From: Octopus sinensis
Taxonomy: Eukaryota
Direction: 5' to 3'
Length of the DNA: 64,000 nt
NCBI RefSeq assembly: GCF_006345805.1
Contig: NC_043006.1
Location: 10,354,001-10,418,000, forward strand
Part shown: in pieces, positions 1 through 64,000 of the stretch
How positions within the stretch are numbered: position 1 is the first letter of the stretch
Layout of the letters: every line of letters starts with the position of its first letter
Program-made: the position numbers and the translations under genes
Notes under the pieces: generated by a model
What the model was told of the DNA's origin: nothing
Database searches by the model: none
Seen by the model: the letters and a program-made list of their open reading frames with translations, nothing else

Positions 1-1496
1 GGTAATTCCAAACTAGACAGCAATATCACTTTAATGCTACGTTCAATAAAAATAATAAGACCGAACTGAAGCACTTGTAATTAGTAGCAGTATCTGCTAG
101 AAACAAACCAAGATATGTTGACCTCTTTATCATGTCTGCACAAAAGAGGAATAAAGTGATTTAGAAATAGGACAAATTCTCTTCATCATGCAAAACCTTG
201 ATCAAGATTGATATATTACCCAGCTGTGCTAACACAAACTCTGTCAGGTAGGGGACAAAGTTGCCAATACTTTAAAAATATATGAGCGATGATTTTAGGA
301 TCTTTTCAAGCATCAATAATGATTTAAGTTAGCGACAAGCCTGTGAATAATACTGTATTTCTCCTCTAAACTCAAAATTTATTTATCTTGAAGTGTGTGC
401 AACACATGTGAATGCCTGTCCAACACATGTTTAGTCAGTCTATCTAACTGTGATTTTCGCCTGTGATTATTTGTATTGCTAGATATGAAATTTCAGATGT
501 CCTATAAAAAGAATCAGAGTTGGCGATTACGATCTATTTAATTTAATAGAAAGTATACTATATACAAGGTGTACGTTATGGGTATATATAATTTAATTTC
601 AAAAGTAGGTCGTTTAGATGTAATCATGCTTATATCGTCATTAACCACGTCAACAAAAGGTGTCTTTATGTGGTCACTTGTCCTTCAAGAGGTAACAGTC
701 AAATCTCCCAGTAACCACAACGCTTGCTCTCTTAAATATAGAAGTTTGCATTTGATAATGTTGTACAAGATTTACATTAAGATAGACAGCCATGTATAAC
801 GGATATTTACACAACACGAACGAGGAGGTGCATTTATGAATATCATCGAATAAGATATATTTATGTGAGGTAAGAGATTAATTAAATTACTAAATGTAAT
901 TCATCGTATGCACTTATTTCATTGTTCGTGAGTCAAGAACTGGCAAGACAATGTAAGAGAGCTAATATCTTAGAGAAGTAAATATTTCAAGCTTGTATTC
1001 ATATATATTAAATATATTACAGTTACAGACATGCAATATTAGTTAGTGGATCTGATATTTTTCCCTACGTTTGTACAGTCCTTTACACTATTATGAAACG
1101 CCATCAACAGCTCAAACCGAGAAGATCAAATGCTATTAGTAGTGATATAACACAAAATAAATCCTACATAAAATATCGTTAATTCAAATACAAGCCTAAG
1201 AATCATTTAGAAATTAGCGTCACTTTTGACAATAAGTATATACTGCTAGAATCATATACTATAAACTTCCAAGTCAGTTCGGTTTGATTTATTGCACTGA
1301 AAGAAGTGAGAGTCTCATATGTGAGCGGATAACTGCGTGATGCTTGCTTTAGACAGAATAAAATATGAGCCTCTAACCATAACTCATTGTACATTAATAT
1401 CTGTCCAATAACATAAAATTTATTTGGAAATTACACCAGTAGAATGAGCATCCAAACAAAACTATTTACTTCTTCAGAAATATATACGCCTTGAAG

Positions 1497-2231
1497 TTGG
1501 AGAGCTGACAGAAACGTTAGCACGCCGGGCGAAATGCTTAGCGGTATTTCGTCTGCTGCTACGTTCTGAGTTCAAATTCCACCGAGGTCGACTTTGCTTT
1601 TCAGCCTTTCGGGGTCGATAAACTAACTACCAGTTACGCACAGGCGTTGATGTAATCGGCTTAATCTGTTTGTCTATCCTTGTTTGTCCTCTCTGTGTTT
1701 AGCCCCTTGTGGGTAGTAAAGAAATAGGTATTTCGTCTGCCGCTACGTTCTGGGGTCGATATAATCGACTTGATCCGTTTGTCTGTCCTTGTTTGTCTCC
1801 TCTGTTTGTAGCCCCCTGTAGGCAGTAAAGAAATCAGAAACGTTAGCACGCCGGGCGAAATGCTAGGCGGTATTTCGTCTGCGTTACGTTGTGAGTTCAA
1901 ATTCCGCCGGGGTCGACTTTGCCTTTCATCCTTTCGGGGTCGATAAATTAAGTACCAGTTACGCACTGGGGTCGATGTAATCGACTTCATACCTATGTCT
2001 TTCCTTGTTTGTCCCCTCTGTGTTTAGCCCCTCGTGAGTAATAAAGAAATAAAAATAGGTATTTCGTCTGCCGCTACGCTCTGAGGTCAAATTCTGTCGA
2101 GGTTGACTTAGCCTTTCATCCTTTCGGGGACGATTAAATAAGTACCAGTTACGCACTGGGGTCGATGTAATCGACTTAGTCCTTGTTTGACCCCTCTATG
2201 TTTAGCCCCTTATGGGCAATAAAGAAATAAG
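1497..2231 (+). mobile_element. Concatemeric array of tRNA-derived SINE family A (about 4 partial or complete units)
   Basis: Head GAGCTGACAGAAACGTTAGCACGCCGGGCGAAATGC, B-box-like GAGTTCAAATTCC, central GAGGTCGACTTTGCCTTTCATCCTTTCGGGGTCGATAAATTAAGTACCAG and 3' end TTAGCCCCTTGTGGGTAGTAAAGAAATA all recur. The same family is at 19978 and 44386. Confidence 0.85.
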
Positions 2232-2319
2232 GTCTATTTACTTTTTCGACAAATTCAAAAACAAGTGAACGGCCAAGTTGTTTCTTCTGTTTTGTTTTGT
2301 TTAAATAAACTTTCTATTG

Positions 2320-2577
2320 GGATGGATGGAAGCACTCCGTCGGTTACGACGATGAGGGTTCCGGTTGATCCAACCAACGGAACAGCCTGCTCGTGAAATT
2401 AACGTGTAAGTGGCTGAGCACTCCACAGACACGTGTACCCTTAACGTAGTTCTCGGGGATATTCAGCGTGACACAGGGAGTGACAAGGCCGGCCCTTTGA
2501 AATACAGGTACAACAGAAACAGGAAGAAAGAGTGAGAGAAAGTTGTGGTGAAAGAGTACAGCACGGATCACCACCAT
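2320..2577 (-). mobile_element. SINE family C (tRNA-Arg-derived, OR1-like), 5'-truncated
   Basis: Near-identical to the bodies at 11356, 44994 and 59410 (GGAAGCACTCCGTCGGTTACGACG...GAAAGAGTACAGC). The tRNA head is missing. Confidence 0.85.
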
Positions 2578-2925
2578 CATTCAGCGGGGTCTCTACTTTG
2601 CCTGTTCGCCTGATGACAAGCCATATCTCATGCAGCTCGCTTCTCGGAAAAGGTTGCTCATGCCAGGTTCAAATGCTGCTTTACTAAAGAGAGATCAATT
2701 ATAAGCCTGTGGCTCCAAACATTTTCGGGCTGCTGTCTCCTTGGCACCAGGCCCACATTCCTAGCTCTCCCCACCACTTATCACCACAAATATAGACCCC
2801 TTTCTGCGGCAAATTCAAAACAACTGTATTTCACAAATAACACTTAACCTGATTAACCCATTATTTTGAATTTTTATTTTACATCTCTCGCCCCCTTTCG
2901 ACCAGCCCATTATCCCGTCGTTGTG

Positions 2926-3180
2926 TTAACGATTCTGCTAGGTTGTTGCCTTAAAAAACAACAATAATGTTTCTTTTTTAATACAGGTAAAAAGCCTAAA
3001 ATTTGGGGCGGGTTTTAGCCGATTAGATTGACCCCAGTTTTTCACTGGTACTTTATTTTATTGACACCAGAAGGGATGGAAAAAAATGACCTCGGCGAAC
3101 CTTGAACTCAGAATGAACCGGGAGAAATTCCCCTTAGCATTTTGTCCGGCGTGGTTACAATTCTGCTAGTTCGCTGCTTC
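2926..3180 (-). mobile_element. Degenerate SINE family A copy
   Basis: Reverse complement contains GCGAACTAGCAGAATTGTAACCACGCCGGACAAAATGCTAAG and TCTGAGTTCAAGGTTCGCCGAGGTC. Confidence 0.65.
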
Positions 3181-3292
3181 TTGTAATACTTATGTTCAAA
3201 GTTATCATCAGCAGATGGTATAAGTGGTCGCTGCCTTAAATCGAAACCGGACTGTTCAAAATAAAAATAAAGATTCTTTCAGCTTGACGCCT

Positions 3293-3331
<39 letters not shown>

Positions 3332-3367
3332 AACTATCAGCCAATTTCAAAGACACACACACACACG

Positions 3368-3402
<35 letters not shown>
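3293..3402. repeat. (TAC)n and (CA)n microsatellites
   Basis: Read directly from the sequence. Confidence 0.95.
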
Positions 3403-3403
<1 letters not shown>

Positions 3404-3561
3404 TATAAATCGGAAAATGTGTGAGATCCTTGGTACAGTTTGGTATATTTGGAAAAAGAAAAAGAATGACTTCACTGGAAGTTCTAATCAGTTTAAGTGT
3501 TAATAATATAATTTTACAGTTTGGTTTGTAAATCTCTGGGGAGGTTTTTTAAAGATACCTC

Positions 3562-4002
3562 ACTCTTACTCTTTTTATTCTTTTACTTGTGTCAGTCATG
3601 TGACTGCGGCCATGCTGGAGCACCACCTTTATTCGAGCAAATCGACCCCCCAGGACTTATTCTTTGTAATCCTAGTATTTATTCTATCGTTCTCTTTTGC
3701 CGAACTGCCAAGTTACGCGTGCGTAAACACACCAGAATCGGTTGTCAAGCGATATTGGTAGTGGGGACAAACACAGACACACAAACATATACACACTCAC
3801 GCACACACATATATATATCTTTATATATATATATATATATACGACGGGCTTTTTTCAGTTTCCATCTACCAAATCCACTCACAAGGCTTTGGTCGGCCCG
3901 AGGCTATAGTAGAAGACGCTTGACCAAGATGCCATGTAGTGGGACTGAACCCAGAACCATGTGGTTAGTAAGCAAGCTACTTACCACAAAGCCACTCCTA
4001 CA
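3562..4002 (-). mobile_element. SINE family B (tRNA head, CORE-like segment, internal microsatellite; OR2-like)
   Basis: Minus strand reads GTAGGAGTGGCTTTGTGGTAAGTAGC...GGTTCAGTCCC...ATCTTGGTCAAGCGTCTTC, with a GTAAAAGA-type repeat tail. Homologous to 31165, 57109 and 61970. Confidence 0.85.
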
Positions 4003-4679
4003 CCTTGTTAACTTATCTGGAGAAATTTGTAGCATTCGTCGGTGGCGGCTCTCAAACTGATTTTCAGGTTGTGTTGTACTGTGTGATTCTATATATAAGA
4101 GATTTGGGTGTGTCTGCAGTGGGGTTGGGGTTTGTTAATAACAAGTGCGAGAATGAAGGTGTGTTGGTGAATCAGGGCTGTAAGACAATAGTGAATGGTA
4201 AAAACAAGATAATTGATTGAGAGTGGAGTTAGGAGGTGATGGGGGTGTTTAATGAGTGTTTTATGAAGGGCTTAAGGAATTCCCCTCCTGATTGTTCCAT
4301 TTGGATAGTTGACCATTGGTGAAAAATATAATGGTCAGATGTTTCTCAAACTTTTTTTATGGCTGAATCAACTATATCAATTTCATAAAGAGAAGCTTCA
4401 GTAATTCTCTATGTTAAAGATGAGTTTAGATGTGTGTCTGGGGAGAGAGGTAATGAATTGCTAGATAATGCCTTTTGATAAAAAGGGAATGATAGCAGAG
4501 AGAAAAAAAATAAGGTTAGTTTTGTAATGTTTGTTGATAGAAATGTATTTTTCATATATTGGTTATGTTGGGTACTTAGCGTCTGCTGTATATTATTTGT
4601 GAGTCTTTTATGAGTGCATTCATTTTGGGGGATTGCTGGAGAATTGGGAGATATTGTTTGGTGGCTTTCAATCTAAAAA

Positions 4680-5095
4680 CACTACTCACCAAGGCGAAAT
4701 TTACGTCCAACATTGAAATGCGGGGACTCTTGATGCGGAACTTGTGAATATATTGAAGAAGGTGGACAAATCTACTTTAAAAAAATGAGATTTTCAAAGT
4801 TAATGCAAACATTAATTGCAAAAAAAAAAAAATACTGTGCAACTTGCCTACAATGTAAAGAACACTACATTGGTGAAACCGGAACGGGACTGCATGACAG
4901 AGTTCGTGTACATAAACAACAAATTAGAGACCCCTCTGTCAGAAACACCACTTGCAGTGAACCCTTCGCATCATGCGGAAAGGGAAAATTCACAATCTTC
5001 CCCTTCTTTAAGTTATAGTCGGACAATGAGCATTTTAGGAAATGTAAAAAAGAATTCTTCATTAGAAAGGACAAACCACTACTAAACACACACAA
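4680..5095 (+). pseudogene. Penelope-like retroelement C-terminal GIY-YIG endonuclease fragment (Neptune-like), degraded
   Basis: Translation gives KCGDS*CGTCEYIEEG...YCATCLQCKEHYIGETG..LHDRVRVHKQQIRDP...FTIFPF...EFFI....PLLN: a Cys linker plus the YIG-ET / R..H / E / LN motifs of PLE GIY-YIG, with frameshifts and stops. Confidence 0.8.
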
Positions 5096-5919
5096 AAATG
5101 ATATTTTACCCACCCCCAATAACTGGATTCTCTCTTTGTTTTTAAAAAAGATGCATATATATAAATAGAGGTAGATGACACCGAGACTTTCAATGATTCG
5201 ATCGTTGAAAAGAAGAACAACCCTCGGAGGTACACTACCATTTCACTAATCCCACCCCCAATGTATATGTGAACTTAGATACTAGATACGTATGCACATG
5301 TGTGTGTATACGTATGCATGTGTCTGAAGGTATATATAAATATACTGGTGTGAGTGTATCATGTGGTTTAGCAAAAACAATTATTTGGAAGTGAATAATT
5401 CTGTTGTTGTTGTTGTCGTTATCATTGAGTAGACCGAATAATTATAATTAGCGAGACCTGTGACTATTTCACGAGTTAATAGTTATTTATGAAAACTTTA
5501 TTTAAAAAAACCTGAAAGCGTAGCCAGTGTTGTGTCTGGAAAGATTAGTGGCTCATCTGCTACTCATTGAAAAGTGAAAGAAATTGGAATGCGATGATTA
5601 CTTATTGGACTTTATATATACACTTTATATACTTTATGCACAATTTTATAGACTTAATACACAACACTCATAAAATAAATATTCACTGTTATTTTTCCAT
5701 TTTCCCCATAAACAAAAAAAAAGAAAAATATCTCATACATATGATACAACCTTTAGATAAATTGCATATATTCTGCCACGTAAATAAGCGTAAATATTTC
5801 ACAGAATTGCATTTGAACGCATGCGTTCAGGGATTGGTGATATAAAAAATTTAGTTCAATTTAAAAAAAAACACTTTTCGATATTCAATCACCACCACCA
5901 CCACCAACTCCACCAGAAC

Positions 5920-6745
5920 CACCACTGGCCTTCCATTCTTTATGATTTTGCCACCACTGGCCTTACATACTTTGTGATCTTGGCACCGCTGGCCCTCCAT
6001 ACTTTATGATTTTACCACCGCTGGCTTTCCATACTTTGGATGAAATTTTCGAAAATTTTCACCTAAAAAATGTTTGTGGGTGTATGGCGTTCCATACTTT
6101 GTGATTTTGGTACCGCTGGCCCTCCATACTTTATGATTTTAACACCCCTGGCTCTCCATACTTTGTGATTTTGGCACCGCTGGTTTTCCATACTTTGGGG
6201 AAAATTTTCACCGTAAATTTTACAAAAAATTTTCCGAAAATTTTCACGGAAAATTTTCCCCGAAAATTTTTCGAAAATTTTCCTCAAAAATTTTTCGGTA
6301 ATTTTTACCGAAAATTTTCCTCAAAAATTATTCGAAAATTTTCACCGAAAATTTTCTCCAAAAATTCTTCGAAAATTTTCACCGAGAAAATTTTGAAGGA
6401 GAGTATGGCCTTCCATACTTTGTGATTTTGGGTAAAATTTTCGGTGACAATTTTCGAAAACTTCTTGAGAGGAAAATTTTAAGAAATCTTTGGTGAAAAT
6501 TTTCGAAACATTTTTGGGTAAAATTTTCAAAAATGTTTTTGGCAAAATCTTCGGTGAAAATATTCGAATTTTGAGAAATTTTTGGGGAAAATTTTCGGTT
6601 TTTGAAAAATTTTTGGGGAAAATTTTTGGGTAAAATTTTCAGAAAATAATTGGTTAAAATTTTCGAAAAATTTTTGGTATAATTTTCGATGAAAATTTTC
6701 TAAAAATTTTTGGGGGAAATTTTCGGCACAAATTTTCGAAAAATC
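5920..6745. repeat. Compound minisatellite: ~30-bp CCATACTTTGTGATTTTGGCACCGCTGGCC units plus ~10-11-bp palindromic GAAAATTTTC units
   Basis: About 8 copies of the 30-mer (5923-6197 and 6408-6430), then dozens of degenerate (C)GAAAATTTTC units. This explains the FSKIF-type pseudo-ORFs. Confidence 0.85.
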
Positions 6746-7117
6746 ACTGCATTTGTGTCGAAAATCAGAAAACTTTAAATGCAATAACTACGGGAAAAAA
6801 AGAAGAAAATCAAATACAGCGCATATATCGGTAACTGATCTCGTGTAAAAGGACGATATCATGGAGTTCCTTGTCAAAAATGTTAGTCAGGTTACTTGCA
6901 ACAATATTGCTTGTGCTAAGGTTTCCTCTGGACAAAGACATCTGGCATATTTCACATATTTGCAAGTCCCCGATATATATATGGTTCCGCAAATATCGGA
7001 CAGTTGTCGTTGGGGATTAAAGCATGTAAATGTGCTGAAAAAGGCAATTGTTGTAAATTGATTTTTGTTTGTTCAGGTGTAAATGCTATTAATTTATAAC
7101 TCACGTGTCCATTAGTG

Positions 7118-7342
7118 TAGTGGTTCTCAACCAAAGTTCATATGGTCCTTAGGTTCCTAATATACTATTTATGCTTCTGCAATACACGAAATATATTAAT
7201 AATATCTTTTCTACAATTCCTAATAATATTTTATCACAAAAATACAAAAAGGAGTTTTCAAACAGTGAATGTCAAGAAGCGTTCATACTCATAAAATAGT
7301 AATCAAAGGGGTACCTATGCCAAATACGGTTGAGAAACAGTG
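7118..7342. mobile_element. hAT (Charlie/MER5-like) MITE
   Basis: TIRs TAGTGGTTCTCAACC (7118-7132) and GGTTGAGAAACAGTG (7328-7342); ~225 bp; no ORF. Confidence 0.65.
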
Positions 7343-9261
7343 CCTTAAAAAAATTAGTATACTGTAAACATTCTTCGATGACCGAGACCCATTAAATAAC
7401 TTGGAGATAATGGAAGCTAGCTGTGAAGCGTAATGTCTGAAGATAATGAGACGGATACCATCCTGTGGTGTAGTTTATGTAAGATTTACTCTTTCTGACA
7501 TTCCGCACAGAATGACAAATCGAAAGATATGAGAATTGCTTTATTCCTGTTGTACAGTTTATAGCGGGAAACAAAACTGCAAAGAATGGAGAGTCATTTT
7601 CATCAAATATGCGACTTGCGAGACATTATATTTGAGGAATAATGACAAGAAATACTACATAAAGTTGGCAGAAATTCTTCTCACAAGGGACAGAGCCTCT
7701 TGTTAAGCTTGGAAAATGAATGAGCTATTTAATACGCTCTACAACTCTCTGAGACAACAGTCATTTTTCTTTGCATTGTCTTAAAGCACAATCAATATAT
7801 GTATCCAGGGGCTCTAATGATTTACGTTGACTTTATAAAATGACAACTGATACATAAATTGTTGAAAAAAGTGATACCCTACACTTACACCAGTGAATAA
7901 ATCAGTTGATGCCCTTTGCTGACATTCATTACAATACTTTGTATAATGTATACTCCTTATATAACGTATAAATTATAATTTGATTTTTATATGATTATAC
8001 AATATTTATATATGTGAAGTAAATTAGCTTAACACGATTCTCTAACCTAATTCGTAGGTTCGGTTACTGAGATATTCCCTACTTAAATGGCAGTAATTTA
8101 AAAGATTTTAAAACTCAGAATACATGAATTTGCAATGTGTATGACATTCTCAAAATAGCGGTATAAGTTGTAATGCTGTTATTTCAATAAAAAATCAACA
8201 CCTCATTTGAGTCTCGATTTGCCAACAATTCATTCTTTACAAAATGAAGCTTTATAACCGATATCAAATGCACCAGATTTGCTGACAAGTCAGTAAATCT
8301 ATAATGTAAATAAAAGGCTTCGAAAGAGTAACGCAAAATATATATGTATGAATCGATACGGTAGAACGAAAGGCTCTTCATGACATGATCAGATCGACTT
8401 TTGTTAGGTTTGTTTTAGACGTGAAGACAGGTGAGTTGCTTATGTTTCACTACGTGTGTAACGCTAACGAAGGGCAACTATTAATGATTTCGTAATTGCT
8501 ATTAACATTAGTCAATGCATATCACATTTTATATAGCGTCCAATTAGACGGGAGAAGAAAGCATCTAATTAGCATTCCAACATATTTCTGAACTATATAT
8601 GTATACATATACGTGAGTTTCTGTACATATCTATGTGTATGTATGCATATATGGGTACAGGACGTTATCAACTGTGTAAACATGAAGTAAGAAAACAAAC
8701 GAGTTAAATTCGCACACGAGAGAGAAATGGAATATAGGACAAGCAACACAGGGAACGACCCTCCATCAGTTGTCGGCACTCTATCTACTCCTCATTTCGA
8801 GCATTCAACGACAATATGAGTCTTCGAAGAATTTTGGATTTATGGGGGGGGGGTCAATGTTGGGAACAAAAATAGGAGAGCGAAGACATACAAGGAAACC
8901 GAACGAAAACAAGCATGGAGGGTCGTTAAATTAGAACGAGAGGAAAATAGTGAACGCTGCGAGAAATATTTTCTTTCAAAGGGGAAAAGATACAATCGGG
9001 AAAAAGAGAACGTCCAGTCCTAAGAACGTCATGCAGGAAAATAAAGATGGGCACGTGAGGAAAAAGATGGACGATGGTCTTGTGTGAGCAACGACAGAGA
9101 GAAAAAGAGAAAGAGGGAGAGAGAGAGAGACATATAGAAAACGGTGAAGGAGAGTAAAAGGGAATTAGAGATAGTATAGAGTAGAGTCGCATCTAAAAAG
9201 TTATGATAAACCTACTTGGAAATGGATGCGTGGCCTTCAGTTATATAATAATATAAATAAT

Positions 9262-9724
9262 CATGCGCAAGGCCCAGCTGAGATGGGCGGGCCACGTCTC
9301 CCGCATGTCCGACACTCGCATCCCAAAACAGCTCTTCTACGGTGAACTCGGCCAGGGCAGGCGCAAAGTCGGAGGGCAGAAAAAGCGCTACAAGGATAGT
9401 CTCAAGGTCTCTCTCAAAGACTTCTTCATCGGAACAGAGACCTGGGAGACACTTGCTGCCAACCGCTCATCCTGGCGCAGCGCAATCACCGTGGGAGCAG
9501 GGACAGCCGAGGAGGGACGGATTCGGTCAGCGGAGCAGAAACGTCAGATGCGTAAAGTCAGAGCCGCCTGCACCAGTAGCACTGCCCCTACCCACTTCTG
9601 CCCCACCTGTGGGAGGGGCTTCCTTGCCCGGATTGGCCTCACCAGCCACCTCCGGTCTCATGGCGGCAGTTCCATCAGATGATGTCAGTTGGTCATCTTC
9701 GAACCGAAGGACGAACATTATTAT
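9262..9724 (+). mobile_element. RTE-clade LINE, 5'-truncated 3' end with intact reading frame
   Basis: ORF 9263-9682 has QLRWAGHVSRMSDTRIPKQLFYGEL..GRRKVGGQKKRYKDSLK and a C-terminal CPTCGRGF..RIGLTSHLRSH zinc finger. Short 3' UTR with a CTTCG-AAC-CGAAG hairpin, (ATT)n tail, and 13-bp TSD TAATATAAATAAT at 9249-9261 and 9725-9737. Confidence 0.92.
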
Positions 9725-9878
9725 TAATATAAATAATAAAACGTATGATAATATTCGGGAACAACCTTGTACAAGGAATGCCATACAAAGCTCAATCTGT
9801 ATCATTACAGAAGATTATTTCTAGACTGCCATATTAGCTTGTCGATAACTATTAACACACACACACACACACACACAC

Positions 9879-9910
<32 letters not shown>

Positions 9911-10628
9911 CAAACTCAAAAAGGCAGATGGAGTGGTAAAATCTTAACACCTCTGTGGGAAAGAAAGTCAACTGTTCTAAATCGTATTAAGGCACATGCG
10001 CACTGTTCATTGACGGATTGAATGGTGTGTGCGGGCGCGCACCGAAGACAGTCGTAAACATCGTTGAGAAGACATATTGTTTGTTACTTGGTGTTTCTGA
10101 TTTATATTTGTATTGTTACAACCTTGTTATAAGTCCACGTTATAAAGTGGAATATACAGTGAGTTGAAAGAAGCATGTAACGGTGTTGATGAGACACGAC
10201 AACTTGCATTCCTGAACTTAGAATTTTTAGAAAAGTAACCGGAGATGAGATCTCTGTTTATTTCCCCTGCGTAATCACACTATATATTGCTTCTGTTGTT
10301 ACTATCATTACAGAAGATTAACAAAATTGTTTCTAACAAAAGTTATTGAATAATGGATACAAAACCTGATAATAAGTTGCAACTGGAAAATTTGAAAGCA
10401 ACAAAAACGTAAAACCAAATTTTTAAGTGAAAACCTCGATTTCTACTTTATTCGTTGTTATTCCTGTATTAAGTAATTCATATCGTCTCAAGTACAAAAT
10501 TCACTTGACAGCAAAGAAGCAAAGTATCCTACAATTCTATACGCATAGGCAAGATAACCACAATTCTCTCTCGACAACAAGTAAAATGATATGACATATG
10601 GGCGTAAATCTAGACATCATTATCAGAT

Positions 10629-10670
<42 letters not shown>

Positions 10671-10776
10671 GTAGTCAATAATAATAAGGGTAAAATTAAT
10701 TAGTTAATTAGTAATTAATAATTTTACGAAGCAGTGTTCAGTATGTAAAAGGACCATATACGGTAAATATAAACAT

Positions 10777-10880
10777 TACTTTATATAATTAGGGTTCAGC
10801 AAAAAAATTGCTTTACCACACACTAAACGTTCGGTGTGTGATAAAGTAATTTTTTTGCTGAACCCTAATTATATAAAGTA
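10777..10880. repeat. Near-perfect ~50-bp-arm palindrome (fold-back fragment)
   Basis: TACTTTATATAATTAGGGTTCAGCAAAAAAATT...CACACAC pairs with GTGTGTG...AATTTTTTTGCTGAACCCTAATTATATAAAGTA; the axis is at AACGTT. Confidence 0.9.
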
Positions 10881-10891
10881 TATATATATAT

Positions 10892-11258
10892 TCAAAGTGA
10901 GCAACAAGAATATCTTCAGTAATTTGGTACGATCTTTTCATGCTTCATCATTTTATTAAACATTGTAAGTATTGCATCAGTTTTAAAATGTTGAGCAATC
11001 TTCACCCATTCATGGGCGTTTTCCATCAATACATATACGTATCTACCCTCTGTTTTTCTACCTTCAGTTTATCTACCCTCTATATAATGTTAGCAATTGA
11101 CATGTAAATAAGTATATGTTTTGATGGAAAACCTCCATGAATGGCTGAAGATTGCTCAAAATTTTAAAACTGATGTAATACTTACAACGTTTAATAAAAT
11201 GAGGTAGCACGAAACGATCGTACCAAATTGACGAAGATATTCTTGTTGTTTACTTTGA
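10892..11258. repeat. Inverted repeat (~147-bp arms, 73-bp spacer) of an HHR-bearing PLE/retrozyme-like element
   Basis: 10892-11038 is a diverged reverse complement of 11112-11258. The element continues to ~11335 and is homologous to 60773-60983. Confidence 0.88.
11142..11225 (+). ncRNA. Type I hammerhead ribozyme motif with extended stem II
   Basis: TGG-CTGAAGA-t-TGCT...(~50 nt hairpin)...AGCA-c-GAA-ACG AT CGT-A-CCA. Full CUGANGA/GAAA/UH core, stem I TGG/CCA, palindromic stem III, predicted cleavage after A11222. Confidence 0.7.
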
Positions 11259-11355
11259 TTATCTGGTTTTATATGGATAATACCGTACAAAATTCTGGTG
11301 CATCTGACTTAAGTACCATATTCAAGTGAATCTAAATTTTGCTGAACTTATATAT

Positions 11356-11733
11356 GGAATGGAAGCACTCCGTCGGTTACGACGATGAGGGTTCCGGTTG
11401 ATCCGACCAACGGAACAGCCTGCTCGTGAATTTAACGTGTAAGTGGCTGAGCACTCCACAGACACGTGTACCCTTAACGTAGTTCTCGGGGATATTCAGC
11501 GTGACACAGAGAGTGACAAGGCCGGCCCTTTGAAATACAGGTACAACAAAAACAGGAAGTAAGAGTGAGAGAAAGTTGTGGTGAAAGAGTACAGCAGGGA
11601 TCGCCACCGCCCCCTGCAGTGGAGCTTTAGGTGTTTTCGGTCAATAAACACTCACAACGCCCGGTCTGGGAATCGAAACCGCGATCCTACGACCGCGAGT
11701 CCGCTGCCCTAACCACTGGGCCATTGGGCTTCC
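11356..11733 (-). mobile_element. SINE family C (tRNA-Arg-derived), full length
   Basis: Minus-strand head TGGCCCAGTGGTTAGGGCAGCGGACTCGCGGTC...GGTTTCGATTCCC (A box, TCG anticodon-like loop, B box). TSD GAACTTATATAT at 11344-11355 and 11734-11745. Confidence 0.9.
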
Positions 11734-13204
11734 GAACTTATATATATATATGATGAGTGAATAATGATTTCCAGACAATGGTCATAAGATGGACAATGGT
11801 CATAAGATACAATAAGACCAATAATAAACGAGTGAATATTTGGCAAGAAAAAATGACCGTGCAGAATTATAACCATCCAGAAATATAACAATATATATAT
11901 ATATAAGTATATACATACACATTTAAATGCATGCAATCACGTATGTGGTCTGTATCTGTTCAGTAAGTTACGATTCGGCAAGTTATCCAAATTTAACTAA
12001 TAGTAGCATGTAGTATGATCACAGATGGCACTTATTGACAGATAAGAAATATCAACCAAATCTCTGTTAGAATCGTAACTCTGTTAGAGTTACTAAAGGA
12101 TATATTCAACTGGATCTATGTGGGATATATATATATAACGAGGTATATAGGAAAAATATACTACGTGACATGTTTATCTAAAATTTACTAAAAGCGACAT
12201 TAGTCAGAACCGGATTGACTTGTACTCCAACATGACTCTTGTACAACTAACTTGAAAATTATTTTAACTTCCCCAGGCTCGTGCGGTTAATTTGTATGGT
12301 AGCGAATCGAGTTACAATGCAAAAACGTTATCCAAATTCCATCGACTCTAAACAAGAAGGAATATATTGTGTGATGTAGTCCTTAACAAACTTATAGCAA
12401 ATCGTCTCGGGTCGATCTTGTTTAATGCTCATGTGATCTCTTTTTCTAGCGTAATGTATTTTTAAGAATCACTCCTGATAACACCGCTTGGATAAGGTGT
12501 TGTTTATTCAGGAGTAAGATTCTTAGTTCGTTTGCTTTCACGCAAAGATTACAATTACGATATTTACAAGGAAATCAGTCAGTTAATTGAAATAAACACA
12601 CATGAAACAATTGATATAAATGCCATATTGAAAATACTTGAACACAATTCCATAGTCAAAACATTCAAAAGTTAATGTAATGTTTTACAATTTGTAATTT
12701 TCTGCTTAATACTAAATTAAATTAAGCAACTTTCTATAGCTCGACATTTGGAAATTATTGGAAAACGAATACTAATATTTGGATTCAACCATGATAACCG
12801 CTGAAAATAAAGCATCACCCCTATAAGTTCATAGGTAACAAAGCTTCAAAATGTTGCTTCTAATGGATTAATCAATACTCTAAAAATATTAGCCATCATC
12901 TTAATTAAGGACACATTAGCGGATTGCGAACACCGATATATTAAGTATTTATAATAGAATATATTCTTTGGAGGCGATTTTTTGATAAAATTTGAGTCGA
13001 AAAAATTGGTCGTGATAATAAGTAAAATTAATTGATGTTACTTATTATCATTGTTTCCGTTGGTCAACCACGAGGATTCTGTTGTTCGATCAGTGGAATA
13101 ATCTGCACTTGAATTAACATCTAATTATCTGGGCATCCAACCGACGCTTGTACACGCAGGACCAGAGTCACATAATGCGTAACAAAGCTGTTACCCTTTG
13201 AATT

Positions 13205-13370
13205 GAAAGCATTTTCTACTTGACGGGTTTTCGCTTTCTGTGAAATCAAGGTGTTTGTCGAACCGAGGATATTAAAGTTTAACATTCGCCGAATTCTAGC
13301 CTTTGCCTAAGACTAGCATTTGCCCAATATATCACTCAGTGATATCGAACCTTAGAACTCATGGTTGCTA
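13205..13370 (-). mobile_element. Degenerate SINE family B head
   Basis: GACGGGTTTTCGCTTTCTGT...TTTGCCCAA...CAGTGATATCGAACC...ATGGTTGC resembles the family B 5' part. Confidence 0.45.
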
Positions 13371-14261
13371 ACAACATATACAAACAACACATATTTTCGC
13401 TCATAAATATTTGTTAACACACAACGTGTTCAGCATATATCATTGAATAGTTGAATATATAAGGCATTGTCTGTTATTTTGGGGTATGTTCTGTAACTCG
13501 TCAAATCTCTATGTACAGTTGACAAAACATCTTTTGGATGTGGGTACAAATATTTCTGAACGTATATTATTAGACTGCATTATTTTCTTTCGGTCTAATC
13601 CAATACTGGAAACGTGAAACTCAAAATTACCAATCGCAAAATTTTCAGCTTGTTATAAAATAAAAATATTCTATTTTATTTACTAGTAACATCTAACTAG
13701 TTTGTAACCAAACACATTCATCAATTCATATGAGTGTGTGTGTGTGTGTGTTTGTATGTGTGTGTGTGTTTTTTTTTTTGTGTGTGTGTGTGTGTGTAAG
13801 TATGCGTGTTTATGTGAAGTTAGTTTATGTGTAATGTATGTATGAACGCGTGTGTTGTTCTATCAGTGTGTGTAAGTGTAGACATTTGAGTGTGTATATG
13901 ATTTTTTTATGGTAGTTTATTTGTGCCTCTGTGTATATAAACAATTTATTTCGTGATTTAAGTGTCCTGCAGCAAGAAAAAATCTCATTTTTCATGTAAG
14001 GTAGCATTTTTTTAATTGCTAGATCAAGATAAGAATTAACGTTTATACTAGTAATCTTTGGTCGAGTCTAATCTGTTTTCTCACGATCTTTTATTGAATA
14101 TTTAACCATCAATCTCCATTATATATTCATAGTTTTCTCCTTTATGTTTTTGAATCTATCTCTTTTATTTTGGTGTCGACATGAATTATGTTAGAAAATA
14201 TGATTTTAATTAGGTCTCCGTATTCAAAACATGTCGCCTCTTTTCTCTCTCTTTCCTTCTC

Positions 14262-14448
14262 TCTCTCTCACACACACACTCTCTCTCTCCCTCTCTCTTT
14301 CTTTCTCTGAGTGAGTAGTTTTCTTATCGTGTCTCTCTCTCTCTGTTTCCTTCTCTCACTCTCTCTCACACACACACTCTCTCTCTCTCTCTCTCTTTCT
14401 TTCTCTGAGTGAGTAGTTTTCTTATCGTGTCTCTCTCTCTCTGTTTCA
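14262..14448. repeat. Tandem duplication of a ~90-bp microsatellite-containing unit
   Basis: CTTTCTTTCTCTGAGTGAGTAGTTTTCTTATCGTGTCTCTCTCT occurs twice. Confidence 0.85.
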
Positions 14449-14954
14449 TTCTGACGCGCTGTCTCTGTCAATTCCTCTTTTTCTGGTTTTGTTTCTATCT
14501 CACTTCGCTTTAATAAATCACTACCTATAAAAATTGGGAAGAAAAACAATGATGAATAGACAATGGTTTATTATGAAAAGCAATATGAATATAATAAGAT
14601 AAGATACATTAAAGAAAGAAATGACAAAACAAGAGTGTATGTGTTATGAATGATTTAAAAGTTGTATCAACTTATAAACAATTTCTTGTCTCCAAAATAA
14701 CTCCAGCTACTAAGTGAAGTAACATATATGTATACGTCTCAAAAAGTAATTCCTACTATGTTAGCTATGTGTAACATACTGGATGTAGAGACATTACATG
14801 AATATATCTGCTTCAATTCAATAAATATACACCTTGCTATCTAGGTTATAAACATATGATAGGCCTCAAATAATGAAAATACTTTACGCAACAGTTTTAA
14901 CTCTTAAAAATAGCGGCAGCGAAAATTTACTCAATCCCGATACGATGTCTTTTA

Positions 14955-15352
14955 TCTCTCTATATATAAAGCTGAAGTTGTCTGTGGGTGGCAGGTTTGG
15001 TAGCCTTCAACTAACACTATCTCCTCCGAGACTCTGCGGTGCAAGTTCACTAAAATTGAGAGTATGATAGAAGAAGGCTTGCTCTTCCTTCCGTAGAAGA
15101 AAAATATCAAATCGGACCATGTTAACACCAAAAATTATTTACATCAAAAATGTGCTTTTTTTCTATGAAAATCCCTATTTTTTATTATTTTTTGACTGCT
15201 GTGTCGCCATTTTTCGGTGTATTTCAACCAGAAAAATGTTCACTTAAAGAGAATAACAAGCTACATAGTGAAACATTTTTACTTTTAAAAAATTCCAATT
15301 CTGAAGGGTCGAAAAGAAAACAAGCCCGAGCAACGCTGGGCACTACGGCTAG
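14955..15352 (+). mobile_element. Non-autonomous Helitron
   Basis: 5' TC...TATATATAAAG, 3' hairpin GCCCGAGCAACGCTGGGC ~10 nt before the terminal CTAG, inserted between A and T with no TSD. Confidence 0.8.
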
Positions 15353-16205
15353 TACTGGATAGAAGGCACTAGATATTATGCTAAGATAACGTTCAAACGA
15401 CAAAATTAACAAATCTGTGCAGAGTCTAAGCAACATAACAACGATAAGAAAATATAACGTTACTCGCCTTGTCTCATTGATATAATTGCAGGCTGCGTGA
15501 CTGCAAAAAGGTTTCTTGTTTGCTTGTGATTGTGTTGGCGTGTATATTTGCCAAAGTTCGAATGCTGACAAGGCAACAGTGTTCCGTTTCCTAACCATTA
15601 TGCTTTACGAAACGTGGTGGCTCTTGCTGTACTGTTGCAGAAATCCATAGAAAATCTATAGATGCAAACTACAACATATAACTATGGTACTGCCAACACA
15701 TAGTAGGACACATTATTGAAATTAAATCTATAATATGTTTGGTGTAAATTATGGTTGCAACACGAAATGTTGTCTTGCAAGCAATTTAGCACATCACTAG
15801 TAATCATGAATGTCTTTAATATGTAAATTAATCAATACAGTCGTTATTTAAGGCGTGAGTTCGTGAATAGTCGATGACGATGAGTAGAAATGACGTACTG
15901 AGGAAAAGAGAATAAGTCTTGAAATATGCATGCACACCTATTACCTGTTTTCTTATATCTTAGATTTCATTGTTTACTAGGGCGTATTTGCCCACGTGAC
16001 ATCATAGCTTGTGCCGTTGTGAATTCTAAAGAAAATGTATAGAGAAAAACTTTACTAGAGTTAACTGAATCTAGAAGTGGATTTTCGCTGTCTACTGTAT
16101 TACGACTATATTTTAGGGGTATATTTGCTGGTAGTATATATAGTGTATTCAACGATAGAACATAGCTCCTACTCTATACTTTAGTTAGTAATATATATGT
16201 AATAG

Positions 16206-16380
16206 AAGGTGATGAGCTAGCAGAACCGTTAGCATGCCAGATAAGATAGCTGTATTTCGTCAGTCTGCACGCACTCAGTTCAAATTCCGTAGAGCTGGAT
16301 TTTTGCCTTTCATCATTTCGAGATCGATAGAATGAGTACCACGTGAGTACTAGAGTCGATGTGATGGATTTACTTCATCC
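16206..16380 (+). mobile_element. Degenerate SINE family A copy
   Basis: AAGGTGATGAGCTAGCAGAACCGTTAGCATGCC...AGTTCAAATTCCG...GCCTTTCATCATTTCGAGATCGATAGAATGAGTACC. Confidence 0.7.
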
Positions 16381-17350
16381 ACGAAATATACACATAATTT
16401 GACTAGTAGGCATAGTTTAGTATTCCACTAGCAACTTTCTACAATATCCTTATTTATGATCTGCCTTGAAGACATCTTCCATCGTAGGTAAAAAAATCTT
16501 CCGATTACCATGTAATGCATTCAGTTAATATAACGAATGTTTTACCAAACATTGGCTTTGCAAAGAATGATATATATCATTACGGTTATTCTTTTTCTTC
16601 TAGTTACAACCTTTTTGACTCCGACTCAGCTCTCATGGAATGTATTTAAGATCAAAGTTATTCCATTTGTTAACTTCGTATGCAAGTCTAAACAGACTAA
16701 ATTATCCAATGCCTCTATTTTATATTGTACTTGGCTTTCATTTAAGGAACATTTAACCAATAGAGACTTCGGTATGAGGCCCAAAATGTTGGTTATTGCG
16801 TTGGTTTCTGCTGTTTTTATTCGCAGATCAGTATTGAAAGGGCACACATATGCTCAAACATTTCTTCAGTGGTGATCCCTCTGTTTTCCATAACCACTTT
16901 ATTCAACTTAGTTTTTAAAATGACTACAAGAATTTTCTCTTTGGAAATTTAGCAACGGTTTCTAATAGATTAAACTATCCCATAAATCTGCCCGTCTTTG
17001 CTTTCATTATCGGTTTATAACATCGTAATTAGCACGTACAAAGCTACTTGTGTTCTCCGTTCAATTCACTTATTTCCAAAGCTTCATTAGCAAAGTTTGT
17101 GAACCACAAAAGTGTATATATTACAATGTATATATTAGCGTATATAAATATAAATACACATACTTATATTGCCAACACAATTTGCCCTGTATAACAGTTA
17201 TTTGGTCGATATATTAAGAAACCAGTAAATATGAACATTAAGTGGTTGACTATTCTAATTATGTCCAATTCAACGTTAAGTTATTTAATGATCTCTTCAA
17301 CAATGAACTTGTGACTGAAAAGTAGCCAACACTTTTTCACTCCCCATTCA

Positions 17351-17381
<31 letters not shown>

Positions 17382-17447
17382 GCACGCACACACACACATG
17401 CAGATTCTCACCCTTACTCCATATATATATACACACACACACACACT

Positions 17448-17487
<40 letters not shown>

Positions 17488-17621
17488 ATATATTCATCTT
17501 TCTCTGCATTTCATTCACTATCAACGTCAGTCTGTCTATATGTGTGTGTATGCGTGCGTGTGTTCGTGAGTGTCTGAACGTATGTGTGTGTGTTTTTGTG
17601 TGTGTGTGTGTGTGTGTGAGT

Positions 17622-17665
<44 letters not shown>

Positions 17666-18414
17666 TTCCTTGCTTCTTTGTGTTTCCCATCACGTATTTT
17701 GACCCTTTAACTAGTTCCAGTTCTGCTGAAAAGAGTTTGAGAAAATTCTAGGACACAGTTTTAATTGATTTTTGACAATAAATCAGCACCTTTACGCTAT
17801 ACTTTTATTCTGCTACTTATCCTGTCGGTTCAGTTGGTATTTGACTTAACAGCAAATATACGGAGAGTGATAACTACCGGAACGTCCACCGTACAATGAT
17901 TTAGACACACACACACACGTACACACACACTCACACACATATATATATATATATTTGTATATATGTGTTTATACATCTATGAATATGTACGAAAATATAT
18001 ATGTATATAGATGTATATATATATATATATATATATGCATATATATATATATATATATATATGCACATACATATACGTGTGTATATAAACATATATATAT
18101 ATATTAATATTTGATAAGTATTATTATTATCGTTATTAACATACACACGCACATGTGTGGAGTGGTGTGTGTGTGTGTGTGTGGTGTGTGTGTGCGTGTG
18201 TGTGTGTGTGCGTTCGTGTGTATACGTGTGTGTTTATGTCCAGAAAAAGGCATATACTGAATGCAAGTTTTAGAATGAGAAGAAATTTAATAGTTGTGTT
18301 ATGACACATTACACGAAGTTTTGGAGCAAATTTGCGCCTAAAGTCCAATTAAGGACAATAGCTCATATATTGAATTATATACGAAATAGTTACAACCGGA
18401 CCCACATACATGCA

Positions 18415-18530
18415 TACATACATACATACATACATACATACATACATACATACATACATACATACATACATACATACGTACATACATACATACATACATA
18501 CATACATACATACATACATAAATACATACA
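18415..18530. repeat. (TACA)n microsatellite
   Basis: Read directly from the sequence. Confidence 0.95.
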
Positions 18531-18899
18531 CGTATTCATGTATGTATATATGTATATATGAAGCAAGCAAACGTTGAAGGCGTTTGCAGCTATTCGTATA
18601 ATATATCACTGCAAGGCAAATTGTGTGAAAACAATAAGATTGTAATTGAAGGAAATCATGCAAGGAAGATATTTAATCGAGGGAAGAGCGATTGTCAAGA
18701 CTCCTGATAAATAGGTAGGCATTCGACTGTAAAGGATAGACGTATAAAACGTAGATTTCTTTGAAAGAACTATATTAATATACATTAAATTAAGGAACTA
18801 AGAAGAAGGATCGTTATGTGTTTTGCCTGTATGGAACGTATCGACTATTTTAAACTTTCGTCCATTCCTATCAACATTTGAAATTGCTATTATCATATT

Positions 18900-19041
18900 T
18901 CGTGTTGTTGTTGTTATTGTCGTTGTTGTTGTTGTTGTTGTTCTTCTTCTTCTTCTTCTTCTTCTTCTTCATTTTGTTATTATTATTATTATTTTTATTA
19001 TTATTATTGTTATTATTATTATTATTATCATTATTATTGTT

Positions 19042-19072
<31 letters not shown>

Positions 19073-19078
19073 TTATTA

Positions 19079-19116
<38 letters not shown>

Positions 19117-19420
19117 GTTATTATTATTATTATTATTATGGTTTTTTCTTGTGTTTCTTGTTCAACTAATACAACAACAGCAACAACGGCAACTACTACT
19201 ACTACTACTACTACACTTTTTACCTCTTTGATCTTTGTCGCTGTCTGTTTCTTTCCGTCTTCGAATACTAACATACACACAAACACACACACATATACAT
19301 GCATACACACATATGGTAATAGTAGTAGTAGTATTAGTAGAAGTAGTAGTAGTAGTAGTAGTTTTTGTTGTTGTAGCAGCATCAACAGCGGCAGGCAGTT
19401 GTAGCAGCAACAGTAGTAGT
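18900..19420. repeat. Compound trinucleotide microsatellite (GTT)n(CTT)n(ATT)n(ACA)n(ACT)n(AGT)n
   Basis: Read directly; it produces the poly-V/L/I/T/S pseudo-ORFs. Confidence 0.95.
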
Positions 19421-19555
19421 AATCGAGGTCTACTAATATAGATATATGTGCGAATGTATTGACGAGTGTGCGTGAGTGGGTGTGCTCGTGTGTGCGTAAA
19501 GAGAGTGAAGGAGGAAAGTAATGATGATATACATATTACTACTATTGCGTCTGCT

Positions 19556-19929
19556 GTTTGTTTGTTTGTTTGTTGAGCGATGCGGTCTTCGTCTCAGTGT
19601 AGAATTCCGAAACGTGGTTCTTTGCTATTCGTAAAACCCGCAGAAGAGAAAACAGGTCAACCCCCGACACCGAGAACATCGACGGATGGATGAATGCGCA
19701 TCCAGGCTCAGCGGTTGCGTAGGAAGTCGGGGACAAGAAACAGGAAAAAGGAGTGAGAGAAAGTTGGAGCGAAAGAGTACAACAGGGGTCATCCCAGCCC
19801 CCTGCCGGAGCCTCGTGGAGCTTTAGGTGTTTTCACTCAATAAGCACACACAACGCCCGGTCGGGGAATCGAAACCGCGATCTTCCAACCACGAGTCCGC
19901 TGTCCTAACCACTGAGCCATTGCGCCTCC
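19556..19929 (-). mobile_element. SINE family C variant: same tRNA head and 5' body, different 3' half, (AAAC)n tail
   Basis: Head GGAGGCGCAATGGCTCAGTGGTTAGGACAGC. Matches family C down to CCTGTTTCT (~19737), then an unrelated 3' region ending CGCTCAACAAACAAACAAAC. Confidence 0.85.
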
Positions 19930-19977
19930 TTGCTTCTACTGCTTCAAAGTTCTTACGAATGTTAAATTGTAGAAAAG

Positions 19978-20608
19978 TGGCGCGCAGACAGAAACGTTAA
20001 TATTCCAGGCGAAATGCTTAGGCGGCGAGCTGGCAGAAACGTTAGCACGCCGGGCGAAATGCTTAGCGGTATTTCGTCTGTCGTTACGTTGTGAGTTCAA
20101 ATTCCGCCGAGGTCAACTTTGCCTTTCATCCTTTCGGGGTCGATAAATTAAGTACCAGTTACGCTCTGGGGTCGATATAATCGACTTAATACCTATGTCT
20201 GTCCTTGTTTGTCCCCTCTATGTTTGGCCCCTTGTGGGTAATAAAGAAATAGGTATTTCGTCTGCCGCTACGTTCTGAGTTCAAATTCCGCCGAGGTCCA
20301 CTTTGCCTTTCAACCTTTCGGAGTCGATTAAATAAGTACCAGTTACGCACTGTGGTCGATATAATCGACTTAATCCGTTTGTCTGTCCTTGTTTGTCATC
20401 TCTGTGCTTAGCCCCTTGTGGGTAGTAAAGAAATACGTATTTTGCCGGTTTTTTTACGTTCTGAATTGAAATTCCGCCGAGGTCGACTTTGTCTTCTATC
20501 CTTTTGGTATCGATAAACGAAGTGCCAAGTGCGTACAGGAGTCGATCTAATCGACTGTTCCTCTCCCTCAAAATGTTGGGCCTTGTGCCTAGATTAGAAA
20601 AGAATATT
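19978..20608 (+). mobile_element. Concatemeric array of SINE family A
   Basis: Full head GGCGGCGAGCTGGCAGAAACGTTAGC at 20021, followed by three units joined at AAAGAAATA(G/C)GTATTT. The last unit ends with an alternative tail GGGCCTTGTGCCTAGATTAGAAAAGAAT. Confidence 0.88.
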
Positions 20609-20619
20609 AATTTACAGAT

Positions 20620-21515
20620 AGTTTGGCAGAATCGTTAGAACGTTGACAAGAGACCTCGCTTCAGTCCTTCAGCCAGTTACTGAGTTCATATCTTGCCGTA
20701 CTCAGCATTATTTTCATCCCTTTGTGGTCAATAAAAAGTAACATACCATTCAAGCATTGAATTGTTTTAATCAACTAAATTTTTTCCCTCCATTTTGGAA
20801 ATATTTTTCCTATATTACAAAACAATAATTCCTGATAGATCTAGTTTAGAAGAATCAAAGGAGCGTAAAACAAAATGCGTTGCGTTATTTATTTCGGTTC
20901 TTTATGATTTGAGTTAAAATCCTGCAGAGGTCAACTTAGTTTTTCACTGTTTCTTGGTAGATAAAGTGTCAGTAGGTACTTTATTAAAATAATGTACCTG
21001 CTAAATTCTTCGGAAGATTAGCTCGACTAACACTCTCTCCCAAATGCTGGAATTTTTCTTATATTAGAAATCAATATTTCGTCTGGGAGAATGGTGGAAT
21101 CGTTTGATTATCGGATAAAATGCATTACGATATATTTTCCGAATCTTTATCCTTCGAGTTCAAATTCTAGTAAGGTCAACTTTGCTGTTCGTTTCGCGGA
21201 GTTCAGTAAAAAATATATACCGATCAAGAACTAAATCAATTAAAATTTCCTGGCCTTGTGCCTATTCCAAAAGTCATGTTTATATTTATGTATTGTTTAA
21301 GGCGGTGAACTGGCAAGCTTGTTACAGTACCGGGTGAAATTCTTAGCGGTATTCCGTCCATTTCTAGGTTCTGGGTTCAAATTCCGCTGAGGTCGACTTC
21401 GCCTTTCATTCGTTCGGAGTCGATAAAATAAGTACCAGTTGAGCACTAGGGTCAAGTAATCGACTTAACTCCTTTCTGAGAATGCTGTCCTTGTGCTAAA
21501 ATTTCAAATCAATAT
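20620..21515 (+). mobile_element. Cluster of about 4 older, diverged SINE family A copies
   Basis: Recurrent GAGTTCAAAT, GAGGTCAACTT and AAGTACC motifs near 20680, 20910, 21155 and 21375. The best copy is 21299-21515. Confidence 0.65.
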
Positions 21516-21829
21516 TTATGTGACGTACTGCGAGAGACTAGGCGAGAAGTTGCTTTCTTCTTTTTCCTTTATGGCTGCCGAAATTTCACCACACAGCAAA
21601 GAGACGCCTGAGTATATTTTCCCTGCAGGTCAGGTCTCAGGCTAAATTTTCTAACACGTATTCTTCCAAAAAACATGGAAGTGTTTTTAATCCATTTTTT
21701 CTTTCATCATACTAAATGTGAAAACGAAAATTAGGAAACAAAATATTCGTTCGTGTAAATATTATTTAAAACACATAAAATTCTTACGTTCTTAATAAAG
21801 AATATAACTTAATAATACAACTTATATTG

Positions 21830-22170
21830 GTTTTGAAATGTAGGCACAAGGGCAGCCATTTCAAAGGAGTGAGTTAGTCGTTAACATCGACTTCAGTGCT
21901 CATATGGAATTTATTTTATCGACTACGGAAGAATGAAAGGCAAAGCCGACCTTAACGAAATTTGAACTCAGAGTGTAAAGACGGACGAAACGCCGCTAAG
22001 CATTTTCCCCGGTGCACTAACGAATCTGCCATCTCACCGCCTTAATTATTTAGCTAATATTGATTCCAAACTTTGGCACAAGACCAACAATTTCAAGTGA
22101 ATGGGTAAGTCGACTACTTATTTTATCGACCGCGAAATTATAAAAGGTAAATTTGGCCTCGGCCAAGGAA
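21830..22170 (-). mobile_element. SINE family A copies (reverse orientation)
   Basis: Reverse complement reads AAGGCGGTGAGATGGCAGATTCGTTAGTGCACCGGGG...TCTGAGTTCAAATTTCG...GTCGGCTTTGCCTTTCATTC. Confidence 0.7.
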
Positions 22171-22174
22171 AAGA

Positions 22175-24450
22175 ACAAACAGAACGTAAAGAACCATAAT
22201 GGCGTAGATGACACAAAGTTACAAAGACATTTAGGACACGTTGATAGATTGAGAAGAGGAGAATTGCAAAACCAAAGGATAAGAATAATGCTGGAAAGAA
22301 CATATAAAATAAGAGACAAAGGTTATTATGTGATATTGGAAGAACTGAAACAAAGAGTAGCAGCAATCAAAGCAAAACTGGAAAGATATGACTCTAGAAA
22401 AGAAAACAGTTGAAACAAAATGGTTTGTTTGAAGCAAATAAGAAGAAACTCTTTCAGGAACTAGATGGACAAATACACGTAACAAGGATACCAGATGCAG
22501 AGGAAAGCAAGGCATTCTGGAGAGCGATCTGGGACCAGCCTTTCGAGTATAATGATGAAGTGGAGTGGTTGCACGACATCCAAGATAGGTTAAGAAATAT
22601 AGAAGTCGAAGAAGACATAAAGACAACTACAGAAATGGTTTTTTAAAAAGTAGTTAAGAAAATTCCCAATTTAAAAGAGCCCGGGACCGAATGGAGTCCG
22701 AGGTTATTGGAGGAAGAAGCAGAAAAGACTCCATGAAAGGATAGCACAAAAGCTAGATGAGTGCTTGCAGGAAGGTGCAGTACCCAGTTGGATGACAAAG
22801 GGAAAGTCATTGTTATGTGCCAAGGATCCTGAAAAAGGAAATGTTGCATCCAACTTTAGACCAATAACATACCTTCCGCTAATGTGGAAACGAATGTCAG
22901 GTCGTTTGGCCGGTGAACTGTATAGATACTTGGAATAATATGGACTACTGCGCACTGAATAGAAAGGGTGCCGAAAAAAGGATCGGGGTATGAAGGATCA
23001 GTACTTAATTGATAATCTAATTATCAGGAACTGAAAGAGACGATATACTAACCTGCACATGGTATACATTGAATAAAGAAAATGGAAATGTGTGAGAAGC
23101 CTTATATGGAAAAGCATGAGACGCTGGAAAGCGGAACTGACAGCAAGGAAGCAAGTATTAGGAGAGGTAAAAATATAGAGAGGTATTTTCCAGGGGAACA
23201 GTGTTTCCCCAGTGATATTCGCGCTGGGAATGATCCCCTTGAGTAAAATACTACAGAAAACCAAGTTGAGGTATGATCTGGCAAGGGGAAAGGGAAACCT
23301 GAAACACTTTCTATTATTGATGGACAACCTAAAGCAATTCACAAAAACTGAAGCAGAACCGGGGAGCCTAGTCCAGTCTATGCAGATTTTCCCCACTGAT
23401 CTTAAGGTGGAGTTTTGACTCGCAAAATGTACTACGATCATGATGATACTAACAAAGCTTGCCGGATCAGAAGGAATATGGTTGCCAAGTGGTGAAATGA
23501 TGAAGGCAATTCAACCTCAATCCAGTTATAACTACCTGGGAATACTTGAGGTAGATGGAATCAAACACGACATGAAAAAAAGAACAAAAGGAGAGTACCT
23601 GCAGCGAGTGAGAAAATATTTCGCTTCAAAGCTGAATGCCAGAAACATAACTTCAGAAATAAACTCGAGCGCAGTCGCAATAGTTCAGTATGGCACTGGA
23701 ATCCTGAACTTGACAGAGGAGGAGCTAAGGGAAATGGACAGGAGGTCAAGAATGCTTCTAACGATGCATGGAGCCCTTTGTCCCTGTGTATACATTGATC
23801 GCCAACACATGGGAAAGAGAAGAAGGGGACTGATATGTGTGGAAGATTGCGTGCATATCGAAATCGAGTGCTTAATGAGATATCTAGCCCAAAGTAAGGA
23901 AACCTTACTAGTAACCGTCAGGAACGAGGGAATATTGAGATCAGAGAATAAAAGGAAAAACAATGGAATAGGGAAAATGGAATCCAAAAGGTCATGAAGA
24001 AGAATTACGTAAGAAGGGTCTATACAATCAATTCCATGTAGCCACAACAGATGTTGCTGGAAAAAAATAGATAGGGTTGGCTGATGAATGGAAACCTCAG
24101 AAAAAAGAGACCGAGAGCACTATTCTCGTAGCGCAAGATCAAGCTTTGGCCACGAACTGGAGTGTCGACCCTAGGAATGAACAAGTGTTTCTGCACTCTG
24201 CTGCATCTACAACAGAGTGGACGAAACCATTGCTGGTATCACGAACGAATGCCCTAGACTTGCCTCAAACCACAGGTTGTGGTCACACAACCAGGTAGCC
24301 AAAGTGCTACATTGAGAACTGTGCGATAGGTGTGGGTAGAGAGAGCCAAGTAGTGGCATAAGCACAAACTGCAGTGAGTGGCGGGAGTCAGAGACTAGCA
24401 AAATCCTCTGGGATTTCCCAATCAAAACAGATCTCCCGCTTACATACAGC
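22175..24450 (+). pseudogene. Degraded R4/Dong-type (restriction-like endonuclease) non-LTR retrotransposon
   Basis: Fragments ILEELKQRVAA..AKLERY, QNGLF..NKKKLFQEL, FWRAIW, NFRPI..LPLMWK, KGCRK..KDQ.LID, RGIFQG.S.SP..F..GMIPL, LLMDNLK (YADD region), YNYLG, ETESTI.VAQDQALAT, HNQVA and KILWDFPIKTD. Many stops and frameshifts. Confidence 0.85.
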
Positions 24451-25253
24451 CAACATACACACTTGCGTGCCCACATCAGCCGATGCAGGTAGCCACAAGC
24501 ACTAAGAGCTAGCTGAATGAAAGAGCATCGCCAATTTCTCCGTGAACAGCTAGATTTCGGTTAAAGACAATAACTTGAAATATCAAGCAAATGCTTTTCG
24601 ATTTTTAACCAATAACACTGGTTAAAATGTGTTTACGTATTCAGAAACTATTACATTGTATGGAAATTATCAAAAACAAATATTTTTAAATTTCATTTTA
24701 TTTTAAAATTTATTGCAAACGGGAGTGGGGATTTTGACCATAAAATGGATATTTAATTTTAATGTTAATCTATTCGAATGAAGTTTTATATTTCAAGGAA
24801 TAAAAGAATGGAAAACAAGTGAAATAGGAATAATAAATGGTTACTAAAAAATTTCATAACACTTTATTAATGAAAGAGTGAATGTACATTCTCTTCAAAG
24901 AGACTGTGTGGAGTTTTGTCGTGCTGACAGCACTTGACTGCATCTGTGTTTTAGTAATACATAGTTTGAGCTTGCTAAACACTGGAAGTTAAGAGGTCTC
25001 TCACGTATTAGATGTTATCTGTAATATTGCTATATAAATACACTCACACACTCCGGTATACACATATACATATATATATCAGACATTTGGCATTGTTTAA
25101 AGTGTTTGTACATACATGCAAACACACACAATTACACACACACACACATACATACATACATACATACAAACATACATATATATGTGTGTGTGTGTGTGTA
25201 TATATATGCATGTATATATATATACATATATATATATGTATATATATATATAT

Positions 25254-25289
<36 letters not shown>

Positions 25290-25804
25290 GCATGTATGTA
25301 TATACATATATATATATAAAACGATATAACGGCATGTGTTTTTTGCGCCACGATATTGATCGTGCTGATTAAACTACAGGAGGGAACCAGTAATTAGATT
25401 AGACAAATTATACAGAAAACAGCAAACATTAAACAAATGGTTTTTTTGTTTCATAAAAACCATATATTTATGATTAAATCTGTGGGGAGCTGGAAAAAAA
25501 TTGTTACAAAACACAAATATAAAACAACACTCAATAAGCGTCGCGAATTTAAAAATCAAAGTATTGGCCCTGTGTGTGTTAATTTGATGTAATTCAATTA
25601 GTTGTTTATTACGCGAGATATATTAAATTGATAACTTAAATGTATGGATTAAATATGTCGGTAGGAGAGGTAATGAATTTCGTGGAATTGTAGGCTACGT
25701 TTTGTATACACCCCCCCAACACACATATGACCAGCAGATACATGCACACAGGTATAAAGTACACACACGCCTAAAAATATGTATGTATGTATGTAGATGC
25801 AGCC

Positions 25805-25960
25805 CAGCCTATGTGATAAGAAGCTTACTTTTAAACCACATGGCTTCGGGTTCAGTCCCAGTTCGTGGCATGTTGGGGAGGTGTTTCCAGCTTCAGCCTT
25901 GCGCCAACTAAAAACTTGTAAGTGAATTTTGTTGACGGAAACTAAAAGAAGCCCGCCATG
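25805..25960 (+). mobile_element. SINE family B head fragment
   Basis: GTGATAAGAAGCTTACTTTTAAACCACATGGCTTCGGGTTCAGTCCC...TTGTAAGTGAATTTTGTTGACGGAAACTAAAAGAAGCCCG. Confidence 0.7.
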
Positions 25961-26027
25961 TATATGTATATATATATATATGTACACCTCTTCAAACACT
26001 CTATATTTATATTATATATTTGTGTGA

Positions 26028-27243
26028 GTAGGGACAACGGAAAAGTGGACCTCGTTTCAAAAATATGATCACATGATCACACTTGAACATACGCCTACGG
26101 TTGTAGATCATAAAAGATTCTTTCTTAAGACTTTATTAATTGAAAAATATGGTATTAATTTGGGAAAGAGATGAAAGTGGTTAGCTAAAAGTAAGAAAAA
26201 ATTAATCGTGCTGAGGAAATATGTTACAAGTGTATATCAGTAATTATTATTATGCATCTCGATGTAGTGTCGTTGCTCCTGCTTTGATAAGTTACTTTAT
26301 AATGGTTTTTACACAGTGATATGTAGAATTTAATAAACCTGTATGTAGATAGGAGAACGTAAAAATAAAATAATACATAAAAATATTAATGTATATAAAT
26401 ACTTCGGTTTGGGATTTGGTTTGCAAGATTCTTTATATGATTTCGTGTGTTGAAGCATATTCAGTTGTGTCTGAGGAGAGTCATTTCCTATTTGTGTCTT
26501 ATAATATATAACACACTCACCGGTAAAACTTCCACTTTTTTCTTACTTTTATTTTCCAAAAATTTTAGTCAAGACTATTGAAAAGGTTGGAAGACGCAAA
26601 GAAAGTTTTAGAAAAATAAAAATAAGAAAAAAGTGGAAATTTTACCGGTGAGTTTGTTAAATTATAAGGCACAAAAAGAAAATGGCTCTCCCCAGACGCA
26701 ACAGTATATAAATACTAATATCTATTAATATTAATGATGACAATATAAACGATTATGAAATACTAATTGTGGTTTTACACTATTATGTGTTTGTGATTGG
26801 TGGGAAGATCCCCTTTCAGTTCTTCCCGCATTTTTCATTAAATTCTAAACTTTTCAAATTATTAGTTTATTTTTTTCTTTTCATTCATCTTCTATCCTAT
26901 GCGAATTAATATCAAATTTCTTACGTGATCAAATATTTGTTGTATTACATTCCTCTCTGGACTTCTCGTGTTTATATTGCAATCAGCTCTTGTTCTTTTT
27001 CCGTCCCGGATGTTTTAAAACGATTATTTCTACATTGCCCTGACAGATTTATATAACATCTTTTACATAGGTTCAAGATAGTTCTAAATTACGCTGTATT
27101 GTTGATTTGATATAAAAGATTTGTTGTACTAAATCATTGTGTCCTATTTCATTGCAGAATCGACAACCATCCTACAGAATTTGGTGATCCTTTTCGTTTT
27201 CACATCGCTTCGGAAAAAAGTGGAAATTTTGGCTGCCGTTCAA
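26028..27243 (+). mobile_element. Non-coding interspersed element (probable non-autonomous DNA transposon), copy 1, carrying a 300-bp nested insertion
   Basis: Colinear with 32908-33790 along its whole length (TGATCACATGATCACA...CCTTTTCGTTTTCACATC.CTTCGGAAAAAGTGG). No ORF; termini degenerate. Confidence 0.7.
26404..26703. mobile_element. 300-bp fold-back insertion (PLE-derived-like) with 13-bp TSD
   Basis: Flanked by GTATATAAATACT at 26391-26403 and 26704-26716. Internal inverted arms 26464-26566 and 26602-26702. Absent from the paralog near 33275. Confidence 0.85.
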
Positions 27244-27888
27244 TATGAGGAAGAGAAATAAGGAGTTTGAGTAAGCTGCTGCATTTGTACCACTTACATA
27301 CTCGACATTGAAACTGTCTTGAGGGATATTTTTCACCCTCTTCTAATCACTATTTCACCAACAAACGCTACAAACACTACATAAGTGACAAGCAATAGAA
27401 ACATCAGCAAACAGAACAACACAGAAATCTTAATATTCTTCTAGAAGCACCGACGTCTGTAATGACAAAGACAACGAGAGTAAAAGAGGATATCAAACTA
27501 CAACGTGTATACATCAACTTTCTAAATCCTAAATGTGCGGGAATTAAAATGGGAAATAAAATCTGTTTAGTTTTGCCTTCTAACTTCATTAAATTTTAGA
27601 AACAAATGGAACACTGCAGAATATGTTTTTGCCTTTACCCGAGGTATGTCACAGAAAATATGGAAGTTGCTATTTTTTTAAGTAGTTATTGATATGTATT
27701 AAACTGATGTGCTAATCAATCATTAATTTTTTTTTGTTTTAATATATATTTTACTATGCTTTGAAGTATACAGTTCATTACTTGATATATCACAATCATC
27801 CATTCAGAAATACACAAAACTTATGACTGTTAAACAAGTACTTTTACTAAATACTCAATACGACAGCGAGAAAACGAAGAAGTATTTA

Positions 27889-29066
27889 CGGGGGAAGGCT
27901 GAAAATTTCATAAGATGACTATGATGGACGGATGCTACAGCTGTGAAGTTTTGCATTCATTAATTTCAACCTCATATATTAATAACTGTATTGCTTCGTT
28001 CCAGGTAAAGTGACATGTGACTGTTCAATAAAGACTTCAAATGTAACAAGAGCGACTTTCCTTCAAAATATACAAAATTTGACATTGTGCTGTTATTAAA
28101 TGCCTGGAGTAAAAGGGTTCAGCTCACACGGTTGCTATATTAGGGCATAACGTTCCAGTTTTATCATCAGTGCTCAAGTAAGCAGCTAAATTTAGGAGGG
28201 AAAGGTCCTGCAACTGCCACCATCCATGAAAACATTAATCGTGTTCACTACATGGTGATGGGCTACAAGCGATTGACTATAAATGAAATAGCCGATGCTA
28301 TTAGCATATCTCTTGAGAGATTTAAGAATAATCTGCGTGATAAAATTGGGATGAAGAAGGCTTCTGCTCAGTGGGAGCTGCATCGCCTGAATCCTTAACA
28401 AAAGAGCACCAGCCTGAAAACAAAAGGGGAAATATGACATTGAGGCAGATACAGCTGCATTTCCCGAAAGTTTCCTAAGCCAGCAAGAGTGTTTTTATCA
28501 CTGAACTAGATAAAAAGAAATAATCCATGTAGTGGGAACATCCCTCTTCTAAACAACATCCTTTTCTAAAGAAGGTCAAGGTCGTTTCAGCTGAAGGGTA
28601 AGTGATTTTGTTTATTCACTCTCTTCAAAAGAATCACATCATCAATCGAGAGTATTATACCAACTTTCTGAGGCAATTGCGAAAGTCTATCAAGGACAAC
28701 TGTCCAGGAAAACTAACAAAAATGCACTTGTTTCTTCAGGGCAATACTCCAGCACACAAGTCCTTAGTTGCAACGGGTGTTACACGTGGCTGTAGATTTG
28801 AACCCAGTTAATCACCCCCCCCCCCTATTTTTCTAATTACGTTCCCTCTCACGGTCATTTTCTCTCTAACAGCTGGTAAAAAGTATCGCAGCGATAATGT
28901 TGCTGACTTTTTGGACCAACAGGAAGAAAGCTTCTTCACCAATGCGAACCAAGTACTGCAATACCAAAGGAAGAAATCAGAGTCATTGTGTTGAAAAATA
29001 AATCTCATTTCGTCACATTCCATGATATAATCATGATCAGCCTATGAAATTTTCAGCCGATATTTG
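27889..29066 (+). mobile_element. Heavily degraded mariner transposon
   Basis: TA-flanked; both TIRs share GGCTGAAAATTTCATA. Relics include AVIKCL, ADAISIS, LGMKK.SAQW, INREYY..FLRQLRK.IK...PGKL and FLQGNTPAH (HDNAPAH-like). Confidence 0.8.
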
Positions 29067-29458
29067 TACATTGTTGCTTCAGCTGCAATCAATAGAAACC
29101 AAATTACCATCATATGCTTTTAGAAAGGAAATGAGTCACTGGAGAATGCTGTCTACTGTCTGCAAAAAATTAAATCAGAAGGCCGCAGATGGAAGATGTC
29201 TTAAATCATGCTTCTTTTGCCAAAGATCTATTGAATAATACAACTGTTCAAATCTAGCAATTTAATAGCTTGTGAATTTTTTATTGTACATTACAGGGAA
29301 ATATAACGTTAATTTACGTGAGAAAAATTAGAGGTACAATATATTCTTGGTAACATCAACAATACCACTTGGGTGTTAAATGTTCTGTGTTCGGTTTTGT
29401 TGTTTAGGAACCGGCTGCAGTAAGCGTTGAACCATAGATCTATATGTATTTGTATATA

Positions 29459-30737
29459 TTGGGTTGTCCGGAAATTTCGTGCCGATTTATAGTAGCTTAC
29501 ATTTCGACTTTGTTTTAACATGGTTGAGTCCATAAAATGGGATTTGACTACACCTCCATTTATAGTATATTTTAAGCTATCTTTTCGTGGAAGAAGGCTT
29601 ATGTTCCTATAACCTGAGTTAATTATGTAACCCTTTAAAATGGAAGATAAGAAAGTTCATTTTCGGCACTTGATGATTTTCTTTTTCCGTACAGGAAAAA
29701 ATGCCTCACAAGCAACCAAAGAATTATGCGCAGTTTATGGTGATGTTTCTTTATCCGAAAGAACTGTACGGAAGTGGTTCGGAAGGTTCCAAGCTGGAGA
29801 TTGTAGCCTTATCGATAAAGAGTGATCAGGTAGACCATCCACTACAGATGATGACCAAATCAAGTCATTAATTGAGAATAACCCACATTTTACAACGCTA
29901 GAATTGGCAGAAAGCCTCAATCTATCAAAATCCGTCGTTCATCAGCAACTGGTAAAGCTTGGGTACACAAATCGCTACGATGTTTGGGTACCACAAAAGT
30001 TGAGTGAGAAGAACTTTTTGTATCGTATTTCCATCTGGGATTCGCTTTATAAACGGAATTAAAACGCGCCTTTTTTAAAGCAAATTGTGACAGGTGATGA
30101 GAAATGGATTATTTACCGAAATGTTTAGAGAAAGTGATCCTGGAGTAAGCGACATGAGCCGCCGTAGCCACACCCAAAGCGGGTCTTCACCCTAAAAAAT
30201 TCTTGCTTTGCGTCTGGTGGGATTGGAAAGGAATTCTGTACTATGAGCTTCCCCCCAAGTAACCAGAAAATTAATTCTGAGAATTATTGCATACAACTGG
30301 ACGAGTTAAAGCAGCAATTCAAGAGAAACATCCAGTATCGGCCAGCAGGCAGGTCGTTGTTTTCGAACATGATAATGCAAGACCGCAAGTTTCTTTGGGA
30401 ACCAGGCAAAAATTGCTGCAGCTCGGCTGGCATGTATTACCCACCCTTCATATTCACCAGATATTGATCCTTCGGATTTCCACTTATTCAGTCTTTGCAG
30501 AATAGTCTTAATGGTAAAAATATCAATTCCTTGGATGACGCAAAAAGATACCTTGCTGAATCCTTTGCCATGAAACCACCTCAATTCTGGGAAGAGGGTA
30601 TTTTCAAGATAAAGGGAAGATGGAGATGCATTGTGCAATAAAATGTTTCATATTTGGTTGATAAAAAATGTAATAGCAAATATTTATTGACCGTTTCATT
30701 TCCTTTGAAAATCAGCACGAACTTTCCGGGCAATATA
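29459..30737 (+). mobile_element. Full-length mariner transposon with inactivated transposase (~29640-30665)
   Basis: TIRs TTGGGTTGTCCGGAAATTTCGTGCCGATTT and AAATCAGCACGAACTTTCCGGGCAAT, TA flanks. Motifs AVYG..SERTVRKWF.RF, SGRP, WVP.KL, IVTGDEKWI, CVWWD, HDNARP and YSPDIDPSDFHLF, with several stops and frameshifts. Confidence 0.95.
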
Positions 30738-30754
30738 TATATATACATATATAA

Positions 30755-30833
<79 letters not shown>

Positions 30834-31026
30834 CATAGATATATATATAAAATTTTAAGCATATAATTAGAAAATATATAATTATAATTAAGGACTCTGT
30901 AATAGCAGCGCCTACACTCTAGAAGTAGATGTCAAATACCTACAATCCACAGTGAATTTGTTTTCTATTTACATCCCAAGATCGAATGGGAGGTAATGAG
31001 CGAGAAGATTTACAAATTTTTCGGAT

Positions 31027-31088
31027 AACCTTATATATTTCCGTGCTCTGTAATGTAATAAAGATTACTTTACCCTCCTCAGTAGAGA
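31027..31088 (-). ncRNA. Hammerhead ribozyme motif, partly degenerate
   Basis: Minus strand reads TCTA-CTGAGGA-GGG...CAC-G-GAAA-TATA-TA. The core is intact; stems I and II are eroded. Confidence 0.45.
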
Positions 31089-31164
31089 TATACCAACAAT
31101 ATATAAGCGAAATATACATATACATACCGATAAATTTTTGCCTACGGATACCAACTCTCTCTAT

Positions 31165-31397
31165 TACTCTTTTACTTATTTCAGTCATTCGACTATGGCC
31201 ATGCAGGAGCACCGCCTTTAGTCGAGCAAATTGACCCCAGGACTTATTCTTTGTAAGTCTGGTACTTATTCTATCGGCCTCTTTTGCCGAACCGCTATGT
31301 TACGGGGACTTAAACACACCAGCATCGGCTGTCAAGCGATGTTGGGGGGACAAACACAGACACACAATCATACACACACACACACACACATACACAC

Positions 31398-31429
<32 letters not shown>

Positions 31430-31598
31430 CCATACGACGGGCATCTTTCAGTTTCCGTCTATCAAATCCAATCACAAGGCTTTGGTCGACCCGCGGCTAT
31501 AGTAGAAGACACTTGCCCAAGGTGCCAGGCAGTGGGACTGAACCCGGAACCATTTGGTTGGTGAGCAAGCTACTTTCCATGCAGCCACTCCTACGCCT
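31165..31598 (-). mobile_element. SINE family B, full length, nested in the HHR unit
   Basis: Minus-strand head AGGCGTAGGAGTGGCTGCATGG...GGTTCAGTCCC...GGCACCTTGGGCAAGTGTCTTC. Confidence 0.88.
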
Positions 31599-31876
31599 AT
31601 ATATATACATGCATTTCCCCGGCTATACGTTATATCTAATCACCCATTTCGGCTGTGTGGCTAACATCAGAAATCATACATAGTAAATATAGTACCGCAG
31701 CATAATATAATGACAAGAGCATACTCAAAAATTATTTATACTTTTGAATTGAGGATATAATCATTAAAATAATTATATCAGTGGGAAATGCATGTATATA
31801 TTGTCATCTGTACGCAAAAATTTTATCGGCATGTATTTGGATTTTTTTACGTGTCGTTGTGCGTAGCAGCTTGATA

Positions 31877-32243
31877 TCTTTATATATAAATGTGAGATTG
31901 TGTGCTCTCTGTCTCCTACGATTTTGGTCCCTAACTACTCCCACATTTTGCGGTGCAGTTTAACCAAAACAGGGTATCTTATAGTTGTGATTAATATCGA
32001 GCCCTTCTGGGTATTAGCGCGCGTCTACAATGAGGCTACGATTTTTAAAAAATTACCATCAATTTTTCCCATTTTTAATAACTCTCTAAAAATTTATTAT
32101 TAAATCTCAGAACGTAAAAAGCTACAGTAACACCCCCCTCTGTGGTTAGCCATATTGAGATGGCTATTATACTTTACATCTCAAAACATGCTTATATAGT
32201 TATTTCCCTTACAAACCCGAGCAACGCCGGGCAATACTGCTAG
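31877..32243 (+). mobile_element. Non-autonomous Helitron
   Basis: 5' TCTTTATATATAAA, 3' CCCGAGCAACGCCGGG...CTAG, A|T target. Near-identical to 48158-48553. Confidence 0.85.
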
Positions 32244-32767
32244 TTGTCTATATATCTATACTGAAGTGTGTAAAGTAATCTTTAGAACAGAGTAATAAGT
32301 TTTAAGATATAGAATTATCCGAAATTTTGCAAAACGTCTTGCTCATTACCTCGCATTCGACGTTGCGTTATAAATAGAGAAAAAATTTGGAGTGGATTGT
32401 ATTTATTTGACGTCTCCTTCTAGCGAATAGTCGCTGCCATTCCAGTACACTTAATTATAATTATATTTTCATAATTATATGGCTTAAAATTAATTTTACC
32501 GATATAGTCGTTTTTATATGCTAGCCACTGATATAATCATTTTAATTAATATATCCTCAATTTCCAAGTATAAATAATTTTGTTCTCTAGTAATTATCTT
32601 ATGCTGCAGTACTATATTTACCACGTATGATTTGTGACATTAGCCACACCATCGAGATAAGCGATTAACTGTAATGTATAGGCGATGAATGCATGTATAT
32701 ATTGGTATCTGTACGCAAAAATACATCGGTGTGTATATACATTTTTCGCTTATATACTGTTGGTATA

Positions 32768-32807
32768 TCTACTGAGGAGTGTAGAGTAATCTTTACTACA
32801 GAGCACG

Positions 32808-32810
<3 letters not shown>
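32768..32810 (+). ncRNA. Hammerhead ribozyme 5' part, split at stem III by a microsatellite and an insertion
   Basis: TCTA-CTGAGGA-GTG...CAC-GAAA followed by (TC)n(TA)n. The stem I partner TAGA and the downstream unit resume at 33789. Confidence 0.55.
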
Positions 32811-32861
<51 letters not shown>

Positions 32862-32876
32862 TATATATATATATAT

Positions 32877-32907
<31 letters not shown>

Positions 32908-32909
<2 letters not shown>

Positions 32910-33790
32910 AGGCGGTGGGTAACGTGGATCCCATTTCAAAAACACGATCACATGATCACAGTTGAACATACACCTAAGGTTGTAGATCATAAAAGATTAT
33001 TTCTTAAAACTTTATTGAATGAAAGATATGGTATTAATTTGGGAAAGAGATGAAAGTGGGTAGCTAAAAGTAAGAAAAAAATTAATTGTGCTGACGAAAT
33101 ATGTTGCAGGTGTATATCAGTATGTATTATTATGCATCTCGATGTAGTGTCGTTGTTCTTGCTTTGATAAAGTTACTTTATAATGTCGTTTACACGGTGA
33201 TATGTAGAATTTAATAAACCTGTATGTAGATAGGAGAACGTAAAAATAAAATAATACATAATATAAATGTTAATTTATATCAATACTAATAACTATTAAT
33301 ATTAATGATGACAATATAAACGATAATGAAATAGCAGCTGTGTTTTTCACTATTATGCGTTTGTGATTGATGGAAAGATCCCCTTCTTGTTCTTGCTGCA
33401 TTTTTCATTATAATCTAACCTTTTCAAATTACTGCTTTATTTTTTAATTCATCTTCTATTTTATGCGAATGAATATCAATTTGTTTACGTGATCAAACAT
33501 TTCTCTCTGTTCTTCTCTTGTTTATGTTGCATTAGCTTTTATTCTTTTACCATCCCGGATGTTATAAAACGGTTATATCTACAATGTTCTGATAGATTTA
33601 CAAAATCTTTTATAAAGGTTCAAGATAGTTTGAAAGTAAGTTTTATTGTTAATTTGATATGAAAAATCTGTTATACTAAATAATTGTGTCCCGTTTTTAA
33701 TTTTTTTTTTTTTTCAGAACTTACAACCATCATACAACATTTAATGGACCTTTTCGTTTTCACATCTCTTCGGAAAAAGTGGATATTTTA
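32908..33790 (+). mobile_element. Non-coding interspersed element, copy 2 (empty-site paralog of 26028-27243)
   Basis: Colinear with copy 1 and lacks the 26404-26703 insert. Confidence 0.7.
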
Positions 33791-35999
33791 GATCATCCGA
33801 AATTTTGTAAATCTTCTACTCATTATCTCGCATTCGACCTTGGGTTATAAATAGAGAACAAATTTATAGTAGATTGTAGATATTTGACAGAAATGCCGGC
33901 GCTTATTCGCTAGAAAGCGTATAAGTGCCGGCATTCCAGCACACTTAATTATAATTATAATTTTATAATTATATACTTGAAAATTAATTTTACCAATATG
34001 GTCGTTTTTCTATACGCTAGCCACTGATATAATCATTGTAATAATTATATCCTCAAATTATAAGTGTGTGTGCGCGCCGGCGTGTATGTGTGTAGGTGTA
34101 TAAATTTATACAAGCAAACTTATACACACACATGCAGAAACACATGCATATATTTATATTATATAGGTTGCGCTGAAATCCACTTTGGGTCCTTTTGAAG
34201 CGCATCTGCTTATTCCAGTACCCAAGCGTGTGTGTTAATATTACATTAGTGTGAGGTATTCATGAAAGTTGAATATACAGTAGAGAAATTATACATCAAA
34301 ATAGAAGATTGGAAGAAAGCATTCGGCATTGTTTATTCACCATTACACATGTTTAATTTGCTCATAGGTGTTGCCAAATCACAGATGCAGCGTTAAATAT
34401 CTCTTCCTATTCGAAATCCTTTATTTCGAGGGTTTTCTTCTCAACTTGGGTTTACCAACATTGTTTTTATCTACATCAGCAAAGAGGTTAGGTTTATGCA
34501 GCCAGCAAGTCTGATGAGTCACCTAAATTGTTAAGGGCACCACACTACTACATTGAAACCAATCTTATATTTCTGACACCGCCCAAAACCATCGACTACA
34601 AAGAAATACGCCCGAATGACAAACTACCTCAACACTCAAGTATAAGAACACCAGGCCCAGATCAAAGACGAAATAATGCAAAGAATTTGAACACACAACA
34701 ATTTTCCCAAATGAAACATCCAAGGGAAACGAACATCTAAAAGATGCCGCCCAACAGTAACATCCCTTGATTCATTGATTCATTGTTTTAAACAGTGTGA
34801 ATTTGCGAGAATCTCCGCCAAGTAAATGAGGTTGTGTTTTCCAATACGGAGGCAAACAACTTTCTCCATGTGACTGGAATTAAATATTATTAAGACATAA
34901 CCGTAGTTTCCTATTCTTCTTCAGAAGAAACCAATGGTAGCTTTAATTCACAAATAAAGAAATTATAACCACCAATGCGGTGTTGAGCACTCATTTTCAT
35001 CATTCGATATTTACTTTTTTACGATGTACTTACATAGCAAGTGATTTGATCTGAGATCGTGTGCTGAAACGAAAACAATTGCAGCGTGGAAGGTGTTTGT
35101 AAGCCATTTAAGAAACACACAAAAGCCTTTCGATTCACTTCAACATTTAAGTTTAACACACACACACACACATATATATGTATATAGGCGAATTCAAAAG
35201 TACTAAAAAGTAGTAAAACGAAACTAACCAAATACTTTACATACATATTTTCATTTAGTTTTATGTTGTGTACTTAATACTTACTGTGCCTCTAAACTAT
35301 TGTGGCAGTATAATACAAACTGTACAATATATGTTTTTTTTTTTCCCTGTATTCAAAATTAGATAACATGTTCTTCGTGTTTCAATATTGATTCATTGAT
35401 TAGAAACAGCATCAATTGTTTCAAAGATCATAATCGATTGATGCCACCCACGCATTTTTCTTATACTTATTTTATCGACGATTTAAATCACTATCAAGTC
35501 GTGATTCGATCTTTTAACAAGCAGGAAAGATATTAGACATTACATTAGATATTAGATATTAGTTATCTGCGTCCTCAGCATTTCGAACACTGAGGCCACC
35601 ATTTCCTTTGGAATGTACCGTACATGCTTCAATTGGAAATTTTTTCCAATTACATGCCTGATACTTCAGCGAGCGCATTCCATTTAATTTTCTTAATAAG
35701 ATCCAGTTCGGAAGAACGATCCCATTACTGTCTGAGAGTGACCTAAAGTAAACATGGGAACAACGTCGGCTTCAAATGATGGCTGCGGCCAATTCACTTC
35801 ATATTTTACTAATGTATCCGGATATAACATGGATCACGCATCACCTTGCACAAGATTCACGTGTGCGACTGAGCGTAAGGGATGCATTTATTGAAGGGTT
35901 CCATTACTTCTACGTAAATTTCATGAAATGTCTCAATGTCCACTCCGTTCAGCTAAACTAGCAATTCAGTTGCTTTGTTTCGAAATATGGATGCGTGTT

Positions 36000-36107
36000 T
36001 GTGTGTGTTTGTGTGTGCGTGTGTGCATGTGTGTGAGTGTCTATACACACATACACTTACATATATATATATATGAATGGATGTATATATATGCATAAAT
36101 ATATATG

Positions 36108-36145
<38 letters not shown>

Positions 36146-36298
36146 GTGTGTGTGTGTGTGTGTGTGTATGTGTGTATATATGTATATGTATATATATATA
36201 TGTGTGTATAGAGAGAGAGAGAGAGAGACGCGTATGTGTATATATAAAGCAACAAACATAAATATTCATATGTACATGCATATATGTATAATATACAC

Positions 36299-36380
<82 letters not shown>

Positions 36381-36887
36381 GTATGTATTAATGTATTAAT
36401 GTATGGACGTATGTATATATAAATATACGTGCCTATGTTTGTATGTATGTGGGTATGCAAAGATGCTTGTGCGGTTCATAAAGGATGGAATCATATGAAG
36501 AGATAAAATATGTTTGCTGTTAAACCTTATTGTGCACATTCCGCAGGATTTTAGATATCTCTATTTATGATAAGAAGCGTTAACGTGACTAAAAGGTATT
36601 ATGAATCAAGCACTGTGTACGTAAGCGAAAAATTATCTATTTCTTTCATTGTAATGTAATATATCATACCTCGAGTTACACGTACACAATATGATTATTA
36701 AATACTGAGAGCCGTGACTTGCATTTCATTTGCATTGCTTAAACCATACAATTGCTAAGAGAGAGAACGTCTACACATTTAACGTTATCATTTTATTAGG
36801 ATTTTCACTAATTTTGCTGTTTTCTGATCATCCCTTCTTATTTTCCTTGCTCATATACTGTTGCACACTATTATACTATACATTTAT

Positions 36888-36938
<51 letters not shown>

Positions 36939-37046
36939 CATACATATACATATATTTATATAAATATATATATATATATATATTGACATATGTATATATG
37001 AATATATATATGTACATAAATACATACATATATATATATATATACG

Positions 37047-37077
<31 letters not shown>

Positions 37078-37272
37078 ACATATATATATATACATATATA
37101 TATATGTATATATATGTATATACATGTATATGTATATATATATATATATATATATACATATACATACATATATATGTATATATATGTATATATATGTATA
37201 TGTGTATATATATATATATATATAAATATATACACATATATATATACATATATATATATACATATATATATA

Positions 37273-37343
<71 letters not shown>

Positions 37344-37372
37344 ATATATATTATATATATATATATATATAC
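36000..37372. repeat. Long (TA)n/(TG)n/(TATG)n/(CA)n microsatellite blocks (36000-36420, 36890-37372)
   Basis: Read directly from the sequence. Confidence 0.95.
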
Positions 37373-38455
37373 AAGCAAACATGCAGCAGCCTCCCATATA
37401 GAAATATTTTTATTTGCCAGTGACATCTGTTTAAATTTTTCTTATTTTCTCGGAGATCAATAGGATTTTTGTATCCCTACCAGAAAAAATAATATCGATT
37501 ATTCACCTGTTTAGCCCTATTACGACCTGAGAGAGGCATGCATATCACTGTTATCTCAACCAACCTTTTTCACACCAACATATGTGACCAATATTATCAG
37601 CCTCTTTTATTTTCCTCTTTATATCAAAACCCGCTTAAAAACAATATATATTCCATTGCTTTGTAAGTTATTTTCACATCGTCAAAAAGCTAGTGTTCTG
37701 CTTTGAGTACCATTATCTCTCAAGTGTTTGAGGAAGACATTTTATTTTACTCGGTAAAATGTGTAGAGGCTAGAGCACCCCTATATTCTAGTCCTCTGTA
37801 AATTATATTAATATAAACACACCTATACGAAGTAAATCAATATAACAACCAATAGCTGCTACTAAATTTGCATTTTTACTGATTCACAAATTGTGTCCAA
37901 CTAGATTTCCTCGATCACATTACTTAGTAGACTACACTGATGTTTGATTATTCACGGTACCCCAGATAGCAACACACTCAACAATAGCCGAGTAATTTAT
38001 TCGGCGAAACTCAAGTCAAACAACAAGAAAGTTTTAATCGATAATTCTACCTAGAACTATTAGACGTTTCCAAAATTGAATCTTTGATGCCAATCTATTA
38101 GTTAATGGTATATTCTCATGATACGTTAACAGAGACATCAAAAGACGTTTGTACGCATACGAGTCCACAAACAATACCGCATTATCTACATACCATTATC
38201 TCAGTTTTAAACCTTGCCCTACCTTCACCTTTTTACTGTCTTCTACCCAGAGCAATCCGAGGTTCAATTTCAGAAAGTGCTCAGATATTGACCAAAATGA
38301 TTCTATAGTAATGACGTGTGCAATTGAATATATTGTTCTGCTGCTTGCTGTCGTTGTACTGCTACTGTACTGGGACACCACTATGAATGAAGAGTTTCGA
38401 TCATCACACCAATCCGTTAATTTATTTAGATTTGTACTTATTTTATCCACTTTAA

Positions 38456-38675
38456 CCCTTTCATTACCAACCCGGCTGAAATCGGCCCTGGCTCTGAGTA
38501 CAAATGTCTTGTTTTCATAAGTTTTGAATTAAAATCTTCCATCAAACCTTAGTCACAATTTATGTTCCTAACACCAGCTGAATGATAACTAAGTTATTTT
38601 ACAAATTTTTTGGTTATATTTAAAGTAATTGAAGGAAACAAAGAGCATCTCAAAATAAATACAGTTACGAAAAGG
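38456..38675. mobile_element. piggyBac-like MITE
   Basis: TTAA|CCCTTTCATTAC ... GTTACGAAAAGG|TTAA: TTAA duplication with imperfect TIRs; 220 bp. Confidence 0.75.
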
Positions 38676-39782
38676 TTAATAATTTGTGGACCCACTTCGT
38701 TAAATGTGTTAAAGTGACGCAACAAAACAAACACCTGTTTTTGACTGACACGACAATAAACACACGTGCATAAACAGATGCACCCACAAAGCACAAACAA
38801 ATGCATACACACGCACATGTAAACGCACACACACACACAGTTATCTAGAGAAAGAATGAGAGAGAGAGAGAGACAGACAGACAGGGAACGTGGCACAGAA
38901 AGTGTTGAGAGGGAGACATTCATTCTGGGACTTAGCTTTGCGCGCCTTTATGAAGATTTTCTCACCTCGGTCTTTTCTTTTAAGCCACTTTACTTCATAC
39001 TCAGACCCAGGATGGTAAGTTTTTATCCATTATTATTTTACGGAGATTAGTAATGTTCTGCCGCTTTCAAACATGATCTGATGTTGAAGGAATCAATGCG
39101 GATCTATCTTTGGCTTCAGAGAGGAAGTTGCACAGAACCAGACGCACAACTTCCTTCTAGTTTAAGCTGGAATGCTTCATACTGCATTTGTAGTGTCGTT
39201 CTAATTCTCAGAATAATACGATTTACTTTGGCTGCTCGGATATTTCTTCAGTGGGTTGCAGCAGTTTTTGGATGGTCAGGCTGCAATCCTTGCCAAGAAC
39301 AAAACATCGAGTACACAAAATTATTATTCGATTTGCTTTTATCTATGGATATTTTTGCCTGATTGAATCTGCTTGAAAGGCTAAACCCTCAACTGTTGTT
39401 AGTCTTAGTTAAAGAGAAAAGAACAAATTCCTTTACTACTGCCAAACGCCAGGGTGAAATTGCGGGGCTAATAAGTATTCACGTTTGTACGATTTTTCTC
39501 AAATAATTTTCCGTAATGAGTTCACTTTGTATATATATATATATCTATAAATTAGAGAAGAACCATCATATAGCAATTTAACAATTATATACTTAAATCA
39601 TACCATATAGAAAAAGTTTAAGAAACGATAAAACATCTACCTAGAATTAATATATATATATACAGCGGAGTAAGCGCATAAATGTGAAACAATGTGGAAA
39701 AAAGAGTACTCAACTACCAGAGGTAGAGTAATACAGGGGTAGAGTAATATACTTTTAAAAGCAACAGAAATACAGCAAAACG

Positions 39783-39810
39783 TGTTACTCAGAGTTTCAC
39801 GTCCCCGTTC
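39783..39810 (-). ncRNA. 5'-truncated hammerhead motif within a PLE-like fragment (~39660-39810)
   Basis: Minus strand reads GA-ACG GGGA CGT-GAA-ACTC T GAGT-A-ACA. Stems II and III and the GUA site are present; CUGAN is lost. Confidence 0.45.
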
Positions 39811-39960
39811 CAAAATATTTCCCTTTACAATCATTCTATTCAAATATCACACATATGTTGAAATGGTGTGCTAAACAATTTTACGAACTTTCGAAAAACT
39901 ATACCATGTATCGACTTATAAGTTTTCAGCAGAGATATTTGCCTCTGTGTGTGTGTGTGC

Positions 39961-40039
<79 letters not shown>

Positions 40040-40299
40040 TGTATGTATGTGTACAGATATGCATATATACACATGTTCATTAAACCAGAGAAAACAAGAC
40101 ACATTCATGAAGTAAATAACCACACGCAAAAAATTAATAACCAGCCTAGCTAATGCACACAAGTAAAAAAAACCTCACCACTTGTAATTTAATTAATGTA
40201 GAAGCAAAAAAATTAGCTACAAGGTTTAAAATAAAAGAGTAGACAATCTTAACCCACGAAATCCTCCACACAGAACCCTAGCTGTAGTTTAAGAAATCC

Positions 40300-42190
40300 T
40301 GCAAAATGTGAATTAGAAATTATTAGTAAATCCTTAATAAATAATATCATATGACACATCGGAGCATACTCAAAACTTACTAAATAGTAGTTTCACTATT
40401 GAATGGTTTAAAAAATATAAGATAAAGACACAAGCAAATTTTTCCCCTTTGCCATCGTGGAGTATTACTCTTCGATCTTCAAAAACTTGCTGCAAAAGGC
40501 ACTTGGATCTAGTTACCATAACAAATACTGATATAAATGTAATGAGGAACGCAAGGAAGCCAAAACCATTTCAAGACTATTCCCATTGGTTAAAAAAGAA
40601 TGGGAATGAGTTATTTGATGTGGCATTCTTCTATATCTTAGGTATCCTCAGAAAAGAAATAAAAGCCGTCATTGGCTTATAGAGACGATGACATGAGAGC
40701 GGTATACAATAAAAAAAAAATGACACGATACACATGGAATGAGTAAAATATTATGCGAAATATTTAGCCAATTAGATCTAAAAACCACAATTAGTATCGA
40801 CCTTAAAGAAATTAATCTTCTAGATATTATCATGTACCTTAGCACAGAAAAATTCAGACCCTGACACAGACCAGATGAGGAAGCTTCGTACTACACCAGC
40901 AATCATTAAACAATTACTTAATAATACTATCATGCGCGTCTCCAATATTTCCGCCGATAAAGACACTTTGGAAAAAGTTGCGATATGCTATAATTCTGTA
41001 TTAGAAATGTCAAACTTCAAGAATAGGAGAAATGAAATTGAACTAAACGTAGATAGACCCAGAAGACACAGGCAGGGGAAATCTTATACTTCAACTCTCC
41101 TTAAAACATGATTGCAGCCAGTAACATAGCTACAACATTCTTAAAATTAATAATCACTTACCACATTCACACAAAAACCATAAGATGTTCCAAAGAAATG
41201 TTGTTAAAGTTAACAATATTTGCCTTCCCAATGTAAGGTCGATACTACTCAACCGCAAACAAAATAAACCCACAAGGAAGGCCCCTGATAAACATTGTAA
41301 CTGTAGATCTTCAAACTGAAACCCTCTAAATAATAGCCGTCTTGAAAAAGAACTTCTATACAAGACCAAAATTATAGATTCCAACGGAGTAACAAAGCAT
41401 ACATCAAAATGTCGAACTCATTCAAGGAAAGATACGTACATCATTCAGGGACAAGAATAAATGACATGCGACATTCAGGAACAATAATAAAAGACATGTG
41501 ACATCCCTATCTAATATCATATGGATATTGAAAGGAAGTAGAGTTAGCAAACTCCAGATAACACGGAGCATTGTTACTAAAGCCAGAATACAGGGAAAGG
41601 GTAAGAAAGGTTAGCTTTGTATCACTGAAAAGTTATATATATCATCCTGTCAAAAGATAATAGTTTAAACATTGGAGATAAAACCTTCTCTTCCTGCATA
41701 CACAATTAATGTTTTCACTTCCACATTTCAAGAGGAACCCTGCCACCGCTGATTCCATCAGGAGAGTTTCTTTCTCTGAATGGAAACATTCGATATTTAC
41801 GACATATGAACACCACACATAGAAGGTACATGCCCCCCCCACACACACACACCGCCACGATGATCTCCCTCAGCACACAGACATGACAATATTACACACG
41901 CCCAGTATATATTATATTATATAATGAAAGCAAATTCACCATCCAACGAGTTTTTCCCCAAAATATCAAACCCAACGGAGATAATCACTCACAAGATCTC
42001 GATTACTTGTTTTATTTCCGAGACTTTATTGTGAATTCCCCTGAATTTTCGTGCTTTCATCCCAAATGTGATCGGCTTGAAAAATTAAGATATTTTTCTC
42101 AACATTTAAACCAATGGTAGCCTTACACAAATGATGAAATTTTATCCCCCAATTCGGTGCGGAACACTCATTCTCATTATTCGCCTGTAT
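40300..42190 (+). pseudogene. Degraded Penelope-like retroelement (RT + GIY-YIG; Naiad-like motifs) with 3' non-coding region
   Basis: Relics WLKKNGNELFDV, GL-RDD, KEINLLDI..LSTEKFRP, PAIIKQL...RVSNIS...YN, ILYFNSP, FLKLI, CNCR..PLN, NSFKERY..H, LSNIIW.LK, LCITEKL and LN...SSCIH. The 5' boundary is approximate. Confidence 0.82.
41747..41792 (+). ncRNA. Degenerate hammerhead motif just 3' of the PLE ORF
   Basis: CG-CTGAT(G8A9 missing)-TCCATCAGGAGA gtttctt TCTCTGAATG-GAAA-CA-TT-CG. Confidence 0.4.
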
Positions 42191-42254
42191 ATGTATATAT
42201 ATATATATAAACGTACAGACACAATACAAATATGCTCGTATATATGATTATGTC

Positions 42255-42400
42255 CGACGAGTTAGTTTCGGTCAGTTTCCGATTACCAAAACCCTTACAA
42301 ATTTTGGGTCGACCAGGACCAATAGAAGAAAACAATTAGGCAATGTACTATATAGTGGAAAGGAACCGACAGCCATATGTGTGGAAAACAAGCTCCTTAG
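42255..42400 (-). mobile_element. Degenerate SINE family B head
   Basis: TCAGTTTCCGATTACCAAAA...TGGGTCGACCAGG...AGTGGAAAGGAACC...AACAAGCTCCTTA. Confidence 0.45.
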
Positions 42401-43644
42401 TCTTTCATACATTTTAACACTTTATAACGCCTTTAATTTTAAGATGCACAGTTATCAACAATGTTTATTTGGAGTAATAAGGCTACATTTCAATTACATT
42501 GTTCAAGTAACCGCCACAGATCCACCAATTGGGACTTCGAAGCTTAGCAGAATTCACAGTTTTTTAAGGACCAAAAGTTTCTTGCGTTGTCACCAAATAT
42601 CAATGCACGAAATTCGCGGCCATTGACTAGCAGTCTAATTGCAGTTGATTGCCCTCTGGCTGACCAAGGAAGACCATCTCTGACCATTACCCATGCAACA
42701 TATTAGCAATACTGGGGCGTGAGGATACTGCACCGGTTTCGCGCTCATGACTTCCATGCTCACCACTGCGCCATCCTACTTAACTGAGCATAGGAAAGTC
42801 ACAACGGTGGCGATCGCACAGTCTAAAATACTAGCTACACTATGACTTTCACAATAGCTCTCTAATTAACATGATCCAGACAAATGTAAGGACGGAATAT
42901 GCGTCGCAGAATCATGAATGTGGAAGACTCATGATCTCGGACTCAAGCTAAATATTTACAAGATGTTCAATACAATTCTAGGAATATCTGGTTTTATTGT
43001 GAAATGACCATCTCCTCGAGACATGCGTTAAAAATTGCGGGGTGCCTCACTCTAACTGGTCTACTAGCACGCCGGACACCCAACCCAATATTTCTGAGCA
43101 GCCGGGATCTGGCTACACAGTCGTTGTCCCTACACTAGGGTCATCCGTCATTTTAACTGGTCTGAATTTTAGTCTTGCTGAGTCTATAGCACCCCTCTTC
43201 ACGCGCGCACAAACACACACTGAGGCACATTCACGCACACATGCGCGCGCGTGGTGGAGTGTTGTAGGAATACAACACGCCACCACATAGTTAAACAGTG
43301 TGGCTGTTTCAATCTCTCAGATTATAATCTTGTCCAATGCCATCTGTTAATATAATGGCGATCGAATTGATCGTAATATAGGGGAAGAAAGAATTAAAAC
43401 TTCGTACACATATTTTAATCCGCCATTCAGTGCTAACTCTGAAAAAGTCTACTTCGTTTGAAACCTACCACCGTATAAAACATTATACACACTTATACAC
43501 ACACACACACACACACACACCACACACACACACACATACAAACAAGCATACACACGCACAAAGGCATACATATGTCGAAACACATATGCTTATATATATT
43601 CGTGCTAATGTACATACGTATACACTGTCATATATTTTGATAGC

Positions 43645-43680
<36 letters not shown>

Positions 43681-43891
43681 CGCTTTGATATATTGACTTA
43701 TCGATTTATTGATCAGATATTTAGAAAGGGAGTATGTAAATTTGTTAAATATATAGGTTCGTAGGTACATACTATAATATGCAACTTTATTGATGAATAT
43801 ATGCATAGATTGTAAATACGCATAGATTCATTGCTATACGGACGGACGTGTCAGTGTCTGTGTATAATGCAGGTATGCATGTATATATATA

Positions 43892-43931
<40 letters not shown>

Positions 43932-43950
43932 TATATACGTATATGTATAA

Positions 43951-44007
<57 letters not shown>

Positions 44008-44385
44008 TATTTCTATATTTATTCATATATATATACACACACATATATATTTGTATGTTTATGTATGTATGCATGTATGCGTGTATCTACGTATGTACAT
44101 ATATGTTTATAGTGAGAGAAAGATGGGCACAGGAAAGTATATATGGCATTTAAATATTTTTAACAGATTGATGTAGATACAACGTTTGATAGTAAAATAC
44201 ACCGTCAGGGAAAATTTAAAATGACTGAAGATGGAGATAAATACCTACCCTCTGTATTTCAAAGCAGACTGCAGTTCATGAATGTTGTTACATAGAACTG
44301 TAGATAGAAAATATTACACACACACGCACATACACGCGTGCGCGCACTCACACACACAATCATACACAAATATATATGTGTGTGA

Positions 44386-44787
44386 AGGCGGCGAGCTGGC
44401 AGAATCGTTAGCACGCCAGGCGAAGTGCTTAGTGGTATTGCGTCTACCGCTACGTTCTGAGTTCAAATTCAGCCGAGGTCGACTTTGCCTTTCATCCTTT
44501 CAGGGTCGATTAAATAAGTACCAGTTACACACTGGGGTCGATATAATCGACTTAATCCGTCTGTTTGTCCTTGTTTGTCCTCTTTGTGTTTAGCCCCTTG
44601 TGGGTAGTAAAGAAATAGGTATTGCGTCTACCGCTACGTTCTGAGTTCAAGTTCCGCCGAGGTCGACTTTGCCTTTCATCCTTTAAGGGTCGATAAATTA
44701 AGTACCAGGTACGTACTGAGGGTCGATCTAATCGACTGGCCCCTTCCCCAAAAATTTCGGGCCTTGTGCCTAGAGTAGAAACGAATA
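44386..44787 (+). mobile_element. SINE family A dimer
   Basis: Full head AAGGCGGCGAGCTGGCAGAATCGTTAGC, junction AAAGAAATAGGTATT at ~44609, second unit ending GGGCCTTGTGCCTAGAGTAGAAACGAAT. Confidence 0.9.
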
Positions 44788-44993
44788 TATATGTGTTGTA
44801 TGTGCATATATATATGCATATTTATCTATATATACATACGCACACACACATATATGTATACATATGTATACATATAAAAATACAAACGTACATACATACA
44901 TACAGACATCTATATGAACATATATAAATGAATACATATGAATACCTTGATGGGCCTAGCAACATTTGTATTACTATCTCTTTTATTACATTT

Positions 44994-45373
44994 GGAAGCA
45001 CTCCGTCGGTTACGACGACGAGGATTCCGGTTGATCCGAATCAACGGAACAGCCTGCTCGTGAAATTAACATGTAAGTGGCTCAGCATTCCACAGACACG
45101 TGTACCCTTAACGTAGTTCTCGGGGATATTCAGCGTGACACAGAGAGTGACAAGGTCGGCCCTTTGAAATACAGGTACAACAGAAACAGGAAGTAAGATG
45201 AAGAAAGTTGTGGTGAAAGAATGCAGCAGGGATCACCACCATCCCCTGTCGGAGCCTCGTGGAGCATTAAGTGTTTTCGCTGAATAAACACTCACAACGC
45301 CCGGTCTGGGAATCGAAACCGCGATCCTATGACCGCGAGTTCTCTGCCCTAACCACTGGGCCATTGCGCCTCC
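44994..45373 (-). mobile_element. SINE family C, full length
   Basis: Head GGAGGCGCAATGGCCCAGTGGTTAGGGCAG. Flanking TTATTACAT duplication at 44983-44991 and 45378-45386. Confidence 0.9.
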
Positions 45374-46977
45374 ACCGTTATTACATATGGACGTACACAA
45401 TATACAAATGCACAAGCGCAAATATCTGTGTGGATATATATGTATCTGTATGAGTGTTTGTATGTGTATGATTGTATGTGTGTGTATCAAGACTGATGGA
45501 TTGATTCATTTTATGCAAACACTGCTTGTTTAAACCATTACTATTTGTATGTTGAAATATACTATCCTCTTTGAATGTCGTAACTTAAATGACATCAGAA
45601 ATAATATATATATGCGTTTAGTGAAGAGGCTTTCGAACTAAGATATCCCCCAAACGCTTACATATCTTTCAGTATATCATTTTCAGTTCCTTCCTATTTC
45701 TCTCGCTTTCTCTTGATTTATTTATTTAGCTTTCTTTGTCGTTTTGTAAAAGAGGGTGGAGGTAGTGGTTTTAATATTTATCGTTTTCTTATTTAGCGAA
45801 ATAAGTGAAAATCCGTTTATGGGTTAATTCGTAGCTACTGTTTAACAAACGTAAATATTTCAATCTGTAGCAATATATCGTTGACCAAATATCTACATAA
45901 TCAAAAAGCTTTCGAGAAACAGGGACACTTAACAGAAAACCCTGACAGTTATTCTACACAGAAACATTTTGGAATTGGTTTTTCAAAAAGAAGGGAAGCA
46001 GAAATATTATTTCTTAAGTGCATTTGAATTGGCAAGAAACCCATTTTTGCTGATGTAATGTATCTGGAAGATGGTTTGTATGCGCTTAACTTCCGGTGAA
46101 AGTTGACGAAACAGACCTATGCCTAAAGGTAACCCAGTTATGACAAACAGTTTTTTTACTTAGAAGTGTCTAAATTATTCTGTACTATTTCCATTCTGAA
46201 ATTGCAGGGTCTGATCTTAGAGTAAATTAGCAGTTATTTCTAGCGTTTCGATCTGCCACGTATTTGCAAGAAAGATATACCCTTCCTGATTATTCATTTT
46301 GACCGCTAACTATCTTTGATTGAAGAGTTCTACGAAGAATTCGTTAAGGAACATTCTTGGGGTCTTTATGTTATTAGTTGAAAATATTTTATATCAGATT
46401 AACGAAGGCAATTCTTGTCTCTCACCCGAGAGAGCTTCCTTTGATTAATTCAGTCCTGAATAGAATTTGAAGGTGGAACTTTCAACAAAGGGCAAATACT
46501 AATTAACGATACAGTCCTGCGGTTGCAGAAAAAGGAAGCATGCGCACTCCTGGTATTTGCTTACTGTTAGTTTTGAATATATTTACAAAACAAGAATAGT
46601 TGCCTGTGGAAATAATATAATAATCGACACGTCTAAATATCAGTTACTACCTTCATACTTTAATTTTTCAGAATAAAAAATCACGTATTTAAATGGTAGG
46701 AGAGCTCAGTATGTAGACCAGTTATTCTTATGTTACGCAAAGTTCGGACAAACCAATGGTCGATATTAGATTATATAGATTCTATCCAACTGACATCAAT
46801 ATATATCTTCCATGATAATTTTTTTTAAAGTGATTGTAGTTACTAACGGAGAACGCTGAAACATAAAAAGACATGCATAACTGATATCGGTTATATACAA
46901 TGTCAAATACAAATTTCACTGTGATTAGAAACAAGATATTATATCCTTATCTAAATATCTATCTATCTATCTATCTA

Positions 46978-47072
<95 letters not shown>

Positions 47073-47239
47073 ATATTAGGGAATGAATCCCAAATTACAG
47101 GGAAAAATCAGATTTAGGGTTAAATCCAATTTTATAGTAAAATATTATATAATATAATTCGAGACAAAACCACTATTTTAAAACCAAACAAGGAAAGACT
47201 TAATCAAAACATAAAATTTTAATAAAATTAAATAAACCG

Positions 47240-47282
47240 CCACTACAAATGTTTCATGTCTGCTCCGACAATCTTCAGGTGG
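47240..47282 (-). ncRNA. Type I hammerhead ribozyme motif (mirror copy)
   Basis: Exact reverse complement of 47351-47393. Confidence 0.8.
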
Positions 47283-47350
47283 ATTTTCGATCTTCTAATC
47301 AGTATCAAATTTTGAAGTCAGGTGGAATATATGATTAGAAGATCGAAAAT

Positions 47351-47393
47351 CCACCTGAAGATTGTCGGAGCAGACATGAAACATTTGTAGTGG
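47351..47393 (+). ncRNA. Type I hammerhead ribozyme motif (intact core)
   Basis: CCAC-CTGAAGA-t-TGTC ggagca GACA-t-GAA-ACA tt TGT-A-GTGG. All three stems close; predicted GUA cleavage after 47389. Confidence 0.8.
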
Positions 47394-47476
47394 CGGTTTA
47401 TTTAATTTTATTAAAATTTTATGTTTTGATTAAGTCTTTCCTTGTTTGGTTTTAAAATAGTGGTTTTGTCTCGAAT

Positions 47477-47584
<108 letters not shown>

Positions 47585-47901
47585 CTGTTTTTGATTTTAT
47601 TTGATATATTATCTCTCACCTCTGCCACTATCTGGCGTATACAGGTGCTTACACTTATCAAGTATTCACCCCAAATTTGCAGTATATATAGATCGCCATG
47701 TTGATTCGCTAGCTTCTGCACGCATTTTTTTCTCTCCTTGTTTCTTTCTGTGTTTCTTTTCTGTGTATCTTTCAGTTGAAGAGCGTAGGCTCGAAACGTA
47801 AAAGACTTGTTTTATTTATATTCCTGAGCGCCATACTAATACAATTGTTTGTTTATATTCCACCTGCCTTCGTCTTTTGTTTACTTTCATAAAGCTTCCC
47901 G
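47585..47901 (+). mobile_element. (TA)n-flanked non-coding PLE/retrozyme-like element with variant hammerhead (47768-47805)
   Basis: TCTTT-CAGTTGA-a-GAGC gtag GCTC-GAA-ACGT-A-AAAGA. The 3' part is homologous to 58498-58595. Confidence 0.65.
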
Positions 47902-47934
<33 letters not shown>

Positions 47935-47989
47935 AACGGACGCACGCACACACAGACACACACGTATGTATACATGGGGTGGAAAGCTG

Positions 47990-49250
47990 GGAGGGAAGAA
48001 AGTAGGGAGTGGTGTAAGAGTTGGAGTAATGGAAAGGTGGGAGTGAGGATGAGGGTGTATGGGATGGAGAGGATGGGGAGGTGTGTGTGTGTAATGGCGT
48101 CGAGTGAGACAGGATGAGAGAGTGAGTGAAGTTTGTTGTCTAATGCGATTGAGCAAATCTTTATATATAAAAGTGAGGTTGTGTGCTGTCTGTCTCCTAC
48201 GATTTAGATTCCTAACTACTCCCACATTTTGCGGTGCAGTTTAACCAAAACCGGGTATCTTATAGTCGTGATTCATATCGAGCCCTTCTGGGTATTAGCG
48301 CGTGTCTACGATCAGTCTACGATTTAAAGAAAAAATTACCATCAATTTTTCCCATTTTTAATGCATTTTTGGCATATATAAGGGAAGTAACTCTCTAAAA
48401 ATTTATTATTAAATCACAGAACGTAAAAAGCTACAGTAACACCCCCCCTTTGTGGTTAACCATATTGAGATGGCTATTATACTTTACATCTCTAAAAATG
48501 CTTATATAGTTATTTCCCTTAGAAACCCGAGCAACGCCGGGCGATACTGCTAGTCTTGAATAAAGTCGTTTAGATTGAGGTTAAAGCGTAAAACAGAGTG
48601 AGCAACAGATGGTAGGCAGCAAAAGAAGAGGTGGCGGAAGAGAGTAAGGGAAGTATGTGAAAGGTGTGTATTTTGGAGAGCTTAGAGTGAATGGTGGCAC
48701 GCAAGATCAGGCAGATTGTGGAGCGAAGTATGGGTAAGATGGCAAAGTAGAATGAGAGGTAGGGTGGAAATGGAGGCGGAAATCTTTTGAGATGAGGTTG
48801 TGATGAAGGGAGCGACTGAATAGGAAAACGTTACTAGAGAAAGGTGGATTTAGTGTTTTAATGAATAGGGAAAGATTAATAGAAGCTTGAACGCAGCAGA
48901 AAGGAGGGAATGAGACGTGGTAACATATTTTTTTAGGCAGTGTTAAAAGTGGAGGAGGAACCATTTATGATTACGAATGAAGACAAGGCGAAAATAATTT
49001 TAGATGGAGAGAATAGGGCAAAGTTATTAACGTACGGAGCTCAAAAGTTCGGACAGTTTAAAACTTGCGGTAGATTAGTGCGATTTATATCGACGAAAAT
49101 AGCCAGTAAATAGCCATGGAGTCCGAAAGAGTACGAAAGCCCAATGGTAATCCGGGTGGAGTGCTGGTTATTTGGATGAGGAAAGGTATCGAAAGTTCGG
49201 AAAGTATAATAGTTAAGACAGAGTCCAATAGAGTAATAAGTTAGGCAGGA
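47990..49250 (-). pseudogene. Possible very old LINE RT relic (L1/Tx1-like), interrupted by a Helitron
   Basis: Strong purine/pyrimidine strand skew. Minus-strand relics FRTFDTFPH (KAFD-like) and SFVIINGSSSTF (xING-like). Weak. Confidence 0.3.
48158..48553 (+). mobile_element. Non-autonomous Helitron
   Basis: 5' TCTTTATATATAAAAG, 3' CCCGAGCAACGCCGGG...CTAG, A|T target. Confidence 0.85.
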
Positions 49251-51749
49251 TCTATCAAAACGCTAAAAATAACTGACCAACAAGAAAACAACCAAGATTC
49301 AACCAAATCAAAAATAAACCCAAATACTAAGCAATCAAAGATGAAAAATTGCGCACGCACATGCACTTACACAATTACACACATCTCCGCACACACAAAC
49401 ATTCACATACCCAATTTTTACGTACACACACATATATTCACACAGAGTTGAAACGCTGTTTGATTTATTTTTTCAGCGTACACTCTCAATTATGACATCA
49501 CCTCTTCTTTCCTTATTCATCTATCACCCCTTACTTTCTCATTCATAAACACAAGAGTATTATTATAGTAGATGACATCGGTAACCATGGGACCTATGAA
49601 AAAATACAAAGCCCAGGATCACCAGCGGATCATTCTATACATCTGTGTAATTTTTCACGCAATTCCAACCAGCCGTTTGACCGTGAATCCCAAGACAAGA
49701 AAGAATCGCCCATGTCAAATTTATATGTATAGATTAAATATGGCTGCGCTGTTGTATACAGTGATATAATTATGCTACTATGAAAATATACTTCGTAAAT
49801 TATAATATGTATGTGTATTTATATTTTCGTATATAAACTGGAAAAAAAGAGAGAAAACGGTTTCTTGTATGATGTGTACATCGACATTTTGCGATAGTTA
49901 TATATCCCGAAACCTGAATAAGAAGGAATCTACGTCTTACTAGAGTATCAATTCCGCTTGACTACCAAAAGTGATACGGATAAAATAGAAAGATAAATCC
50001 ATAGATCTAAAGGAAAATACTTCAGCCGCTATGGATGATTAATAATGCTGTAACACTACATTAAAGCTTGGTGATGCATAAGCGTCCTGAAAAATACATC
50101 TAATTAATCTGGTTTTTACATCTGTAGAAACCAATTCAGTTTGTGTTAACGTGAATTGATACAAGAGATTTGATTCTCTTTATAAGAATACAAGATAGGA
50201 AATAACAAAGTTATATAACGAAAATCGAACATTACCTTTCGAAACAGATGGAGAAAGGGTCTATTCACTTGATTCATAAACAGCTTATTCTCTGATAACC
50301 CATTCGGTATTAGATGTTTGCAACGTTGCCTTCTTTAGAATTGACTCTTTTGATAGTTAACTTCCTATTTATGTTGTATTTCTGTCCGGCAGCAAGAGTT
50401 GAACTCAAGCTTTTAATTTTCTAACCACAAAGTTACACGTTGTGAAAAACGTGCTTAGTAATTTTCTGCGTGCTATTGCTTAATATTGTATTTCACCGAA
50501 GGCGGTGACGATAATAGTAAACAACAAATTGTTTTGAAATTGGCGAAACGATTGTTAATACTGAATTGAATTTACTTCGTTCTTCGCAGAAATCTTCATT
50601 GCAAATTATTATCAATCACATTTACTGAACTCAGTTATCTCAATAATCCAAGACATCTGAGCTTGAGGAGACTATGAAACTCTGAAATTTTGTTAGAGCT
50701 GCTTAGAAAACATATAATATTTACTATCATTCATCAAAGTATACTGTATAGATGAATTCCAGATGACAGCATTTCATTAAATTTGGAGTGATTAATTCAT
50801 CATTCATCATCTTTTCAGCTACATATATAAATTCTTTGCACTTCGTAGAGGATACAGATAAATTGGTAAATAGCAAAATACATACAACTACTTGACTAAT
50901 CTTTTAACCCAGGTATATTGGAAAGAATTAATATCAAGTCTGCTTTATTGCTAGGAACTATATTATGTAGAAATGATCTGGAATAATTCATATCCGAAGC
51001 TTGTTCCCACAAGAGCACAGTCGCTACACGCTGTAAGAAATATTATATTCGTCTTTATACATCTACGTTAAAGCAAGCGATTAAATCGCTCGTGGACTCT
51101 ACAAATGTAAACGCTCATCATTATTGTAGATTACTCCAGACGTACATCCATTCCCAGCACGGTCAAACCACTATCTCAAAACTGGCACCCTCTCCCACCC
51201 ACAAGAAAATATCTCCCTACCGAAGAACTTGTAAGATCAATAATGGTATAGTAATTTCTTACTTCTGCGACGGTGTTTCGAATGAATCCGCATTAACAGA
51301 AAAGCTAATCGTATGAGGAGAGTCACCAACGCAACCTGACTTTCTGGCTGATTAAATTTCCCACCTCCTTAAGGTTTGCCTCACTGCTTTTCCTACCGTT
51401 ACTAGAATGATCTTGTGATCTTCGCTCGTCAGAGATATTTTTTATCGTTCCACTAACATTTACGTACTCATTACTCGTTTCCTTTATCTCCTACCCTCGT
51501 CAATCACAGAGCCTCCACTCATCCCAAATATCATAATTCAAAAACTGATTACTGTCATACAAACTGATTGCAGTGACTGCGATGAACTGTGTTTGATCGA
51601 AAATAGAGCGTTAATATAGTGGCATTTAATATCAGAATTATGACGTATAATGCTGTAAATAATAAAGGGTTAGCTGCAACGACCACTGATATAAGACATA
51701 CGTCCAGGGTAAAGCACGAGTATATATTTGTAGAAATATGTTGATAGAA

Positions 51750-53725
<1,976 letters not shown>

Positions 53726-56700
53726 ATATGTCCGCGTATATTGTGTAACCGTCCCACATGGTTCACAGTAACACTGGTGCATTAATGTGTTACACACTAA
53801 GATTATTACCTAGAAATTTAATATAAACAGACAAAAATCATTTTATACCCAAGAGGGTAGATAAACTTTTATTTCTTAGTTTAGATTATGTAAATTATTC
53901 GCTCTATTGACTCGTTAAACCCGTTATGGAGAACAAGGCAAAATAAGCTAAAAGGAAGCACCTTTCTTCACCTCCTTCCCAATGTTCAAACTACAATAGT
54001 CTCCAGGCGACATACCAGGGAACGTGTCAAGCGTAACTCTTTCGATTAGAGCAAATAAGTATAATTCGACACAGATATAATGACCAGTACGCTTCTGTTG
54101 ATGAAATAAGTCTCAACTGACGTTTTAGCTTTAGATATTGAATTTTTTCCTCTTTTGTTTTTAAATCTTAATGTCAGCATTTTAAAACAAAATGGGAGGT
54201 AAATGGTGTTTTTTTTCTTGCTTTTGTGGTATTTTAGCCCTTTATGAATAATGTAATATCTACGTACCTCCAGTGGGTTGACGTGTGAGCTTAATTTACT
54301 TTAATATATTTTGAACGGTTTAATATTTGATTTCATTTTAATGGGTTCCCTCCGAAACACTTCACTTTATAATTGAAAACCTAACTCTATATTTATGAAC
54401 TTGAAATCTATTTCTGCTTTAATATTCATGATAAGAACAATGATTTGTCTATAGTTTCGCATACAAAAAATATTTACCACTAGGATGTTTTAATAGTTTG
54501 CTAAGGATTGTTAGATGTTTCAGACATTTCAGATAAATTGATCTAAAATTAATAAAAGACACAATAAAGTGTAGTTTGTCTTATAGGATAGGATTTTCTT
54601 TATAAGAATTTTAAACACGATATCCATAGTGAAGGTTATATGATACGATTCTTGTACGTATTTGATATAGCTCAATTTTAGAATATTCTTTACGATTTGA
54701 GAAATATATTGTATAGCATATGCTGAAGTTACTACTAGAATTACTACATTGAATTCAATATAAATCCGTTTGATACTCCCACTGACTTCAGTATATATCC
54801 GTTTGATATGACCAGAAACCACTTTAACAATGAGATAGTGTCTAAATAGATTAAGGATTTTCTCGAATTAAAATAGGCCTTGGAAACGTGTCAGGAGTTC
54901 TCCATATTTTATTTACGTAAGGGAAAAATGAATTAGTATCTCAACAATTCTTCTCTTCTGAATGACGCCATATTTACTTTCAAGGTTGTATTAAACATAC
55001 CTTTTTGAAACAAAAGCAACTAAGGGCAATCTACTGGGTATTCTACGGAAGGATGCAGTGGGTTGCCAAAATAGGGGTTTCTTGATCTAAAGCATGTTCT
55101 TCAAACGTGTATGTCTCATAAATATTGAAATAGTACTTTTCACCAAATTTGAATCCTTGTATGTGAGATGGATATATATTTTATAATCTACACCACGTTC
55201 CTTCCGTATTGTATGCATACTTTGATTATATTTAACGTGATAGATTTTCTGCGATGAACATAATTTCAGTAGTAATTCATAGACATCAGAAACATTACAA
55301 ACCAGAGATGTTACTGAAAATCTCTATGCCGTTATGTTAGACTTCAAGCGCACTTAGAGGATACCCTGTGATTTTCATAAAACAACTCTTGAAACAGTTA
55401 TTTATTCGGTTTTAAAAAAGTAACGGTGTACATAGAACACAAGACATTATTATGAAAAGAAATACATAAAGGAAAGCAACGAGAAATATTTATTTATCCC
55501 GTGCATGTTGTGTTGATTGTTATTACTATAGAATGCTGTTTCGAATTACAGTTAAGGATAGAACTACAAGTTTTGTGAGGAAATAATGGAATGGATATTC
55601 TGCTTGCTACCATATTCCTCCAATTTTATCAATGCTTACTTTATTCATGGCTGTGTACTCATCAAACAGAAAGTAAGAGAGATATACCTTTTATCATCAA
55701 TCTAACTATTGGATTATCTCACTCGTTACCTAATGGATGGTAAAAGTTACAGAAGTATAACGAGATACACAAGGAAGAATGTTGTTAGAGAACTAAAACC
55801 TTTTATGCAGATACATTAGTCACATACTGAACTTATTTTTATTGTATATAGCTACCTTTAAAACACAGAGCATATAAGTGCAAACACATATGTCCATATG
55901 TATGTAGATGTATGTATGTATGTATCCTTGTATGAATAAATATATACATATATATGTGTATGTATGTATCTGTAAGATATATTAGTATATACATACATAC
56001 ATATATATATATATATGGGTGTAATTGTGTCTGTTACTGGTTGTGCATGCGTGTTTGTGCGCCAGAGTATCAAGGTAATAACTGCAATCATAAATTTATT
56101 GCGTCGTGCCTTTGCACTTTATCTTATTTTTATTGCACATACACACTCACACTCATAACACATAAAATATGTATGAATGTACGTAGATATATATGCATGT
56201 GTGTATGTATGTATGTGTGATGCATTATGTAAGTATTATGTATATCTTTGTGTGTGATGTCATGTATAGTGTATATATATATATTATATATATATATACA
56301 TAGAGTATTTAGTATATATGCATTATATATAAATAAAACATATAACCACAATTCTCTACTAACATCATGGTTACACTTTTGATCAGATAATGGTTTCCTA
56401 TGAATAATTTAGTTTTTAATATACCTATTTCATATCGGAAAATGACATTTAAAATTTTTTTAGATCCATTGTAAATTTTATAAAAACTCCATAGTAGCAG
56501 CCATGTTTTATGTATTACAAAGTGAAACGTTTTTTTTATATAAGGCTCTCTATATATTATGGCCGCACGTAAATACGCCATTCAGTAATTATTCCAAAAA
56601 GACACACTGGTCTGAAAACACATCTACAGCATATATAATTGGAAAATTGATATAACTTTGTAAAATGCGGTGATTTCAGTATATAGTGAGAATAAATAGT

Positions 56701-57009
56701 AATAACAATCCTACTAGGATACACTGTAGGATAAATATGTTATCTTTGGCTCTGCAAACCACGGCGAGTGACACCTTTTCAGTAACTATGTTATGTTTAG
56801 TAAATAGGCGTCTCTGACGATTTGATTGTGTTGACTGTGTAATGTGCATTATGTATTTTGAAATATAATACAGATATCAAACTTATATAAATGAACGTGC
56901 ATAAGATGGGAAAAATAAATATATATATATACAATCTCTCATCTTCCGTTTATATCTCTCCGTCCTTCATCCTCAATCCTCCCCCACTCTCTCTCTCTCT
57001 CTCTCCATG

Positions 57010-57059
<50 letters not shown>

Positions 57060-57108
57060 AATGTGTGTACGTAAATATATATATATATATATATATATAT
57101 ACTATATA

Positions 57109-57455
57109 TACTCTTTTACTTGTTTCAGTCACTTCACTGCCGCCATGCTAGAGCACCGCCTTTAGTCGAGCAAATCAACCCTAGGACGTATTCTTTGTAA
57201 ACCTAGTACTTATTCTATCGGTTTGTTTTGCCGAACCGCTAAGTTATGGAACGTAAACATACCAATACACACACACACACATACATATATACGACGGGCT
57301 TCTTTCAGTTTCCGTCTACCAAATCCACTCACAAGGCTTTGGTCGGCCCTAGGCTATAGTAGAAGATACTTGCCTAGGGTGCCACGCATTGGGACTGAAC
57401 CCGGAACCAAGTGGTTGGTAAGCAAGATACTTACCACACAGCCACTCCTGTGGCT
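57109..57455 (-). mobile_element. SINE family B with internal deletions
   Basis: Homologous to 3562, 31165 and 61970; lacks the GGTTGTCAAGCG...GGGACAAAC block. Confidence 0.85.
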
Positions 57456-57510
<55 letters not shown>

Positions 57511-57594
57511 ATATATGTATATATATATATATATTTTGTAATGAGATAAAAAAACCAAAGCTGTGTAAATCTTTGAATATTTATAGATAGTAGA

Positions 57595-57640
57595 TCTTAC
57601 AGCTGTTTCCACGATATTTATTATATCCCTTAATCTGAGA
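57595..57640 (-). ncRNA. Degenerate hammerhead motif in a (TA)n-adjacent PLE-like fragment
   Basis: Minus strand reads TCT-CAGATTA-a-GGGATAT aataa ATATCGT-g-GAA-ACAG CTGT-A-AGA; two substitutions relative to CUGAUGA. Confidence 0.5.
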
Positions 57641-58376
57641 CGCTGTGAGAGTATGGTTAAATAATAGTTAATTTATATAAGAAATTGTGAGTGAGGTGGA
57701 GGAATGAAAATAGATGTGAGATATTAGAAAAGGCTTCTTTTTATACATGGCATGATTAATCAGTCATATAGAACCTGATACATACGAATGTCAATTAATA
57801 AAAAATGAAAAACTTTACAAGTTAGAATAAACATAAAATGATGTGTTTGGGGGTATATATTTACTTCTGTCATGTACTTGTATCTATATAAGTGTGTATG
57901 TTTGTGTGGGTATAGATACATAAATTATGTAAAATAGAAGCCTTGCTTCTAAGTGCACACAACTACGGAGAGCTCACACATACAAACATTCACTTAGATA
58001 TTCATTAAATTAGCCAACGTAGGGTTCATAATATTGGGCAAAAATCAAAACAAGCATCAACTGACATGAGATAAGAGCTATTTCCTTAACGCGTAATAAA
58101 TCATATGAATGCAAGGTATATACGTCTTTGAGTAATAGTTCTCTCTGTCTATATGTCACAAGAAATAGGCACAATGACATCACATTTTACAATCGATTAT
58201 GTATATTAATCGAAATATACAGTATTATAGAACTATTACATCCGATCTCTTCAATTAATTTAGTACCCAGTTATTTAGTAATGAAATCAATTGGTAAGAT
58301 CGGGTGTAATAATGTGTGGTGTAATTAATATACTTACATATATTTATATATTTACACACCTATGTATACATATTTA

Positions 58377-58415
<39 letters not shown>

Positions 58416-58439
58416 TATATATATATATATATATATATG

Positions 58440-58497
<58 letters not shown>

Positions 58498-58500
<3 letters not shown>

Positions 58501-58593
58501 GACGTTTTCTATTCCTGAGCGTTATACTAATACATCTGTTTTGTACACCACCTGTCTTCGTCTTTTGTTTTGTTTTTTTTTTCGTAAACTCTC

Positions 58594-58595
<2 letters not shown>
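58498..58595 (+). mobile_element. 3' fragment of the 47585-47901 element, embedded in (TA)n
   Basis: AAAGAC...TATTCCTGAGCG..ATACTAATACA...CCACCTG.CTTCGTCTTTTGTTT...TCCC matches 47801-47900. Confidence 0.75.
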
Positions 58596-58665
<70 letters not shown>

Positions 58666-59086
58666 ATGACAGAGTTTCTGGGGAAGTAAACAACTCACAC
58701 TATCAAAATTCAATGAACAGTTACATATGAGTAGGGGGAAAATAACATCTATTTTAAGATTTTGTTTTAAATGTCACCCCAGCTGAAGAAATGTACCTCC
58801 ACTTTTGACCAAAATCATGCAAAATTCTAGGAGGTGGGGATTTGCCTACGCAAGTTTTTCCAAATTTGGTGTGCTTACCTAATGCATTGCAGCTGTATAT
58901 CTCAAATTTCATCTTTCAAGTTTAAGTAGGTTAGGAGTTATTGTGTTTTAAATTTATTGTCGCTTAGAGGCCCTACTTTGGGATTTATTCTCTTCTTCGC
59001 CTTTTTATTTATGTGACGCTAAAAGCTCTGACTATATTAACGGTTTTTCAGAATATTAGGCTTATCCAACTAGACTATCTAAAATA

Positions 59087-60545
59087 ATGTCTCAAAAGAG
59101 AAGTTCTTGTGTCACTAAAGGAAACGAAAATCTGGACGAACTGTATCGTGCCATTTCAATACTCAGATAGGAACGGAAGACTTGTTCCTCAAGAAGAATA
59201 TTCTTTGGAAAACAACAGCAGAATACCAAAGAAACGTCAAATTGTCGGTCGCTACCTTGGAGATACCATCAAAGGAAGGAAAGAAAGACCAAAGAAAATT
59301 TCAAAAGAAGTAACATTTTTTATGGCAAAAGGAATTAAATTACCCATAGTTATCAATTCAAAATGTAATATACAAGCAAAAGTAGAACAAAGTGCTGAAT
59401 ACCTAGGATGGGGATGGAAGCACTCCGTCGGTTACGACGACGAGGGTTCCGGTTGATCCGAATCAACGGAACAGCCTGCTCGTGAAATTAACGTGTAAGT
59501 GGCTGAGCACTCCACAGACACGTGTAGTACCCTTAACGTAGTTCTCGGGGATATTCAGCGTGACACAGAGAGTGACAAGGCCGGCCCTTTGAAATACAGG
59601 TACAACAGAAACAGGAAGTAAGAGTGAGAGAAAGTTGTGGTGAAAGAGTACAGCAGGGATCACCGCCACCCCCTGCCGGAGCCTCGTGGAGCTTTAGGAA
59701 TACCTAAGATCAATGTGTAAAACGAGGAAAATAGGATTCATTGAAAGTAATTTTTCAAATCACAAAGGAAAATGGTAAATTGCTGTGCAATGAGTATAGA
59801 AGGTTATATAATCTTCAAATTGAAAGGAAGGAACAGGTTGGAAAGGCAGCCAGTTCCAAAACTATCCATCCATCCAAAAGAAGAAATGGGTCCTTAATAC
59901 CAACTTAAACGTCTGAAGCAGTGACTGAAAGTGAATATCAAGAGTCCTAAAAATCAGATGATGAATCGACATAAGCAAGGAGGAAGTGTATCAAAACTGG
60001 AACTCCAACCAAGTTAGTAATATCTTCCAAGCTATCGACCACAAAAGCAGCAACAGTTTGTCGACAATTATCTCAAGATGGGATAGATGTTGATTATCCT
60101 TCCCAATCTGGTATTTACAGATCGAGTATCAAAGGAGATGTTCAACTAAAAACGAAAATGAAAATACTACATTTAGAAAACTTGTCATTGCATTTTAATG
60201 GTAAACGTATTGATGACCAAGAATACCAAGTGCTAGTTTTAAAGAATGAACAGTGAGAAGTTAAGTTAGAAGCACTCCAATTACCAAAGGGAAAAGCCGA
60301 TAGTGCTGTGAAAGGAATAACGGTTGTTTTAGATGAATACAATTTATAGAACTGTGTAAAGATGATTGTCGCTGATTCAATGTGTGTGAACACTGGGAAA
60401 AGAAATGTCATTGTAATTCAATTGCAAAGACTGTTTGCTGAAATGAGTTTCAAAGAATCACAATTTATTGATAGTTAGCATCATATCCTTGACAGAGTTC
60501 ATCGTGTTGTATTGGATAACGAACTTGGATTAAAAATAAGCCACC
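59087..60545 (+). pseudogene. DDE transposase relic, hAT superfamily (hATm-like), interrupted by a SINE
   Basis: Relics SLHFNGK..DDQEYQVLVL, LQLPKGKA...KGI..VLDEYNL, KMIVADS..VNTGKRN and HHILD resemble the (F/W)DGK, DTT.xNTG and CxHH motifs. Confidence 0.6.
59410..59697 (-). mobile_element. SINE family C, 5'-truncated, with TSD
   Basis: TSD GAATACCTA(G/A)GAT at 59397-59409 and 59698-59710. Confidence 0.9.
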
Positions 60546-60577
60546 TCCCAATACGGAATATACATTCATTCGACGGA

Positions 60578-60983
60578 CACATAAGTATAATTTTACCTAA
60601 AATCTCCATGTGAATAAGGAGATAGACAAAGAACGTGTTTTACCAACAACGTCTTAGTTGTAACTATGATGTTGGTAAAACATTTTCTTTGTCTATCTCT
60701 TTAGCCTCTTGGAGATTTTAGATAAAATTATACTAATGTGTACCTCTAATTTAATTAAATTCTATGTATTTGTGCAGTGGAAAGATTGCTCAACATTTTA
60801 AATTGACGTAATGAAATTATTGTATTGTTCAAATAAATGGAGTCGCATGAGACGATCGTACTGCATTACATCTGGATATCCTTGTTGCATATTTTGATTT
60901 TAATCACCATATTCTAAAATCGTATAGATAATATCGTACTGAATTCTGGTGCCTCAACTTAAGTACCATATTCATCTGAATCT
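60578..60983. mobile_element. Fold-back (60578-60740) plus a diverged copy of the 11142 HHR element (60773-60983)
   Basis: Arms CACATAAGTATAATTTTACCTAAAATCTCC... and ...GGAGATTTTAGATAAAATTATACTAATGTG. AAGATTGCTCAA, ACGATCGTAC and AATTCTGGTGC..ACTTAAGTACCATATTCA are shared with 11142-11335. Confidence 0.75.
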
Positions 60984-61019
60984 ATCTATCAATCTATCTA
61001 ACTCTCTCTCTCTCTCTCT

Positions 61020-61085
<66 letters not shown>

Positions 61086-61874
61086 ATGTGTATATGTGAG
61101 TGTATGTATGTATGTATGTATGTATGTTTGTATGTATGTATGTATGTATGTATGTAAGTATGTATGTATGTTAATGCGTATTGTGGTTTATATAATTTTG
61201 CACAATTTGGAATTTAAAAATATATAGCAACTTTGATTCGATTTTTATATAACGAATGCAACTCACTGATATTGAAAGATATTTTAATGGCAGTTCTGAA
61301 GACGAATGATACATAGATTAACATACATTACCATAAATTATGTCGTGAATTAACTTGAAGGTACTCAATAAACTCTTTATATAAAAGGCTAAGATGGCAA
61401 TCTTTTATTGTTACGTCATAAATGTTATTTGTAGATAACTCAAAGTGGTGAATGATATTGTTTATACTCTGACATATAATCTATTTTCAAGACTTGCAGC
61501 AGGCGCAAGATAAAGATTTTATTCTTCTTTGGATTTTACTTCAGTAATGCCAAATCGATTGTGGCAAGAATATATTTCTATTGTCTTACATAGACAACAT
61601 TTGGGTTCATCTTTTATGTCCTGGTTCAGCGATATCATATTGAAGGTCAACTTAAGTTTGAAAGTTTGTCATGTATAAAACAAGTGCTTTCGATTAGTAA
61701 AGTTTCGTTTCACCATTTTAAATAATACGAAAATTTAAAAACATCCTGTGTAACCTGAAATTAAACGAACTCATTTTGTATTTACTTGAATGCTTTTGAA
61801 ATAACGGTGAATGCTGTATTAGAAAAGTATTTCTTTCTTTCGGTTGTTTAATCAAATTTAATTATTACTACATG

Positions 61875-61951
<77 letters not shown>

Positions 61952-61969
61952 TATATATAATATATATAT

Positions 61970-62380
61970 ATACTCTTTTACTCTTTACTCTTTTACTTGT
62001 TTCAGTCATTTGACTGCGGCCATGCTGGAGCACCGCCTTTAGTCGAGCAAATCGACCCCGGGACTTATTCTTTGTAAGCTCAGTGCTTATTCTATCGGTC
62101 GCTTTTGCCGACCGCTAAGTGACGGGGACGTAAACACCCAGCATCGGTTGTCAAGCAATGCTAGGAGACAAACAGAGACACAAACACACACACACCACAA
62201 CACACACACACATATAATATTATACATACGACAGGCTTCTTTCAGTTTCCGTCTACCAAATCCACTCACAAGGCATTGGTCCGCCCGGGGCTATAGCAGA
62301 AGAACACTTGCCCAAGATGCCACGCAGTGGGACTGAACCCGGAACCATGTGGTTGGTTAGCAAGCTACTTACCACACAGC
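61970..62380 (-). mobile_element. SINE family B
   Basis: (CTCTTTTA)n tail, body and head homologous to the other family B copies. Confidence 0.88.
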
Positions 62381-62554
62381 ACACATGTTATATATGCATA
62401 TATGGTACATATATGTATATATATTTATATACAATATACATATATATATATGAATATATATATATACATATATACATACATTTTGATGTATGTATATATA
62501 TTACATATATATACATATATATGTATATATATATAGATACATATATGTATATAC

Positions 62555-62666
<112 letters not shown>

Positions 62667-62887
62667 ATATATATTTAGAGAGAGAGAGAGAGAGAAAGAG
62701 AGAGTTAATAACAAGGATAACAAGGTATTTTCAATCTGAGCAGAAATCTCCTTAAGCCCCCTGTCAACATAAATAAACCAGGCTAACAGTAGGTTTTCTT
62801 GAATTATATAGATCTCCAGGTAATCTTAAGACGTGATCTGGAGATGTAATCCACCAACAGTCCATGGTTACATTCCCAATTTAGTAT

Positions 62888-63160
62888 GGTGTGTGGCTCA
62901 GTGGTTAGAGCGTCAGGCTCAGAATCATGATGTTGTAAGATCTATTCTCGGACCAGGCTCTGTTGGGTTCTTGAGCAAGACATTTTATTTCACATTCCTC
63001 CACTTCACTCAGTATCATCACATGTGCCAAACTGTATCGGCCTCTGCCTTTCCCTTGGATGACATCAGTGGCGTGGAGAAGGGAAGCTTGTATGCATGGC
63101 TGACTGATAGTCTTCCACAAACATCCTTTCCCGGACTTATGCATCGGAGGGTAACTTTCT
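62888..63160 (+). mobile_element. Older tRNA-derived SINE (family D)
   Basis: A box TGGCTCAGTGGTTAGAGCG, decayed B box, CORE/V-like CTTGAGCAAGACA segment. Single diverged copy. Confidence 0.6.
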
Positions 63161-63503
63161 AGGTGATATTTCATGGTCTTTTCCCTTTACCGTTTTCATA
63201 GTGTGATATACCACAGAAAGCATAAATAATGGGTTTTATACATTTATTTATTTGTGTATCGTTGCCTTATATCTGTTTCTCATTTGCATTTTACTTGCTT
63301 TCATGTTTCCGTTTACTGACTCAGTTGAGTGATCGCTTGGAAAGGGTGAACGACCGTTATAAATGTTATCGTATTCAGAACCGGCGGATTTTATGCAAAG
63401 GTGTACGAAATCGAAAATAATAAACATTTAGAAAGAAAGGCGAAGAGTAATGGAATGAAAGAATGAAAATAGGAAAATAGAAGAGGATAAAAGGGAAAAG
63501 ACG

Positions 63504-63542
<39 letters not shown>

Positions 63543-64000
63543 CCAGGAAATTAAGGAAGAGGAGGGGAGGAAAGTTACTTACGGTTGTATTTATAATGAC
63601 CAAGGTAACCCTTTCCTAGTCATTAGTCTTAGTTTGTTGTAGACTGTTACTAGGGTTAAATAGTATCAACGTAGTTTATTGAAATTTGATACCCACAAAC
63701 TTCTCTAGTGATCATCTCTTGATAATTTTTGCTATATAAAGGTCATAGCTTGTTGGATTACTATTATATTACTGGTGTTCTAGCTTAGTGTTTGTTGTCA
63801 TGTGCTAAGGTAGCTTATTTTTCCAAGTTATTCAGAATGTATAATACGGGAATCGATACGGGAGATTTAGGTAAAATAAAATATTAAATAAAATAAAATA
63901 GGTATTTTATTAGGATTAGAAGTTAATGAAATTATACACCAATCAATAGGGTAAACTAAAATGATAAAGATTACAAGAAAATGATAACCAAGACAAAAGG

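Follow-up and report, generated by a model that had tools for sequence, protein, structure and literature searches.

The locus at positions 30850–34065 of the window (the whole stretch of 64 kb that was analysed) carries repeat units with hammerhead-like motifs, arranged head-to-tail on one strand and continued by an inverted unit on the other. The question is what kind of element could produce such a structure, and how it came to be inserted. Several alternatives are considered: the locus could be a copy of a ribozyme-bearing retrozyme mobilised by a Penelope-like element (PLE), a PLE-mobilised element in which the ribozyme motif no longer matters, a set of end pieces of a PLE itself, or the product of events at the DNA level. 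Judged from the sequence, the first is the most probable: we consider the window copy to be an old two-armed member of the animal non-LTR retrozymes, inserted by a PLE and belonging to a family whose majority sequence contains the hammerhead motif, with a probability of roughly 0.72.

The region is a single copy of a repeat that is non-coding, rich in A+T and dispersed in the genome; it has two arms, and three later repeats are nested inside them. The features, in the order of the window, are as follows.

30733–30849, no strand: (TA)n microsatellite (repeat family D1), adjoining the 3' end of the minus arm
30850–31154, minus: distal part of the minus arm (monomer ~398 to 519, then 1 to ~180)
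31155–31600, plus: SINE-like insertion of 446 bp nested in the minus arm, with copies elsewhere in the window and at many loci
31601–31786, minus: proximal (5') part of the minus arm (monomer ~213–398), its 5' end touching the plus arm
31784–31847, plus: start of the plus arm (monomer ~380–443)
31848–31876, no strand: 29 unaligned bases that match neither the family nor the Helitron-like element and replace ~11 family bases
31877–32243, plus: nested Helitron-like non-autonomous element of 367 bp (5' TC, 3' CTAG after a GC hairpin)
32244–32810, plus: plus arm, end of the first partial unit and one full unit
32811–33790, plus: insertion of 0.98 kb, comprising a (CT)n/(TA)n/(GT)n run and a nested ~0.9-kb repeat
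33791–34065, plus: last part of the plus arm (monomer 4 to ~260)

The minus arm amounts to approximately 0.97 unit and the plus arm to approximately 1.77 units, and they meet head-to-head at 31784–31786 with a 3-nt GGG/CCC overlap. When the segment 32250–32810 was compared with the whole window by blastn, it matched 30851–31154 and 31601–31784 on the minus strand and 31787–31846, 32250–32810 and 33792–34065 on the plus strand; an nhmmer extension of the minus arm past 31786, to 31942, was rejected as a spurious, low-posterior artefact. An earlier sequence-only reading had described plus-strand repeats 901 bp apart (31787 to 32688), interrupted by a 367-bp Helitron and resuming near 33789–34065. 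All of this is borne out: the repeat pair (family D5) is 94% identical over 35 nt, the last blastn piece lies where the unit was said to resume, and the Helitron-like element, inserted at an A|T site, has the expected ends and hairpin and a second, ~87% identical copy at 48157–48554. The unit length derived from this spacing (901 − 367, i.e. ~534 bp) holds for the window copy, which reaches 534 nt through extra bases, but not for the family, where the period is 514–519 nt. Similarly, the inverted minus-strand unit proposed in that reading is real and meets the plus arm as described, but it falls slightly short of a full unit and contains the SINE-like insertion.

This SINE-like repeat (~440 bp) is very abundant, having four further copies in the window and more across many loci, and is outside the retrozyme-like family; a tRNA scan of the region found none. 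The second copy of the ~0.9-kb repeat occupies window positions 25967–26403 plus 26705–27230. On the outer sides of the copy, the (TA)n microsatellite at 30733–30849 is the likely insertion target, and a GT-rich run directly follows the end of the plus arm at 34065.

Genome-wide, the family is represented by at least 86 scored matches at 70–84% identity (the first-look candidates for three family queries numbered 400, 188 and 351), and overlapping head-to-tail matches give its period of approximately 514–519 nt. The unit contains 30% G+C and no stop-free frame above 86 aa, and the monomer folds better than any of 100 shuffles (z = −4.33). The architecture of copies was described in 62 non-redundant stretches (204 kb, 93 arms), gathered by three queries, so that arms without the queried regions are under-sampled.

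The 3' ends of the arms are concentrated at two sites approximately 85 nt apart: 42 arms end at site B (monomer 243–272), 31 at site A (157–190) and 20 elsewhere, hence 73/93 end at A or B, and the coverage along the monomer drops stepwise at both. The 5' ends are variable, with a hot spot at monomer 50–66 (18/93 versus 3.0 expected) that is seen in both short and long arms and falls on a TA-rich, partly palindromic word. The permuted starts noticed in the sequence-only reading are really these variable 5' truncations together with two fixed 3' ends; its appeal to a circular or multimeric RNA stands in so far as arms longer than one unit need a multimeric or circular template. Such arms account for 21/93, the longest being 915 nt; none of the 93 reaches two units, and no coding sequence lies between successive units in the 21. 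Tandem arrangement elsewhere in the genome, which had been proposed as a check, is thereby confirmed. The family copies have no fixed inverted-repeat ends and the majority sequence has the hammerhead motif, so that the outcomes named beforehand as speaking against an array of this type are absent.

Among the 93 arms there are 29 head-to-head pairs. In all 17 pairs with both ends classifiable one arm ends at A and the other at B, with no A/A and no B/B (chance ~5e-6 under independent ends); one further A/B pair was left out as a segmental duplicate. In the window copy, the minus arm terminates at site A, and the plus arm at site B, just past a conserved 12-bp hairpin. Since the same arrangement recurs in the 29 pairs, the inverted unit of the window copy is the usual Penelope-type head-to-head partner arm. 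The two arms of a pair are unequal and their inner ends differ in nearly every case; solo arms are also present, and copies are scattered over many contigs. A dinucleotide run lies within 40 nt of 33/46 classified 3' ends, and a TA-type run of 25/46, against a background of 9–14%.

According to the available part of PMC8557442, PLE insertions form partial tandems, carry on their 5' side a further 5'-truncated copy in inverted orientation, have a tail at one end only, and use (TA)n targets; in a PLE both strands are nicked and extended, and two internal reverse-transcription start sites bound the tail (PMC11167929). The family resembles PLEs in its 5' truncation, partial tandems, inverted 5'-truncated copy at the 5' end and (TA)n or AT-rich targets (PMC8557442, same part), in a one-ended tail bounded by two fixed start sites (PMC11167929), and in having, upstream of the start sites, a hammerhead whose helix II is long and whose helix III is palindromic (PMC4209133, as far as its accessible text goes). 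It differs in having no RT/GIY-YIG reading frame, a tail of ~85 nt versus 30–40 bp, and no resemblance in sequence to the 30 sampled PLE loci. As these features of copy shape match the published PLE footprint, insertion by the reverse transcriptase/endonuclease of a PLE is likely.

The hammerhead motif is broken in all three window copies, and a generic type I descriptor finds no intact hammerhead in the whole 64-kb window. The minus-arm hammerhead (core CTGAGGA at 31076–31082, GAAA at 31038–31041) is damaged by a 5-nt duplication in helix II and deletion of the helix III palindrome, and its aligned row (L001:266-352:-) keeps 8/11 core bases, with a hammerhead fold of +7.2 kcal/mol. Hammerhead 1 (32258–32309, plus arm) is decayed, the core being CTGAAGT and the GAAA box lost (row L001:1492-1578:+, 8/11 core bases, hammerhead fold +16.6 kcal/mol), and the predicted position of its ancestral cut is 32309|32310. 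In hammerhead 2 (32772–32810) the core, helix II and GAAA survive, but the sequence breaks off after GAAATCT, exactly where the 0.98-kb insertion replaces helix III and the cut site. The core positions given in the sequence-only reading (31076–31082 on the minus strand, 32258 and 32772–32778) were therefore correct, but none is within an intact hammerhead. With no intact hammerhead at this locus, no monomer would be released there; the ~535-nt product envisaged from successive cleavages is abandoned, also because the family monomer has 514–519 nt. The notion of one hammerhead per unit survives at the level of the family, where the majority sequence has a complete type I motif.

In the majority of 53 copies the motif reads C3 U4 G5 A6 N7 G8 A9, G12 A13 A14 A15.1, U16.1 and H17 = A, i.e. 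all invariant hammerhead core bases are present in the type I order. All 11 fixed core bases occur in 26/53 copies, and in 14/53 the helices are kept too, leaving the motif intact; among the core columns, variability is highest at N7, the only free position (G 34, A 14, T 2). Cleavage is predicted at the A|U step after the helix III palindrome, and one copy, L004:1305-2101 on the minus strand, has two intact motifs. Helix II is long (28 nt, two-part) and helix III is a 10-nt palindrome that can form a 10-bp duplex of −11.2 kcal/mol; the accessible text of PMC4209133 gives long helix II and palindromic helix III as traits of PLE and metazoan hammerheads. The generic descriptor matched 12 family copies in the loci. 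Pairing in the named three-helix structure, in which helix I is open and helices II and III are closed as in type I, reaches 86% of cells versus 23–46% with slid partners, a control that flatters the figure, as the structure was drawn from the consensus. The pairs 33/56, 10/94 and 38/51 form series of the C-G, U-G, U-A type, and the covariation excess is modest (21 cells versus 12.6) and may represent a few subfamily events.

These data have to be weighed against the best-surviving alternative, which we regard as improbable yet worth serious attention: a PLE-mobilised non-autonomous element with an inactive or vestigial hammerhead-like motif, the templates being linear transcripts of genomic partial tandems rather than cut or circular RNA. 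It agrees with the results of the Rfam hammerhead models, which gave no match at gathering score on the window, nor with E limits of 10 on 4 kb, of 5 on seven loci and of 10 on a 111-nt segment that surrounds an intact copy; however, the majority sequence has the eleven fixed core bases and three helices in their proper order, and chance matches to the descriptor are rare (60 dinucleotide shuffles of the 64-kb window gave a single one). The weak monomeric fold also favours this alternative (in intact copies, −1.6 to −7.7 kcal/mol for the hammerhead versus minimum free energies of −10.8 to −19.8), but helix III is palindromic, as it is in known dimer-acting hammerheads according to the accessible text of PMC4209133. 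The z-scores of the 87-nt hammerhead segments are only −0.7 to −2.8, RNAalifold predicted no consensus structure for the 53 copies, and conservation of the hammerhead region is hardly above the rest of the unit. A further argument for inactivity comes from the 10.1-11.1 pair at the base of helix II, for which 52 distinct rows show G-C in 14 cases, G-U in 6 and no pairing, mostly U-U, in 27 (about half); U-U at this position has been described in one axolotl hammerhead group (PMC7229834, portion available). The absence of arms of two units or more points the same way, as does the report that for one PLE hammerhead cleavage is dispensable for insertion in vitro (PMC11167929). Finally, the 5' hot spot at monomer 50–66 in arms of any length looks as if derived from a fixed RNA 5' end, but is equally explicable by microhomology with (TA)n targets or the partner cDNA.

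Logan contigs of four runs, of uncertain kind, cover the element at L004:1000-2400. Contig breaks at L004 1521–1529 and 2040–2048 were rejected as a sign of cleavage: the stretch is identical in both units, and they are most simply assembly breaks. The missing contig cover at L004 1097–1324 corresponds to a masked simple repeat.

The genome is rich in autonomous PLEs: a first look gave 5029 GIY-YIG candidates, there are 147 scored matches, and two open frames contain RVT_1 followed by GIY-YIG. The unit has no significant blastn match (word 7) in 30 RT/GIY-YIG loci, a sample from at least 5029 candidates; a search of these same-genome loci with six short motifs of the family, mismatches allowed, gave no match either. 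An autonomous PLE sharing its pseudo-LTR or tail with the unit was not found among these 30. A canonical descriptor found one unrelated hammerhead in the 30 loci.

It is highly improbable that the repeats form no family of their own but are what remains of a protein-coding PLE after 5' truncation, namely its pseudo-LTR and tail. PLE insertions are indeed mostly 5'-truncated, with the hammerhead in the pseudo-LTR (PMC8557442 and PMC4209133, both in the portions available), but wherever an arm exceeds one unit (21 arms), the next unit begins 514–519 nt further on without intervening coding sequence, the longest frame does not exceed 86 aa, and the 30 RT/GIY-YIG loci show no similarity by either search. 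The least credible is an origin at the DNA level, either as a transposon of the foldback or terminal-inverted-repeat type or as a local satellite containing an inversion; the long inverted arms in the window (I1–I3, I10) suggest it, but it conflicts with unequal arms and differing inner ends in nearly every pair, with outer ends at two different fixed sites rather than one terminal repeat, and with the existence of solo arms and the dispersal over many contigs.

If the copies are retrozymes inserted by a PLE, the hammerhead would cut transcripts that exceed one unit in length, probably acting as a dimer of two ribozymes paired through the palindromic helix III, and the cut monomer might be ligated into a circle. 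The PLE enzyme would then nick both strands of a TA-rich target, and reverse transcription would start inside the RNA, from site A on one DNA strand and from site B on the other. Both cDNAs would extend towards the 5' side of the element and halt at variable points; they would be joined head-to-head, probably when synthesis jumps from the RNA template to the other cDNA. If a circle were copied in rolling-circle fashion, some arms should reach two units, and there are none (0/93). The hammerhead-cut linear monomer was rejected as the template, as only 1/93 arm starts lies within 5 nt of the cut site versus 1.8 expected, and a snap-back origin of the inverted arm was rejected, as the two arms of a pair have different starts, with only a few exceptions.

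A more specific interpretation of the 17/17 A/B rule is offered tentatively. It could reflect coordinated two-stranded integration, in which a paired PLE enzyme primes one DNA strand per start site, the sites flanking an 85-nt tail that contains a hairpin and belongs to one RNA molecule, processed by the ribozyme and possibly circular, and the two same-sense cDNAs are joined preferentially at short palindromes. If true, this would go beyond the in vitro finding of a strand-independent start site.

Compared with the animal non-LTR retrozymes, as portrayed in the accessible parts of Cervera and de la Pena 2020 (PMC7229834) and of Li, Clavereau and Pollet 2026 (bioRxiv 10.64898/2026.07.22.740005), the family is likewise non-coding and AT-rich (30% G+C), with head-to-tail units, a type I hammerhead-like motif in each, a strongly self-paired monomer and autonomous PLEs in the same genome. 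Its unit length is within the 51–972 bp given for retrozyme consensus sequences in that bioRxiv text, hence the monomer is not unusually long, contrary to the sequence-only reading. By the same partial accounts it differs in the size of arrays (at most ~1.8 units, versus reported dimers up to 62-mers or 300 units) and in a hammerhead with a 28-nt two-part helix II that is missed by Rfam. With plant LTR retrozymes, going by the available part of PMC4918200, it shares a non-autonomous, ribozyme-bearing nature, spread by circular RNA having been proposed for the plant elements; unlike the family, these have type III hammerheads in true LTRs, a primer-binding site and a polypurine tract, are GC-rich and depend on Gypsy-type elements for mobilisation. 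In the literature passages available we found no description of an octopus retrozyme with a hammerhead. The best reading is that the family is new, while its kind, the animal non-LTR retrozymes, is already known.

For the copying of PLEs and of dependent ribozyme-bearing repeats into genomes, a process still little understood, the approximately 100 sampled insertions of this old family, in which the window copy is dead, constitute a natural record. It shows a pair of fixed start sites, of which an arm uses one, TA microsatellites as targets, and hot spots at which arms are joined. If the hammerhead cleaves, the animal retrozymes would come to include a genome of cephalopod type, and their ribozymes an unusual one with a long stem that the standard models miss.

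The window (G000:C10:10354001-10418000, within a 2.72-Gb animal genome) carries a real, old and decayed copy of a dispersed repeat family. This copy is composed of two arms, i.e. family pieces lying each on its own strand, and is interrupted by three nested repeats, all of which are younger than the copy itself. The family pieces were delineated by blastn against the window, with positions 32250-32810 as the query:

30851-31154 and 31601-31784, minus strand: family pieces (minus arm)
31155-31600: very abundant SINE-like element, nested in the minus arm
31787-31846, 32250-32810 and 33792-34065, plus strand: family pieces (plus arm)
31877-32243: Helitron-like non-autonomous element, 367 bp, with TC...CTAG ends and a 3' hairpin, inserted between A and T
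32811-33790: 0.98-kb repeat preceded by a (CT)n run, nested in the plus arm

As the reference monomer we used the minus strand of L004:1491-2009 (519 nt; L-numbers denote loci fetched from the same genome), bounded by predicted cut sites at both ends. On this monomer, the minus arm begins at position ~213, crosses the ribozyme region and finishes at ~180 (506 nt, 0.97 unit), and the plus arm extends from ~380 through one complete unit to ~260 (~915-920 nt, 1.77 units); the 5' ends of the two arms meet at 31784-31786, overlapping by 3 nt. The coordinates of the sequence-only reading, its 901-bp spacing between the plus-strand repeats and its 367-bp Helitron are all reproduced; its ~534-bp unit was also measured correctly, but is peculiar to the window copy.

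The SINE-like repeat (~440 bp) has further copies in the window (3575-4005, 57109-57457, 61981-62380) and at L009:1155-1481 and L004:2103-2478; roughly one in two of the 3-kb loci contain it, in the examined sequencing runs its contig depth adds up to ~10^5, and in three separate family copies it is inserted at similar unit positions (~390-440). A second Helitron-like copy (48157-48554, ~87% identical; sizes 367-395 bp) shares the TC...CTAG ends, the GC hairpin and the A-T insertion site. The ~0.9-kb repeat recurs at 25967-26403 plus 26705-27230; it landed precisely in helix III of the ribozyme, behind the (CT)n run, and in L019 a different insertion of ~240 bp occupies the same unit position. 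Beyond the (TA)n flank of the minus arm, on its left, a reading frame ends at ~30640 (window ~30500-30732); its product may resemble the C-terminus of a mariner-type transposase.

Three genome searches yielded 400, 188 and 351 first-look candidates and at least 86, 43 and 43 scored matches, respectively, 70-84% identical to the window copy. Over the ribozyme region the copies are ~76-94% identical to the majority sequence, which points to an old family. G+C content of the unit is 30%, and none of its stop-free frames exceeds 86 aa; the folding energy of one monomer is -129.5 kcal/mol, compared to -104.1 +/- 5.9 in shuffled sequences (z = -4.33). For the single old copy in L004:1000-2400, over half of the sampled words were present in sequencing runs listed under five different organism codes (runs X1, X2, X9 and X14 were examined), hence this insertion may be common to close relatives, or the organism labels may overlap.

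For the insertion architecture, merging of 90 family loci left 62 non-redundant stretches (204 kb), on which 93 arms were scored. The 3' ends tend to fall at two fixed positions: 42 arms end at site B (monomer 243-272), ~15-20 nt past a 12-bp hairpin, and 31 at site A (157-190), ~85 nt upstream of B, the monomer coverage profile dropping stepwise at both; the remaining 20 end elsewhere, some being cut by later insertions or locus ends. Among 29 head-to-head arm pairs, all 17 with both ends classifiable combine A with B, while 12 have at least one unclassifiable end (seven with B, four with A, one with neither end classified); one extra A/B pair was excluded as a segmental duplicate. A dinucleotide run occurs within 40 nt beyond 33 of 46 classified ends, and a TA-type run beyond 25 of 46, against a background of 9-14%. 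Arms exceed one unit in 21 of 93 cases, and none of the 93 reaches two. The 5' starts are unevenly distributed: monomer 50-66, a TA-rich, partly palindromic word, accounts for 18 of 93 (3.0 expected), and 337-446, around a ~25-bp hairpin, for 31 (19.7 expected).

What these counts describe is the anatomy of the copies. The copying enzyme would be that of a Penelope-like element (PLE), with cDNA primed by both target strands, one at A and the other at B, and the arms presumably joined through a jump between the cDNAs. The templates would be longer than one unit, multimeric or circular; the lack of arms of two or more units and the 5' hot spot at 50-66 are as compatible with linear transcripts as with a circle, if not more so. 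Linear monomers cut by the hammerhead are excluded as templates by the near-absence of starts within 5 nt of the predicted cut site (1 of 93 arms, 1.8 expected).

In the alignment of the ribozyme region (53 distinct copies) the majority order is a helix I strand, CUGAGGA, a 28-nt helix II, GAAA, a 10-nt palindrome, A, and the second helix I strand. Helix II consists of 4-bp and 5-bp stems flanking a 3x3 internal loop; the palindrome could fold on itself into a 3-bp hairpin or pair between two molecules as a 10-bp helix III (duplex, -11.2 kcal/mol), and the A following it is the predicted cleavage nucleotide. The majority base is the expected one at all 11 fixed core positions, N7 being the most variable core column, and 14 of 53 copies pass the intactness test. 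Pairing cells make up 86.4% in the named structure and 23-46% with slid partners, and there are 21 double-change cells vs 12.6 +/- 2.7 in shuffles. As the structure was derived from the consensus and the aligned rows are related to one another, these counts lend only moderate support to a hammerhead. Several results speak against the motif: the standard 10.1-11.1 pair is absent in 27 of 52 rows, in those intact copies that were evaluated the hammerhead fold is ~8-17 kcal/mol less stable than the minimum free energy structure, RNAalifold gave no consensus structure for the motif, and Rfam hammerhead models did not match it at any scale scanned. A generic type I descriptor had no matches in the 64-kb window, one in 60 shuffles of it, and 17 in the loci (some overlapping), 12 being the family motif and five other motifs, two of those at one place.

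All three window motifs are broken:

minus-arm motif: helix II duplication, palindrome lost
plus motif 1: A9 and the GAAA box lost
plus motif 2: ends after GAAAUCU, interrupted by a microsatellite and the nested repeat

The sequence-only interpretation as a retrozyme is largely right for the family, but wrong on present activity at this locus.

Four further type I hammerhead-like motifs, unrelated in sequence to the family, occur in the flanks of family loci, far above the shuffle rate of the descriptor:

L025:2544-2589, minus strand
L043:982-1022 (= L021:938-978)
L007:2212-2252
L006:2323-2367

Two of them have an identical 5-bp helix III (AUUGG/CCAAU), and Rfam reported none in the three scanned (L025, L043, L007). 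Within a (TA)n tract of the window (47079-47487) there is also a perfect inverted repeat of 156 nt (47146-47301 and 47332-47487, 100% complementary, spacer 30 nt). Both of its arms contain a minimal hammerhead-like word (CTGAAGA, 16 nt, GAAA), and ~66 additional bases are confined to its left side. In appearance it is a young head-to-head stub of the Penelope type with a one-ended tail; related pieces were found in L069, L063 and L021/L043.

Type I hammerheads of PLEs and metazoans, as described in PMC4209133 and PMC7229834, combine a long helix II with a palindromic helix III, as does the family motif, must act as dimers and are weakly active in vitro. Craig et al. (PMC8557442) describe PLE insertions as 5'-truncated partial tandems, to whose 5' end a second, inverted and likewise 5'-truncated copy is frequently joined; a tail of 30-40 bp occurs at just one of the two ends, and some clades show a (TA)n bias. 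According to Frangieh et al. (PMC11167929), one PLE protein nicks and extends both DNA strands, initiating reverse transcription from two positions within the RNA between which the tail lies, and in vitro hammerhead cleavage is dispensable for it. Li et al. (bioRxiv 10.64898/2026.07.22.740005) give consensus lengths of 51-972 bp for animal retrozymes and relate these to PLE pseudo-LTRs. The family is non-coding, and no sequence link to a PLE was found in 30 sampled RT/GIY-YIG loci. It fits all the features described in these three studies; the family represented in the window is new, and the kind of element is already known.
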